Shown here: one piece after another, positions 1 to 49,764 of the stretch | Position numbering within the stretch: the first letter of the stretch is position 1 | Layout: each line of letters begins with the position of its first letter | Assembly (NCBI RefSeq): GCF_000743755.1 | Contig: NW_014569507.1 | Span: 1 to 49,764 of the forward strand | Direction of reading: 5' to 3' | DNA: 49,764 nucleotides | Source of the DNA: Blastocystis sp. subtype 4 | Lineage: Eukaryota | Translations under genes and position numbers: made by a program | The notes under the pieces: generated by a model | What the model was told of the DNA's origin: nothing | The model's input: the letters and a program-made list of their open reading frames with translations, nothing else | The model's database searches: none

Positions 1-49
1 TCATCGGCATGACACGCTTCGAGATCACTCCAGGAACAGATGCCAGCAT
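1..49 (-). CDS. Possible 5' end of a gene running off the window
   Basis: ATG at 49 opens MLASVPGVISKRVMPM to the window edge, which resembles a targeting presequence. An upstream in-frame ATG lies at 76. It is divergent from the next gene. Confidence 0.3.
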   Translation of the reverse strand, partial: MLASVPGVISKRVMPM

Positions 50-151
50 TCTAACAACTTGATTCTGTTTTCCCATCAATTGGAGAAATGGAGAAACATC
101 ATTTCCACCTCGATTGTCTTTTTTATTTAGGAGTGTTGTTGGTAATAGGTG

Positions 152-747
152 ATGAATTCGAAGACAACGATTTGGTCCAATAACACGGTAATTCCACCAT
201 CGATCTTCGAGTGTGTTGTCTCAAAAGTGTATCGGAGTAATGTATTCTCTACAGAGAGTTTCCAGTTTATCAGTTCGTTGAATCTAAAGAGTATTGTTTA
301 TCTTGCCGAGGAGAAACTGAATGAAGATGTGATTTCATTCTGTGATTATCACAGAATCAAGATTGTTAGTTGAATGTGTGGATTGCAACTCTAGTTCACT
401 CTTGATTGCAGAAGTGTTCATAAAGATGACTGGAAACCAATTTCTGAAGACAATGTTAAGAAAGCTATTGAATATATATTAAATCCAGAGAATGTTCCCG
501 TTTTGGTAATGTGCAAGTATTGGTTGTTCTTCAAGAATAACCGTTAGAGATGGTGTAAAATATTCTGGAATTGTGATTGCGTGTCTGCGAAAGTGCTTTC
601 ATTGGTGTTTTACAAGTATCATTCAGGAAGTAAGAAGTGGGAAGTGAGTAATAACATAGTATCGACGTGAAGCTCATGATGCTCCTACCAATCCCAACGC
701 AGAACTGTTCATTGAACTCTTTTCTCCTGATCTCGTTTCTCTTCTCT
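152..747 (+). CDS. Siw14/OCA-family (PFA-DSP) phosphatase-like protein, probably inactive; stop probably completed by poly(A)
   Basis: Motifs IPPSIFECVVSKVYRS, LNLKSIVYL, WKPISED, ILNPENVPVLVMC, GIVIACLRK and ELFIELF. Introns at 365-394, 517-547 and 630-659. An in-frame T at 747 is followed by 4 nt and then TGTTTGGA. Confidence 0.85.
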
Positions 748-795
748 CATCTGTTTGGAGTAAACAAACAGTATTTACATACATAAACAGCAAAT

Positions 796-2748
796 TTAGA
801 AAAGAGAATCATTCACATCAAGATCAAAATCCAGCTCAAAATTCATATCACTCCAGTTCATATGATGACCTTCACAAGCATCCTTTGTTCCATTCGTCAC
901 CATTTTCTTCGCATCCTCAATCAGAGGTACAAGTGAGCTATAAGGACGTTGTCCAGCCTTCTCCATTCGATTCTCAAAATCGATAACCTTTTCATATAAG
1001 CCACGCTTATAGCAATCCATAATTAGATACAAATATGTTGAATATGAAACATCACCCCAAGCAGCTAAGAATCTTTCAACATCATCCCATTGATTACGCT
1101 CTGCTAACAGCTTCACAATTGGTTCATAATGATAGTGAGAAGTATCAACAGTTGTAGAGGCTCTGACTTCATTCAGAATTGCAACTGCTTTCTCTAACTG
1201 ACCACAACGAGAATACAGATCAATCATGGAATGGTAAAAGAAGGAGGTTTTTTCAATACCACACTGCTTGAAGTGTTCAATACAAGCTTCACCTCGTTCT
1301 AAATCACCACACAATCCACATGCCAGAATGAGTTTGGCATAGCTAGATGCATCAGGCTGATAATGGTCTTCAATCATATCAGAAAAGATTTGGAATGCAT
1401 CATTCAAGCAACCAGCATTGCCAGCCGCTAGGATGAGAGCTTCATATGTGTATCGATTAGGACGTTTACAATCATGTTCAGTCATAGGACAGGATCGCAT
1501 GTAATCAAACATAGTCAAAGCATCTTCATAATTCTTAGCTTTGCTACAAGTGGCTATAAAGGCTGTGAGAATGTACTGATTAGCCTCAACACCATCATGC
1601 TTCATACACTTCAAGAATCGTTTTGCTTGCTCAACATCACCAATCTTTGCACAACATGACATCAGAGATGTGTAAGCATGTTGACCCACTACGTACGAGC
1701 GATGGCTTAATTCAGAATGAAAATCGACAGCAATCTTCAATTTGTAATGGTTCTCAAGATGAGGTGCTTTTGCAATTCCAGAAAACAAAGCATTTGTACA
1801 TACAGCACGAGCTGGAAGGGGACCTTTTGTTAAATCTGTCAGTAACATCTGGAGATAAGTCTTGGATGGAGCAATAGGATAACATGCAGCCATCAATGAG
1901 GATATGGTGTATTCATCGGGATTGATGGAATACTGCTCCATGTTCTGACGCATGCGGAAAGCTTCTAATGGGAGTGCTTTTCGTGCATAATAATCAATCA
2001 CGATGTTAAATACATAGCTATTCAGATCGATGCCATGAGAAATCATCTTCTTTAAAAGACTCTCAGCTTCTGATGGTACATCAGCTGCTAAGCAGGAACG
2101 GATGAGAATGGACATTGTATGACGATCTGGCATAATATTCTCTTCAATCATGGTTCGGTAAACATCAAAGGCCTTGTTCTTGTTCTTAAACTCCTCACAC
2201 TTCTTCAGATACACATTAAACATCATAACATCGGGATTCAAACCACGTCGTTTTACTTCCTGCATTACTAAGGAAGAGAGTTGTAATGAGTTGCAAGATT
2301 GAATGACTTTCGTATAGTCACGAATATCGAGTTCATAAGGCAAGGAAAGGAGCTCTAACACTTTCGCTTGCAGATCCTCACTTTTTCCTTTTCCAGCTAT
2401 AATACTATTAAGTAGACTTTCCTTCTTGTTTCGAAGACTGGACGGGTTGAAACGGGCATTATGCTTCTTTCCTTGTGAAGCAGGCTTCTTCTCCTGACTC
2501 TTTGGAGTGAATTCAGGAACCTTTTCAACCCCACTATATGTGAAAAATTCAAATTATACTAACCACATAGACGAAAAGGATGTCATTGCATGCGTCTTCT
2601 GCTGCGGAATTGTTGATCCAACAGCCACACTGTATTGCTTAATTCCATTGATCGTCGGTTTGATTCCTTTTCCCAAAGCACTGGCAATCACCGGAGTTCG
2701 AATCAGTTGCTTTGGGATTCGAGCGAACTTCAAACTAACAGCTTCCAT
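796..2748 (-). CDS. Pentatricopeptide repeat (PPR) protein with a likely organellar targeting peptide
   Basis: Tandem ~35-aa repeats such as PDVMMFNVYL, NSYVFNIVIDYYAR, AYTSLMSCCAKIGD and PNRYTYEALILAAGNAG. A 30-nt intron at 2534-2563 joins the basic N-terminus MEAVSLKFARIPKQLIR. An alternative ATG lies at 2811. Confidence 0.9.
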
Positions 2749-3015
2749 AGTTTTGTTATACGCTCTGATAACCAAAAGTGAAGAGAGAATGGGGAAATGG
2801 GGAAACTCCATGTTCTATTCAATTCGATCTTCGTTTTTGTTTGCTGATATCAGATTTGTTAGAAAAGAGTTTCATATTTTTAGGATGATGGTTTGAAGCG
2901 ATGTACAATGTGATCCCTCAATAGACGTAGAAACAAAGTATCCTTTCCTAATTCGTTCAAAATCATCACTTTCATAACATGAACCTGAAAAGGCTTAATC
3001 ATTCAATTCATCGTG

Positions 3016-5322
3016 ATGTTGTCAAAAGTTCGAAAAATCATCGTATATAGTATTGTAGAAGGGAATGATTTATGTAGAATCCTCAACAGGTGAAGATAGC
3101 GGTAAAGGTCCTAAAGCGTCTGAAATCAAATAATGCAACCGTCAAAGAAAGCGAAAAGATTGTGAAAGAAACCGTAAAAGAGGTAAGTTGTGTCCTTGTG
3201 TGGATTCGCTATTGGTCGAGCGTAATCTTACTTGGATATAGATGAAACCCAACACAAAAGTACAAACACAAATTCCTCCTAAGCCTGTCACGAATTCTGT
3301 TGGAAATGGTGTAAAGCAGGCACAGCCAACAAAGAAGAAATCGATGGGAGCAGGAACGAAAGTAGTAATAGCTACTCTTGTTGGTCTGCCTGTTGTCATT
3401 CTCGGTGGAATGAAGTGGATTTGAAGGATGATTATTATACTAGGTTGTCTCCAGATTTCTTTTACCGTTGTGAGAGAGAGTATCCGCGTGCCGTTGACTT
3501 TGTGCGTCGATATATTCCATTGAATTGGCCAGAAAAGAAGGATCCCATTGAGAAGAACGATTTTACGATTTCTATGAGTTCAAAGGAATTGGAATCCGAA
3601 GTGACTCAGATCCTTCAGAATGTGGAAGCATCGTTAGCTGAGGACGAAGTAGAGAGTTATGAGGATGTGGAGAATTCGGATATGGAAGAAGTTGATTTTG
3701 ACGTTGATCATGCGTTGGCTGTGTTGGCTTTGGCTCGAAAAGCAATGGAGGAAGAGAAGGAATCTTGTGAAGAGGCCCCCGAATCGTGTGAAGAGGAATC
3801 CGAGTCATTTGAGAACGTGGAAGAATCGGAAGCAATCCCAGAAGCTGAGAAGATTTGTGATGTAGTTCCTTGTGAGATACAAGAGGAGAGCCCTGTGGAA
3901 GAAGCTACAGAGGAATGTGAATCACAAGAATTAGATGAGAGTTCTTCATCTACTGATATTTCCGAAATAGCCACGGAATCTGGAAACAGTGGCGAACCCA
4001 CACAGAACCATGTAGAACCACCAGAGACTCTGGATGTAGTTATCTATTAAACTGCTCATATCTAGACCACGATTCTGGAACGTGTTGAAAACACCATTTT
4101 GGAGACTGTAACTCCCATCACAGCAGAATTGTCTGCTTCACTCTCTTCCTCTCTCTCTGAAGATTTGCGTCAGAAACTGCTCTCGTTACAACAGCAGGTA
4201 CGTCAGCTCTCTGTAAGCGAATCCAGGAGATTGTATGAAGCTCTGATGGAGCAGAAAAGAGAGCTGGAGAAGGAATTCGAACTGCGGATTCAGGAACGAA
4301 AGAAGGAAGTGGAGACAGAAGAGAATCAGAAGTCTATAGAACGCGTGAAGACACAGGAAGATCGGATCCGAGGCCGATTTGAGGCTGGAATTGCCAAGAT
4401 GGATGTTAGTTTGAAAGAGTGAAATCATGAGTAGAAACTGTTCCATCAATCCCAGGAAGAATGTGAATTGGAATCACAAGAAGATGGTGAGGCTGAGAGA
4501 GAAAGAATGAGAGAGAGAGTAGAGGAAGAGTGGGCCGTTCTCACTCAATCACATCTCCAACAAATTCTGAGAGAAGCTTCGGAAATGCGAGAAATTCGAA
4601 CAGAAGTGGATTTTATGAAGAAGTATCAGAAATAGGAAATGAATCGACATCAAGCCGTTCTTCAATTGTTAGCTGAGAAAAACCGCGAGAATTTGGAGTC
4701 ATTAGAGGAGGCAGAAAAGAATCAGGAATTCCAGAAAAGTGTCATTAGTTTACAACAGGCCGTATTGGAAGGAAAACCTCTGGAAACACCCATCAGCGAA
4801 CTGGTAAGATGTGGTGTTTGTGTACTGAGTTTAGAAGAAGCAGAGTTTGAATGATCCTATTATACTTCACATCCTTGGGAATATTCCAGAGTCTAGTCTT
4901 CAGAGTGGGGTTCATTCAACTGCATATTTCTATGCATCGTAGGGGAGCGACTGATTGCTGTTGAAATAGATTCAACCAGCTGCTTCATGATGCTCGTGTT
5001 GCTGCCAAAGTACCAGCTAACTCGGGTTTGGCAGGTCAGTTGTTGGGACGAACAGTGGTAGCCTTGATGGGAACTGAAGGCGTGAGTGAAGACGATCCAT
5101 TAGTGCGTCTGGAGGCCATGAGAAAATGTCTGTTGAGGTGAGAATGAGAGATGGAGGTGATGGGATAGAGGTGATTTACAAGAAGCATATGAGATTGGAA
5201 GTACACTTGGGAATGGAGCAGGTGAAGTGTTAGCATCATGGTTAGGAGAAGTAGAAGATGCCCTTCAAGTAGAGAAAGCAATGAAAGAATTGATACTTCA
5301 TATCAAACGGAATGAATTCTAA
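3016..5322 (+). CDS. MIC60: Mitofilin / MICOS subunit MIC60
   Basis: Basic presequence MLSKVRKII, one TM segment (VVIATLVGLPVVILGG), an acidic region and coiled coils. The C-terminal mitofilin-like domain reads FNQLLHDARVAAKVPANSGLAGQLLG...GDLQEAYEIGSTL...LASWLGEVEDALQVEKAMKEL. Multiple short introns; TAA at 5320-5322. Confidence 0.8.
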
Positions 5323-5353
5323 TGTAAGTGTTTAGAATTATCAAACAATCATT

Positions 5354-8300
5354 TCAAACTGCATTTATCGTACAATCATCACATAACACTTCACTAGTAT
5401 CAACTTGTTTCTTACATCCACCATTGCTACACATCACATCAATATCTCTATCCTACGTCTTCTCTTCCTTCTTCTTTCTCTTCTTCTTTGATGGATTCTT
5501 AACAGTTGATGGATCACGATTTCGATTCTTCTCCTTTTTACTACCGAATACGTACAAATGATACATTTCTGAAGAATAAAACTACTATTTATGGAATGCC
5601 AAAAATCTTACATGTTTCTGGAATCGATACAGAAGTACACATAACATGCTTTCACACACAATACACACACATTCCCACAATACTCCCAGAGGTGCTCCAT
5701 ACACATAAGAATTCTTCAAAGATCGTCGAATAACCGCGGTTATCCCTTCTACAAACAACTCTGCTCCAGCTGCACTCACTACGAGGAGATATTGTGTCTG
5801 CGTATTCACTGGAACGAACCAACCAATTATCGTGCAGATTATGGCAATTCCAATTAATGTATAGAAAACTGATCTATTTGTGAATTCCAGAAATAGGGCC
5901 TACATTAGCAAATATTTCCCTTTCAGAACAATAATGTCCGTGATGAGTCGAATCAACCAGACTGAGGCCAGGAGCAACACATTTCCACAGAAGATATGAA
6001 TGGCAATCTTCGATCCACAACGGAGAACCAAATGACTTAGCAACAACGATACAACAATACAACCGAATTCGATACAACATCTCCATAATTGATTTGATTT
6101 CTGGAATTCCTCAAAGCTGATTGAAATTACAACATAGTAGAGAATGAAGGAGAAAAATGAGGCATTGAAGGAAAGGACAGAATAGTACAGATTTCGGTAC
6201 CCAACCGAACTGATATAAATACCCACGATAATTGGAATAATAAGGAATAAGACAGAAGATTCGTTAATTTGACTCAAAATGGTTAGTGGCTGTAAGGAAT
6301 AAGCTTGAATGACCATTTCTGAGTCAATACATCCACAGTAGTAATTCTGGAACGAATCACGGATCAATCCTGATGGAATCTGAATGGTGTAACTGTCGCG
6401 AAATTCGAATGAGGAACCCAGAGGGAACCGAATCTGTTTATTATCCAGAATCAGATCCTTTTTGGGAATCTACAAATAATGGAAGATTTCTGTCATTACA
6501 ATATAATGAGCTGAAATACGAGGATGAGATACAAGAATGGATTGAGCAGTCTGGAAATCTGAAATCTGTACCTGCTTGTTGAATTCCAGAATTAGGATAG
6601 GTTTTATAACTTTGTCAAAGGAGACAGCAACAGCTCTCCAGGAGACAATAATTGTCTGTTTTTCCACCACAATGGATTCAGTTAAATCTCCCGCCAATTC
6701 ATTTCCTGCCAGATCTGTAATCAGTTGATGAGGAACTCGAACTGATACACGACCATTGTGAATGGCTCTTGCAAGTAGAGAAAAACTAGGAATAATGAGA
6801 ATGAGTATCAGCTTACCGATCACTGGCCACCATCGCATCTTCCACCTCACCATTATCAACCTCAATACAATCTCCAGAACTCCCAACTGAACAAACCATA
6901 CTCATCAAACGTTCTTGAGTCACTAGACGTACATTGTCAATCAGTGACAATTGTGGGTTGTACAGAAACAGAATTGACTCTGATAGCTCAAATGTGAACC
7001 AAATCCTATCCCCGTTGGTACGCTCTTCATGAGGCGATGATGCGAGCAATGAAGGTCGCATGGAATCTAATGATCAAGACTCAAGCATTTGACATACCAT
7101 GGGTGATACAGAAGGAGAGAGGAAGTGGATTTGGCAAATGATTCTTCGAACTAATAAATGTGTCTATTTCTGACATTCCAAAAATAGTCCCTACTTTTGA
7201 GAATATCCACACAGACCTGTCCTTGAACAGTAGCCTTAATTGTGAAGTCATAGTAATATGTCTCAATTCCCGTGGTATGATTATAGGCAGTATGAACTTC
7301 AGGATCCAATGATACCAAAAAGCCGTTTTTGACGACAAAGTCTTCCAGAGCAATATGAGTGAGAGGATGTGTAGAATGGAGCTGACATTCAATAGTGCTG
7401 TTGGAAGTGAGAGGAAGAAGTGGACTTGTGATTGCTAGAGAGAAGTCAGATGCATCAATTGTAAGAGAGAGTGGAGTACTCCGAACATTTGTAGCACCAG
7501 CTACATCAGCAGCAATACGTTCAGGAGCCACACAACGCATCGATAGAGCCGGATCTAAGAATGAATGGAATCTCTCTCCAGTACTCATTAACTGATTTGG
7601 TATCATATCAAACTGAAACACACGACTTGTAAGCATGAATCCATTCATCACAAGACAATTCTCGCATATGATCTCACTAATCTATGGATCAATCTCAGTT
7701 CGATTGCTCACATGTACATCAATCACATCACGTGTGAATACACCCACGATTCTGTGTGTGAACATGTAGAGACCACCTGGACTCAAATCCCATAATACCA
7801 AACTAGGTCGATTTCGTTCATATCCAAAATCAACTCTTATTTCGTCATTGTTTCTTGCGCCAGCAACCGAACATACCGAATATGCACTAATCTGAATAGT
7901 TTTCCATCCACTGCTATCTCCATCCAAATACAGAACGCACTCTGTGGAAAATGAATTTCCAGAATTCATAATGATTTGGGTTATTTGGAGTCCCATAAGT
8001 AGAAACAAACCTGAATCACACGCTTTCAACACTTGGTCGAAGTGAACATGAGCCGTGATGTATCGATCAATCAAGCCACTCTGACTGGAATCCTCCTCCC
8101 ACGATACTGGAGGCTGTTTGATTTGTATGAAGGGAGTTTCATCGACATAAATCTGGACATTTATTTGATTATCCACAAATCGAGATAATTCTGTCACTAC
8201 ACCCAAATACGTTTCATTTCCATCAGATCCAATCATGAATGCGGTGACCACACAATAGATCAATGAAGGCTCTGTTGGTGATACTGAGATAAGGACTTGA

Positions 8301-11300
8301 TTGGTGTTGTGTATGGTGAGAGTCGTTGGGAGAACAGTCACGGTGGTGGTGACAGCATAGCAAGTGATATTCAAGCGATAATCATATTGAAGAGATGAAT
8401 CGAATATCCCAGAGATAAACACGTTAGGGACGAGTAGAGTCAGTATGATAGACACAGGTGAATGAAGTGTTTCATGATGTGTTGCTGTTAGAGTGAAGAG
8501 TGAGTATGTTTCTACAAGTGATGACTATGGTGGGGTACCTACGAAGAGTTACACTCAACTCTAAGTCAGTCTTCATAGTATTTCCTGCTTCATCAACAAT
8601 TGCTTCTTTGGGGACATGCAGAACTGTTGAATCTTTTCCTGATAACTGGATTCGCAAAATAAACCTGAATTTCATCCTTTTCCAAAAATATGTACATTAC
8701 ATCAAATTCCGAAAATACTTCCATTATTTGTCCTTCCCTAATTTGCACCAATTTCAGATTCTTCAAAAAGTTCGTCTTCTCGGATGCTTGGAGAATAAGA
8801 GTGATTGATGGAATGATGGAATGACTGAAGGAAGCAACCTGATGAAGAGTTGGAGATTGAACATCGTAAATGACTGATAAGGGTTCAATCTCTGGATATG
8901 GAGACCCATCTGTGATCGTATGCAGACAGTCTAAATGTGATCATGAGAGAACATAAAAAACCCTTCATTAAAGTGAAAGAGAATAAAGACTCAGACTGTG
9001 GATACAGTGTGATAAAAAAGTGTGGATTCTCTCCTGAGACTTGAATGTGTTGAATGTTTGTAGTGACAAAGCATGATTGATTCAGTGAATGAAGAGATGG
9101 CTGAAATGATAAGGTGAAAGTGAATGGATGGTTTATAATTCTCTTATTCTCTGAAGGGACTAACATCACAGAAGGTGACGTAGTATCTACTCAGTCAATT
9201 CATCATTCTATTCAAACCTCGAATCCATTTCAATTTAACATACCAACGATTATTCATGGTTCCATTCAACAATGTGACAACACCTTCCTCAATCCAAAAT
9301 TCAAAAACTCCTTCCTCATTCACATTCAAACACATGTCAACCACAGTCTGAGTACCCACACTCCCGACAACGAATTTAGCTAAGGAACACATGGAAGTGT
9401 GCACATCATCAGAATGAAGCTCTGTCACCAGACTAGGAGCTTGGAGACGACCACAAACATCATTTGTGTATACTATGTCCTCTTCATCAAATGTTGAAAC
9501 GAACGAAAACCGTGGTTCGGTTGCCACAATCTTAAATGCTTGGGATCCCAAACATGGTTGGTCTTGTTCTGAAATAGCAGCACCTCCTTTCACATAGACC
9601 CACATTGCTCCTGACTCTGCAAAACTGACATCAAATACACTATGTACAGAGGAATGCATACTCAGACTCACAGTGGCATGAATCCCGTCAGTTCTCCAGG
9701 AGAGGAGGGAAGAGGAATCCATTCCTCGCATCATTTCAGTAAAAGACACTCGAACACGATACTCAAACGGTGATTCTGTGGCCATGACTGAGATTTGAGG
9801 AAGAGGCCGTTTTGTTTCAGCATGGAGAATGATGGAAGGAAGATTCTCAATGTAGAGATTACTGGCGAGAAGAGATCCAACAGGAGGCTGTACGACAATT
9901 TCGGTGTCGTAAGGCGCAATTACCGCAACCACAAACTGAGTATTGGAAGAATAACTGGTTTCGATTGGGATCACAAGCAGACTGTTGGGGGCATTGACCC
10001 ATGAAGGGAAGAGAGAAATCACAACTCCATCACAAATCAGCTTCACTTCGTATACAACAACAGAACTCATCAACAGAACCGCTGAAGTCATGGAGCATGT
10101 GCTGGAGGTGGTAAGAGAGAGAGGAAACGAATAGGAAGTGGTGTACTGAATGATCAACTCATCCGAAGTAATGGAGTTGATTGATTTGAAAGTATGACTG
10201 AAGTCTACTCGAATCGTAGTTCTTACAAGAGATGTAGTGAGAGAAAGAATCAGACTGTTGGTGGATTCATCTTCTGTAAGAGAAACAACAGTAGAATTAG
10301 AGACAGAGAAGTCTTGAATTTTAGGAGTGATGGGAGATTCACACACAATATATACGACGATCAGCAATTCATTGACGAGTTGCTTTTGTGATAGAAACAG
10401 GCACATGTTGGGTGTACTTGGTACGACCACTTCCAATGAATCTGAAGCTACACTCACACGTCCCTCATCGTCAACAAAAGCACCAGCAGGAGCTGAAATT
10501 GTCAGTATTCCAGGGTACATAGGAGCTACATAGAATAACCATGTTGAGTCTCTCAGACAATGGAGATCGGTTAGAGTCCCATGTTTCACGACAATCATTG
10601 AATCATTTGCAGTTGACACAGGTGATGGAAATGTGAGAAGAACCTCAAATGAAGCTTGTGGTGAGGATTGAAGAATGAAAACAGGTTTAAAGATGATGGA
10701 ATCTTGATGTTTATTATCATGACAAAATTCGTACCTTTTTCTAGAATGACAGTATTACTCCGGATATTGGTATTACCACAAAGATCTTCAATCATGCCAT
10801 CACTGATCACCAATCTCACCTCTCCATCCTTCACACCATCAACAAGAAATGAATACTCCAGAGGATCATTCTCCTTCTGAAGGAGATTGGTAATTACAGC
10901 ATTGGTGGATGCTTCGAAGATACAACTTGTGAGACCAGAAATGACTTCAGTGAGTCTGAACGAACATTGAAGAGGCGATTGGATGATCTCAGTAGACTGA
11001 CAGCGAATCATCACTTGAGGCGATGTGACATCTATCAATCATGCTTCAGTCAATACATTACCATAATAGAAATGGAATTCAATGGGATCACTTGAGACTC
11101 CACTTGTGCTTGTTGCTACTCCTGCTGGGATCCCAACAATTCCTTCTCCTTCCTCCATCATATGAATGACTAAGCGAAGTATGCTCTCCTGAGAGGGAAC
11201 AACATCGATACACTCACAATTCACACATGAAATCCGTTCCTTCAATGGAATCATCGTGATTGGAGAATCATATTGAATGAGGAGAGGAATAGGATTATGA

Positions 11301-13818
11301 TTTGTGTATGGTTTTGTTAGTATCGTGGCTGTAGCAAGTGTGAGAGAGAGTGTAATTGAAAGGGTATTTGATCGAATATTGTGATAACCGTTATGGTCAG
11401 TTGTCACTGCTGCTGGAAGAGTAATGTTAATAACAGAAACAAATGGAGTCTGTGGGGATAGGTAAAGAAGAAAGGATTGAGGAGAAGACGGGTCAGAATC
11501 GGGAGTCATGGCAATCATTCCAACAACCAAACCACCTTCTATGGATAGAAGATTAGAAGTGAAATTTTGAATTGGATGAGAGAATGAGAGTGTGATTGAG
11601 AGTGGTGCTGGACAAGCGGTCATACAAGATGAAGTGAGAAATGGAATAGGTTGAGGTGTATTGTAGGAGGATACGAATGTAACAGATTCCTGGAGAGTAT
11701 TCCCACAATTGTCTGTTAGTGTTGTACCATTGAACTCTGTGGTGATTAGAAAATGGAAAAGGAGGACAATCAGTCATAGTCACTCATCACATCACAATAA
11801 TCAAGTCACTCATCACTCACCTTTCATCATAGTCACACTCCATGTCCCACAATTCATAGGATATACCAACAACCATCCCTGAGCCCCCTGATGAACGAGA
11901 GTATCCACAATCCCATTCTCCACATTCACAAATTTCCACATCTCCTCACTCTTCAGATCCACATTCACCGAAAACGAATATTCCACAAGGAATGGAGGTC
12001 TGAATCCTGTACTTGCTATAGTTACTGTCAATGGATTCCAACTATGGACAATACTAAAAACGACCGGATTATTGGAATATCCATTTTCAGCAACAATGAA
12101 TCCAGAATTTATGGTGAAAATGGTAATCTGATTGATAGGTACAGTAGCATAGAATCGATAGCGAGAACCAAGAGGATGAATATGGAACGAACAACCAGTG
12201 TCAGAAGTAACACGCCCTGTATCCATAGTATGCATCTCTCCCGTGACATTGAACTCGAAAGCTACACCTCGATACGATGAATAAAATGTTGTTTTTGGGA
12301 GTAGAATCTGAGGGATTGAGCAATCTTAGAATTTAGAAAATAATCATAGCAAATACCATAATGAACAGTTAGAACACCTGAAGCAAGATTCTGATTCAGA
12401 TATGTATCGAAAATAGTATTTGCCAAAATCTGAGCACTAATCTCTGATTGAAACTGAATCAGAGTTATGAGAAAACTATGAATGAATGAAGAGAATGATA
12501 TGAACCTGGATGATGAATCTCTTATGATGTTGGAAATATTCGCTCCTTGAACAGCAAGAACATTAGCATTGATACCTGGAATTACAGTTGTTGAGTTGAG
12601 AAGAAGAGTGATCTGACCACGTAAACATGCCTCTTGGTGTGTTGTAACCACAAATAGTGCCACTGGAAATGGAGATGAGTTGATTGCAATTTGCTGTTCT
12701 AATGATTCTTGAGAATGATTGCCACCATCATTCATTGCACAACCATATAACAGTTGGATGGATATAGAATCACTTGTATTGGAGGGAATATCAATCCAGA
12801 TCAGTACAATACTTTGATTCTGAGAGACATATACAATTGAATATGCTTTCACAGTTCCAGCAGATAAGCGAACATAATTAGGACGAAAAAATGCAACAGG
12901 AGAAGCGAATGTCAATTCACAGGAAATGAAAAACTGTTGAAACGCTGATAACTCTCTTGAGCAATGCATTTTACTTTCAAAGTCCGTTCCATTCGTTCGA
13001 TACATTGTTAACATATTTGATTTCTCATTGGGAGTATAGTTGATCGAATAGATCGTTCTTCTCTCCATCACAATCGAACATTGAGGTGCTAGCATGATTA
13101 CTTCTAACTGATAGGTATTTTCTGCATTTATCAAGATAAGTGAACATCCTGAAGCAATAAAATCTCTCGACTCCACTTGCGTTTGCGGTACTTCTCCAAA
13201 CTCAACTACAATCATAGGGTTCCCTTGTTGGGACACAAATCCAGTCTTCTTCAAAGTAACAGAAAAATAGTCTCTAGATGTAGAACCTAAAATATTAATT
13301 ATCAAATAAAAGCAAACCAAAAGAAAGAAAGGAAAGAGTGACCGGATTACTCAACGATTCTTCCAAACTGTCTATTTCTTCACAACAATCTGAGTAAACG
13401 AATTGATATTTCATCTTTACAGATGATATAAATAAACAAGCATTCTGCATACTCCTCAGCAGCCCGATTGAAGTATTCTTCCCTGAGGGAGTAACAAAAA
13501 CATGTTCACAATTAAAAGGACATTTCAAATCTTCATTATGGACTTGGAGAATGGAACTTGATGAGTCACTCATCAAATGTCCATCCAGTACGATTCCATT
13601 TGTAGAGTCTATCAATGAAAAACGAAAACTAACACCAGACAAGCAAAGGATAACAGTAACAAGAACGACAGGAAAAGTGCTCGCACTTTCCTATTCGTCA
13701 TGTTTTCTTCTATCCTCATCAATACACTTTGAACAAGATTTGAACTGTATTCGGATTCACAATAGAAGAAACACGACAAGAACGGGAATAGCAGGATATT
13801 CGCACAGGATTGAGCCAT
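5354..13818 (-). CDS. Very large multi-exon membrane protein with tandem bacterial Ig-like (Big_12-like) beta-sandwich repeats and C-terminal TM segments; 5' end uncertain, may be more than one gene
   Basis: Same-strand ORFs are separated by intron-sized gaps. Recurrent ~100-aa units end in LITDLAGNEL, AIVDEAGNTM, AFVDDEGRVS, MIEDLCGNTN, VTTDHNGYHN and AMNDGGNHS. Hydrophobic helices lie at about 5600-6300. The spliced 3' end reaches TGA at 5356-5354, followed by TGTTTGAT. Not every internal junction was checked. Confidence 0.65.
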
Positions 13819-14036
13819 CTTATGGGTTCATACAAACATCATGAGAGAAATATGAACAATCGTTTTCCACTTATAGGATGATGGGAAATACCTGTTGCAA
13901 GGTAATACTTGAATAACTAGTACTTCGTGTGTTTCCGTGATTTGGTTTTCCATTCAAATATTCCACTAGACTAGTACTATCTAAATAACAATGAAAACTC
14001 TTTCGAATTTAGCTTCTTCTCATTCATGTTTTTATA

Positions 14037-15018
14037 ATGGGATTTCTTATCTCATATCTTGTTGTAACCACTCTTTTATTACCATATTCGCTATCTGAAG
14101 TCGTCTCCAATATGGTTACGTGCAAATATGAGAGTTATTGTTATCCATACTCTCTCTTCAACAATTCGGATTGTATGTCCTATGAAAAGAGTAGGAGTTA
14201 CAATAATATCGAATTCTAATGTCTAGTTCCCAAATGCAGTAACTGGAAGCGAGCATCCTTTGAATTTGTTATCAATAAAGTATCTGTGATACAAGTTTGC
14301 GGTGAAGGGATTCACCAAGATGTACCGTTTTTGTTTAATACGACGACGGCCATTCTTATTCCTTTTTCTTTCTTCCCATCTCAAGGTATTTCTATGAGGT
14401 TTTCAATCCTCGATACTAGTGTTGCAGATCATCATATCTATTTTGCTGATTCTCCTTCTCTTGAATACACTGCTATGTACGAAATGAAGTAGGTGCGAGA
14501 TTGTTTTCATAATAGATAGAGTGGAGTACAACTTTTTCCTAGCTCGTATTTTTCAGTATCCATCTTTAGGGAATTTGTATTTGATTATTGATCCATCTTA
14601 TCCATTCAATGCTACTATTCGTCTCTATAATTCTGTGCTACCTCTAGTTGTTCCTACTGTTGAATTTCATTTGAAAGACTATTTGATGCGGTACATTTTG
14701 CCTTCTTCCCGTATGCTGTTTCTTATTGTGTTGATTCTAGTTTTATCTCTCCAACTGATTTTTTGTATGTGTCTAGCTACGGTTTTGATTATGTGTTGTA
14801 TTGACGTTATTCGTCCTTCTGACATTATGCTACAGCTATCGAGGGATTCACGATATGTTATCAAGAAACTGAAACCCCATCGACGGATACATCGTATTGA
14901 TGTAATGAATTAATTGGAGATTAATCAGTAGAATGGGAAGAAATCGTATCGACGAAATGATTCTGTTCACACAGTATCTAGTGGAGACAATCAAAGCAAT
15001 CGTTCTTCTCGTGCGTAG
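14037..15018 (+). CDS. Hypothetical type I membrane protein
   Basis: Signal peptide MGFLISYLVVTTLLLPYSLS, an ectodomain with several Cys, TM segment LFLIVLILVLSLQLIFCMCLATVLIMCCI and a basic tail. Last exon ends in TAG at 15016-15018. Confidence 0.65.
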
Positions 15019-15109
15019 TTCTTAGTTCATTTAGTTTGTCTGATTGTTCAAAACACGTCAATAGACAATAATTATTACGTCACTGCAAGCAGCAACGCTA
15101 CCAATCACT

Positions 15110-17007
15110 TTACCAACCATCATCCCGCCACTGCGTATTAAAGGACAAACCAGGCGACATCACATCCGTCATACTGTCAGGAATTCCATTACTATCCATA
15201 AAAAGTTCGAAATTGTCATCTCGACGACGAGCACGGGGATTCGAGAATAATGACCCCATCGATAAAACCTCAGAAGAAGCGTTCTGTGATAATGAAGAAG
15301 TGGTCGTTGGTTCCTTGGGCGGAGCCGACTTAACTTCGACAGATTGAGCTGGTTCTTCTGGTATACTCACATTCACAGACTGATCAGGAGTACCCTTCGG
15401 AACGAACTCTGTATATCCAGTAGCCGTGAAGTGAGACTGTTCAGAAGAAGAACCTTTTGGTGATTGTGCCTCTTCAGCTACAGCTTCAGTCTCTTGTTTA
15501 GTAGGCATTGGTAACAACTCCTGCAAAGACTTATGAAGTGTCTCACTTCCATCAAAGAAGTGTTCGTTATCCAATACAAATCGATTATCAAAATAGCTGT
15601 CACTCAGACTGTACATTGAATCTTCAAGTGAAAATGCTTTGCGAGTACTATGAATGGCTTCTTGTGATAATTGAGAGTAAGGATAGTTATCGAGATACGG
15701 ATTCTTGAAAGTCGTATTGTATGTATCATGAATGTCATTAGCAACAGCATGATATGGAGTATACATTGAAGAAGAGAATGGTGTATACAGAGGATGACTA
15801 CGAGCTGGCGTAAATATATCATTCTGATATGGAGAATAGACAGATGATTGGGTTGGATACACGTTCAGTGATGGATAAACTATGATTATTATATTATCAA
15901 ATCACTACCTTGTTGTTGTGGAATTGGTACTGTTGGAGAAGGAACATCGGTTGCTTCTTCGGATACCAAGTGATATTCGACAAAGATCTTATACAACTGC
16001 TCAACATACATCTCTACTCCACAGACACTCACGGATGGATTGGAAGGAGAAGATGGTGATTGAACACAGAGAGAAATACAAGCATTTCTATACATCACGC
16101 GAGCGACAATTCATCACTTCTGTCCATAAGCAGCTGTCAAGTCCTCTAGTTTCTTCAGATCCACATTCTTCAAGCTATCAGCAATTTTCTTACGATAGAA
16201 ATCATTTCGCTCCAATTTCTGAATCTTGTGAAAAGCATTCATCCAGGTTTCACGGTCTTTCGCACAATATACCACTAAACAAGGCCATTTATCCTCAAGG
16301 GAGGCCATACGCAGTCCCCAGCAACCACTACGATCAATAATCGCTTTCAGCAGGCTGTAGCGACACTTGTAGAGAAAAACGTGTCTTTGACCCTTTAAAG
16401 AAAGAGGTCTTTCAAACACTCCTGGTGTTTCCGTGGTTTCCTCCGTCGGGGTTCCTGGTGGGGTTAAAGATGGTTTTTCCTTTGGAGCCATCTTCTTGGA
16501 AGTCTGCAGCGATGTAAGTGGAGAAACACCAGGTTTCTCCGTTGTTTCCCTTGGAGCAGGGCATGGAGAGATGGAGGCAAGTCCCTGAATGAGAACTCGA
16601 ATGGACTGAATCGCACACTGGACAACCAGTGCATCATACACAATAATCACTTTCATTCCCCCTTCTCGTTTTCGAATCATAATATCAATTGATGGGTCTA
16701 ACGTGGAGGCAACGTTCTTCACCAAAGCCACTTCCTCCTTCGTTAACTCCCTTACGATATCCACTGCAACAAAAACAGTATCTGGAAATAAGTACAAATA
16801 GAAATACCAACTATCGACTTGGGAAGGCCAATTCGTTCGCGAAGGTCCTGAAGGAACAGTATCCAGAGGCGGTTCTGGTTTGAAAAGCTGTTCCGAACCT
16901 CCAGAACTAAAAGTAGAACTCTTGGAAGAAGTAAAGAGATTCTGTTGAACTGAACCACTCGGATTGCCAGATGCAATCTTTCGCCTGAACGAATCATTTT
17001 GATCCAT
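15110..17007 (-). CDS. Hypothetical protein with Ser/Pro-rich low-complexity regions, 3 exons
   Basis: ORFs 16114-17007, 15889-16098 and 15110-15862 join in frame through two ~30-nt GT-AG introns. Confidence 0.7.
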
Positions 17008-17146
17008 ATTTTCACACTCACAGGTTCAGGATTAGCCTTTTTTGAGTGGAGAAACAGGTAAACCGTCGAAAACAGAACGAAATCTTTGATTCAATACCAT
17101 TTCGTTGCTTCTACAAGTACCAGAATTAGTCCCATTGTAGGTGAAG

Positions 17147-20100
17147 ATGCAAAAGAGTCAAACAAATCTGATTGCTTCCCTCTGTGATTTGTTAGGTTCC
17201 ATTAATGACAATGAGCGGTACGTGTTTCGTGATTTCCTGTTAGAGACTAGTCAGGAGGCTGAGGCCCAAATGAAAACGTACTACAATATGGATGGATTCC
17301 TTTTAACGTTATTGGAGATCACACAGCTTCCCGTTGTCAATCATGGCAGCCGGTGACTGTTGTCTTGTTTTATTTCACTTCTAGTCTTCAAGCAGCAATT
17401 TATTTCAAAAATGACTTGTCAAAACGATGGTGTTTGAGCTGCAAAGAGACAGATCCCGATAATCCTTCCGTTGTTATTGCATTACCCATCAATCCAGAGG
17501 AGAAAGCTACGATTCGGTCCAATCTCATTTCATTGATGGGTTCTAGCGAAGAAGTGATTGCAAGACAATTTGTAGAATGTTTGTATTTAGATTGTTTCAA
17601 CTCATTCTAAGGTCTCGTTCAGATTGGTTTAGAAGACTATTACATTAATTGGCCTACCATGATGCAGGAACTTGTGGCTCAATGTCAGTCGAATGACGTT
17701 TCCATCATCAGTCGTTGTCTGACTGTCATTGAAGGTATTTGCAAAGTGCTGGAGACAGTTCCCGATAGTGACATTGTGGGTGGTGTTGTTCTTCATTTTG
17801 TGGATGATTTGAACGTATTCTTGCGAACAATGTGGGAAACAATGGTCAGTATTCTTCCACAAGTTCAAAGTTATCCTGGGGATGTTCGTTAATTGTAGAC
17901 GATTATGATAAACTGGAGTTAATCCTCACTTGTCTGCTGTTGATAGCAAATACTCGTCGTTACTGGATCATGGTCGATGTGATCCGTGATATCAACACTG
18001 ACCACGAACAGGAGGATGCTTCTTGTGTGGATCTAGATATCTGGATGTCCTTCTTCAGTGTGATGCTACAGTACACGAATTCCATGTTTGGTCGATGTTT
18101 GCTTCTTGTATCATTTCTAGTCGAAAACCCGACAGCTACGGTTCTGGAAGAACTGAAGGCATCTATTATTTCGTTCTGTACCGTGTAAGCCATGTTGATG
18201 ATCAATGACCTCTAGCTGTGTGAACCGTCATACAGACCTCTTCACCCAATACTTCCAATCCTTCTCATCGGCTATCTGGTCTCTTTTAGCTACTGTAGGT
18301 CCATCCATCAAGTATCAAGAAGTGGCAGTTTCATCACTTCATTTCTTTTCTTCTGTTTGTACGAAGCGAATCTTCCGAGGGGTATTTCAGTCCGGAGATA
18401 TGCTGCAACAGTTAATTGCCAATGTTATCGTTCCGAACTGTATTGCTCAGGAAACACTCCTGGAACAGTTTGAAGTGAAGCCTAATCTCTACATCAAGAA
18501 TTACGAAGAAGTAGCCATGATCATGGGAATTGAGATGTAGGGATATAAGGTGAATTCGCCTCGATATGCTGTTGCTCACTTGATTACAGCCTTAAAGGAT
18601 CAATTCCAGATGAATGTAGGAATTCCAGAAAACTGGCCGATTTTTAGTTTGTCTCGTTATTGATGGAGGCGATCCTTCAGTTGTTGGAAGGGTCTCCCGA
18701 GCAGCGTGATTGTGGTTATCATATGTTCTTCTATCGCAATTGCGAATTCCCATCCATCATGCGATCTATTCGTACAGTGGACGACATTCAATTCGTAAAC
18801 AGCTTCTTAGAGCGCTTTGCTCTCGTTGACTTACAGAGTGCTAGTAATCCGATCTTGATTGCAGATTCGCTAATCACCTGTGATCTATTTCTCAACTTCA
18901 TTCCTGAGGGAAGCATCATGCAGATTCTCCAGCGATGTGTTACCCTGCTCACCGGTACCAGTGAATCTGTGAGAGTATTGAGTGTTATTACGATTGACCG
19001 CATTCTTACAAAGTACCAGCCAAGTCACAACTGTGTGGTTGAGTGATGTGTAGAAGATAATTCTCAGAGCTCAGTGTTAGCAGCTTCCCAACTTGAACCA
19101 TTGATCATTCCACTTACAAACTATTTATTGAATGTATCCATGCCACTAAAACAAACCGATCATTATCTGATCAAGACATATTTGAGAATTGTGTTGTTTA
19201 TGAATGAAAAAGTGCTTAATTGAAAATTTTAATGACTTCTAGATCCTTCCTTTTGCGAAGGATATGCTACAGAAGTTGGCAACAATTCTCTCCATGTTAT
19301 CAGCCAATATCACCAATCCTCATTATGTCCATTATCTCTTTGAGGCTCTCGTTGCTTTTGTTCGCATTTCAAGCTCGAATCAAAGTTTATGTAATGACAT
19401 TGAGAGCTACCTCATTCCTTTTATGCAAGAAGTATAGATCGATATAGTCATTTAGTTTCTAGTATTTGAATCGCGGAATTATTGAATATATGCCGTATAT
19501 CTTCCAACTCTTTGGATTGGTTCAAAATTCGTACGTCCAATCATTTTGTAGATGTTGTATTCTCGTTCAAACGGCACAAGTCAGGTCTTTTTGGATTTGT
19601 TACCAATTGTTTTGAGTGACCAAGTATGGAGCGAAAAATCAAACCAAACTGCTCTCGTATTTCTCCTCAAAGTGTATCTCCAGAAGAATGTTGATTTATT
19701 CCTCGTTGAAAATCGAGTACAGCAGTTGTTTAACATTTTCAGATCTCTCTGTACCCGTAAAACCTCGCGTGTTGATGGATTGGAATTGCTGAGTCACATA
19801 ATCCAGAATCTTCCTTTATCAGTCATTCAACCGTACCTCACATATGTTATTGATATTCTGACCATTCTATCAGGAGTATGTGTTTGAGTTCATGTTCATG
19901 GATAGAAAGGAGCATCACGTGCAGTGAAAGAGGCGATTCTTAACAATCTATCGCTGCTAACGATTTTACATGGAATTGACTGTTCGACCAAATTGATTCT
20001 CGCTCGAGGAACTGAGACTTTCATGTCGTTCTTCACTACAATCTTTATCAATGGAATTGAGACTATGGACGAGACTGTCCGTAAGGTGGAGGTGTATGGT

Positions 20101-20445
20101 ATAAGTCAAATGCTCTTGAAGGAGCAATCGTTCTATCAGCAGCCTTTTACAACATTGGCTCAGGGTATTTTAGCAATGATGCGAGCAGTACTGCGTGATG
20201 TGAACAAGAATTGGACAGACTCCTCCAACTTCCTGGACATCCCTGTGGAATATGATGCATACCACAAATTATCTCTGGCCAATATCGGGGTTGTTGATCC
20301 TATTCCTCAGGTGAACGATTTGAATGGTCTTCTTCGCCAGACTATCTCAAGTGTAATTGGAAACACACCAGGAGGACTGGAAGCCCTTTATGTTTCCTTA
20401 TCTCCTGTAGACCGAGAGTATCTACAGAACAAGTTATCGATTTGA
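17147..20445 (+). CDS. CSE1: Exportin-2 / CSE1 (importin-beta family)
   Basis: IBN_N motif QAAIYFKNDLSKRW. Cse1 segment AIWSLL...KYQEVAVSSLHFF...NVIVPN...EQFEVKPNLYIK. C-terminal motifs NPHYVHYLFE and IEYMPYIFQL. Many short introns. Confidence 0.85.
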
Positions 20446-20466
20446 AGTGTTTGTGAACAAATACCT

Positions 20467-20860
20467 CTAATACTCCCTAGAATCACCTGTATACCGGTTA
20501 TGTAAAACGCAGCTATTGCACAAATGATGTAACAACTTGAACTTGCCACATTTCGGACACACGACGATATTTGTCTTCAATTCCAACTTTTGTGTTGCTC
20601 TTCGCTGACGACGTTTCTGAATTGACGTCTACATCATGAACAACTGTATCCATTCCCACTCTCTTCTTGGGTGTAGCAAATTGAAGAAATGACTCTTCAA
20701 GCCACTTAGCAAGATCAAATTTATGCGTTTCTTCTCTTTGATTCATGATAGCCAGAGGTGTTCGCTGGATTGCCGGCAAAGCAAGTTGAAGCTGGGGAAA
20801 AACAGGAAACATACGAAGCGTAATGGACTGGATACATCTTACAATGCCGTTCATGATCAT
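20467..20860 (-). CDS. MRPL32: Mitochondrial ribosomal protein bL32m
   Basis: After one intron it reads FATPKKR|TSIQKRRQRRATQKLELKTNIVVCPKCGKFKLLHHLCNSC (zinc ribbon), preceded by a long presequence. Confidence 0.9.
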
Positions 20861-20964
20861 GGTAACAGGAATCTAAAAAGCCATTATTGCGACAAGCATC
20901 ACTATGGAAATCGAAAACAAACAACCAAACCACACCGTCAAGAACAAACCACATCTGAGACTCC

Positions 20965-21473
20965 TTAATCGTCCTGAGCCTTTTTCGCCTTATGAAGAGC
21001 AGCACGACGACCCGTTCCCCAGATTTTCTTCTGGTGATTCTTCTTCTCCTTCAACATCTTACGTCCTTGGCGAGGATACTCCTGAATTCCAAACTGTTCC
21101 TCAACTCACTCACAAACACCTACTCTAGCCAAACGATACTTTGCCTCGAACTTCTTGACGTCGTTGAGCGAATCGTAGATGAGAGCAAAACCAGTCGATC
21201 TGCCACCTCCTGGTATTCAGAAAAGGAAAGAAAAGAACCTACCGAAAGCAATTTGGAAGCCAAAGAGAATGATGCACTTATCATCTGAAACGTTGTACTT
21301 CTTAGCAAGAGTAGCCTTGAGTTCCTCCTTAGAGACAGAAGCACGTTTGGGATGAATTACTTCAATCGTCTACCTTCTTATTCCTCAAACAAGGTTCGTA
21401 CCATCTGACGACGCTTGAGCAGAGGATTTCTCATGAACTTTCTCACACGAACAGTTACAGCTGCTTCAGACAT
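20965..21473 (-). CDS. RPS24: 40S ribosomal protein S24 (eS24)
   Basis: Spliced over 3 introns: [24 protein letters not shown]...[13 protein letters not shown]...[16 protein letters not shown]...KYRLARFGI. Absent from the ORF track. Confidence 0.95.
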
Positions 21474-21543
21474 CCTTTACCAGTGTAGTTATCGATATTT
21501 GGTAAACCCCAACTTGGAAGACGTTCAGTGATGCTTGATTATC

Positions 21544-21551
21544 AACAAACA
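21544..21551 (-). terminator. GU-rich polyadenylation element TGTTTGTT
   Basis: Perfect match 3 nt after the RRP43 TGA. Confidence 0.75.
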
Positions 21552-21554
21552 TAA

Positions 21555-22542
21555 TCACTCTAGTTCCATCTCCTTTCCTAATGACTTTCTATATGTCTCA
21601 AACACTTCATATACTTCGTTGTATCGATCACTTGCTTTGCTCCGAAGAGTCATTAACATCTCATCTTTCACAGGTTTTCCTCCTGGTTTCACCAACGATA
21701 AGACCTTTCCATCCTCTCCCAGAACAAAAGTTACCGAGTCTTCAATAATATCCTCTTCAAACACATCAGGGTCCATTACTTCAAAATCTTCAAATAGACC
21801 GAATGAAATACTAATAGGAGTATTCAGAATTTGAAGAGAACGAGGATGATCTAGATTACGAAGAGAGATATAAGTCATACCATAATCGAACACTAATTCT
21901 TCTTCTTTCAGAGATACAGTTGGAATACGAAGGTTCATTAAGGCAGCCAACAAAGCCAACGAACATGCATCAAAGACGCTTCCTTCATAGTCGATACAGA
22001 TCAAATCGGCGTGGGCAACAATAACTCGATTAACTTCCTTTGCATATAAGTCATGAGCATCAATGACATATCTATGAATGATTCGCAGTTCCTAGAATTA
22101 CTTTTCAAAGATACGAGTGAGTGTTTGTGAATAAAAGTAACATTGACTTGGAGGTTTTCCCAAACGCATGTTTGGACTACAAAGAGGTGTTAAATGGACA
22201 TTTATATCTACTCAATAAGGAATTCTCTCAGAACCAACCAAGTTTTCCCGAAGTCTCAGAGGCTTCTAGAGAAGGGAGAAATTCCAATTTGATTCCACAT
22301 ATAATGCCTGTATTTCCTAAACGAACAAAACTAGAACCATCGGCCGTTCCGATATGACCTAATTCCTTAACTAAAGACTAAAGCATCCACCTTCTGATAT
22401 GACAATACCTCTTCCAGTGTCCATATTCCTTCCATCAGGTCGAATGCTTTGTTCAAGGAATCTACGTCATGATGATAGAAATGGTCCAGTACTTCCCATA
22501 ATAGGCTTTGGGAGCAATTCTCTTAAATAATTCGACGTTCAT
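21555..22542 (-). CDS. RRP43: Exosome complex RNase PH-like subunit RRP43 (EXOSC8)
   Basis: [49 protein letters not shown] and [29 protein letters not shown]. Confidence 0.85.
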
Positions 22543-22613
22543 TGAGTGGTAAAGGAGATATTGAGAACAAACAATGAACCGCGGGAAACAACACAGAATG
22601 AGAATCTGTATCA

Positions 22614-22621
22614 AACAAACA
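22614..22621 (-). terminator. GU-rich polyadenylation element TGTTTGTT
   Basis: Perfect match 2 nt after the transporter TAA, so predicted cleavage falls after the T of the stop codon. Confidence 0.75.
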
Positions 22622-22623
22622 CT

Positions 22624-25600
22624 TTACACATATCTAATCCATACATAAATAGTACTGATTAGTAACGTCACGATCATACAAGGAAAACCAAATTTGAAGA
22701 ACATCCCAAATGTGATCGGATACCCTTTAGATGTACTAATACCAGCTGTAACCAAATTAGCTCCAGCACCGACCAGTGTTCCATTACCACCAAAACAAGC
22801 ACCAAATGCAAGTGCCCATGCAAGGGTAGTTATATCAAGATTGAGAGAAGGTTCATTCGCCAGAATCTTGACAACGGGAATCATAGTAGCAATAAAGGCA
22901 ATGTTATCCAGTACAGAGGATACAAGGCCTGCTACCCATAACAACAACATATGTGCAAGAAGGGACTGATACTTGGTAGGTGCCTTCATAATTAGAACAG
23001 CAACCGCATTACCAATTGCTCGAATAACACCCATCTGACTCACTCCCTGAATCATAATGAACAACCCAGCAAAGAAGACTAGTGTCTCCCACTCCAGCAA
23101 TTCAAAAGTTGCATGGAGATCGTCATTGGTACCAAGAAGCAGACACGCAAAAGCACCCGCAATTGCAATGAATGCAGTATCGATACCATGAACAGAATGT
23201 AAAAAGAAGAGGATAATTACGAATAACAACACAGTACCACACTTCAATAAGAGTGGCTTGTTCTTAATAGGATACTTTTGACGTAACATGGGATCCACAT
23301 TACATTTCGATTTCATCAATGTATCCTTAAAATAGAAAAACACAACAATGTACACAAATACCATACACAATAAAGCACATGGACTCATGTGATAGATAAA
23401 GTCAACAAAACCAATGTGATCACTCAACATATTCCCAATAATGATATTTGGTGGATCTCCAATTTGAGTTGCAGTTCCACCAATGTTGGAATAGATCACC
23501 TCAGGCAACAAAAGTGGAATGGGAGAAATCTTCATGATATCTGCCAATTCAATGGTAACAGGAGCAATCAATAGCATGGTAGTTACATTATCAAGGAAAG
23601 CGGAGATAATCCCCGTTAACAAACACAATGAAATGCTTAGTACCAACACATTACCATTACTAAATGTGAACATCGATACTGCTAAATATTCAAAGATCCC
23701 CGTGGTTGATAACATTTGAATCATTACCATCATACCAAAGAGAAGACACAACGTACTGCTATCCATCCAACTGACTACTGTAGACAAGGAAGGAGCATCG
23801 GTCACAAATGAAACAACAAGAAGAGTAAAGAATGCTCCAATGAATGCAACAATAGCTCGATTCACCACTTCGAGAAGAAGGAGGAGATAGATCACGATCA
23901 GAGTAATTGAACCAAGAAGGATTCGATAACGACCTATGGAACCCATTGGCTGAACATGCATCATAAAGCCAACCGCTTGAACTGAATTGGTTCGAACTCT
24001 CATCTTCAGTGTGATATTCTGAAAGTGAGAAAGACCTAATATACTCACAGTGTTCTGAATTTTATCAAGAACGTCAAACTCTTGAAGACTCTCCACTTCT
24101 GTTACAGAATCACTCTCCATCCTAATTTCTTCTCCATAAATCACATCATCAGGACTGGTATGGTCAACTAATGCGTACATCAATGTGTATGGAGTATCAC
24201 TCCGTTGGATAGTAGCACGAACTTCATATAATCCTTGTCGTTTACCTGGGATACTAGAATGAACATGAATGAATCACCAATACCTTAAATACAGTGGATT
24301 CGCAGAGGAGACTGTTTTAATTCCTCCTGGAATGCTTAACTCTGAATCAATCATTGTGGTTGAGTGTAAACCATCACTCTAAGAATGACTCTCCATTCTT
24401 ACACTTACATCAACAGGAAAATGATGTAAACAGAGCAACAACAGCACTAACAAACAACTAACAAAGGTCACACATCCAATTATAATATCCTTTGGAGTGA
24501 GTTTACTTTCACGTAATTTGGAATCATCTCTCTCTAATTCTTCAATGCTTGGTTCTTCCTGTAACTTCTCTGTCATCATTGTCACATCATGTTCATGAAT
24601 AACCCGTTCACGATTCCTGAGTTGATGCTGTGTACGTTGCATTGTATTGCTTGGTACCATCACAACAATTGTTTCTTGTTCTGTTCGTGTACAACATCCT
24701 TTGGTAGTAATTACTGTACGTGTTTGATAAGGCCTTTCAGAATAAGGATCCGGAGGAGGAAGCATCAGACATCGTGTTACAAAAACATCCATCAACTAGA
24801 TTCAATCCAATCAATAGAAATCACTTTTAACAACAAGCGAGGAGTATTTACCTTCCTTGCTGCTTTACCAAACCAAGTCTGAGAGAACATGATAGAGAAT
24901 GCATGACCCATCTCTCGAAGTCTTTGTGTGATAAAAAGATTCAACACATACTCATCAACAGAATTCTGTTCACCAGCACCCAAAACAAACAAGAAATAAC
25001 GAATACTCACATCATTCTCATTCACCATTACTGGTTGTCTCATACGAACAACAGCAAACAATGGTGAAGTTAGACAAGGAAGACAAGTCACATACACTTT
25101 ACAACCCTCTTTTGAGCCACTCTCGACATAGAGATGACGATCTTCGAATAGGTGATAAATCTCGCTACGTTGGGCTGAAGTGATACCGTATCGCAACTCA
25201 TGTTCATTTAAAACCAATGTCAACAAATCGTAAAGAGAATCACAGTGAACATCAAGTAATACAACTCCTTGTTCTAGACCACGACGAAGATTACTAAACG
25301 CTTTTCGTTAAGACAACGTACAACAAATAATGATTGGATATTGATAATGAGGCCACATTACGTACATCATCTGATTCTAGTTCTTGAACACCATCAACAT
25401 AACGGCCAGTTCCAATCCACCCAGAATCACTCTTTTCCCGCTCATTAACATCCACTACCAATCCTCCAAAAGATCCTGAGACAGAGAAGGAACTGAGACG
25501 AAGAAGAGATTCTGTGTTGTGTCTTGAAAGAGATGAAACTGTTTCTTCGAGAGAATCTTCGTGTAGATCAGTGATGACAGCAATGTAATCACCTTCATGA

Positions 25601-25998
25601 GTATCTATGATATCCACACGCATCTCAAAGGAAGATCCATCACTCCTCACACCAGTAACGATGTTGTCAATTTCCAGTTTCAAGGGAAGTCCGCCACCGA
25701 TCGTTTCCAAAGGAGTGAGCTTAAAAAGCGAACGAATGGCATCTGTTCCCAACGCCTGAACAAAGCCAGGATCAACAAGATCTAATACATTGGAACCTAG
25801 CAGGTCATCCTTCTCTTTCAGTAGAAAGATTGTCTACATGAGTGAATACAAACCTGTACATACAGCAGTTTTCTTTGTGTAGTTCTTGATACATCCATTT
25901 TGATCATAACGAATCTTCGCTTTATTAGTCTACAGATCATCACTAGCGGCAGTAGTGAATACGTCACCATTTCGATCTGCGGAAGGTAGATCGCCCAT
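22624..25998 (-). CDS. OCA2/P-protein-type (ArsB/CitMHS, IT superfamily) transporter fused to an N-terminal PAS domain and an SLC4/Band-3-like cytoplasmic domain
   Basis: Transporter motifs SAFLDNVTT, SNIGGTATQIGDPPNIII, EWETLVFFAGLF, SSVLDNIAFIATMIPV and WALAFGACFGGNGTLVGAGAN. All upstream exons splice in frame through 28-33 nt introns, giving about 1050 aa. Confidence 0.85.
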
Positions 25999-26460
25999 AT
26001 TCGAAAAGCTAGAAATCATCAACTTCCTGAGTCAAATACCTGGAAAAAACACGAGGAAGGTTTTCAATGACTCCAACCTCCTGAGTTTCCTCGACAAGAC
26101 TAATTGACAAGACGTCAACAAATCTACTGGTCCGAAACTTTTGGTTTATCGTCCCCTTTAGGAACACTCACAAGCTCAATACTCATTTTGGAGATTCTGT
26201 TCCAATCTAACAATCTTCCACGGGAGATTCTTCCATTTGGCAGAGCAATTGCTTTTATTCATTGATCTAAGTTCCACTTGCTAATTTATCGAGCTTACTG
26301 GAGATAGAATAACCCAATTGAAATAGATGATTGTATCTCTGAAAGAAAGGGGATGGCTATCATTCAGCCATTCACCATTGATACTACACCATTCATCCCA
26401 CTTTCATTGTTATGGTGGGATAAAAGTAATATCCAATTCCTTTCTTGCACATTTACTCTC

Positions 26461-28673
26461 ATGGATCCAGAATTGAAGCGAAGGCTTGCTGATAGAGCCT
26501 ACCAATCTGTTTTCAGTTACTTAAAAGAGGTATACTGTGACGATGCGGAGTATGGACCCTCTCGATCCTTTTAGAGATTAGAAACTCAGGAAACTTCATT
26601 TCAATGTCAAAACGGACATCCTTTATTCTTTGTTTGGCTGATCTATCCAATGTGTTATTTGGAAGTGAAAATGAGATGGTGATTTCTAATAATTCTATTC
26701 TTTCTACGTATTCGAAGGAAGGGTATCAGTTTCTCGGAAAGGAGCAAGGGTCCAAGAAAGTTCCTTCTATGTAATAAAATTGGTTTCAAATGAGAATATA
26801 GGGTGATTTCACAAAATGTTTCTATTATCCACTCAACAGTTCCATCATTAACGGAACTGGTTTTGGCAGTGATGGGAGCTTATCCGGAAAAGAAGTTTCA
26901 TCTGTTCCCACTCCTTCTTCAAGATTATCGCAAATTATTCATTCGACTCGGTATTCAAGGCTTCCCTACCAATTCCTGCAAGCGGTTTATGGATACCTTC
27001 TTTACAGAAAGTGCTAAAGTGGACCCCAAAGCTCCTGTGAAGCCAATTCAATTCCCTCCTACAATTCATTCGTTCTATACTCAATTCCTTGCAATAAATC
27101 CTCCTAAAGAACATGATTATTTGGAAGTGACTCCTTATGAATACTACATTATTCGCTTCTTAACTTGCATCGCTTCCCTCCAAGTGGAACCAATAGCAAA
27201 GACAGATTCCTCTCTTCAATTGTTACATAGAAATGAAAAGCATACCATTCTAGCAGTTCAGCTCTTCTTACACTATCTGTATTACCTCATCAATCCTCAA
27301 CACCCAACCAAACCATCAATCACAAACAGTCAGCGTCCTTCCCTTCAGAGATCTGATCTATTCTTCCTTTCTGCCATTTCAGAACTGTGGTTAAGTCGTG
27401 ATGATACCATTCCTGATGATTTGGGATTCCTCATCCGAGAGTGTTCTCATCAATCTCTGCCTGTATTTATCTACAATATACTCTTTCATAGTTAGATATT
27501 AAGTCGATTGTCACCATGCATGATCCATTGTCTTCACGAATTGATTCTCTTCATACACAAGAATTCGCCTCAGACATCTGATGGAGTTACTGTTCATTTG
27601 AATGCTATCGAGTCTTCTCTCTTCTTCTTCTTTGCTAAGCAATTTGCTGCTTATCGTACAGACTCTGCTATGCGACCCGGTTCTGTCAAATTGAGTGATG
27701 TGGGTATTTCTTGGAGCGTTTCACTTAGATCGTGCGATGTTGGTGTGACTTCTTGCTACCATGGAAATGCACATCACCGGAAGGTTCATGTTCTTCCTTC
27801 ATTCCATTCATAACTCGTCATTATCTGTTCTATCGTGCATTGTTAGTTCTACTGATACGAAGATTAAGTGTGATCTCTCTTCCGGTTTCAGAACTACGTA
27901 TAATTGTGAATCTAATTCTGGATACATACTCATCTGCTATTTTGAAAGTATTGGCTCGTTGTGATCAATCGTTAACGGAAATGCAGAAAACCTCAGGTAT
28001 GTCATATGACACTGTATTGCTTGATGGAATGAATGTAAGACTCTTGTAGGATGTAGTTATCATATTAGATAGCGAAATGGAGACAACCAATTTCCATGCA
28101 TTTCTCCGGAAAGGACATGACTGACTGTTTCTTGATGAAACTGGCTGTGTGTTATTCCAGCTCACCATTATTACCAGAAGATGTGGAGAAATCAAAAGTG
28201 AAGCAATTGGGCTTAATTCTGGAATACGACGAAGCATCATTCCTATCATTCTATTGGAATCTGCGTCAGCAGATGAAACCACAAAATGCTTCTGATTTGG
28301 GAATTTGGTCTGGTTTGATCAATCCTATTGTATGCATTAGGGAATGAGTTTTGTGTAGAGAGACTTCTTATTCAGGAACGTAGCAACACAGAATCATCGA
28401 TCCAAGGCTAATTTGTATGATCCTCTCAATTCGTTTGAATTCCCGTGTTTCACTCGTTGGTTGATTCGATTCACCGTATATGTGAATACTCGTCTGTACT
28501 GTCTGGTTCATGGTGAGAATGAGAACATCAACTGGGAGACCTATTTCGATAACCCTGACAATCAGTACATCAATCTTCGTTTCCTAGGAGATGCCCGAAA
28601 TCTGATGTGGCTTCTTGTGTTCTGGTGGATGTGTAAAGTGATCTATTGGATTGGAAAGAATCTCTTCTTTTAG
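26461..28673 (+). CDS. SMPD4 / mit_SMPDase-like tail-anchored protein
   Basis: TPYEYYIIRF, ELWL, WCDFLLPW and the C-terminal DPLNSFEFPCFTR...YINLRFLGDARNL followed by a terminal TM segment. Confidence 0.65.
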
Positions 28674-28735
28674 TCTTGTGTTTGATTGAATCCTAATCAT
28701 TGAACAAACACACTATAAACCAAATCGTGAAAAAG

Positions 28736-30223
28736 TTACATCTGGATATCATAATGTCCAGCTTCCACCTGGGATTGTACGCCTGATATCATTCCATAAT
28801 CGCCAGGCACACGTTGCGCTGTTGTCTTTCCAATATTCAATCCTGAGATAGAACTGTCTACTTGCACGAAAGCCAAACGAGCCACCAATGACGACTCTAT
28901 CAATCAATCACTCATTACCACTCCTCACTCGGCGCCAACGCATCTGCCTGTAAAAACACAGGTCCCTTTAGACTCGGGGTATCCTCCTTACGCAGATTTC
29001 CTACAACCCAGTTCAACACCTTCTCCTCCTGATTGAACACGACATGTCCTGAAGAGGCCGTGATATTGGCTCCTGTAGTCTGTGGAGGTAATACAATTGT
29101 CACCACAATATCTGAAGCCACCAGTGGATTTCCTTCGACCTGCTTCTTTCCATGTGGCCTGGCTCCCAACATTACATCCATCTGACCCCAGTAGCCATTC
29201 TCCCCCTTCACCCAGGATAGTGAAGGACGACAATAGAAGGCAGGAGTGAACTCCTTCACGCTACGGACATTGTACTTCATGATCTGACTATCAATTCTTC
29301 CATTTGTGGACTACATCAAACACACCATCCAGAGGGATGAATTCGAGGGTTTTACTGGCATTGAAGCGAGAACGATTCACAATCTTATGAAGGAAAATGC
29401 CCTGAATGTTGTCAAGACCAGTCAAAGTAGCGGCGATTTCTGGATTTCCAGAAAGACGGCTCTGAACACGTAGAATACCATTTGCACTCACATCCACAGT
29501 CTTTCCTTTTCTAGAAGTGAGAGATAAGAATGAGACAAACGAAGTGACAGTAGCATTTACTCTTTCAATCACAAAGAAGCGAATCTCATTTCGAACATAC
29601 TTGATGTCAGGTTGTCTCCAGCTCACATTATTATTACTGGAACCAGGGAGCCATGTGTTCTCATCTGAGAAACCCTAGAGATCATCCAGACCATCATCTT
29701 CCTACAGCGACCTTCGTGACAAAGTTGCTAACTTTGTTGAGCATCGTTGGAATTTGAATAACAGAAGACATGATCGAAGGTTCTGTGATCACTGGAACAC
29801 CAAAATCAGCAACTTCATCAAGAAGCTATGAATGACTCAAAACGAAGGTTCCAACTTGGTACACGAGAGAGAAGTTTCCCCGAATCTTTACTTCGTTCAC
29901 AACACCAATGTATGCCTTAAACAGTGTCACAATCTTTCCAATAAACTCAATTGCAGACATAGGTGACACTTCACTCTTGATGACAGCAATAAAGAAGATA
30001 TTTCCTTCTTTCACGACCACCAAAGCACAATTGGCACCTTCAAGGACAGGAGGAACATCCTATAGTATAAACGCATCTACATCTGGATTCCAACATTGCT
30101 AGTAACACAGGTTGCTAAAGCAACATAGAAAGGTTCCAACGCGCTCCGTTCAATAACCCCCTTCCAGTGCTTTTCAATAATGACCTGTTTGTCCTCTCCG
30201 AGGATAAATAGAGAATCAATCAT
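28736..30223 (-). CDS. AP3M: AP-3 complex mu subunit
   Basis: MIDSLFIL...IEKHWK, VPPVL, SEVSPMSAIEF, NFSLVYQLLDE..DFGVP, SWRQPDIKYVRNE, LSGNP and FIPLDGVF. Confidence 0.88.
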
Positions 30224-30478
30224 TCTTATTTGTGATTATTTGGAATGAAGTGTCCTGGATCAGAATTGGGTCGTAATCGGATTAAACACCTATAATTATT
30301 ATCCTAAAATATGGTAAATAGGGTCTTTGTCGACAATTATTCTTCATTGTGTTTACTCCTTAAGTTCTCCATTGTTACGTTTCCTCAATTCAAACGAATT
30401 CTGTCAGATACATGAATATAAGGTGTAGTCTTAATAACAATAGGTTATTCAAGTACAGTTTGCAGCAAACACTAAAGA

Positions 30479-32045
30479 CTATAGAACAATCTTCATATTC
30501 TTTCCTTTTTTCACAGCTATTTTAGGATACACCATTCCATCAATTGTTTCTTCCTTCATCCACACATACTTCTGGAACCCAATCCACGAATACATCACAC
30601 CTTCCATATCAGAGCACAAAACTGTAGGATTGAAATGAGAATTCTTGTGTTCATATGACAGACGAATCGTTCTGTATTCATCAATTAATTCTGGTTTCTT
30701 TTGATTGTTAAGGATAGTATCTGAATCCACACTAGAATCACAATTAATCCACATCCTTACCCAATTCCAGGAACACGAAAGAAAAACTCAACACAAAACA
30801 TTCCAAACTTCATAGCTAGTTATCAGAATCTTTTGTTACCCCTACATGTGTGTCGAAGGCGTTCCACATATTCCACATTGTCATATCCGCGTGTAAGAAT
30901 TGATTCGTCATACAATGGAACCTGTTCCGATTTCTTAATCAACATGATGCTACAAATGATAGTAATTCCCGATTTCTACAGTTCTGTATTATTGTCAATA
31001 CAATTAAAGTTACGAAAATGAGTAAATGAAAATGTATGGAACTGCTATGGTATCATACGAAACAAGAATTGCGACAAATGGAATTGTCATTGTTTGGACA
31101 GGACGACACGTATAATCATGAAGGCAAGATTCGATTGTAGATACGACAGTTGGAGTTTTTGACACATCTCTGTATGTAACAGAATTCCAAGAGAATCACT
31201 TTTCATTTTCTCTCGATTTAGGATAAGCAGGATGAGACCATTCAAACGCTGGAATGACTCCAATGAAATAAGGGTCTCTCCAGAGATAACCTGGAGTCGA
31301 TTTTAACGTGCGATACAAACTCTCTGGAAATGAGATGAGAGAAAAAAGAGTACTGGATGGATAGAGATTGAAGTCTACAACAATGAAATGGGTTGTTTTA
31401 ACTTGAGCAATTCCAAGATTCTTGAATTGATTGATAGGAATGACTTCAGAGGTAAGTAATACGGAAGTAATCGATAGAGTAGGAAGTGTGGAGGCGATTG
31501 TCTGAATCTCCCTCATATCCTTTGCAGTGGATTCATTGTAATAGAGAACTAGAATAACTGGTCCTGACCATTGTCTCACATAGGAAGTGAGAATCGTCTT
31601 ACATTCCACTCTAAGCGTCATAGAAATGCTTGAAATCAACCCTGAATATGTGACCAACGAAACGTCAAACTCTTCACCCACAGCCACTAAGTCATATTCT
31701 ATTCTTGAGACCTACACTCATAATTGTTGTCAATAGAAAATGGGTAATCCATAAGTGACACATTTTCTTTATATGAATCCTCTTCCAAGAATCAACCATC
31801 AATCACCTCTTTCTCAATTCTATCCTCTTCAGGAATTACAAATAATTCGGTATTCTTAATGACACTTTTCTGCGTCTCTTCCTGAATCACCTAGTCTCTT
31901 ATCCCAACAAATCGTCAAAAACAGCTATAGACAAATACACGATTCTAGTAGAAAAAAAGCCAATGATAAACAGACACACACAGGACCTATCATTGAAATC
32001 GATTCCATTCTCCTACAACACATTTACCAGACAATGATGTTTCAT
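30479..32045 (-). CDS. Glycosyltransferase family 49 (LARGE/B4GAT1-like) type II membrane protein; start approximate
   Basis: DVSLVT, WSGPVILVLY, PINQFKNLGIAQVKTTHFIVVDFNLYPS, VIPAFE and VPLYDESILTRGYDNV, with an N-terminal hydrophobic anchor. Confidence 0.8.
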
Positions 32046-32140
32046 TATCACTAGGAAAACAAAACAATCATATGTATGTTCATTTGTAGAAAAGACAACG
32101 AAATTCCCGTTCTTCTCGTCTCCATTCTTATTCTCGATAG

Positions 32141-33382
<1,242 letters not shown>

Positions 33383-33427
33383 CATCTGTTTCTGATCAAA
33401 CACCTCAAAGACGTATATATACACTTT

Positions 33428-34118
33428 CTATTCTGTTTTCTCGGCCGATAACTCATCTGCAAGCCTATAGATTACAAGAATCACTCTCTACCCTACCAGT
33501 CAAAACCATCAACAAGACCCTTTCCGCTTGTTGCCGAAGACTCAAAGATCGTCCACTTTCTATCACGAATTTCTGTTAGTCCAAGTGCCTCTGAAATCTT
33601 AGCTCCATTCAAAGCTCCAGGAAGATCCTGCTTGTTTGCGAAAATCAATAATGATGTTCCCTTCAGCTCATCTTCCTATACATGATAGGACAAATTCAAT
33701 CCCACTTTGAGAATGGCAGCCAACTCGGCTTTTGCAATATTGAGACGATCAATATCGGCACTATCGACAACAAAGATAACAGCATCTAGGACTAAGAACA
33801 AGTACACACCTCAAACCAGTATTTGTGAAATAGCAACGCCAATAAGGTCGAATACTCGTCTGACCTCCCAGATCCCATACCTGGAAAGTAAGGTTCTTGT
33901 ATTTCAGTGTCTCCACGTTAAAACCGATTGTAGGAACTGTAGACACCACTTCGTCGAGTTGCATACGATCTAAAAGATTGTAAAACACATGCCACACCTA
34001 TTGAGAGAAACTTACAGAGGATAGAAGTCTTTCCAGCATTATCAAGACCAAGAACAAGAATTCGTACTTCTTTGTTTCCAAAGTACTGGTTAAAAAGTTT
34101 GGAGATCCATATACCCAT
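33428..34118 (-). CDS. ARL1: ADP-ribosylation factor-like GTPase 1
   Basis: MG start, [17 protein letters not shown], the ARL1 signature [16 protein letters not shown] and FANKQD. Four short introns. Confidence 0.95.
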
Positions 34119-34180
34119 TCGTACAATCAGACACCGAAAAATGTGAGGGAAAAGTGAGGTAGAAGTTTCACTTGTTGCTT
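34119..34180. promoter_or_regulatory. 62-nt divergent (bidirectional) promoter region between ARL1 and PHD-AMT1
   Basis: Head-to-head ATGs at 34118 (-) and 34181 (+). Confidence 0.6.
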
Positions 34181-35699
34181 ATGTCTGACATTGATCTCTC
34201 CATCTGCTATTGCGGATGGGGGTACAATCGTCCAATGATACGTTGTTGTCATTGTAAACGATGGTATCACTACGATTGGTATTCGATGTTTTTTTATCTG
34301 AGATGGTAGTGTCAATGTCACAGCAACTGATTTGGAAGATCCAAATCACTACTATTGCTTTATGTGTATCGATTTTAAACCAGACTCAGGTAATTCCAAG
34401 GGATTAGATAAACCTAAGATAGTGGCGATGATTATGATTTTGATGAGGATTTGAAAAGACAAAGGGAGATGAACCGTGAGGCTCGAAAACGAGTTCGCCA
34501 GATGTGTATTATTTGTATTGGGAAGAGTCAGAACTAGTAAAAGATGATACATTTAGTAGCAAAAGTGTCATGTCCATGGAGAAGAGTAGTATTCTTCGTA
34601 CCATGTGTTGTATTGAGCAACAGTTGCTTTTAGAAGATCATTCTCCTTCTCTCCATGATTCTTCTCTTAGTTACAAGCAAACCCTTTTGCAAAACGTTCG
34701 TGAAGATGTATTGTTCGTATTAACTCTATCATCGTAGGAGGAATACCGTATACAGTTGTTAAATACCAATCCCTTAATGAAGGAGCTTTTCTTTGATATC
34801 GAACGTTCTGGAGAATATAAACATGTTCTTAGTCTATCTTCCTATCTCGTAGCTCGTGAAGGCAATCGTCGCTCGAACCGCTTCGTTCCGAAGTATGACG
34901 AATACTGTAAGCATTCTATTTGTTGTATTATTTATAGGGATGCAAATTTCGCGACGATTGCTAGATTTTGAAGTCCCTGTTAATTCTGTTGGCATTAATG
35001 CGGACATCCGAACATTTGATTGGCGCGTAGGGATACCTCAAGAATTCAAAAATAGCGATTTGGCCGCGTCCAGAGGGAACTCACTGGACATCTATTTGAC
35101 GTAGTTATGATGGACCCACCATGGCATTTATCCAGTGCTGACCCCTGTCGAGGGGTATGAAATCGACTCAGATCTAAGGAATAGGTAGCAATTAAGTATC
35201 AGCAATTGGATGATGAATCAATTGCCAGTATTCCAATTCATCTTATCCAAGATGATGGGTTATTGTTTTTATGGACAATCAATGCAAAGTATACAACAGC
35301 ACTGCGCATTATTCAAAACTGGGGTTATGTATTGATAGGGGATATATCATGGGTCAAGTTATCTGCCCGTAATTTTGTAATCCAAAGTAATGGATTTTAT
35401 TTACAACATGCAAAAGAAACCTGTTTCGTTGCGAAAAAGGTAGGATTGAAAATGTGATTCCATAATAGGGAAATTGCAATGCACTGGATAAAACAAAGAT
35501 CGGTTTGGTGAAAGACGTTATCTTTTCAAAGCGAAAGGGGCAGAGTCAGAAGCCAAACGAGATTTATAGTATTATTGAATCATTAGTCCCAAATGGTAAT
35601 GCCAGTTGTAGAGTGTTTACTATAGGTTACTACGTAGAAATATTTGGAAGAAGAAACAATCTTCGTAATGACTGGGTCACAATCGGAAATGAAATTTGA
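34181..35699 (+). CDS. AMT1: PHD finger + AMT1/MTA1-type MT-A70 adenine-N6 methyltransferase (415 aa, 9 introns)
   Basis: Catalytic region FDVVMMDPPWHLSSADPCRGVAIKY (DPPW at 35113-35124), FLWTINAKY, GFYLQHAKETC, RKGQSQKPNEIY and EIFGRRNNLRNDWVTIGNEI. N-terminal C4HC3 finger at 34205-34367. Nine 29-32 nt introns leave 1248 coding nt in one frame. Confidence 0.88.
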
Positions 35700-35948
35700 T
35701 TTTCACGTTTTCTATATTGGTTTGGTGAATTTACACCTTCTTCGTTATTTGAATGTTTGTTGCATCTATTATGAATGGATAGTCTCCCTGGGTGGATTAG
35801 TGTACTAATACGTCTATTACATACAATTCTCGTTCAGTCCAAATTATATCCCTAATCTACTCTCACTTCTTCACAGAATAATCCTTCGTACTGACTCCTT
35901 ACATATGTGACTCAAACCGAATCTTTGTTTTGTTTTCTTTTTTCAAAA

Positions 35949-36876
35949 ATGAATTATTCGCTACAGCCTGTGCCAGTTACATATGCTCCAGTAGCAGTAC
36001 CTGCTACTACTATGCCTTTGAATCCTCCAGCACTGGAGATGCCACAAGTAAATCCAGTACAACCTGTACCAATGACAGTTACTCCTGTCAATCCAGTGGA
36101 TGTTGTGAAGCCACTTCCGACTTATGCTCCTCAACAACAGATTCGTAAGGAAGAAGAATTGGATATTATGAATAGCAGCTCCAGAAGACTCTATAACGTC
36201 TTTCCTTATGGAACCTCAGTTCTATGTCAGAGTAAAAGAAGTTAGAACTTGTGGTCCTTTGGAGTTTGGCGTTTATCCCAGTGATTACTATGGTCAACCC
36301 AATTTAAGTTGTGATCCCGTTTGTTCTGTATAGAAATGGGAATTGGTAATAATCAGTAGTTGTCATTATCTGACACTCTTCACAAGGGAAGCTTCACTAT
36401 CAATAATGTGACATACGATATTCACAAGAAGTCTTCAAGGACAGCATTCAGCATAAAGAACAGAACAACTGGAAATAAGTTCTGCACAATTGACTTTTCA
36501 AGTGGATGTTGCAGTGTAGGCTTCAAGATCGAGTTTGCAGATATCAATCGCACATTTGATGGAAAGTTTGTGATTAATGGAAATGAGTCTTGGTAGGTTT
36601 GATAACGAGGAGTCATTGTTAGTGCTGTGATTAACGAAGGGAGGGGAATGGGTACCGTTACGATCCTTGGGGAAGAGAATTGTGTAAGTATATTGTATGG
36701 AGCTTATTGGTAGCAGGTTCCAACATGTGTACTGGTTATTCCTTCTTCAAAGCCAGATGAATCCTTGAATGCTATGACCATTCGCTCTATGTATATTGCT
36801 TTAGCAGCTATATTATATTCAATGTAAGGGATGGTACAATGATTGATCTTCTAGTACTATTAGCGGTCAATATTAA
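35949..36876 (+). CDS. Hypothetical protein with a Pro-rich N-terminus and beta-rich body (possibly scramblase/tubby-like)
   Basis: QPVPVTYAP-type repeats, beta-strand-like exons containing GCCS and a terminal hydrophobic helix (MYIALAAILYS). The fold is a guess. Confidence 0.55.
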
Positions 36877-37196
36877 TATAGTTGTTTTTATTGTTGTTTG
36901 TTCATACAATTCTTATGAGTTCGTGTATCATGTGTAGAAAGAGTATCTGAGTCATTCGAGTTAGAAGTTGATCACATGGTTTTCCGCTTCTGTGATATGA
37001 CTGTTAAAGCAATCTTATAACTGAGCTTGTAACTCATTAATCATAAGTAACCAATCTGATGCGAAATCTTATCTATTATTGGTACCCCTTATTCGGTTAT
37101 TACTAATTATCATTATTCTTTTCATCAGAAGGGTTATTTGGAAATTTATACTCCATTTGTAATTGTTAGTCTAATATAAGTCACGCTCCTAGATCC

Positions 37197-37883
37197 ATGA
37201 GTGGAATGAATTCTGAGAATCACGTACATTCTGGATGCATCTTGCTAACGTAAAGTTGAAAGAGCAAGAAGAGAAATTTGCTAAACAATTACTCGATGCG
37301 GGACTTCAAGAAATGAAACATCATCTGTATCCAACCGATAAGAACTTCATTTACGATGGTCTCAATCGCGATGGATTGTTGCGATGCGTATTCGTTCGTT
37401 AGGTGGTTAATTTGTAGTATAGAACGTTCTACAATGATGATAAGTCTGATATGTATACCTAGACGGATTGGATAATTCATAGTTGTTCCATTATCACTTT
37501 TGGAGAGCGGATGTGCGGTCATCGAGGAATTCTTCACGGTGGAGCTTCTGCTTCCGTTCTAGACCAATTCTTTGGTCTGATGATGTGTCTTTTAGATATT
37601 CAGGGATTTACTGGTCAGTTACAGTTGAGTTATCGTAAGATTATTCTTTGTCCCAGTACAGGTATTTGAAGTTATCGTTTGTTATATGTAGTATTGATCA
37701 GAGGTTCATTCCTCAAAGAAGAGGGACGGAAACACTACTTCAAAGCAGTAATTACAGATGAAGTGGTAGTTGACAGGTGAAGGAGCTCAGTTGTAGGGGG
37801 ATATATGTGTTGAGGCCGAATGCTTGTTCATTCAGTCCGATGTGAAGAAGATTCTTGATCGTGCATTGAATAAACTTCAATAG
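37197..37883 (+). CDS. Hotdog-fold acyl-CoA thioesterase (THEM4/PaaI-like)
   Basis: FGERMCGHRGILHGGASASVLDQFF, TVELSYRK, EGRKHYFKAVI and CVEAECLFI. TAG at 37881-37883, then 4 nt and a perfect TGTTTGTT. Absent from the ORF track. Confidence 0.85.
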
Positions 37884-37887
37884 ATAT

Positions 37888-37895
37888 TGTTTGTT
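37888..37895 (+). terminator. GU-rich polyadenylation element TGTTTGTT
   Basis: Perfect match 4 nt after the thioesterase TAG, implying a zero-length 3' UTR. Confidence 0.8.
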
Positions 37896-38267
37896 CCCAA
37901 GAAAGTGAATGGGGATGTTCATTTTTCCTTGTACTCCTTGTTCCTATTGTACAAATGAGTTCTTTTATATTTCATTTCATCCGAGAAGAGCCTAAAACGG
38001 CTTTAGCTGTCCTCCTTATTCTCTCACTGAGCATTGGTATACTAGTGAATTTACCTGTACGAAATGCATAAAGAAGTGATTATAATAGAATATTACTTAT
38101 TTTTCTGGAAAGGCAGGTGGAAAGGAAGAATCGCAGTCGGAAGTGCTATTTCGTACACTATCAGAAATTCCTACCTCTCCATTCCTGCGGAAAGGTATCA
38201 ATCCGAAGAAGGGGAGACATCGTCGTCTTTCCTCCGATATGAGTACTATGACAGTAGTGAATTGAAA

Positions 38268-39828
38268 ATGGGAGTTATTCTTAGACAGAGAAGAAAAAAC
38301 GCAGTTCATCTGCCACTGTCATTCGTGGACCAAAACACAAGGAGACGGCGTAATTCCAGTATATAGGTGTCACACTCTAGGATTTCATTGTTTCTCCCTT
38401 GGATCTATCTTTGCGGTTTGATTCTCCTTCCAATATTGGGATTGTCATCAATTCCTGCAGTGTATCCCATTTACAAGGTTCTGATTGCTCCTCATCTCCC
38501 TCTCTCTATTCAGAACTTTTTTACGGATTTGAAGACACTATTGTTAACTCTCCTCAGTTTCTGCATTTCTGGTTCTCTCACGAATCATCTGACAATCCCA
38601 AACTCTCTGGAAGACTGGGTTTATTTGTATCTTCGTCAGTGTAACCCTCAATCCTCCTTTTCTTCGTTTTGTTTGTCCTGTTCGTCTCCTGCTATATCAA
38701 TGCAATTTCATTTCAGTTCTGAAGTCTGCTCTGTATGCGACATTTGCTTATTGGATTTGTCACAACACGAAGTTCCCTTTTTCGAGGATAATGGTTGTTC
38801 CCAGATTCTTCGTGATGTCAAACAGATTACCAGTGTTGGACAGGCAAATGGTGGTTCAGTCACATTTATGAATGTTATGAAGGAATGTGTAGCTACATTT
38901 GGTCTCTACATTCAGTTCAATTTCCATCTGTTGTTTAGAGCTTTGATTCGTTTTATCATAAGTGTAGCTCGAATTGCTAAGTATATTTGTATGTTCTACA
39001 AGTGGCTACTTCAAGAAGTTGTTGAGAATTATGAAATAGATCGTACTCGTGTTGTTGCTATTCTGTTCATTTGTCTTCTAACTTCCATTCTTCTCTTGTA
39101 TACCATTCGGATATCTGTTCGATTGTTTACCATCTTATCCAGAATTCTCATGTCCATCCTTCCATCCACCAAATCTCGTTCTCGTCTTCATCTCAAACAG
39201 GCTAATCACATCCATCCAACAAAACCTTCCTTTCCTGCTCCCGAAAAGACTTCCACAAAAATGGAATTCAATTCAGAGATCATTCATCAGCAAACTCCAT
39301 CATCTGAAGACGATTGGTCCATTTTGTTCCAGGAGAATTCCGATCTTGCTGGAGTCGTTTCGCTCTCTGTTGACAACCCTGAGGTGATGGAGATGCTGAT
39401 GGATCTAATTGAGATTCTCTATGGTGGTATTTCTTTGATTGGTCGTCTTATTTGCAGATCGTGCAGTCTCATTCCTCTTTCTCAATACTGCGCGACAAAT
39501 CCAATCAGCCTCCGCAAATGTTCATTCAGGAAAAGGTATCACTTCTTCACTTCCTCCAATAACCCCGATTCCATTTACTCCTATGAACTCAGATGTTGTA
39601 AGTCCCGTTCTCCATTCCCCAAATCTGAATAAACGGTCATCAGATCTGTCTCAGCAGCGATTAAGTCAATCAAAGTTGCTGCCCTCATCCAATGTGTTTT
39701 CGAGGAATAATCGTTCCTTGTTCCGGCAGTCTTCCTTAGCATTACGAAATTCGATTGGAAGTGATCGATCGGGGTGGAGCGGACTGCATGAAGAGAAATC
39801 CGAAGTGTTTGAAGATGGATTTTTGTAA
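38268..39828 (+). CDS. Hypothetical multi-pass membrane protein with a Ser/Pro-rich tail
   Basis: A long exon with several hydrophobic segments, a short first exon and a last exon in a second frame. TAA is followed by TGTTTGAT. Confidence 0.55.
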
Positions 39829-39855
39829 TATTCACTGTTTGATAAGAAACAGACA

Positions 39856-40380
39856 AAATAGAGGTTCGTAATTCATCTTGCTCGATACTACAAATCTCTT
39901 CCATCACATGACTCACTTCATACATTTTCGTTTTCATATTGCGTGCCCACTTATCAAAATAATCCAAACTCTAATTGTTAGATAGAACAAGAAGTCAGAC
40001 AGAGGCCAGATCCAAAAAGTCGTCTAACTGCTTGTTCATCTTGTCTACTCGGGTTTGAAACCCTTCTACCTTACTCTATCCGTTACTAATCCAATACACA
40101 ACCACATTCACTTCTTTATTAATTGAAACAACAGTTTCATGTTCTCTCCGAACAGTAGCAGCATTACGAACAGTAGATGGTAAAAGAACAACACTCTTGG
40201 ATAGACAATGGATATATCACATCACGAACAGTCGAATTTAGAGTCTCTAGTGAGTCCTTTAACTGGTTTTCGCATGTGTCTAACTATCATTCCGAAAGCA
40301 TAATTCTCACCAACTGCTGATGAAAATGCTTCTCTGCGTTTCTCCATTTCTGTAATCTCGTTCTGTAACCGATCAGCCAT
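39856..40380 (-). CDS. Small coiled-coil protein, BLOC-1 subunit 1 (BLOS1/GCN5L1)-like; stop probably completed by poly(A)
   Basis: Spliced over 4 introns: MADRLQNEITEMEKRREAFSSAV...SLDYFDKWARNMKTKMYEVSHVMEEI. This resembles the BLOS1 C-terminal GDVENWARSIE-type segment. Confidence 0.55.
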
Positions 40381-40566
40381 TTTAGATTCCTATTTGTTGA
40401 GAAAACACATCTCTTTTGATTCCGCGGTTCTTTCTTGTTCATAAAGAGTACGGATGTAAAAAAAGATATCTTCATTTGTATTCCTTTATAGAACAAAGAA
40501 GAGGAAAATATCCCAAAACACAATGACTGATTGGTATCAAAAAACAACATACATTTTACATATACT

Positions 40567-40961
40567 TCAGAAATTATCCGAATGTTGCGAAGAAAAAGAG
40601 GACTCTGCTTGATCTAACAGATCGTGTAGTAAAGTAGTATTCTGTTCTATCAAGTTATCGCGCAACGGATGGCTATATGCAACATGCGGATCTACTATTA
40701 AAAAACGAAATAATGCATGCCATCTTGTTTCCGTCTCAGCACTGTTTCAAAACCTATTCATAAAACAAATTACAATGTAATAACGTTTTTGCATAATACT
40801 TTCCATATACTGGTCGTCAAAACGCCTCGAATGGGATGAAAGCATTCGATAGGCTTGTGGGGGTGCTAAAGGTGCTGGCTGAAGTTCGCGACGGTTTCCC
40901 GCGTCACTGCGACGTTACCTCACACATCCACTTTCTACGCTGTAGACGATTCCTCTTTCAT
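40567..40961 (-). CDS. Hidden ~100-aa hypothetical protein, 4 exons, third intron GC-AG
   Basis: MKEESSTADAGNRRELQPAPLAPPQAY...QKRFETVLRRKQDDPHVAYSHPLRDNLIEQNTTLLHDLLDQAESSFSSQHSDNF*. Introns at 40907-40938, 40754-40784 and 40692-40720. Confidence 0.6.
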
Positions 40962-41173
40962 GTTCAAGAATATTCCTGTAGTTCTTAATTACCTAAATCC
41001 GGTTTGGAATTCGGACCTTAATAAGAATCTGCACCATGTTCGACCTCCAAGATCTTATGTATTGCTTCCAATTCGACTGAGTCTCCAATACGGATCTCTC
41101 AAATCGATGTCACTATATGCCTCATTGCCGCGGGAATTATCACATTCCGTTTACTTCATACCAACAACTTGAA

Positions 41174-43145
41174 ATGAAGAACTCTTTCGCCATTTCTCTT
41201 ATTTTCATCACAGTTGCACAATGTGCAGTGATGGATGCCCTCCAACAAAGCGATGTGACGCGTTTCAAGACTTTGTCTCATCGCGTGAATGAGTTTACCG
41301 ATATTAATGACAAATACTATTGTATCCAACTTGCATCGGAATTAAAGGAGAAACTGGAACCCATCGTACAAATCGGCAAAGGTGCGTCTAATCGTGTAGA
41401 ATTGTACTCCGAAGAAAGAAACAGATATGACTATGGAAAGAGAGATGTATTATTATAATGTGTTGAAGTCTGGTAAGTGTAAACCAACTGTTCCTGAATC
41501 TGTGTATGTTATTCTATCTTTGCCTTACATTCTAGATCGCACATTCTTTCAGAAGTGGATTCATTCGTGGATGTTGACTATGCTCTCCAATTCCCCAAAG
41601 TCAAGTATGATGCCAATAAGGTTCATGCTATCAATTGCCTCTCACTTCTAGATTGCTGAAACTGTCTTTAATCGACTGAAAGACTGTTCTTCCTTTTCTT
41701 GTACAACTTTGTCATTTCAAGAGAAGGTAGCAGCTATCAACATTCTGAATCGTTTGTTTGATTCGTTGAATGCTGCTACAAAGACTCGCGTGAAATCATA
41801 CACGACTATTGCTCAGTCTCTTCTTTCCTCCATGATTGCAAAGAAGTAGCCTCATGTTCCCCTACTGATTCTAGATTTGCCGTTCCCGAAGAAGGAGGTT
41901 TTCTTGCCATTACTGATTTGGCTCTTTTTTCTGCAACGCACAATCTATTGACTGAGGATACTACAACATCCATCGCTTCCTACTTCCTTCACTTCCACAC
42001 TACGACTCGTCCTGATGTTGCATTCTCTCTTCTTCGTGTTTTAGCTGTGTTACGTCCGCTAATGCCTTCTTCAGCGATGGCTGTGAAGGGAGAATATCAG
42101 GAAAAGCAAGTCATGATTAGCATCACCGATGTGGATGCGAAGCCTCGTTCAAATCTGTTTGTACTTCTTCGAGAGGGGTCTAATGACCAAATTAGTCTCC
42201 ATTTTGACAAGAATCGATACATTGGGAATGTTGATTTGGAACCTGGAAAGCATGTATTTGCTGTGAAGGTATTTATGAGAACGAAGTCTGACTGATAGGT
42301 CCAGAGTTCAGAGAGAACAAATCTGGCTTCTTTTGATTTGCCAATAATTGTCCCAATTTCTGTCACTATTCCATCTTTCACAGCAATTATTGATGGTGTA
42401 TCCAATGTCTATATGCTTCCTAACGAAGACGCTACGGTACTTGACATGAAACCCAAATCCTTCCTTTCCATTGATGTGAATTCCAAAATTCCTTCCGATT
42501 TTGTTCCACATACAGTAGTCCTTCAAATCGAGTCTAGCAATGGTCAGAAGTATTCACTTCCTATGCATCGTTCTGGAGCAGGTTTCCATGCTGAGATTTC
42601 TCCATCTCGATCTGATATGGCAGCTGCCTTTAACTATGCTGGTGGTGAGTTCAGACTCACGTTCCTCTGTGGGGACAATCTCATTCCAACCCCCCTTCGA
42701 ATACCTCTACTGACTGTGAAGATGGATTTTGGCCCTCGTCCAAAGGATCCTGTGTATCCACTGTATTCAAAGACTTTGATGTATGCAACAGAGATGAGTA
42801 CTGGTCCAATGAAAGAGATCGAACATGTATCAAAACCCGAGAATAAGAACCCATTCTTCTTGTTCCCTGTGACATTCTCATTATTGATTGTAGCTCTTGT
42901 GATTGTGTTGGGAATCGCTTGGATTCGAATTGGGTTCTATTGGAAAGTAGGTCGATGCATAAGAAGATTAGAAGTAGAGAGAGGATGCTACAAAGATGAT
43001 TGCTAAGGGAGTGTTTTTGAGTTGTATTGCTGTTATTACGTTCTTATATGCTCAATTCTGGTTCGGTGGAAATATGGTTACATTGATGAAACGTCTCATC
43101 CCCGTGGTAATCATCTCATTGGTTGCAGGGAATCGTGCCTTGTAA
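41174..43145 (+). CDS. RPN2: Oligosaccharyltransferase subunit ribophorin II (Swp1)
   Basis: Signal peptide and long lumenal domain, then PMKEIEHVSKPENKNP followed by three TM segments ending SLVAGNRAL*. Confidence 0.88.
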
Positions 43146-43218
43146 GAGTGGTTATTGTGCTTTGTCTTGTTGATTACAAACACATTAAGCAATAACAGCG
43201 ACTGCGCATACAACACTA

Positions 43219-45371
43219 TTAGTCGCTGCTTGAATCTGAAGAGGAAGACTCAACCTTCTTAGGAGCAGGCTTAGGAACAGGCTTCTCATCTTCTGAGGAC
43301 GAGGAGTCAGATGAAGATGATTCGATTTTCTTAGGAGCAGGCTTGGGCACAGGCTTCTCATCTTCTGATGAGGATGAATCAGAAGAGGAAGATTCAACCT
43401 TAGGAGCAGGTTTAGGAGCGGGCTTCTCATCTTCTGAAGACGAGGAATCAGATGAAGACACTTCCTTCTTCACAGGCACAGGAGCAGGCTTTTCATCCTC
43501 AGAAGAATCAGATGAGGAGGAAGACACCACCTTCTTGACTGGCTTCTTCACCACAGGTTCCACATCGGAATCCGAATCTGAAGACTCTACCTTCTTTACA
43601 GGCTTCTTCACGTCGGAATCTGAATCCGAATCCGAATCCACCTTCTTTGAAGGCTTCTCATCAGAATCAGCAGGTTCAGGAGATTCATCACCACGCTGTT
43701 CTTTGGCGTTGTCCAACAACAGATCGAAATCAACCTGAGCAAGTTGGATGGACTTAATCTACATGATTAATGGAATGACAAAAAACCGACAGAATTCGCC
43801 AACTGGTCGATGTTCACCTTCTCAGGTAGATGCTTCAAGAAAGCATACAGCTCATTTGCCGACATATCAGTCACCTTATCAGAGTAACTACCAATGACCA
43901 AAATACCCTTAAAAAATACTATTTCAAAATACCACAGGAAATCTTCACCAAACCGAATCCACCTTCCAACAACAGAATATCCCACAATCTCTTTGCCTTT
44001 TCAAAGTTCACACACCGAGTAAACAGTGAGCACATCCAGTCTCGGAGGATCACAGACGAATCAATCTTGGACTCAGAGAAATAGCTGGCTACCTCACTCA
44101 CCTCTTCACCAAGTGCCGACTCGAAGGCAGTACAGTAATCCTTGAATTCCATCTTCCGATCTGGATCCATCACTACGACCATGTACTCTTGGAAGAGATT
44201 TACTGTTGAAGTAAAAGCACTCTCCTGATCTTGGAACTGGAGCAACATGGCAGCCACATAGTTCAAACCATCAAAGTAACCAATGTCAGGACGATATGCA
44301 ACCCACGTCTCGAGCAGCTCACGTAGAGACTAGGAATGATAAGGTTGAATCGATAAAACCTTCTCGAAGTCAGGAGTGTGGAAGGAAGCTTCATTAGGAT
44401 ACACTTCTACAAATCATGAGAAATTGACCATTGATACCCTTAACAGCGTTAGGAATCTCCAGTATCGTCTTTTCATTACCTTCAGTAGGAGCATCAGGAT
44501 TCTGTCCATCATCATCCACCTCCAATCTAACCTTCTCAAACTTTTCACGAAGACCCTTTCCATTCTTCATTGTCACACGATACAGCTTTGCTGCAATACG
44601 GGTTTCCATACCAATCATAGTACTCCAACTCTATACCTCAAATCTATTTCAATTCATAACCATGATACGTGTGTAAGGAAGCATTCCTTCATAGCAAACC
44701 TTCTTAGCTAATGCACCATCACGCTTGTACTTCCAGTTAGGAACCACCTTCTTTGAGAATTCAATATTGTCATTCTCTCGTTTTTTAATACGACGCTGTT
44801 CCAGCCAACTATCGATCAATTCTCATACATGGAAATACCCTTGGAAACCTCCTGACTTCTTTGGCTTCTCGTCCTCTTCAGATTCCTCTTCCTCTTCAGA
44901 GGATTCCTTCTTGGAAGTTTTCTTAGACTTCTCCTCGGATTCGGAATCAGAATCAGTTTCAGACACATTCTTCTTAGCCTTCTTAGGCTTGCTGGCAGTC
45001 TTCTTAGCAGCCTTGGAGTCCGAAGAGTCAGAGTCTGAAGAAGATTCATCTTTCTTTGTAGGCTTCTTATCCGATTCAGAGTCAGAAGAGTCTGATGATG
45101 TTTCAGCCTTCTTTGCAGCAGGGGCCTTTTTGTCTGAATCGCTGTCGGAAGAAGAGTCGTCAGACTTATTGTTACTGGCAGCGGCAACCTTAGGAGGTTC
45201 CGAGTCAGATGAATCCGATGAGGTTTCTACCTTCTTAGCGGCAGGAGCTGGCTTCACGTCAGAATCGCTATCAGATGAAGAACTCAGATCCTTCTTGGAA
45301 GTAGCAATAGGTTTCTTATCAACCTCTGAGTCAGAGCTAGATGTTGTTGTAGAATCAGTATCAGAAGGCAT
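43219..45371 (-). CDS. TBC (Rab-GAP fold) protein, TBC1D12/14-like, flanked by Ser/Asp/Lys-rich regions; catalytic fingers absent
   Basis: LRELLETWVAYRPDIGYFDGLNYVAAMLL and DWMCSLFTRCVNFEKAKRLWDILLLEG. Joined by short introns to both low-complexity ends. Confidence 0.85.
43222..43640 (-). repeat. Coding tandem repeat of about 69-72 nt encoding (V/I)ESSSSDSSSSEDEKP(A/V)PKPAPKK
   Basis: Several near-identical units containing ggcttctcatcttctga / ggagcaggctt, more degenerate toward 43640. Confidence 0.85.
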
Positions 45372-45740
45372 TTGTCTACTAATGTGGTTACAACAAATTC
45401 ATAAACTAATAAATAACTCTCCTACAAGGTATAAAACAAAGTACAGTTGAACAATCTGGACTAAATACGATGATCATGACACAACAGCTATTGGGACATA
45501 GCATCCTATATGATCCCTATTTCCCTTTTATTTTTCGTTAAATTGACTAATTTTGGGACACATCTTTATTATATGTTTTCTTTCTAATCCGCGTTCAATT
45601 ACTCCTTTAAATTATTGCAAAGGTATATACATACAATATAACACTCTCTCTTAAAATGAGAAGATATTATATATGAGACACAAACAATTCGACACCACTG
45701 TGCACTAAGAGAAGTTAATATGTTGAAAACAAACAGCAGA

Positions 45741-46394
45741 TCACTTTTTAATTTCTATTGTTAACTCAGATTGTCCAACACGCAATACATCACCAGTCTT
45801 CAGAGTGACCTCATCCTCCACCAGTTCACTACGTCTTATCAAGTGATTAGAAATCGTACTTGTTCACATAACTATGATTCATACTATTTGTATCCTTGTA
45901 TTTCAGTTGTCCACCTCGAATGAAGAACTACTTATTAAGAATCCAACTTATCTTACTTTTCCATGATATGAAGATACTTCTCGGTCCTTTGATAAACTTA
46001 CTCCATCTTTGATGAACTTATCGAGCGTTGATCGACCGATGAGAGGATAGTTTTTCTATTCATTTTAATATATTCATATAAATACAGATTTGGGCTTAAT
46101 GACAAAGACTTGATCTTTATGTGGTCCTGAGGTACAAGTCAACGTTACTCTCATTTCAATTTCTTAAAATAATAATATAAATAGCACATATACTAATAGG
46201 TTGGCTATTCTCATAAACATCCAATTCCTTTCGACGAGCCTCCTCATATTCTGACATAATTAGTCTACAGAGATCTTGACAGTGAGTGATGATAGCCTAG
46301 CATAAGTCAGTTTGAAAGCACCTACATCTTCAACACTTCTTGCTTTTCTTGATAGAAACTCTTCGACAGTCATATCTTCAACTCTCGTTGTCAT
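45741..46394 (-). CDS. N-terminal helix + FHA domain protein (candidate Survivin/BORI-type CPC subunit)
   Basis: Spliced: MTTRVEDMTVEEFLSRKARSVEDAIITHCQDLCRLIMSEYEEARRKE...TLTCTSGPHKDQVF...LIGRS...SLSKDREVSSYHGK...KDTNSMNHSYVN...LKTGDVLRVGQSEL. TGA is followed by TGTTTGTT. Absent from the ORF track. Confidence 0.8.
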
Positions 46395-46535
46395 TTCCTC
46401 CGTATATCCACTAAACGACTTCTAGGAATGTAGATTCGTATGAATTGCGATTCGGCTAATTGGGTACCCGATTGCGGCAACCGAACCGATCATCTATTCT
46501 TAGCTCTTGTTCTGATTGATTCTAGCTAAGAACCC

Positions 46536-47519
46536 ATGTCGCTTGAAAAGAATCTAGGTATGGGTATCATTCTGTCAGATGATGTGTAGCGATGTTTCGA
46601 ATAACAATCTTTCAAATGTATTGTCTGTTCTTTCTTTTGTTTCTATCTTTAGGAAGTTTTTTCAATTTATAGGAATGATTTGTAGCAAGGGAATTAGTAC
46701 CGCAGAGTCGAATAGGCTTTTTTGTCTACCGTTTCTTCATTTACGATGAGTAGTGGATTATAGGAGTTTCAAATATAGACTCTTCACATATGTTGTTGCT
46801 GGATACCTTATATATGCTATGCGATCACTGGAACTACTTTATGGATGTTATAAAACTATGTCAATTCTATTTACTATTGGCATTTCCTGTATTCTAACCA
46901 AGTTGTTCCTTTCACTCTTTTTCTCTCCTTCGTATGCTGTTATTATGTATCTATCCTCCGAATTTGCGATTTATTGGAGTTGGGATTAAAGATTTCCTCC
47001 ATTCTAGAATCGATTCCTTCTGTTCCTTCTTCCAGTTATCCAGTTTTTAGTTCAATGCGGATATCTGAAAAGATAGCAAACGGAATCCTCCTTCTATTTC
47101 TCGCTCTTTCATGTAGTATTCGAGGTCTGGTTGAAGGTATTGTTGGAATCTACTTAGGTCTTTTCATTCATTATTTATGTACAGAAGAACATATACTAAT
47201 TCCATTTCCAAAGATATTCACATCGATTCTCCTTGTAAGTGATTTGCTTCTATTTCATTTGTAGAAGATAGTAGCGGCATTATTTGAGGACAGACAACGT
47301 TACAGGTCCTTAAGCGTTGATAGCAACACTCCTCTACGATTTGATCAAGAGTGGGATGATGACACATATGTTAGTGACGAAAATATTACACAGTTGATGG
47401 TACCCATGATATGATTCAATAACAAATAGAATATGGGGTTTTCAAGAGTTGAATGTATGAGGGCTTTGCAGCAATGTGATAATGATTTAAATCGAGCAGT
47501 AGAAAGATTAATATCCTAA
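46536..47519 (+). CDS. Rhomboid-like pseudoprotease with C-terminal UBA domain (UBAC2/Dsc2-like)
   Basis: Several TM exons. The terminal UBA domain reads DENITQLMNMGFSRVECMRALQQCDNDLNRAVERL. Confidence 0.75.
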
Positions 47520-47531
47520 CTTTACTGTTTA

Positions 47532-47539
47532 AACAAACA
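47532..47539 (-). terminator. GU-rich polyadenylation element TGTTTGTT
   Basis: Perfect match 4 nt after the in-frame T at 47544. Confidence 0.8.
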
Positions 47540-47543
47540 AATG

Positions 47544-48370
47544 AATCATTCTTCTTCTCCTCAGCAGTCTTTTCGGGTACCTCAGACTTGTCCTCAACCT
47601 TCTTATCAGTTGTCATCTGCTTGAACTGGGTTGAGAGAATGAGGAGGAAACTAAGTAACAACGTACTATTGATGCCTACTAGGACAATCCGCAACCAATC
47701 AGACAAAGAATGATATCTCTCTGATTCTTGGCAATACGCTTATAGAAAAGACGAGGCTCCACCTTCTTTCCCTAAATGAAAATCATCCAACGAAGCTACC
47801 TCACTAATCATGGAATGATGATCTGAAATAGAACGAATCATCTTGTAAAGAGTAGCTAGAAGATAATATAAGAACAAATAAACTACTGAAAAGATTGTAC
47901 ATACAGAACATCATGAAGAATACAAAAGGAAGGGCGTACTGGAAGATTTTCTATAATTAATAAGAAAGAAAGTAGCTACATTAGCATACCCTCTCTTTAA
48001 CATATCAGGAAGAGGCATTGTCATAATGAACAAAGCCACGAAGACAATGAGGTCCAAAAGGCCTACAACAAGCATATTGAAACTAAAGGCATTCAGATTA
48101 TCGCGAATAAATGTATTGGGAGACACCATTTCAAGAATAAAGTGAACACCAAAATCATGACAAAAATGTGTGAAGAATGGAACAATAGAAAAACTACTAA
48201 ATGAACCCTTCAGATCATGACAGTCCGTTTGTAAACAACAGTAGAGATCCAGTGGAATCGACGAAGACAATGAAATGAAACCATTAGTTTGGAAAAGAGG
48301 AGTATTACATGAAACTGGGTCTAGATAATTGAGAGAACAGAATTTAGTTTGTAACACAGAATTTGTAACT
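47544..48370 (-). CDS. Hypothetical multi-pass membrane protein ending in KKND; stop probably completed by poly(A); 5' end unresolved
   Basis: Several hydrophobic exons. The last exon reads ...EKTAEEKKND, then an in-frame T at 47544, CATT and a perfect TGTTTGTT. Confidence 0.65.
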
Positions 48371-48516
48371 TAGTTTAATGAAATGAAGAAGTGATTGATA
48401 CTGTCGATTAGTGATGTTGGTTAGTAGTAGCTGAAGTGTTATAAAAGAATAATTTGCTATATTTTGTGATAATTAACAGACCAGACGTAGAATTCTCTTG
48501 TGTTGTGTTGTTATGA

Positions 48517-49581
48517 ATGATAAGAGAAAGAAAGAAGAATGTAAAATCACGCAAACAATATGATGAGAATGGAATGATGATTATTGCGGGTCTCTTCTAT
48601 GATGTTGAAAAGAAACGATATTTTCCTATTTCTATGAAATCAGATCCCGTATGTGATAAAAATGATAAAAGAGAAATGAAGAAAGAAGTGTTGTTTAAGA
48701 AAGTACCTGTAGTTGAGTTACTATTGAATCGTAAATATAGATTGAATAGTAGAAGAATGGATGAAATGAATGAGTACTTGAGATGGCGAAAGCGTATTTG
48801 GAAGTCAGTTGAAGTTCCTAAAGAAGTGAAATGCATGAATATTAGTATGAAATGGTTATATTTGGGATATCGTGAATGTGTGTTACGATATGAAGTGAGT
48901 GTTTGTGGATTGGGTAATATAAGTGAAGTAGTATATTCATGTATAAGAGGAAATGAAATCATTGATGTGAATGGAGATTGTATATTAGTGACTACTGAAA
49001 GAGGAGTTCGTGTTTTGGATTTGTTTCGAGAGAAAGAGTTATCATTATGTGGTGAATATGTATGTGTGAATCGTTACGAATATGAAGGAAGAAAGTATAT
49101 AATAATTGGTGGAGAACGAGTATGTTTATGGAGTGAAGAAGGATTGAGTGATTTGAAAGTAACTAGTAAGTGTATGAATGTGTTTGTAAATGAGAATGAA
49201 GTGATATTAGGCTTTCGTGATGGTAGTGTAATGTGTTTGAATATGAAAGAAAGAAAACTGAATCGAATTGTGAAGTTGGAATGTTGTATCGTAAGTCTGA
49301 ATATAAATGGAACTCTATTGGGTGTGTGTGATATGAAAGGAAATTGTATGTTATGTGAGAAATTGAATGATCGAGAATGGATGAAAGTGAGGTTGAATAT
49401 GAAAGTTGAGAAAGTGTGTTGTATGAATGCTAGTGTGTTATGTGTGTGTGAAGGAAGTGTTTATGAAGTGAATAGAAAGGGAGAAGTATTGAATAGAATT
49501 GAAAGAGTGAAGTATGCAAGTATTCTGAATGAAGTATGTGTATTGGTGAATAGTGAAGGTGAAATGAGATGGAGTATATGA
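48517..49581 (+). CDS. Intronless divergent WD40/beta-propeller protein with a DCAF4/WDR21-like N-terminal motif
   Basis: IAGLFYDVEKKRYFPI resembles the DCAF4 PGFYFDPEKKRYF motif. Blade-like segments include VILGFRDGSVMCLN and GVCDMKGNCMLCE. Confidence 0.65.
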   Translation: MIRERKKNVKSRKQYDENGMMIIAGLFYDVEKKRYFPISMKSDPVCDKNDKREMKKEVLFKKVPVVELLLNRKYRLNSRRMDEMNEYLRWRKRIWKSVEVPKEVKCMNISMKWLYLGYRECVLRYEVSVCGLGNISEVVYSCIRGNEIIDVNGDCILVTTERGVRVLDLFREKELSLCGEYVCVNRYEYEGRKYIIIGGERVCLWSEEGLSDLKVTSKCMNVFVNENEVILGFRDGSVMCLNMKERKLNRIVKLECCIVSLNINGTLLGVCDMKGNCMLCEKLNDREWMKVRLNMKVEKVCCMNASVLCVCEGSVYEVNRKGEVLNRIERVKYASILNEVCVLVNSEGEMRWSI

Positions 49582-49681
49582 AACATCCAGAATACAGACT
49601 TCTGATGAGAAGATAATTGTGGTGAAGTATTGACATTGAATCAATGGTGGTTGTAGTTGATGTTAGTTGAATAAACAATGA

Positions 49682-49764
49682 ATTGTAGTTCATTTTGATG
49701 ACTTAAAGAATCAGTAGGAATTGAATTATCCTGAGAGATTAGTCCTAAGGATTCTAATCGATTT
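49682..49764 (-). CDS. 3' end of a gene entering from the right edge; candidate poly(A)-completed stop
   Basis: Only one minus-strand frame is open (NRLESLGLISQDNSIPTDSLSHQNELQ). An in-frame T at 49682 is followed by TCAT and TGTTTATT. Confidence 0.4.

What the first reader, a model, noticed from the sequence alone, without database searches (positions are those of the whole stretch)
22624..25998. Three-way fusion: PAS sensor + SLC4/Band-3 cytoplasmic domain + OCA2/P-protein transporter
Seen: one spliced frame carries three parts. (a) About 25560-25930: AKIRYDQNGCIKNYTKKTATIF...DDLLGSNVLDLVDP...VTGVRSDGSSFEMRVDI...YIAVITDL, a PAS/PAC pattern. (b) About 24740-25430: WIGTGRY...VASLSISNHYLFNLRRGLEQGVVLLD...PLFAVVRMRQPV...IRYFLFVLG...REMGHAFSIMFSQTWF...FVTRCLMLPP, matching the order of motifs in the SLC4 anion-exchanger N-terminal domain. 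(c) A single TM segment, a lumenal domain and an OCA2-type core. Known: the Band-3 cytoplasmic domain normally sits on the unrelated SLC4 membrane fold, and OCA2 is an organellar anion/pH regulator with neither domain. Inference: a chimeric anion transporter gated by ligand, redox or oxygen. I do not know this architecture from the literature.
Basis: partly seen in the sequence, partly recalled or inferred. Interest (0 to 1): 0.85.

Follow-up and report, generated by a model that had tools for sequence, protein, structure and literature searches.

The report
Band-3 domain grafted onto OCA2 transporter
A gut protist (Blastocystis) and a few other single-celled eukaryotes carry one spliced gene that joins the cytoplasmic domain of Band 3-type bicarbonate transporters to an unrelated transporter of the albinism-protein (OCA2) family, with a likely PAS domain in front, which shows this domain is a portable module that probably regulates more than one kind of membrane transporter.

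Summary
The fusion is real. One spliced contig from a public run (X5) spans 22666-26168 with ten introns removed, giving a 1083-aa protein. The Band_3_cyto and CitMHS domains pass Pfam cut-offs. The organism is Blastocystis subtype 4; a public model is labelled 'arsenical pump'. The Band 3 + OCA2-type architecture recurs in another Blastocystis, Triparma columacea and unnamed metagenome proteins (5 of 74 long hits), forming one branch with modest support (80/80). PAS is likely but below every curated cut-off (Atlas 0.94-0.96; all Foldseek rows shown are PAS domains, best E 0.008); FixL heme and LOV residues are missing, so oxygen or flavin gating is unsupported. Five OCA2 conductance residues are kept; ArsB's two proton-coupling aspartates are not. 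Best reading: an OCA2-like anion transporter regulated by a borrowed SLC4 cytoplasmic domain. Six paper searches found no description; this scan had not noted it before.

The parts
22624..26186 (-). Whole gene: 11 exons, 10 introns, 1083 aa (exons 26186-26128, 26099-26040, 26008-25963, 25929-25864, 25833-25342, 25301-24952, 24921-24825, 24795-24409, 24378-24284, 24253-24049, 24018-22624)
   Evidence: Introns from spliced contig of X5; open frame, one stop; same start as public models P0262/P0263. ATG and stop lie just outside the contig span.
25561..25929 (-). PAS-like domain (aa 56-168), split by intron 25863-25834; no FixL heme or LOV residues
   Evidence: Atlas PAS clusters 0.94-0.96; Foldseek rows all PAS, best E 7.6e-3 on a pLDDT-47 model; FixL E 0.15-0.32, NCBIfam FixL E 0.041; 11.1 bits vs best of 1000 shuffles 7.0 against a profile of relatives; no Pfam PAS hit
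24748..25467 (-). SLC4/Band 3 cytoplasmic domain (aa about 200-406)
   Evidence: Pfam PF07565 above cut-off; profile of fusions hits solved SLC4 chains at E 1e-29 to 1e-18; model of relative P0005 matches BTR1 Z 9.2, EIIA-Ntr Z 8.4, NDCBE Z 7.5, Band 3 Z 7.1
25302..25341 (-). 40-nt intron with U12-like signals (ATATCC 5' end, CTTAAC near the end, AT-AA termini) inside the Band 3 domain
   Evidence: One contig of one run; puts the domain in register with SLC4 and other Blastocystis without an insertion; U12 consensus recalled; Blastocystis U12 introns of about 40 nt are in print
24496..24747 (-). Cytosolic linker with predicted long helix (aa 407-490)
   Evidence: 27% identical to the Blastoise protein; helix 457-492 in the P0005 model
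24418..24495 (-). First transmembrane helix (aa 491-516)
   Evidence: Hydropathy peak 3.0; conserved position in all fusions
23941..24417 (-). Lumenal/extracellular beta-sandwich, GOLD-like as in OCA2 (aa 517-645)
   Evidence: P0005 model 558-688 matches p24 GOLD domain Z 7.2, a middling score; OCA2 GOLD-like domain in PMC10372470
22627..23940 (-). OCA2/P-protein-type IT-superfamily membrane core (aa 646-1083)
   Evidence: CitMHS E 2e-76; ArsB Z 41.5 for the P0005 model; V443, M446, I473, N476, N489 equivalents all kept
22614..22621 (-). TGTTTGTT polyadenylation-linked motif just after the stop codon
   Evidence: motif described for Blastocystis in PMC5608401

Best explanation
This is one spliced Blastocystis gene for an OCA2/P-protein-type transporter whose cytosolic N-terminus carries a true SLC4 (Band 3) cytoplasmic domain and, in front of it, a likely PAS domain; the protein likely moves chloride or another small anion across an internal (vacuolar/endolysosomal) membrane to set lumen pH, and the Band 3 domain would act as a pH- or partner-sensitive brake on the elevator-type core, with the PAS domain a cofactor-free interaction or small-ligand module. 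Shown: one transcript-level frame, domain content, recurrence in other eukaryotes, conserved OCA2 residues. Inferred: substrate, location, regulation, and a single origin of the fusion in or before stramenopiles.
For: Single spliced contig across all domains; neighbours have their own contigs. Band 3 and CitMHS above cut-off in the window and in P0001-P0005, P0094, P0095. Two other assemblies are 100% identical over 3651 bases. Domains conserved to the Blastoise protein P0094: Band 3 36%, core 58%. Six fusion rows form one side of a branch, 80/80, in 80% of bootstrap trees. All five residues of the OCA2 quintuple mutant that loses chloride conductance are kept (mutant described in PMC10372470 passage; OCA2 anion conductance and organelle pH in PMC4270065 abstract). 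Same layout as OCA2: cytosolic N-terminus, one helix, lumenal beta-sandwich, core. In AE2 the cytoplasmic domain interlocks the membrane domain at low pH (PMC10066210 passages).
Against: No transport, localisation or gating data. The fusions lie outside the 100/100 branch holding animal OCA2, Capsaspora and Naegleria, so chloride conductance need not carry over; OCA2's own substrate is debated (dicarboxylate symport proposed). The AE2 interlock uses a loop of the SLC4 membrane fold that this protein lacks. The window protein departs at two near-invariant core positions: DNIP to DNIA (P in 66 of 66 matched among 74 hits) and GASAN to GAGAN, which may mean altered function. No clear sorting signal: the one acidic dileucine match lies inside the PAS part. 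Branch support 80/80 is below the starred level. PAS is below all cut-offs and only 14% identical to P0094. RNA evidence is one contig from one run whose RNA status is a guess (though spliced, with a poly(A)-like end nearby).
Confidence: 0.5

Rival explanations
1. Same architecture, but the core is a Na+-coupled carboxylate or sulfate carrier (DASS/SLC13-like), possibly at the plasma membrane, taking up gut fermentation acids.
For: Core fold matches VcINDY, NaCT, NaS1, Pho90 at Z 25-30; Na_sulph_symp Pfam above cut-off; modelling paper proposes Na+/dicarboxylate symport for OCA2 itself.
Against: Sequence identity to these is 14-18% against 35-53% to OCA2-like proteins; measured OCA2 activity is a chloride-selective conductance.
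Confidence: 0.2
2. It is an ArsB/Lsi2-like H+/metalloid antiporter, as the public label 'arsenical pump membrane protein' says.
For: Best structural match is ArsB (Z 41.5; E 2e-9); database name; PED proteins have been linked to arsenic handling (PMC5100055 passage).
Against: ArsB's proton-coupling Asp112 and Asp148 (PMC13381914 passages) align to Val764 and Gly800 (alignment); NCBIfam ArsB score 80 vs cut-off 457; layout and motifs are OCA2-type.
Confidence: 0.08
3. One reading: the PAS domain binds heme or flavin and gates the transporter by oxygen or redox, fitting an anaerobic gut protist.
For: Closest PAS matches are FixL and DOS heme domains; PAS-like N-terminus recurs in P0094 and P0005.
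Against: Distal Arg220 position is Asn; only His156 and His168, both after the strand matched to FixL, and one Cys68 not shared with relatives; no His or Cys column is shared by the four PAS-like segments; FixL likeness is confined to a generic strand motif; Triparma lacks PAS.
Confidence: 0.1
4. The PAS-like part is a decayed relic or mere spacer, and the Band 3 domain serves only for folding, dimerisation or trafficking, with no gating role.
For: PAS 14% identical to P0094, half missing in model P0001, absent in Triparma; most OCA2-like proteins have neither domain (69 of 74); the AE1/AE2 domain is dispensable for transport (PMC4664831 passage).
Against: Both domains have been kept in distant Blastocystis lineages and P0005; the frame and three introns in the PAS region are intact and spliced.
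Confidence: 0.25
5. Annotation artefact: two adjacent genes (PAS+Band 3 soluble protein; OCA2-like transporter).
For: One public assembly splits the locus into 414-aa and 693-aa models at intron 24824-24796 (P0263, P0264).
Against: The contig removes that intron; intron-free linkage of Band 3 domain to the first helix in P0075/P0076 and full-length fusions in six other proteins.
Confidence: 0.03

Closest known systems
OCA2 / P protein (pink-eyed dilution; Pfam CitMHS, IT superfamily)
   Same: Cytosolic N-terminus, one helix, lumenal GOLD-like sandwich, elevator-type core; five conductance-related residues kept.
   Different: OCA2's N-terminus is disordered with dileucine signals; here it holds folded Band 3 and PAS-like domains. 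Separate branch from animal OCA2. Two motif changes in the second repeat.
SLC4 anion exchangers and Na+/HCO3- transporters (AE1/Band 3, AE2, NBCe1, NDCBE)
   Same: Cytoplasmic domain homologous over its length, E down to 1e-29, from the first strands to the segment ending in the LPP motif.
   Different: No HCO3_cotransp (PF00955) membrane domain; the attached membrane fold is IT/ArsB, not the UraA fold.
ArsB / Lsi2 metalloid antiporters
   Same: Same membrane fold (Z 41.5).
   Different: Proton-coupling Asp112/Asp148 absent; extra helix, lumenal and cytosolic domains.
FixL/DOS heme-PAS and LOV domains
   Same: PAS-type order of strands and helices; best weak matches.
   Different: No distal Arg, no His in the helical part, no LOV Cys (His/Cys positions recalled).
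PTS EIIA-Ntr regulating K+ transporters
   Same: Band 3 domain shares the EIIA fold (Z 8.4); a precedent for this fold regulating an unrelated transporter (TrkA; review passage).
   Different: EIIA is a separate bacterial protein; here the domain is of the SLC4 subtype and covalently fused.

Membership tests
OCA2/P-protein-like (PED) transporters | CitMHS core above cut-off, closest sequence relatives PED-like | tested here: met
   257.6 bits vs 31.9; named hits are P-protein/pink-eyed-dilution-like
OCA2/P-protein-like (PED) transporters | Extra helix plus lumenal beta-sandwich before the core | tested here: met
   Hydropathy; P0005 model strands 558-688, GOLD Z 7.2; modelled on the relative, not the window protein
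OCA2/P-protein-like (PED) transporters | V443, M446, I473, N476, N489 equivalents | tested here: met
   5 of 5 in the window; numbering fixed on Macaca P0065
OCA2 orthologue proper | Groups with animal OCA2 | tested here: not met
   Outside the 100/100 branch of animals, Capsaspora, Naegleria (midpoint root, 24 chosen rows)
OCA2/P-protein-like (PED) transporters | Organellar chloride conductance raising lumen pH | not testable with these tools
   Needs patch clamp and pH imaging
SLC4 cytoplasmic domain (PF07565) | Pfam Band_3_cyto above gathering score | tested here: met
   38.5 (exon) and 57.9 (P0262) vs 34.3; relatives 80-142 bits
SLC4 cytoplasmic domain (PF07565) | Alpha+beta EIIA-like fold | tested here: met
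   P0005 model 313-421 matches BTR1, EIIA-Ntr, NDCBE, Band 3 at Z 7.1-9.2, about 100 residues aligned, 35-36% identity to NDCBE/Band 3; first half of the domain was low-confidence in the model
SLC4 transporters (whole protein) | HCO3_cotransp membrane domain | tested here: not met
   No PF00955 in window pieces or P0262
PAS domain | Curated profile score | tested here: not met
   0 PAS families for the window segment; relatives hit PAS families at E 2e-5 to 2e-4, below cut-off in whole-protein scans
PAS domain | PAS fold | tested here: inconclusive
   Model pLDDT 47, built with a 10-residue intron read through; Foldseek rows all PAS but E >= 0.008, VIA Z <= 3.3; Atlas features 0.94-0.96 to PAS clusters, shared features only 107-134 of 256
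Heme-PAS (FixL type) | Proximal His on the F helix and distal Arg220 | tested here: not met
   Asn134 at Arg220; no His between residues 55 and 155; proximal His position recalled
LOV domain | Photoactive Cys motif | tested here: not met
   Only Cys68, on an early strand, not conserved; motif recalled
ArsB | Asp112 and Asp148 proton-coupling residues | tested here: not met
   Val764 and Gly800 by the alignment; residues
U12-type intron | RTATCC 5' end, branch motif close to the 3' end, about 40 nt in Blastocystis | tested here: met
   length range in PMC10639083 passage; consensus recalled; end is AA rather than the usual AC
U12-type intron | Splicing depends on the minor spliceosome | not testable with these tools
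   Needs knock-down or branch-point mapping

The most novel reading that the evidence does not exclude
The SLC4 cytoplasmic domain is a free-standing regulatory module that was grafted once, early in stramenopile history, onto an OCA2-type elevator transporter, and there, together with a PAS input domain, gates anion flux in response to pH or a metabolite: the first case of this domain controlling a membrane fold other than SLC4's, and a natural test of what the domain does by itself.
Probability: 0.35. Interest if true: 0.8.

Novelty: new variant of a known kind. Interest (0 to 1): 0.62.

Why it matters
A review of SLC4 transporters says the large cytoplasmic domain seems to come from a separate gene, that no isolated homologue had been found, and that its basic role is a key open question (PMC4664831 passages). 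Finding it on an unrelated membrane fold in several protists supports the modular origin and lets its function be tested without the SLC4 membrane domain. It also gives the poorly understood OCA2 family members with built-in folded regulatory domains, and corrects a mislabelled ('arsenical pump') and mis-spliced gene model in a very common gut protist.

Tried and rejected
Pfam found no PAS in the window segment in any form; PDB search with the 3-sequence PAS profile gave only CD4, E 0.11, rejected as chance; MotA_activ E 0.12 rejected. Complex prediction of two copies of the Blastoise Band 3 region: no answer, score 0.27 under the mark 0.32, no evidence either way. My Band 3 profile does not separate the two candidate junctions (139.3 vs 140.2 bits), so the U12-like junction rests on the contig and on register. 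Second homologue search with the fusion profile returned only P0001 and 17 fish SLC4 proteins. Representative search: 1 of the best 150 (P0114, N-terminally cut) has the Band 3 domain; only 11 of 150 are long enough to hold it and P0001/P0005 themselves are not listed, so this gives no range. Metagenome scan gave 2 loci, both identical to the window. Atlas search of the Band 3 part gave scores under 0.9, leads only. The 44-row quick tree put diatom proteins with the fusions (SH-aLRT 92, unfinished search); the careful 24-row tree did not, so I do not claim diatoms lost the domain. A third motif count and the first shuffle control failed by script error and were dropped (shuffle redone). Runs X7, X8, X10, X11 gave only short unspliced pieces. 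PMC12978542 and PMC13142308 passages had nothing on this architecture. Supplements of papers were not examined; Marron 2016 or Blastocystis genome supplements could list the protein. The origin of the fused Band 3 domain among SLC4 domains was not treed (only fish SLC4A5 sequences were on hand).

Full report
Setting. The window is a compact eukaryotic genome with introns of about 30 nt and TGTTTGTT just after stop codons. The closest named proteins are from Blastocystis, and a cluster look-up returned a Blastocystis subtype 4 model, P0262 (KNB45513.1, 'arsenical pump membrane protein'), that matches this locus letter for letter outside three splice differences.

Gene structure. Laying public contigs on 22300-26300 (4 runs) gave one 3196-nt contig in run X5 that covers 22666-26168 with no other letters and lacks ten stretches: 26127-26100, 26039-26009, 25962-25930, 25863-25834, 25341-25302, 24951-24922, 24824-24796, 24408-24379, 24283-24254, 24048-24019. 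Nine are GT-AG. DNA run X6 has no gaps. X5 is only guessed to be RNA, but the neighbouring genes are spliced in separate contigs and one has a poly(A)-like end. Removing the ten introns gives an open frame of 1083 aa from ATG 26186, and 3192 bases over the contig span, as observed. A contig is not a single molecule, and this is one run. The junction 25321-25294, also used by the public models, is not in the contig; the 40-nt skip keeps the same frame, starts ATATCC, has CTTAAC seven bases before an AA end, and removes a four-residue insertion relative to SLC4 proteins and other Blastocystis. I read it as a U12-type AT-AA intron (consensus recalled). Blastocystis has hundreds of U12 introns, median 39 nt (passages of PMC10639083, and PMC5608401). 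A low-depth contig in RNA library X9 keeps this intron, which may be DNA or retention. One public assembly splits the gene in two at 24824-24796 (P0263, P0264); the contig contradicts that.

Domains. Band_3_cyto passes the Pfam cut-off on a single exon (38.5 vs 34.3) and on P0262 (57.9). A profile of five fusions finds 12 solved SLC4 sequences at E 1e-29 to 1.5e-18. The core is CitMHS (E 2e-76). An AlphaFold model of relative P0005 (mean pLDDT 65; core mostly 80-95, Band 3 second half 58-78, PAS about 55) matches ArsB at Z 41.5, DASS carriers at Z 25-30, BTR1/EIIA/NDCBE/Band 3 at Z 7.1-9.2 over residues 313-421, and a GOLD domain at Z 7.2 over the lumenal part. No PF00955 domain is present. 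The PAS claim is weaker. Against: no Pfam PAS hit in four tries, a poor model (pLDDT 47), VIA Z at most 3.3. For: Atlas features point to PAS clusters at 0.94-0.96; all 36 Foldseek rows shown are PAS-family domains, best E 0.0076; FixL is the top sequence match in PDB and NCBIfam; P0005 and P0094 carry sub-threshold PAS hits at the same place; a profile of the relatives' segments scores the window 11.1 bits against at most 7.0 for 1000 shuffles. I put PAS at about 80%. Heme or flavin binding is unlikely: Arg220 of FixL aligns to Asn134, the only His are 156 and 168 and the only Cys is 68, none shared among four segments.

Distribution. Of 74 long relatives of the core, 5 carry the Band 3 domain (P0001-P0005; Pfam scan covered 31 of the 74, my own profile all 74). 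Cluster members add a second Blastoise paralogue (P0094) and Triparma columacea (P0095, 1389 aa, no PAS hit). P0075/P0076 (18-member cluster) are Band 3 + first-helix exons about 45% identical to the window. Diatom, choanoflagellate, green-algal and animal relatives in the set lack the domain. In a careful tree of the core (24 rows chosen by hand from 77) the six fusion rows form one side of a branch (80/80, not starred), apart from animal OCA2 (100/100). Named members are stramenopiles from distant groups (taxonomy recalled); P0002, P0004, P0005 are unnamed. One early fusion is the simplest reading, not a proven one. The searches were candidate-limited, so the range is a minimum.

How it likely works. 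The layout equals OCA2's (PMC10372470, part 1 of 6 and passages). The five residues whose joint mutation blocks OCA2 chloride conductance are all kept. OCA2 mediates a chloride-selective conductance and raises organelle pH (abstract of PMC4270065). ArsB's proton-coupling Asp112 and Asp148 (passages of PMC13381914) align to Val764 and Gly800, so the database label is not supported. In AE2 the cytoplasmic domain locks the membrane domain at low pH (passages of PMC10066210), and the related EIIA fold regulates a K+ transporter (passages of PMC4664831). I therefore favour an organellar anion pathway with a borrowed cytosolic regulator (confidence 0.5); substrate, location and gating are inferred. 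The two changes in second-repeat motifs (DNIA, GAGAN), also in P0272 but not in Blastoise, leave room for changed specificity.

Novelty. Searches for the combination (listings only) found no paper describing it; 'Blastocystis' with 'OCA2' gave 0 papers. The library lacks most subscription journals, and supplements were not read. Passages of PMC5100055 describe a broad PED-like clade without mention of Blastocystis or this domain. The architecture is visible in precomputed Pfam labels, so it is latent in databases. The SLC4 review states that no separate gene for the domain had been identified (the Parker and Boron review it cites was not read). Earlier scan notes: none on this fusion.

Verdict. 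A real, expressed, multi-lineage domain fusion; new variant of the OCA2-like family. Band 3 + OCA2 architecture about 0.95; PAS about 0.8; oxygen/heme gating about 0.1. Interest 0.62.

Noticed in passing
window 23007-23221, 23678-23774 and 24989-25025: Runs X5, X7, X8, X10, X11 hold divergent pieces (about 83-89% alike) matching the core and a Band 3 strand: likely a paralogue in this or a co-resident Blastocystis; Blastoise also has two copies.
   Followed up: no
window 25302-25341: Public gene models (P0262, P0263) use a GT-AG site inside the U12-like intron and retain two in-frame introns; such AT-AA introns may be systematically mis-annotated.
   Followed up: partly
window +42398 and -44402: Two further RTATCC starts with a branch-like motif within 55 bases: candidate U12 introns.
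   Followed up: no
window about 5900-13350, minus strand: Long multi-exon gene with beta-rich repeats, weak bacterial Ig-like hit (Big_12 E 0.0013, below cut-off) and C-terminal membrane helices: probable large surface protein.
   Followed up: no
window 21555-22540 (-), 26504-28674 (+), 28915-29500 (-): Neighbours: RNase PH-type exosome subunit, an unannotated spliced gene with no Pfam hit in two exons, and an adaptor-complex mu subunit with much deeper RNA contigs.
   Followed up: partly
P0071: Another OCA2-like protein with a different cytosolic sensor, a cyclic-nucleotide-binding domain (E 3e-12): the family seems to acquire N-terminal regulatory domains repeatedly.
   Followed up: no
window 43219-45450: Two low-complexity Ser/Asp/Lys-rich repeat ORFs on the minus strand, nucleolar-phosphoprotein-like by composition (label recalled).
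   Followed up: no

What the first reader, a model, noticed from the sequence alone, without database searches (positions are those of the whole stretch)
34181..35699. PHD finger fused to an AMT1/MTA1-type DNA 6mA methyltransferase
Seen: two short exons missing from the ORF track encode CYCGWGYNRPMIRCCHCKRWYHYDCVNV...YYCFMC, a complete C4HC3 PHD finger. Nine 29-32 nt GT-AG introns join it in one frame to an MT-A70 domain with an intact DPPW motif. Known: DPPWxLSSxxPxRGVAIxY, INAKY, GFYLQHAKE, GQSQKP and RRNNL are typical of ciliate MTA1/AMT1, which methylates ApT in DNA, rather than of the RNA enzymes METTL3/14. The Met and the Trp of WYH are the usual H3K4me3 cage residues, although the usual Tyr before the first Cys is Ile here. 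Inference: one polypeptide could both read active chromatin and write 6mA. As I recall, the ciliate catalytic subunit lacks a PHD. Chromatin-domain fusions may already be reported in other lineages, so novelty needs checking.
Basis: partly seen in the sequence, partly recalled or inferred. Interest (0 to 1): 0.9.

Follow-up and report, generated by a model that had tools for sequence, protein, structure and literature searches.

The report
PHD finger fused to AMT1 methyltransferase
A Blastocystis gene makes one spliced transcript that encodes a histone-reader-type PHD finger joined to an AMT1-type DNA adenine methyltransferase domain, which would likely tie 6mA writing directly to H3K4-methylated nucleosomes, a link that other organisms are thought to make only through separate proteins.

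Summary
The window is a whole 49,764-bp contig of Blastocystis sp. subtype 4. A ten-exon gene lies at 34181-35699 (+). One 1,296-nt contig in a public run carries all nine splices in a single molecule. The protein is letter-for-letter an NCBI entry from Blastocystis sp. BT1, named only 'hypothetical protein'. The subtype 4 reference model is truncated and lacks the PHD.

The MT-A70 domain is AMT1/MTA1-type: 229 bits to Tetrahymena MTA1, against 104 to METTL3 and 40 to METTL14. The DPPW motif is intact. The PHD is C4HC3 and is closest to the H3K4me2/3 readers PHF23, CFP1, PHF2 and PHF13. All three PHF13 cage positions are kept (Tyr15, Met19, Trp28).

New here: Blastocystis has a second PHD-AMT1 paralog, and a few unnamed metagenomic proteins share the architecture. 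The window's paralog has lost three DNA-contact residues of the MTA1 substrate loop (K286F, K289Q, H291N).

I found no paper that describes an AMT1-PHD fusion; a PHD is noted only on the p1 subunit of ichthyosporeans. Histone binding and 6mA activity are untested. Verdict: a new variant of a known kind, of moderate to high interest.

The parts
34181..35699 (+). Complete coding region (ATG to TGA) of the PHD-AMT1 gene. It has 10 exons and encodes 415 aa.
   Evidence: Identical to NCBI protein P0002. One spliced contig covers all of it.
34205..34367 (+). PHD finger, residues 9-52 (C4HC3), split by intron 1. The predicted methyl-lysine cage is Tyr15, Met19 and Trp28.
   Evidence: Pfam PHD E 7.3e-5, 23.2 bits against a cut-off of 24. 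PDB PHF23 E 9.5e-9 and CFP1 E 4.4e-7. Mapped to PHF13 F241, M246 and W255. AF2 pLDDT is 77-88 with the two-strand hairpin.
34279..34309 (+). Intron 1 (31 nt, GT-AG), inside the PHD.
   Evidence: Joint 34277|34309 skips 31, GT..AG, in the X1 contig. Retained in a depth-2.2 contig of run X2.
34390..34418 (+). Intron 2 (29 nt).
   Evidence: 29 nt left out at 34388 in the X1 contig.
34506..34537 (+). Intron 3 (32 nt).
   Evidence: Joint skips 32, GT..AG.
34708..34737 (+). Intron 4 (30 nt).
   Evidence: 30 nt left out at 34708.
34907..34937 (+). Intron 5 (31 nt).
   Evidence: Joint skips 31, GT..AG.
35027..35055 (+). Intron 6 (29 nt).
   Evidence: 29 nt left out at 35027.
35155..35184 (+). Intron 7 (30 nt).
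   Evidence: 30 nt left out at 35154.
35440..35468 (+). Intron 8 (29 nt).
   Evidence: 29 nt left out at 35438.
35596..35625 (+). Intron 9 (30 nt, in frame if retained). It is mis-spliced in the subtype 4 reference model P0001.
   Evidence: 30 nt left out at 35595.
34419..35094 (+). Linker, residues about 60-244 (introns 3-6 lie inside). It runs acidic stretch, basic stretch, then helices. It includes the motif IEQ.LL.ED.SPS.H, shared with the paralog proteins P0020, P0021 and P0022.
   Evidence: Alignment A1. AF2 gives helices at low confidence. A weak 8-bit alignment of its last helix to the MTA1 N-terminal region is a hint only.
35095..35693 (+). MT-A70 methyltransferase domain, residues 245-414 (introns 7-9 lie inside).
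   Evidence: Pfam MT-A70 E 3.8e-35, profile 1-172 of 172. Tetrahymena MTA1 E 5.7e-67. Foldseek ranks 1-12 are MTA1/AMT1.
35113..35124 (+). Catalytic DPPW motif (D251-W254).
   Evidence: Invariant in the 79-sequence alignment.
35356..35409 (+). Substrate-binding loop, residues 322-339. It is divergent: MTA1 K286 is Phe328, K289 is Gln331 and H291 is Asn333.
35700..35747 (+). 3' UTR up to the end of the transcript contig.
   Evidence: The X1 contig ends at 35747.
35754..35761 (+). TGTTTGTT, the Blastocystis downstream polyadenylation motif. It lies 6 nt past the contig end.
   Evidence: The motif and its usual spacing of 4 nt (3-5) are from passages of PMC4159000.
34118..34180 (.). 63-bp divergent intergenic region shared with the minus-strand ARF-like GTPase gene.
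   Evidence: RNA-library contigs end at 34128 and 34129.

Best explanation
The gene at 34181-35699 is a ten-exon Blastocystis subtype 4 gene whose spliced transcript encodes one 415-aa protein with an N-terminal PHD finger and a C-terminal AMT1/MTA1-type MT-A70 domain; the PHD is predicted to dock on H3K4me2/3 histone tails, and the enzyme would then methylate adenines (ApT) in the neighbouring linker DNA.

Shown: the gene structure, the single transcript, the two domains, the intact DPPW motif and adenine pocket, and the closer likeness to MTA1 than to METTL3, METTL14 or MTA9. Also shown is the conservation of the PHD plus MT-A70 architecture in a second Blastocystis paralog and in a few unnamed relatives.

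Inferred: that the PHD binds H3K4me2/3 (from likeness to PHF13, PHF23, CFP1 and PHF2 and the kept Tyr/Met/Trp cage). That the enzyme writes 6mA on DNA, probably as a heterodimer with the single AMT6/7-type partner counted in B. hominis. That the fusion replaces the indirect recruitment to H3K4me3/H2A.Z nucleosomes described for the Tetrahymena AMT7 complex.

The window's paralog has lost two basic residues and the wedge His of the MTA1 substrate-binding loop. Its own grip on DNA is therefore likely weaker or different, and tethering through the PHD may matter more for it.
For: Gene and transcript. The model is and is identical to NCBI P0002. One 1296-nt contig lacks all nine introns and has 0 mismatches. 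That contig ends 6 nt before a TGTTTGTT motif.

AMT1 type.
- Pfam MT-A70 E 3.8e-35.
- Against PDB sequences: Tetrahymena MTA1 229.6 bits, METTL3 104.4, METTL14 40.1, MTA9 22.1.
- Foldseek ranks 1-12 are MTA1/AMT1, with METTL3 from rank 14.
- In a 71-row tree rooted on METTL3, the protein lies in the 59-row AMT1-like group (support 92). It is apart from the ZZ-bearing AMT2/5 clade (99*) and from METTL3 (98* branch).
- 17 of 22 MTA1 residues named in PMC12485025 as contacting the adenine, the DNA or p1 are identical. These include D209, P210, W212, R221, I254, F293, Q296, Q331, S332 and K334.
- Supplementary Table 1 of PMC12695648 counts B. hominis as AMT1 2, AMT6/7 1, and METTL3, METTL14, METTL4 and AMT2/5 all 0. 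One of the three B. hominis sequences in its tree is CBK23014, which is P0020.

PHD.
- C4HC3 ligands are present.
- The best solved relatives are PHF23 (E 9.5e-9), CFP1, PHF2, PHF13, EBS, BPTF, MLL5 and TAF3.
- The PHF13 cage F241/M246/W255, whose mutation abolishes H3K4me3 binding (PMC4915813), maps to Tyr15/Met19/Trp28. Ala1-pocket residues I247, P269 and F272 map to Ile20, Pro44 and Tyr47.

Conservation of the fusion. P0020, P0021, P0022 and P0032 all carry PHD plus MT-A70. Holding the two Blastocystis groups as one clade is not rejected: the log-likelihood is 11 higher and p-AU is 0.68.

Context. 6mA lies between H3K4me3 nucleosomes across AMT1-bearing eukaryotes, and the authors note that co-localisation would need intermediate proteins where p1 lacks a PHD (PMC12695648). 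The Tetrahymena AMT7 complex is recruited to H3K4me3/H2A.Z nucleosomes (PMC11761967).
Against: No binding or activity data exist, and I found no report of 6mA in Blastocystis DNA.

The Pfam PHD score is 23.2 bits, just under the gathering cut-off of 24.

PHF13 T234 and E248, whose Ala mutants also lose binding, are Ile8 and Arg21 here.

The substrate-binding loop differs from MTA1 at 5 of its 8 named residues: T282S, N284R, K286F, K289Q and H291N. [quoted passage not shown] Among 139 homologous sequences, the Ile/Phe at K286 and the Gln at K289 occur only in this paralog's clade. Asn at H291 occurs in this clade and in 5 other proteins.

The B. hominis paralog P0020 has Leu at both the Met and the Trp cage positions. 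A methyl-lysine cage is therefore not kept in all PHD-AMT1 proteins.

A low-depth contig from an RNA library retains intron 1.

My trees hold no AMT6/7, METTL14 or METTL4 sequences.
Confidence: 0.5

Rival explanations
1. This paralog is a reader-bearing but catalytically weak or regulatory subunit. It keeps DPPW but has lost the DNA-gripping loop residues. It would act mainly to bring a partner to chromatin, either the canonical paralog A or the AMT6/7 heterodimer, or it would have a changed substrate preference such as unmethylated instead of hemimethylated DNA.
For: K286F, K289Q and H291N sit in the substrate loop. In Tetrahymena these residues are needed for DNA binding and activity, and H291 touches the methyl group of the 6mA on the opposite strand. 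The changes are fixed across the paralog's clade, including relatives at 61-68% identity. The clade sits on a long branch (stem 1.19). A PHD-bearing AMT1-like protein with a degenerate active site, HPPW, exists elsewhere (P0208).
Against: DPPW and all 12 named adenine-pocket and gate-loop residues are identical to MTA1. Asn at the H291 position also occurs in 5 other AMT1 homologs that keep both lysines. B. hominis already has a separate AMT6/7-type partner.
Confidence: 0.2
2. The enzyme is an AMT1-type DNA methyltransferase, but the PHD reads something other than H3K4me2/3. Candidates are unmodified H3, another histone mark or a non-histone partner. It could also be only a structural zinc module.
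For: The Pfam score is below the cut-off. Ile8 and Arg21 replace PHF13 T234 and E248, whose mutation abolishes binding. Paralog P0020 lacks the Met and Trp. [quoted passage not shown]
Against: All three PHF13 cage residues are kept as Tyr, Met and Trp. The eight best solved matches are all to five proteins (PHF23, CFP1, PHF2, PHF13 and EBS), which I recall (PHF13) as H3K4me2/3 readers. A variant of exon 1 from another sample keeps all three cage residues.
Confidence: 0.15
3. It is an RNA m6A methyltransferase, as the database names suggest ('mRNA (2'-O-methyladenosine-N6-)-methyltransferase', 'mRNA m(6)A methyltransferase'). It would stand in for the missing METTL3/METTL14 pair.
For: These are names given by NCBI and UniRef. 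B. hominis has no METTL3 or METTL14. The DNA-binding loop is divergent.
Against: The names are automatic labels for any MT-A70 protein. The same names are attached to ciliate and algal proteins in the AMT1-like hit list. Likeness to MTA1 is more than twice that to METTL3 in bits. The protein has no CCCH or other RNA-binding domain and has a chromatin-reader domain instead.
Confidence: 0.07
4. The fusion is a gene-model artefact: two neighbouring genes joined by chance open frames.
For: The subtype 4 reference annotation has only a 295-aa MT-A70 protein. One low-depth contig retains intron 1.
Against: One contig at depth 195 joins all ten exons. An independent NCBI annotation gives the identical 415-aa protein. 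Paralogs have the same architecture. P0001 starts at an internal Met159 and has a frame-shifted tail.
Confidence: 0.02

Closest known systems
Tetrahymena thermophila MTA1 / AMT1, the catalytic subunit of the MTA1c 6mA methyltransferase complex (PDB 7F4R, 7YI8, 8XYL, 9U9E)
   Same: MT-A70 domain at 229 bits over residues 214-415. DPPW motif. 17 of 22 named functional residues are identical. Best fold match.
   Different: MTA1 has a disordered, low-complexity N-terminus and no PHD. The window protein carries a PHD. It also differs at T282, N284, K286, K289 and H291 of the substrate-binding loop.
Second Blastocystis PHD-AMT1 paralog (P0021 and P0140 in subtype 4 / BT1; P0020 = CBK23014 in B. hominis subtype 7)
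   Same: Same architecture: PHD, acidic and basic linker, the IEQ.LL.ED.SPS.H helix, then MT-A70. 41-43% identity over the full length.
   Different: The paralog keeps the canonical loop (R/K, K, H). Its PHD lacks the Tyr15-equivalent aromatic, and in subtype 7 it also lacks the Met and Trp. The window's clade evolves faster.
PHD domain on the p1 subunit of the AMT1 complex in ichthyosporeans (PMC12695648)
   Same: A PHD attached to the 6mA-writing machinery. Its authors propose it as a possible link to H3K4me3.
   Different: There the PHD sits on the DNA-binding accessory subunit p1. Here it is on the catalytic MT-A70 subunit itself. I saw only text passages of the paper, not Supplementary Fig. 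5.
PHF13 / PHF23 PHD fingers (PDB 3O7A, 6WXK)
   Same: The best sequence matches of the PHD. They share the RPMI.C..C..W.H core, the Phe-or-Tyr/Met/Trp cage, and a non-aromatic residue before the first Cys.
   Different: PHF13 E248 is Arg here, and there is a two-residue insertion before the Pro of the Ala1 pocket. Binding is untested.
METTL3-METTL14 RNA m6A writer
   Same: MT-A70 fold and DPPW motif.
   Different: 104 and 40 bits against 229 for MTA1. No CCCH zinc fingers. The GFYLQHAKE and GQSQKP motifs are AMT1-type.
AMT2/5 MT-A70 proteins with C-terminal ZZ zinc fingers
   Same: A eukaryotic DNA 6mA MT-A70 enzyme fused to a chromatin-type zinc module.
   Different: A separate clade (99*). 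The zinc module is ZZ rather than PHD and is C-terminal.

Membership tests
MT-A70 superfamily (Pfam PF05063) | Full-length match to the MT-A70 profile above the gathering score | tested here: met
   121.8 bits against a cut-off of 23.9, profile 1-172 of 172.
AMT1 / MTA1 clade of MT-A70 | Catalytic DPPW motif and adenine-pocket residues | tested here: met
   D251-W254 are present. L214, R221, V223, I225, Y227, I254, S332 and K334 equivalents are identical (residues from PMC12485025).
AMT1 / MTA1 clade of MT-A70 | Closer to MTA1/AMT1 than to METTL3, METTL14, MTA9 (AMT6/7) or AMT2/5 | tested here: met
   229.6, 104.4, 40.1 and 22.1 bits respectively. Foldseek ranks 1-12 are MTA1. The METTL3-rooted tree separates it from METTL3 (98*) and from ZZ-bearing AMT2/5 (99*).
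AMT1 / MTA1 clade of MT-A70 | Placement inside AMT1 in a phylogeny that holds all six eukaryotic MT-A70 families | tested here: inconclusive
   My trees lack AMT6/7, METTL14 and METTL4. The published 607-taxon tree counts 2 AMT1 in B. hominis. I did not read which accession is which, and the window's subtype 4 protein is not in that tree.
AMT1 / MTA1 clade of MT-A70 | MTA1-type substrate-binding loop (K280, K286, K289, wedge H291, F293, Q296) | tested here: not met
   K280, F293 and Q296 are kept. K286 is Phe, K289 is Gln and H291 is Asn. Of 139 homologs, His is at this place in 117 and Asn in 22. The loop is a functional feature of the Tetrahymena enzyme rather than a formal family criterion.
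AMT1 / MTA1 clade of MT-A70 | Methylates ApT in dsDNA, with AMT6/7, p1 and p2 partners | not testable with these tools
   No genome is held for the window. One AMT6/7 is counted in B. hominis. p1 and p2 in Blastocystis were not examined.
PHD finger (Pfam PF00628) | C4HC3 zinc-ligand pattern and a profile match | tested here: met
   The ligands are C9, C11, C22, C25, H30, C33, C49 and C52. Pfam E is 7.3e-5, but 23.2 bits falls 0.8 bit short of the cut-off. PHF23 E 9.5e-9 and 37 PDB sequences at E 0.01 or better, nearly all of them named PHD fingers or PHD-containing proteins. The AF2 hairpin has pLDDT 77-88.
H3K4me2/3-reading PHD subclass (PHF13, PHF23, CFP1, PHF2, BPTF type) | Methyl-lysine cage residues | tested here: met
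   PHF13 F241, M246 and W255 map to Tyr15, Met19 and Trp28. The BPTF-type fourth wall, a Tyr before Cys1 (recalled), is Ile8, as it is Thr in PHF13 and PHF23.
H3K4me2/3-reading PHD subclass (PHF13, PHF23, CFP1, PHF2, BPTF type) | Measured binding to H3K4me2/3 peptides | not testable with these tools
   This needs a bench assay.

The most novel reading that the evidence does not exclude
One copy keeps the canonical hemimethyl-sensing DNA loop. The other, in this window, keeps the fuller methyl-lysine cage but has shed the loop's two lysines and the His that touches the opposite-strand 6mA. The two copies would divide the work, for example chromatin-guided de novo or nucleosome-tethered methylation against replication-coupled maintenance. 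In ciliates that division is made by swapping the AMT6 and AMT7 partners.
Probability: 0.25. Interest if true: 0.8.

Novelty: new variant of a known kind. Interest (0 to 1): 0.6.

Why it matters
The 2025 cross-eukaryote survey (PMC12695648) and the Tetrahymena work (PMC11761967) show that 6mA sits in linkers between H3K4me3 nucleosomes. They leave open how the writer finds them. No direct reader is known in the core complex, apart from a PHD on p1 in ichthyosporeans.

A natural single-chain reader-writer makes the question testable with one recombinant protein: does H3K4me2/3 binding stimulate or position ApT methylation on nucleosome arrays?

It also predicts that Blastocystis carries transcription-linked 6mA. 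Blastocystis is a very common human gut eukaryote and lacks METTL3/14. I found no paper reporting 6mA in it.

The finding also corrects the subtype 4 reference gene model.

Tried and rejected
- **Gene modelling.** An exhaustive path search timed out. Searches for the fewest introns gave wrong models that cut out the DPPW motif or part of the PHD, so I set the introns by frame and GTA...AG ends.
- **Own genome.** None is held for the window, so AMT6/7, p1, p2, SET1/MLL and histone H3 of this organism could not be searched.
- **First laying of reads.** X1 gave 0 contigs at 90% likeness. The second call, on a slightly different stretch at 85%, laid the spliced contig. X5 laid nothing.
- **Metagenome scan.** L001 proved to be the same subtype 4 sequence, with exons 100% identical, so it adds no conservation evidence. 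L002 and L003 hold only the C-terminal part.
- **N-terminal search, residues 1-213.** Besides self, only P0143 came up. Its first 32 aa match exon 1 at 84% and then run into an unrelated HD domain. It is probably a chimeric contig or a read-through gene call, and is only weak support.
- **Representative search with P0032.** No listed hit's best stretch covers its PHD. A pattern scan of the 139 new proteins found one further PHD, in P0208.
- **ESM Atlas.** No large cluster combines PHD and MT-A70. By the tool's own terms a blank shows nothing.
- **Earlier findings of this scan.** None by sequence, words or place.
- **Free tree.** It put the window's clade next to ciliate-like rows on a long branch. 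I treat this as unreliable because the constrained tree is better.
- **Complex prediction.** Not run. The AMT6/7 partner's sequence was not in hand, and any two MT-A70 domains would tend to pass by likeness to solved heterodimers.
- **Literature.** Searches for an AMT1-PHD fusion or for 6mA in Blastocystis found no such report. For PMC12695648 I read passages, section 6 and a search of its supplement text. For PMC4738411, PMC12485025, PMC11761967, PMC4915813, PMC4159000, PMC5608401, PMC13297926, PMC10984389 and the 2026 bioRxiv preprint I read passages only. [quoted passage not shown] 1d of PMC12695648, could not be seen and may show more architectures.
Full report
**What is there.** The window is a complete 49,764-bp contig of Blastocystis sp. 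subtype 4. The annotated subtype 4 protein P0001 has a longest contig of exactly that length. Its GC content is about 40%.

Reading 33700-36300 and translating three frames shows a gene broken by very short introns. Automatic searches that minimise intron number gave wrong models. Setting the introns by frame continuity gave ATG 34181, TGA 35697-35699, ten exons and nine GT-AG introns of 29-32 nt. All nine begin GTA.

The 415-aa product is identical to an NCBI protein of Blastocystis sp. BT1, annotated 'hypothetical protein' (P0002). The subtype 4 reference model P0001 (295 aa) starts at internal Met159 and leaves the true frame at residue 393. It therefore lacks the PHD and has a false C-terminus. 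Introns of about 30 nt are the norm in Blastocystis (passage of PMC5608401).

**Is it transcribed as one unit?** Yes, in at least one public run. In run X1 a single 1296-nt contig (word depth 195) lies on 34181-35747 with no mismatches. All nine introns are removed at the predicted places. It ends 6 nt before a TGTTTGTT motif at 35754-35761. Klimes et al. found that motif 4 nt (3-5) downstream of Blastocystis poly(A) sites (passages of PMC4159000). X1's library type is not on record, but a spliced molecule cannot be genomic DNA.

Three results point the other way or add little:

- A 246-nt contig at depth 2.2 in a metatranscriptome (X2) covers 34128-34373 with intron 1 retained.
- Run X4, of unknown kind, is unspliced over introns 2, 4 and 5. 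Both fit DNA carry-over or pre-mRNA.
- A 1411-nt contig in X6 touches the PHD and the MT-A70 coding parts at about 85% identity. It has 847 nt between them, where 835 are expected. It is probably the same kind of mRNA from another strain.

**The methyltransferase.**

- Pfam gives MT-A70 at E 3.8e-35 over the whole profile.
- Against all PDB sequences the best matches are the Tetrahymena MTA1/AMT1 chains (E 5.7e-67, 229.6 bits, residues 214-415). METTL3 scores 104.4 bits, METTL14 40.1 and MTA9 22.1.
- An AlphaFold2 model has mean pLDDT 74.6, with the MT-A70 part mostly above 90. Its Foldseek ranks 1-12 are MTA1/AMT1 structures, with METTL3 from rank 14.
- In a 71-row tree rooted on METTL3-type sequences, the window protein and its close relative P0003 (100*) sit in the AMT1-like group of 59 rows (support 92). 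They are apart from the ZZ-bearing AMT2/5 clade (99*). That tree has no AMT6/7, METTL14 or METTL4.
- Independently, Supplementary Table 1 of Romero Charria et al. 2025 lists B. hominis with 2 AMT1 and 1 AMT6/7 and no METTL3, METTL14, METTL4 or AMT2/5.

**Functional residues.** I mapped the 22 MTA1 residues that the DNA-bound cryo-EM study names (passages of PMC12485025). Seventeen are identical: the DPPW motif, the gate-loop residues L214, R221, V223, I225 and Y227, I254, K280, F293, Q296, Q331, S332 and K334, and the p1 contacts R358 and E371.

The five differences all lie in the substrate-binding loop: T282S, N284R, K286F, K289Q and H291N. [quoted passage not shown] H291 wedges into the duplex and touches the methyl group of the opposite-strand 6mA, and H291F abolishes activity.

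Of those 22, 17 belong to the window's own clade, many of them near-duplicates, and 5 are other proteins. The Ile/Phe and Gln replacements of the two lysines occur only in the window's clade. The catalytic pocket therefore looks intact, but the DNA grip is derived.

**The PHD.** Residues 9-52 have the C4HC3 ligands. Pfam PHD gives E 7.3e-5 at 23.2 bits, which is 0.8 bit under the cut-off. The 60-residue N-terminus alone matches 37 PDB sequences at E 0.01 or better, nearly all of them named PHD fingers or PHD-containing proteins. The best are PHF23 (9.5e-9), CFP1, PHF2, PHF13, EBS, BPTF, MLL5 and TAF3.

In the PHF13-H3K4me3 crystal structure the cage is F241, M246 and W255. Mutating T234, F241, M246, E248 or W255 abolishes binding (passages of PMC4915813). 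By the HMMER alignment:

- The cage residues map to Tyr15, Met19 and Trp28.
- Ala1-pocket residues I247, P269 and F272 map to Ile20, Pro44 and Tyr47.
- T234 maps to Ile8 and E248 to Arg21.

It carries little weight, because PHF13 and PHF23 have Thr there. The AF2 model gives the PHD hairpin at pLDDT 77-88.

**How common is the fusion?** Tetrahymena MTA1 has no PHD. Of the 120 relatives listed, out of 293 with E at or below 1e-5, four carry a precomputed PHD hit:

- P0020 (B. hominis CBK23014).
- P0021 (a second gene in BT1, whose 90% cluster holds the subtype 4 protein P0140).
- P0022 (N-terminally cut, source unnamed).
- P0032 (473 aa, source unnamed).

Pfam scans confirm them. A pattern scan found the complete C4HC3 pattern in 4 of the 142 proteins held at that point. 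A full HMMER pass with P0032 over 1.84 billion representatives listed 150 proteins. Among the 139 that were new, one more had a PHD. This is P0208, whose AMT1-like domain is degenerate, with HPPW and no GFYLQH or GQSQKP.

Blastocystis thus has two PHD-AMT1 paralogs. They share the PHD, an acidic then basic linker and a conserved IEQ.LL.ED.SPS.H helix. In the free tree the window's clade sits on a long branch away from the other paralog. The tree that holds both together has a log-likelihood 11 higher and is not rejected (p-AU 0.68). In the rooted tree the PHD label needs only 2 changes, which 0 of 500 shuffles matched. One fusion followed by duplication is the simplest reading, though it is not proven. 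The subtype 7 copy of the other paralog has Leu at both the Met and Trp cage positions.

**Mechanism proposed.**

- Shown: one polypeptide with a PHD and an AMT1-type catalytic domain.
- Inferred: the PHD docks on H3K4me2/3 tails. The MT-A70 domain, probably paired with the AMT6/7-type subunit, then methylates ApT adenines in adjacent linker DNA.

This would be a covalent version of what is reported elsewhere. 6mA lies between H3K4me3 nucleosomes in AMT1-bearing eukaryotes. The authors of that survey note a PHD only on ichthyosporean p1, and say that elsewhere co-localisation would need intermediate proteins (PMC12695648). In Tetrahymena the AMT7 complex is recruited to H3K4me3/H2A.Z nucleosomes through other proteins (PMC11761967).

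The divergent loop of the window's paralog leaves real room for a different role, as a weak or regulatory subunit or one with a changed DNA-state preference. I give that rival 0.2.

**Novelty.** The sequence is public, and a paralog carries both Pfam hits in public databases. My searches found no paper that describes or discusses an AMT1-PHD fusion, or 6mA in Blastocystis (passages read). Iyer et al. 2015 describe PHD and other reader fusions in other adenine methyltransferase clades, and ZZ fusions in one MT-A70 subclade. In the passages I saw, they describe no PHD on this subclade. Figures and some supplements could not be read. I rate it a new variant of a known kind, with interest 0.6.

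Noticed in passing
window 33600-34117 (-), intron 33970-34015: The upstream divergent neighbour is an ARF/ARL-like small GTPase gene, with its start codon at 34117-34115. A contig of run X3 joins 33969 to 34016, which removes a 46-nt GT-AG intron of that gene. Only 63 bp separate the two start codons. Contigs from two RNA libraries end at 34128 and 34129.
   Followed up: partly
window 34181-35699 versus P0001: The subtype 4 reference protein (295 aa, named an mRNA cap methyltransferase) is a mis-model. It starts at Met159 of the real protein and reads a wrong frame from residue 393, because intron 9 was placed differently.
   Followed up: yes
P0216, P0261, P0248, P0203 (hits): AMT1-like MT-A70 domains sit at the C-terminus of retroelement polyproteins that carry reverse transcriptase, RNase H, integrase and Chromo domains. 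In the tree they fall within the AMT1-like group. Sources are unnamed.
   Followed up: partly
P0208 (271 aa, hit): A BPTF/CFP1-like PHD is fused to an AMT1-derived MT-A70 domain with HPPW instead of DPPW and no substrate loop or GQSQKP motif. It looks like a PHD-bearing pseudo-enzyme. It pairs with P0022 on a very long branch.
   Followed up: partly
P0143 (292 aa): Its first 32 residues are 84% identical to exon 1 of the window gene and stop exactly at the exon boundary. An unrelated HD/HDOD domain follows. It is probably a chimeric metagenome contig or a read-through gene call from another Blastocystis strain.
   Followed up: partly
P0120 (440 aa): An AMT1-type protein from an unnamed source has N-terminal double zinc-ribbon domains instead of a PHD. 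This is another N-terminal zinc-module fusion on the same catalytic domain.
   Followed up: no
window 35950-36245 (+): The next gene downstream starts at about 35950, with a Pro/Val-rich N-terminus. It was not identified.
   Followed up: no

What the first reader, a model, noticed from the sequence alone, without database searches (positions are those of the whole stretch)
34938..35699. Predicted genomic ApT 6mA system in this gut protist
Known: eukaryotes with AMT1 generally carry symmetric 6mA at ApT in linker DNA downstream of transcription starts, and AMT1 works with AMT6/7 (MTA9), p1 and p2. Inference: an intact AMT1 predicts the same mark and partners here. In a genome with tiny promoters, such a mark could help define transcription starts.
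Basis: inference. Interest (0 to 1): 0.7.

Follow-up and report, generated by a model that had tools for sequence, protein, structure and literature searches.

The report
PHD-tagged AMT1 DNA adenine methylase gene
This Blastocystis gene encodes an AMT1-type adenine methyltransferase joined to a PHD finger; it likely helps write N6-methyladenine on DNA near active gene starts, but the mark is unmeasured here and this copy has an unusual DNA-gripping loop.

Summary
The interval 34938-35699 is real coding sequence. It holds exons 6-10 (the MT-A70 catalytic domain) of a 10-exon gene at 34181-35699 (+) on a Blastocystis subtype 4 contig. The 415-aa product matches Tetrahymena AMT1/MTA1 far better than METTL3 (229 vs 104 bits) and falls inside the AMT1 clade. 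It keeps DPPW and all adenine-pocket residues.

- The protein starts with a PHD finger whose closest solved relatives are PHF23, CFP1, PHF2 and BPTF.
- This is the divergent one of two PHD-AMT1 paralogues. Three DNA-contact residues of the substrate-binding loop are replaced, including the His291 wedge (now Asn). The second subtype 4 paralogue keeps them.

Two published supplementary tables already list Blastocystis hominis with AMT1 and an AMT6/7 (MTA9) partner, so the basic prediction is not new. A 2025 survey found symmetric ApT 6mA in all 15 AMT1-encoding species it profiled, but Blastocystis was not among them.

No genome is held for this window, so AMT6/7 in subtype 4, p1 and p2 could not be searched. 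6mA itself cannot be tested here.

Verdict: a known kind of system. The new variant is the PHD fusion with a remodelled loop.

The parts
34181..35699 (+). Whole gene. Ten exons: 34181-34278, 34310-34389, 34419-34505, 34538-34707, 34738-34906, 34938-35026, 35056-35154, 35185-35439, 35469-35595, 35626-35699 (TGA included). Nine GT..AG introns of 29-32 nt. Product is 415 aa.
   Evidence: Exact spliced mapping of P0002 onto the window gives 100% identity. tblastn confirms it.
34205..34367 (+). PHD finger, residues 9-52, spanning intron 1. Ligand pattern is C9-x-C11 ... C22/C23-x2-C25 ... H30-x2-C33 ... C49-x2-C52, and it contains the CKRWYH motif.
   Evidence: Pfam PHD E 7.3e-5, 23.2 bits against a cut-off of 24. 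phmmer against PDB: PHF23 E 9.6e-9, CFP1 3.9e-7, then PHF2, EBS, PHF13 and BPTF. Model pLDDT is 77-88 over residues 11-50.
34938..35699 (+).
35095..35693 (+). MT-A70 methyltransferase domain, residues 245-414. The stretch aligned to Tetrahymena MTA1 is residues 214-415 (34973-35696).
   Evidence: Pfam PF05063 E 3.8e-35. PDB 7f4r/7yi8_B/8xyl_A score 229 bits. Foldseek top hits are MTA1 chains, E 1e-26.
35113..35124 (+). Catalytic DPPW motif (D251-W254), at the start of gate loop 1 (35113-35199, spans intron 7).
   Evidence: Invariant in 122 of 122 aligned AMT1-like proteins.
35356..35409 (+). Substrate-binding (interface) loop, residues 322-339. It carries the atypical F328 (35374-35376), Q331 (35383-35385) and N333 (35389-35391) in place of Tetrahymena K286, K289 and H291.
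   Evidence: Mapping from the alignment and column counts. Residue roles come from PMC12485025 section 8.
34119..34180 (.). 62-bp spacer between the start codons of the divergent Arf-family gene (- strand) and this gene. It is presumably a shared promoter.
   Evidence: Sequence and ORFs. Arf Pfam hits on 33764-34178 (-).
35754..35761 (+). TGTTTGTT motif 55 nt after the stop codon. From memory, this is the Blastocystis polyadenylation-linked motif.
   Evidence: 14 matches in the window against 3.7 expected, and 0 of 100 shuffles reach 14. The functional link is recalled, not tested.

Best explanation
The gene at 34181-35699 encodes a PHD-finger plus MT-A70 protein of the AMT1/MTA1 clade that is predicted to act as a catalytic subunit of a DNA N6-adenine (ApT) methyltransferase in Blastocystis, with the PHD finger likely docking it on H3K4-methylated nucleosomes at the 5' ends of active genes.

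Shown here:
- The gene model, the domain architecture and AMT1-clade membership.
- Intact DPPW and adenine-pocket residues.
- A second, canonical PHD-AMT1 paralogue in the same subtype.
- Purifying selection on this copy.

Taken from papers:
- AMT1-encoding species carry symmetric ApT 6mA after the TSS, between H3K4me3 nucleosomes.
- B. hominis also has an AMT6/7 (MTA9) gene.

Inferred:
- Blastocystis DNA carries the mark.
- This loop-variant copy (F328, Q331, N333 in place of K286, K289, H291) is still active. It may have a changed flank or hemimethyl preference compared with the canonical copy.
- The PHD finger reads H3K4me3.
For: AMT1 identity:
- 229 bits to Tetrahymena MTA1 against 104 for METTL3, about 40 for METTL14 and 22 for MTA9.
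- Foldseek's top 12 hits are MTA1 chains.
- In a 118-sequence domain tree, the five Blastocystis-type proteins form a clade (support 0.976) inside a 60-member AMT1 clade (0.946). Outside it lie a METTL3 orthologue (P0273, 361 bits to human METTL3) and ZZ-finger AMT2/5-type proteins (P0270, P0279).

Catalytic core:
- 65 of 72 columns that are at least 90% conserved are kept.
- 17 of 22 mapped Tetrahymena contact residues are identical, including D209, P210, W212, L214, R221, V223, I225, Y227, I254, K280, S332 and K334.

Selection:
- The orthologue from another subtype (L003) is 95 of 142 aa identical while synonymous sites are saturated (pS 0.965, pN 0.24). It keeps the Q..N loop.

System context:
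- A canonical paralogue exists in subtype 4 (P0126, XP_014528908.1).
- B. hominis is tabulated as AMT1=2, AMT6/7=1, METTL3=0, METTL14=0, METTL4=0, AMT2/5=0.
- CBK22092.2 is listed as Mta9 and CBK23014.2 (= P0020) as Mta1.
- All 15 AMT1-encoding species profiled show symmetric ApT 6mA near the TSS, overlapping H3K4me3.

PHD finger:
- The best solved relatives are PHF23, CFP1, PHF2, EBS, PHF13, BPTF and TAF3. I recall these as H3K4me3 readers.
- The Trp of the C-x-x-W-Y-H motif and the Met of the PMI-x-C motif are kept.
Against: - H291, the base-flipping wedge that also touches the methyl group of the partner-strand 6mA, is Asn here. [quoted passage not shown] Position 286 is K or R in 120 of 122 AMT1-like proteins, and Q at position 289 is unique to this protein.
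- No 6mA measurement exists for Blastocystis in the searched library.
- AMT6/7 in this subtype, p1 and p2 could not be looked for.
- The PHD finger scores just under Pfam's cut-off (23.2 against 24). Its first cage position is not clearly aromatic in the paralogues (I or L in P0021, P0020 and P0032), and the B. hominis copy has Leu in place of the cage Trp.
- In Acanthamoeba, lowering H3K4me3 did not change 6mA, so a histone-mark-first hierarchy is not general.
Confidence: 0.6

Rival explanations
1. This copy is a weakened or non-catalytic AMT1 paralogue. It would serve mainly as a chromatin-targeting or regulatory subunit, for example paired with the canonical PHD-AMT1 or with AMT6/7. The canonical paralogue would do the methylation.
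For: - The three substitutions sit exactly in the DNA-gripping loop: K286 to F, K289 to Q, H291 to N.
- The Tetrahymena mutants H291F and K286A/K289E lose activity or DNA binding.
- The canonical copy in the same subtype keeps R, K and H at these positions.
- The loop has lower model confidence, pLDDT 59 for residues 331-340.
Against: - DPPW and all adenine-pocket residues are intact, unlike the true pseudo-enzymes MTA9 and METTL14 (the pseudo-enzyme comparison is).
- The orthologue in another subtype also keeps DPPW-side residues and the same loop under purifying selection.
- Asn at the H291 position recurs in 5 other AMT1-like proteins of 122.
- Parabasalid-type AMT1 paralogues carry I, N, T or H there, and Trichomonas has robust 6mA.
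Confidence: 0.2
2. It is an RNA adenine methyltransferase, as its public names say ('mRNA (2'-O-methyladenosine-N6-)-methyltransferase', 'mRNA m(6)A methyltransferase'). It would stand in for the missing METTL3/METTL14.
For: - The database names.
- B. hominis is tabulated with METTL3=0 and METTL14=0.
- The loop residues that grip double-stranded DNA are changed.
Against: - The names are automatic.
- The protein scores 229 bits to the DNA enzyme MTA1 against 104 to METTL3 and lies outside the METTL3 group in the tree.
- It has no CCCH zinc fingers.
- MTA1-MTA9 methylates only dsDNA.
- R221, which inserts into the duplex, is kept.
Confidence: 0.07
3. The genes are intact but the mark is rare, stage-restricted or absent in this anaerobic gut protist. 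The 'system' would then have little role at most promoters.
For: - The share of genes methylated varies widely among AMT1 species: 92% in Chromosphaera and about 3% in Naegleria.
- No 6mA data exist for Blastocystis.
Against: - Two paralogues plus an AMT6/7 gene are retained in the genus.
- This copy is under purifying selection.
- All 15 AMT1 species tested had the mark.
Confidence: 0.1

Closest known systems
Tetrahymena thermophila AMT1 / MTA1, the catalytic subunit of the MTA1c DNA 6mA methyltransferase (PDB 7f4r, 7yi8_B, 8xyl_A)
   Same: The MT-A70 domain aligns end to end (residues 214-415 against 172-372) at 229 bits. DPPW, R221, K280, F293, Q296 and gate-loop-2 residues are identical. 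It is the best structural match.
   Different: The Tetrahymena protein has no PHD finger in the aligned chains. Here the N-terminus is a PHD finger plus about 150 aa of helical linker. K286, K289 and H291 are F, Q and N.
The canonical Blastocystis PHD-AMT1 paralogue (subtype 4 XP_014528908.1 = P0126; BT1 P0021; B. hominis CBK23014.2 = P0020)
   Same: Same PHD plus linker plus MT-A70 architecture, and the same clade with support 0.976. They share the linker motif IEQxLLxEDxSPSxH.
   Different: Only 42% identical overall. The canonical copy keeps R/K/H at positions 286/289/291 and the usual DPPWQL...NPTRG gate loop.
Ichthyosporean p1 subunit carrying a PHD domain (Romero Charria et al. 2025, section 10)
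   Same: A PHD reader is built into the AMT1 complex in a lineage where 6mA tracks H3K4me3.
   Different: There the PHD sits on the DNA-binding partner p1. Here it is on the catalytic subunit itself. The paper says p1 lacks a PHD in most eukaryotes and mentions no PHD on AMT1 in the passages found.
Parabasalid AMT1 paralogues (Tritrichomonas foetus P0196 and relatives; Trichomonas vaginalis in the survey)
   Same: They have several AMT1-type paralogues with non-canonical substrate-binding loops: I/N/C/K at position 286, P at 289, H/I/T/N at 291. Trichomonas has 6mA with a different flank preference.
   Different: They form a separate group in my tree, no PHD was found, and Trichomonas lacks AMT6/7, p1 and p2.
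METTL3 (RNA m6A writer) and AMT2/5 (ZZ-finger de novo DNA 6mA writers)
   Same: Same MT-A70 fold and DPPW motif.
   Different: Much lower scores: 104 bits to METTL3, and ZZ-bearing representatives score 112-123 bits to this protein. This protein has no CCCH or ZZ fingers. They fall in separate tree groups.

Membership tests
AMT1 / MTA1 clade of MT-A70 DNA 6mA methyltransferases | MT-A70 domain with the catalytic DPPW motif | tested here: met
   Pfam PF05063 E 3.8e-35. D251-P-P-W254 sits in a column invariant in 122 of 122 sequences.
AMT1 / MTA1 clade of MT-A70 DNA 6mA methyltransferases | Closer to characterised AMT1 than to METTL3, METTL14 or MTA9 | tested here: met
   229 bits to Tetrahymena MTA1, 104 to METTL3, about 40 to METTL14 and 22 to MTA9.
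AMT1 / MTA1 clade of MT-A70 DNA 6mA methyltransferases | Phylogenetic placement inside the AMT1 clade, apart from METTL3 and AMT2/5 | tested here: met
   FastTree on 118 domains and 200 columns, midpoint-rooted. The gene sits in a 60-member clade (support 0.946) with Chlorella, Paramecium and Hondaea AMT1-like proteins. METTL3 (P0273) and ZZ proteins (P0270, P0279) lie outside. Caveat: deep nodes are weakly supported, and no AMT6/7 or METTL4 sequences were in the tree.
AMT1 / MTA1 clade of MT-A70 DNA 6mA methyltransferases | Adenine-pocket and duplex-inserting residues of Tetrahymena MTA1 (D209, P210, W212, L214, R221, V223, I225, Y227, I254, S332, K334) | tested here: met
   All 11 are identical. 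Residue roles come from PMC12485025 section 8.
AMT1 / MTA1 clade of MT-A70 DNA 6mA methyltransferases | Substrate-binding-loop DNA contacts K286, K289 and the H291 wedge | tested here: not met
   They are F328, Q331 and N333 here. Among the 122 sequences the columns read K/R in 120, K in 91 and H in 116. This lowers 'canonical AMT1' but not clade membership.
AMT1 / MTA1 clade of MT-A70 DNA 6mA methyltransferases | AMT6/7 (MTA9) partner gene in the same genome | not testable with these tools
   No genome is held for the window, and there is no second MT-A70 in the 49.8-kb window. For B. hominis, two supplements list one: AMT6/7=1 and CBK22092.2 under Mta9.
AMT1 / MTA1 clade of MT-A70 DNA 6mA methyltransferases | p1 and p2 subunits present | not testable with these tools
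   I had no genome and no seed sequence that I was allowed to use. The survey's per-species p1/p2 data are in a figure that is not held.
AMT1 / MTA1 clade of MT-A70 DNA 6mA methyltransferases | Symmetric ApT 6mA in genomic DNA that depends on the enzyme | not testable with these tools
   The runs found are assembled contigs without base-modification signal.
H3K4me3-reading PHD fingers (PHF23/PHF13, CFP1, PHF2, BPTF type) | Cys4-His-Cys3 zinc-ligand pattern and a significant match to the family | tested here: met
   The ligand pattern is readable in residues 9-52. PHF23 scores E 9.6e-9 and CFP1 3.9e-7. The Pfam score is 23.2 against a cut-off of 24. The paralogues carry a precomputed PF00628 hit.
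H3K4me3-reading PHD fingers (PHF23/PHF13, CFP1, PHF2, BPTF type) | Aromatic cage for the trimethyl-lysine | tested here: inconclusive
   W28 (CKRWYH), M19 and Y15 align with W, M and F of PHF23. I recalled the cage positions rather than taking them from a call. The paralogues vary, and B. hominis has Leu at the Trp position.
H3K4me3-reading PHD fingers (PHF23/PHF13, CFP1, PHF2, BPTF type) | Binding to H3K4me3 peptide | not testable with these tools
   This needs a binding assay.

The most novel reading that the evidence does not exclude
In Blastocystis the 6mA writer reads the histone code itself. A PHD finger fused to AMT1 binds H3K4me3 and places ApT methylation on the linkers of promoter-proximal nucleosomes without an adaptor.

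The two PHD-AMT1 paralogues have also split the work. The canonical copy (His wedge) maintains hemimethylated sites. This loop-variant copy (Asn wedge, no loop lysines) acts on unmethylated DNA or other flanks, replacing the AMT2/5 de novo enzymes that the genus lacks.
Probability: 0.25. Interest if true: 0.7.

Novelty: new variant of a known kind. Interest (0 to 1): 0.45.

Why it matters
The basic claim, that Blastocystis has the AMT1 pathway, already sits in two papers' supplementary tables, so it adds little by itself.

What is new here is the architecture. A chromatin-reader finger sits on the catalytic subunit, and there are two paralogues that differ exactly in the residues that flip the base and sense the old-strand methyl group.

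The 2025 survey left open how 6mA is aimed at H3K4me3 nucleosomes. It noted that in most eukaryotes this would need intermediate proteins. A natural PHD-AMT1 fusion makes that link directly testable with peptide binding, ChIP and 6mA maps in a small genome.

The His-to-Asn paralogue is a natural experiment on maintenance versus de novo activity, or on flank specificity.

For Blastocystis biology, it would be the first epigenetic mark predicted for a very common human gut protist.

Tried and rejected
- **Whole-genome search for partners.** The genome search 'own' answered that no genome is held, so HMM searches for AMT6/7, p1 and p2 in this subtype could not be run. Earlier-scan notes for this genome are empty.
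- **Partners inside the window.** tblastn with the product and Pfam on the 150 longest of 157 stop-to-stop ORFs of 75 aa or more found no second MT-A70 and no Myb or homeobox gene.
- **RNA evidence for the splice model.** Five runs were listed and three laid. Only four short assembled contigs landed (34128-35012), all collinear with the genome, with no joints and none over the catalytic exons. This says nothing for or against expression or splicing. The intron model rests on the exact match to P0002 and on homology.
- **Word-indexed search for AMT6/7.** Only the best 120 of 293 hits are listed, and all are AMT1-like. The all-against-all search lists 150 of 6559 hits and does not reach AMT6/7-level scores. 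I left the third homologous-protein search unused because I had no suitable seed.
- **Conserved N-terminal helix as a proxy for p1/p2 docking.** The [ILVMF]E[QE]x[ILMVF][LYFMI] motif occurs in only 28 of 98 AMT1-like proteins with at least 110 aa upstream of DPPW, and at varying distances. It is not usable as evidence.
- **dN/dS.** Synonymous sites are saturated (pS 0.965), so no ratio can be given.
- **Literature.** No paper in the library holds Blastocystis together with AMT1 and 6mA. The four holding Blastocystis and 6mA are unrelated abstract books or floras. The 15 best of 651 papers holding two or more of 'Blastocystis', 'N6-methyladenine', 'MT-A70' and 'adenine methylation' all show 0 occurrences of Blastocystis. 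No passage on a PHD fused to AMT1 turned up in the Nat Genet paper, in Wang 2019 or in Iyer 2016. Figures and bioRxiv supplements could not be seen and may show it.
- **Complex prediction.** Not used, because no partner sequence was available.

Full report
**What is at the coordinates.** The window is a 49,764-bp contig. A public protein on a contig of that exact length is named as Blastocystis sp. subtype 4. Reading 34500-36200 shows short GT..AG introns and a DPPW motif on the + strand.

The 415-aa public protein P0002 (Blastocystis sp. BT1, hypothetical protein) maps onto the window with 100% identity. It maps as ten exons from 34181 to 35699, with nine introns of 29-32 nt.

The subtype 4 database model (P0001, 295 aa) starts at 34777. 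It also reads through the last intron, which gives it a false C-terminus. No ORF of 60 aa or more lies on the opposite strand within the interval.

**What the protein is.** Pfam finds MT-A70 at residues 245-414 (E 3.8e-35). It also finds a PHD finger at residues 10-52, at 23.2 bits against a cut-off of 24.

Against all solved structures, the scores are as follows:

| Target | Bits |
|---|---|
| Tetrahymena MTA1/AMT1 (residues 214-415, E 6e-67) | 229 |
| Human METTL3 | 104 |
| METTL14 | about 40 |
| MTA9 | 22 |

An AlphaFold2 model built from 70 aligned sequences has a mean pLDDT of 74.9. Its best Foldseek matches are MTA1 chains, at E 1e-26.

**Phylogeny.** For the tree I combined named AMT1-like hits with representatives from an all-against-all search. 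That search gave 6559 hits at E<=1e-3 and 116 at E<=1e-30, and lists 150. Of 166 sequences, 118 covered at least 170 profile positions and were kept.

The five Blastocystis-type proteins form a clade with support 0.976. This clade lies inside a 60-member group (support 0.946) containing Chlorella, Paramecium, Blepharisma and Hondaea AMT1-like proteins. Three kinds of sequence fall outside that group:
- a METTL3 orthologue (P0273, 361 bits to human METTL3);
- ZZ-finger proteins of the AMT2/5 type (P0270 and P0279);
- a chromodomain-bearing group.

Deep nodes are weak, the root is a midpoint, and no AMT6/7 or METTL4 sequences were included.

**How intact it is.** I aligned 122 AMT1-like proteins. 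Of the 125 then held, I dropped three: the mis-modelled P0001 and two unspliced metagenome calls, P0003 and P0004. Of 72 columns that are at least 90% conserved, this protein keeps 65.

I then mapped the residues that Xu et al. 2025 (PMC12485025, section 8) describe in the DNA-bound Tetrahymena complex. Of 22 residues, 17 are identical. These include:
- the DPPW motif;
- the adenine pocket (L214, V223, I225, Y227, I254, S332, K334);
- R221, which inserts into the duplex;
- K280, F293, Q296, R328 and Q331.

Two changes are mild: T282 to S and N284 to R. Three are not:
- K286 is F. The column is K or R in 120 of 122 sequences.
- K289 is Q. This is the only Q in 122.
- H291 is N. Asn occurs in 6 of 122 and His in 116.

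In Tetrahymena, H291 wedges into the duplex and touches the methyl group of the opposite-strand 6mA. [quoted passage not shown] So the gene is intact as an enzyme core but atypical in its DNA-gripping loop.

**Two paralogues.** Blastocystis has a second PHD-AMT1 that is 42% identical to this one. It is represented by:
- P0021 (BT1);
- P0126 (subtype 4, XP_014528908.1);
- P0020 (B. hominis CBK23014.2).

That copy keeps R, K and H at the three loop positions.

The window's copy is not decaying. L003, a metagenome locus from another subtype, encodes its orthologue for residues 274-415. It is 95 of 142 aa identical while synonymous sites are saturated (pS 0.965, pN 0.24). It has the same Q and N in the loop, with I in place of F.

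Asn at the wedge position also occurs in a small separate AMT1 clade and in one further protein. Parabasalid-type paralogues show I, N, T or H there, and Trichomonas has robust 6mA with a different flank preference. Loop variation therefore goes along with altered specificity at least as well as with loss of function.

**The PHD finger.** Residues 1-66 alone match these solved PHD fingers:
- PHF23 (E 9.6e-9) and CFP1 (E 3.9e-7);
- then PHF2, EBS, PHF13, BPTF, MLL5, PHF8, ALFIN-like 1, TAF3 and DIDO1.

From memory, nearly all of these are H3K4me3 or H3K4me2 readers. The Trp of C-x-x-W-Y-H and the Met of P-M-I-x-C are kept. The cage assignment is recalled and the paralogues vary, so reader function is an inference.

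The fusion is rare. Among the 120 listed hits, only P0020, P0021, P0022 and P0032 carry a precomputed PHD hit. I scanned 136 of the 139 new representatives, dropping the three longest for a size limit. Only P0151 has a PHD.

**What is known.** Romero Charria et al. 2025 (PMC12695648) is the main source. I read the outline, sections 6, 7, 10 and 13, passages, and parts of supplements 5, 7 and 8. The paper reports the following:
- AMT1, AMT6/7, p1 and p2 co-occur across eukaryotes.
- All 15 AMT1-encoding species profiled have symmetric ApT 6mA peaking after the TSS and overlapping H3K4me3.
- Trichomonas does so without AMT6/7, p1 or p2.

Its Supplementary Table 1 lists Blastocystis hominis with AMT1=2 and AMT6/7=1. 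AMT2/5, METTL4, METTL3 and METTL14 are all 0. Blastocystis does not appear in the main text.

For Lax et al. 2025 (PMC12019607) I read supplement file 5 only. It lists CBK23014.2 under Mta1 and CBK22092.2 under Mta9.

So AMT1 with an AMT6/7 partner in the genus is already on record. I found no 6mA measurement for Blastocystis. I also found no mention of a PHD on AMT1. Figures and some supplements could not be seen.

**What could not be tested.** No genome is held for the window, so AMT6/7 in this subtype, p1 and p2 remain unsearched. The window itself holds no second MT-A70 gene and no Myb or homeobox gene. Public runs gave only a few unspliced contigs, with no modification or splicing information.

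**Surroundings.** The gene lies head to head with an Arf-family GTPase gene, with 62 bp between the two start codons. A TGTTTGTT motif lies 55 nt after the stop codon. The motif is enriched in the window, with 14 matches against 3.7 expected.

**Verdict.** Its prediction is reasonable but largely already implied by published tables. The unmeasured mark and the p1/p2 partners remain open.

The added value is twofold. First, the catalytic subunit carries its own PHD reader. Second, this particular copy is a conserved loop-variant paralogue. I put 0.6 on its being an active, PHD-targeted DNA 6mA writer and 0.2 on its being mainly a regulatory subunit. The smaller odds go to an RNA role, or to a system that is little used.

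Noticed in passing
window 34777-35699: The public subtype 4 gene model (P0001, 295 aa) starts five exons late and reads through the last intron (35596-35625), which gives it a false 60-aa C-terminus. It is named as an mRNA cap m6Am methyltransferase, which the evidence does not support.
   Followed up: yes
P0126 (subtype 4 XP_014528908.1), residues about 33-43: The public model of the canonical paralogue keeps an unspliced 10-aa insertion inside its PHD finger compared with the BT1 protein P0021. The insertion also displaces one zinc-ligand Cys.
   Followed up: partly
window 33761-34180: An Arf-family GTPase gene on the - strand starts 62 bp from this gene's start codon. The two form a very compact divergent pair.
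   Followed up: partly
window, 14 sites (e.g. 35754-35761, 36895-36902, 22566-22573): TGTTTGTT occurs 14 times against 3.7 expected by shuffling. The sites tend to lie on the strand of the nearby genes. From memory, this is the Blastocystis polyadenylation-linked motif.
   Followed up: partly
L003:3-458 compared with window 35185-35699: Intron positions differ between subtypes. The orthologue has a 30-nt intron after the codons for G-Y-K, where the window has none. It lacks the window's introns at 35440-35468 and 35596-35625.
   Followed up: partly
P0242 (755 aa, unnamed EukProt protein); also P0219, P0260: These MT-A70 proteins of a separate clade are fused to a chromodomain. P0242 also has a stretch (370-450) matching the Myb-like DNA-binding region of Tetrahymena p1 (E 6e-8), and P0219 and P0242 have a weak integrase-p58 C-terminal hit. 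This looks like a one-chain reader plus p1-like plus methyltransferase.
   Followed up: no
P0002 residues 109-124 (window 34597-34644) and the same region of P0020, P0021, P0022: A linker motif IEQxLLxEDxSPSxH is conserved among the Blastocystis-type PHD-AMT1 proteins. Its function is unknown. It may correspond to the MTA1 N-terminal helix that docks p1 and p2 in Tetrahymena.
   Followed up: partly
P0058, P0069, P0088, P0102, P0043: Five other AMT1-like proteins from unnamed sources also have Asn at the His291 wedge position. Four of them form one small clade.
   Followed up: partly
L002:1063-1653: A metagenome AMT1 gene has in-frame stop codons at conserved Gln and Glu positions (for example DPPW*L). 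This would fit a ciliate-type genetic code.
   Followed up: no

Follow-up and report, generated by a model that had tools for sequence, protein, structure and literature searches.

In the window, the whole analysed stretch of 49,764 nucleotides from Blastocystis sp. subtype 4 (ST4), a minus-strand gene probably acquires both its stop codon and a predicted ER-retrieval signal through polyadenylation of its mRNA. According to this reading, to which we give a probability of about 0.85 from sequence comparison, the mRNA would be cleaved after T47544, 4 nt ahead of the element TGTTTGTT. The poly(A) tail would then add As to this templated T to create a UAA stop, leaving KKND as the free C-terminus of the protein and as a predicted COPI-binding retrieval signal. 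The elements of this 3' end are the following.

47545 to 47556, minus strand: KKND codons, predicted C-terminal dilysine (KKxx) signal, with K-4 and K-3 in 8/8 lineage representatives.
47544, minus strand: predicted last transcribed base, T, the sole templated letter of UAA, placed from the 4-nt rule and the orthologs.
47532 to 47539, minus strand: downstream polyadenylation element, exact TGTTTGTT, 4 nt past the predicted cut (spacing rule of PMC4159000).
47416 to 47543, minus strand: genomic read-through of 42 codons and TGA, included in the database protein and likely an annotation artefact.
47520 to 47543, no strand assigned: 24-nt gap between both gene ends, with the minus-strand element and only three-mismatch candidates on the plus strand.

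The arrangement described by the sequence-only reading, AAG AAG AAT GAT T followed by four nucleotides and TGTTTGTT, is indeed found at 47556-47532 of the minus strand. The four codons (47556-47545) encode KKND, the spacer 47543-47540 separates the in-frame T from the motif by exactly 4 nt, and genomic stops are absent ahead of the motif. The same reading had the genomic frame running on to 47416 and overlapping a convergent UBA gene, which proved correct: the frame remains open for 42 codons past KKND, up to a TGA at 47418-47416 (-), an extension that would cover the final 104 nt of that gene. The window carries 14 exact motifs, both strands counted, and with a Lys-Lys-x-x-T frequency of 8.5e-4 per position about 0.012 chance coincidences with them would be expected, for a pattern picked after the fact. 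An assembly or sequencing error at the KKND end was considered and rejected, since low-depth contigs from runs X3, X4 and X6 (one sample) span the site without any differing letter and three related loci (L001-L003) carry the identical 30 letters 3' of KKND. A 10-bp palindrome is located at 47526-47535, in the gap between the convergent gene ends. Elsewhere in the window, at the exact motifs at 21551 (-), 22621 (-) and 35754 (+), an in-frame TG or T ends an open frame, which has at least 100 codons at each of the first two and 37 at the third; these are candidate poly(A)-made stops.

Poly(A)-made stops are documented in Blastocystis. In ST7, Klimes et al. (2014, PMC4159000) located the motif exactly 4 nt past the point of poly(A) addition in 2,333 of 2,419 genes, which agrees with the cleavage distance given in the sequence-only reading, and counted 372 genes with such stops. 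The first examples described there are Rho/Rab GTPases, whose CXXX and Cys prenylation motifs emerge only with the corrected end. For ST1, the proportion of genes with poly(A)-made stops is given as 26% by Gentekaki et al. (2017, PMC5608401), where use of the mechanism in ST4 is presumed from overlapping gene models. The element is present in ST1, ST3 and ST4, with enrichment in ST4, and absent from tortoise isolates, according to Lind et al. (2025, PMC12129017), who also assign NMH and DL to ST3 and NandII and JDR to ST1. Furthermore, its mutation led to a 324-fold drop in reporter expression (Li et al. 2019, PMC6395660). Like the genes of Klimes and Gentekaki, the window gene displays a T, four free nucleotides and TGTTTGTT without a genomic stop, its database model is extended to the next in-frame stop, and correcting the end reveals a C-terminal signal that depends on its position. 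Whereas the GTPases carry prenylation motifs, the window gene, which belongs to ST4, encodes a membrane protein with a dilysine motif as its signal; moreover, unlike in the published cases, its orthologs template one, two or three of the stop letters. Since prenylation motifs made by poly(A) stops have already been published, the window gene adds a member rather than a new phenomenon: it is a further instance of a published mechanism, which is not itself new. A literature search combining Blastocystis with KKXX, BAP31 or dilysine, with subscription journals mostly outside its coverage, returned no report of this gene.

The gene is composed of five exons on the minus strand, separated by four GT-AG introns of 28-31 nt.

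47980 to 48129, minus strand: exon 1 of the BAP31-like gene, first hydrophobic segment, likely start ATG at 48129.
47887 to 47950, minus strand: exon 2, after a 29-nt GT-AG intron (47979-47951); the spliced protein P0002 agrees.
47800 to 47855, minus strand: exon 3, after a 31-nt intron (47886-47856); P0002 and the spacing in the X8 contig agree.
47680 to 47771, minus strand: exon 4, after a 28-nt intron (47799-47772); P0002 agrees.
47544 to 47650, minus strand: exon 5, charged tail to the predicted cleavage site, after a 29-nt intron (47679-47651); P0002 agrees.

An alternative ATG is present at 48075, and the segment ahead of this second Met is conserved among orthologs. The database protein P0002, encoded on a contig of 530 nt, follows the four-intron splicing exactly until 4 residues ahead of KKND; its divergent tail past that point is, we assume, translated sequencing adapter. 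The full read-through protein is identical to XP_014528967.1 (Blastocystis ST4 hypothetical protein JH06_0860, 198 aa). This database protein is likely an annotation error, and the product of the gene, with the predicted end, would be of 156 aa.

To compare C-termini across subtypes, as the sequence-only reading had proposed, 591 candidate stretches from a metagenome scan were examined, yielding at least 15 related loci. Among the 15 matches listed, 14 include the 3' end, and KKND followed by T is present in each of these. In eight loci (L004-L011) a genomic TAA directly follows KKND, and in the six others only T, 4 nt and the motif are found. The loci of lineage A (L001-L003) are of the same type as the window itself and do not constitute independent evidence. 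In lineage B (L004-L006), the genomic TAA is followed at a distance of four bases by a motif with one mismatch and at eight bases by an exact one; the two candidates are at +7 and +11. Lineage C (L007-L011) corresponds to ST1: it has the genomic TAA, and its motif is placed one base farther than in the window, which would put the cut behind TA. This lineage matches the ST1 proteins OAO16070.1 and KAK8833547.1, both ending at KKND; this is the end of the ST1 proteins P0074 and P0075. Lineage D (L012-L014), matched by the ST3 proteins, shows the T, the 4-nt spacer and the exact motif, with a genomic read-through of four residues. Four introns are modelled at matching positions in 13/13 complete loci (L007 and L015 are incomplete), and the spliced database protein P0032 equals the L006 model. 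Identities are 67% between A and D, 72% between B and C, and 47-54% across.

Database proteins present a similar picture. The terminal motif occurs in 33 of 91, seven of which stop there and 26 run on. All 26 read-through tails continue with S/F/L-x-V-C, the translation expected from T, 4 nt and TGTTTGT, thus keeping the codon register of the motif. The tails measure between 4 and 42 residues and show no conservation beyond x-x-V-C, and the dilysine motif is absent from the 7/7 read-through ends displayed. Lineage E, seen from protein evidence only, is 49-56% identical to the other lineages and has KKND and KKKD variants; its proteins P0047, P0048 and P0062-P0071 have tails starting with L-x-V-C or S-x-V-C. 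Three partial proteins (P0056, P0059 and P0091) end in KKND, near the window's lineage, or in KKNE, which suggests additional lineages with a genomic stop, although the end of P0056 may be a contig end. Since the genomic-stop orthologs end at KKND and the others keep the motif register, KKND appears to be the real terminus, as the sequence-only reading had proposed together with the poly(A)-completed UAA. Lineages A and D would need poly(A) to make this terminus, and E probably as well.

Transcript data were searched in contigs of eight runs, where a poly(A) junction was not seen. Runs X1, X3, X4 and X5 gave neither joints nor poly(A) loose ends, X2 and X7 gave short low-identity pieces elsewhere only, and X6 gave unspliced pieces; none of the runs recorded as RNA covers the window's stretch. 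Run X8 provided a 461-letter contig of the lineage D type with anchors 167 letters apart, versus 255 in the genome, which equals the spliced distance of the model. This contig stops 23 letters beyond the predicted cut, which fits a short poly(A) tail or a short read-through alike, and also a transcript ending 9 nt past the lineage-D genomic stop. Since no poly(A)-bearing read was seen, we only infer the cut after T47544 from the 4-nt rule and the orthologs.

The database models for ST4 and ST3 run on to the genomic stop. If they were correct, the transcript would extend to 47416, the protein would gain a partly hydrophobic tail and reach 198 aa, and the polyadenylation motif would be incidental. 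The 42 open codons past KKND, the agreement of the NCBI models from both subtypes and the lack of an observed poly(A) read speak for this possibility; two of these models come from a project that drew on RNA evidence but favoured models having stop codons. Against it, the tails vary in length with only the motif's own translation conserved, KKND is the terminus of those orthologs whose stop is genomic, and the 104-nt overlap with a convergent gene corresponds to an annotation error type known in ST4 (PMC5608401). We therefore consider the longer protein very improbable. It is no more credible that the gene uses an alternative polyadenylation switch, producing the ER form by cleavage at 47544 and a longer, signal-less isoform by cleavage near a second motif. 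Such a one-mismatch element does exist at 47428-47421 (-), 111 nt downstream of the main motif, with an in-frame T five bases ahead that would allow a longer frame ending in UAA. However, this second motif was seen in the window's lineage only (L001-L003), the exact motif sits upstream, one-mismatch octamers are frequent in AT-rich DNA, and only 6 of 2,645 ST7 clusters have two motif-linked sites within 5 nt (PMC4159000). We judge this switch the least probable of the readings considered.

The consequences of a shifted cut were simulated at 16 positions (47552-47537). A stop was generated at two of them only: 47544, giving KKND, and 47541, giving KKNDS with the lysines at -5/-4. The 14 other cuts, both 1-nt shifts included, led to a non-stop poly-lysine frame. 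A mis-cut by 1 nt in either direction would hence yield a non-stop message, not a template for a signal-less protein, and such messages would be treated as non-stop mRNA. Since 14 of 16 cuts remove the stop and not just the signal, a shifted cut is more likely to lose the mRNA or the protein than to mislocalise the protein, and the claim of the sequence-only reading that a shifted cleavage would remove the signal should be amended to a loss of the stop. Mis-cut messages probably exist, because minor motif spacings of 3 or 5 nt occur among ST7 ESTs (PMC4159000).

A dilysine signal is defined by Lys at -3 together with a second Lys at -4 or -5, counted from the free C-terminus (Jackson et al. 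2012, PMC3521961). Lysines at -3/-4 are present at the predicted end and in the genomic-stop orthologs, and K-4 and K-3 are found in 8/8 lineage representatives, with most of positions -20 to -11 variable. The window protein thus resembles KKxx COPI cargo in being a membrane protein with lysines at -3/-4 of its predicted free C-terminus and differs from it in that this C-terminus is predicted to arise through mRNA 3' processing. On these grounds, KKND may act as a COPI-binding retrieval signal conferring ER residence. Poly(A) could alternatively make the stop with KKND being no working signal, just the end of a Lys/Glu-rich tail, and ER residence depending on the membrane segments. In favour of this, K and E abound in the tail, K-9 and A-7 are as invariant as K-4 and K-3, and membership in the BAP31 family is a lead only. 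On the other hand, both lysines occupy the required -4/-3 positions in all eight representatives though -2/-1 vary (ND, KD, NE), and Blastocystis retains nearly all membrane-trafficking components (PMC5608401). A non-functional KKND therefore appears unlikely, while deserving more weight than the other alternatives.

The protein carrying this predicted signal is probably a short BAP31-like ER protein, unproven as a member of the family. It contains three hydrophobic segments (19-residue hydropathy means up to 2.7, 1.5 and 2.2) and a charged tail of about 30 residues. Structure models (pLDDT 53 and 64) show three long helices and a tail of low confidence. The nearest Atlas clusters for two orthologs are Bap31 (0.89 and 0.92), with Bap31 on 32% of cluster members, and several of these clusters are also short (126-153 aa). 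The Pfam Bap31 profile (PF05529) remained far below cut-off in the orthologs, with a best score of 10.7 bits versus 22.7 and E-values of 0.5-0.6 in 2 of 14 ortholog or exon-level queries; it was absent for the window's own protein, and the single exons tested gave no Pfam match. Foldseek returned nothing at E<=0.001. Weak ZorA/FcpA rows in PDB sequence searches were not accepted, nor were VIA-align matches, which are generic helical bundles only (best Z 11.3). In BAP31 and BAP29, three membrane segments are combined with a long coiled coil and a KKXX end (PMC2172754, PMC3742741). The window protein shares the three N-terminal hydrophobic segments and, given the predicted end, the C-terminal KKxx; unlike BAP31 with its long cytosolic coiled coil, it would have about 156 aa and a 30-residue tail.

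The neighbouring gene offers a comparison across the same short gap.

47430 to 47519, plus strand: last exon of the convergent UBA-domain gene (PF00627, E 2e-8), with TAA at 47517-47519.

The start of this exon was inferred from a GT-AG intron at 47400-47429. In each of the four sequenced lineages, the UBA gene is convergent with the target gene. Its window copy ends in a genomic TAA, and the plus-strand motif candidates there have three mismatches. In lineages B, C and D, compared through two loci each (L004/L006, L008/L010 and L012/L014), the best opposite-strand motif, with two mismatches, lies 4 bases after an in-frame T and upstream of any genomic stop. Since motif and in-frame T precede any genomic stop, the UBA gene of these lineages likely depends on a poly(A)-made stop. 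Two further open reading frames are found in this part of the window. The first, at 48517-49581 (+), is an intron-less frame of 354 codons that diverges from the target gene; it has a high content of V, C, E and N and no Pfam match. The second, at 44823-45398 (-), is of low complexity and rich in Ser, Asp and Lys, presumably resembling nucleolar SRP40/Nopp140-type proteins.

A tree of 10 rows, partial proteins left out and with a midpoint root only, groups A with D (89/90) and B with C (88/95), lineage E forming a long branch. Ahead of the predicted cut, three lineages (A, D and probably E) encode T alone, ST1 encodes TA, and in another lineage TAA is templated in full. For the UBA gene, the stop pattern is reversed. 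Tentatively, with somewhat less than an even chance in our estimate, the end of this orthologous gene shifted between genomic and poly(A)-made stops with KKxx kept fixed, and the protein is an unrecognised minimal BAP31. If the T-only state were ancestral among these subtypes, the ST1 side would have regained a hard-coded stop, and stop loss would be reversible. The two-gene junction would then, if this is true, provide a natural test of drift versus selection at poly(A)-made stops.

With the proposed end, database proteins of ST4 and ST3 are corrected in which a wrong terminus would conceal a trafficking signal, suggesting that many C-terminal signals are overlooked when Blastocystis proteomes are screened for them. 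To the prenylation motifs known as examples of poly(A)-made stops, it also adds a likely dilysine motif. Since a position-fixed signal marks the true terminus, the gene could serve as a clean cut-site marker in ST4 and ST3, and furthermore as a marker of stop-codon loss or regain between subtypes.
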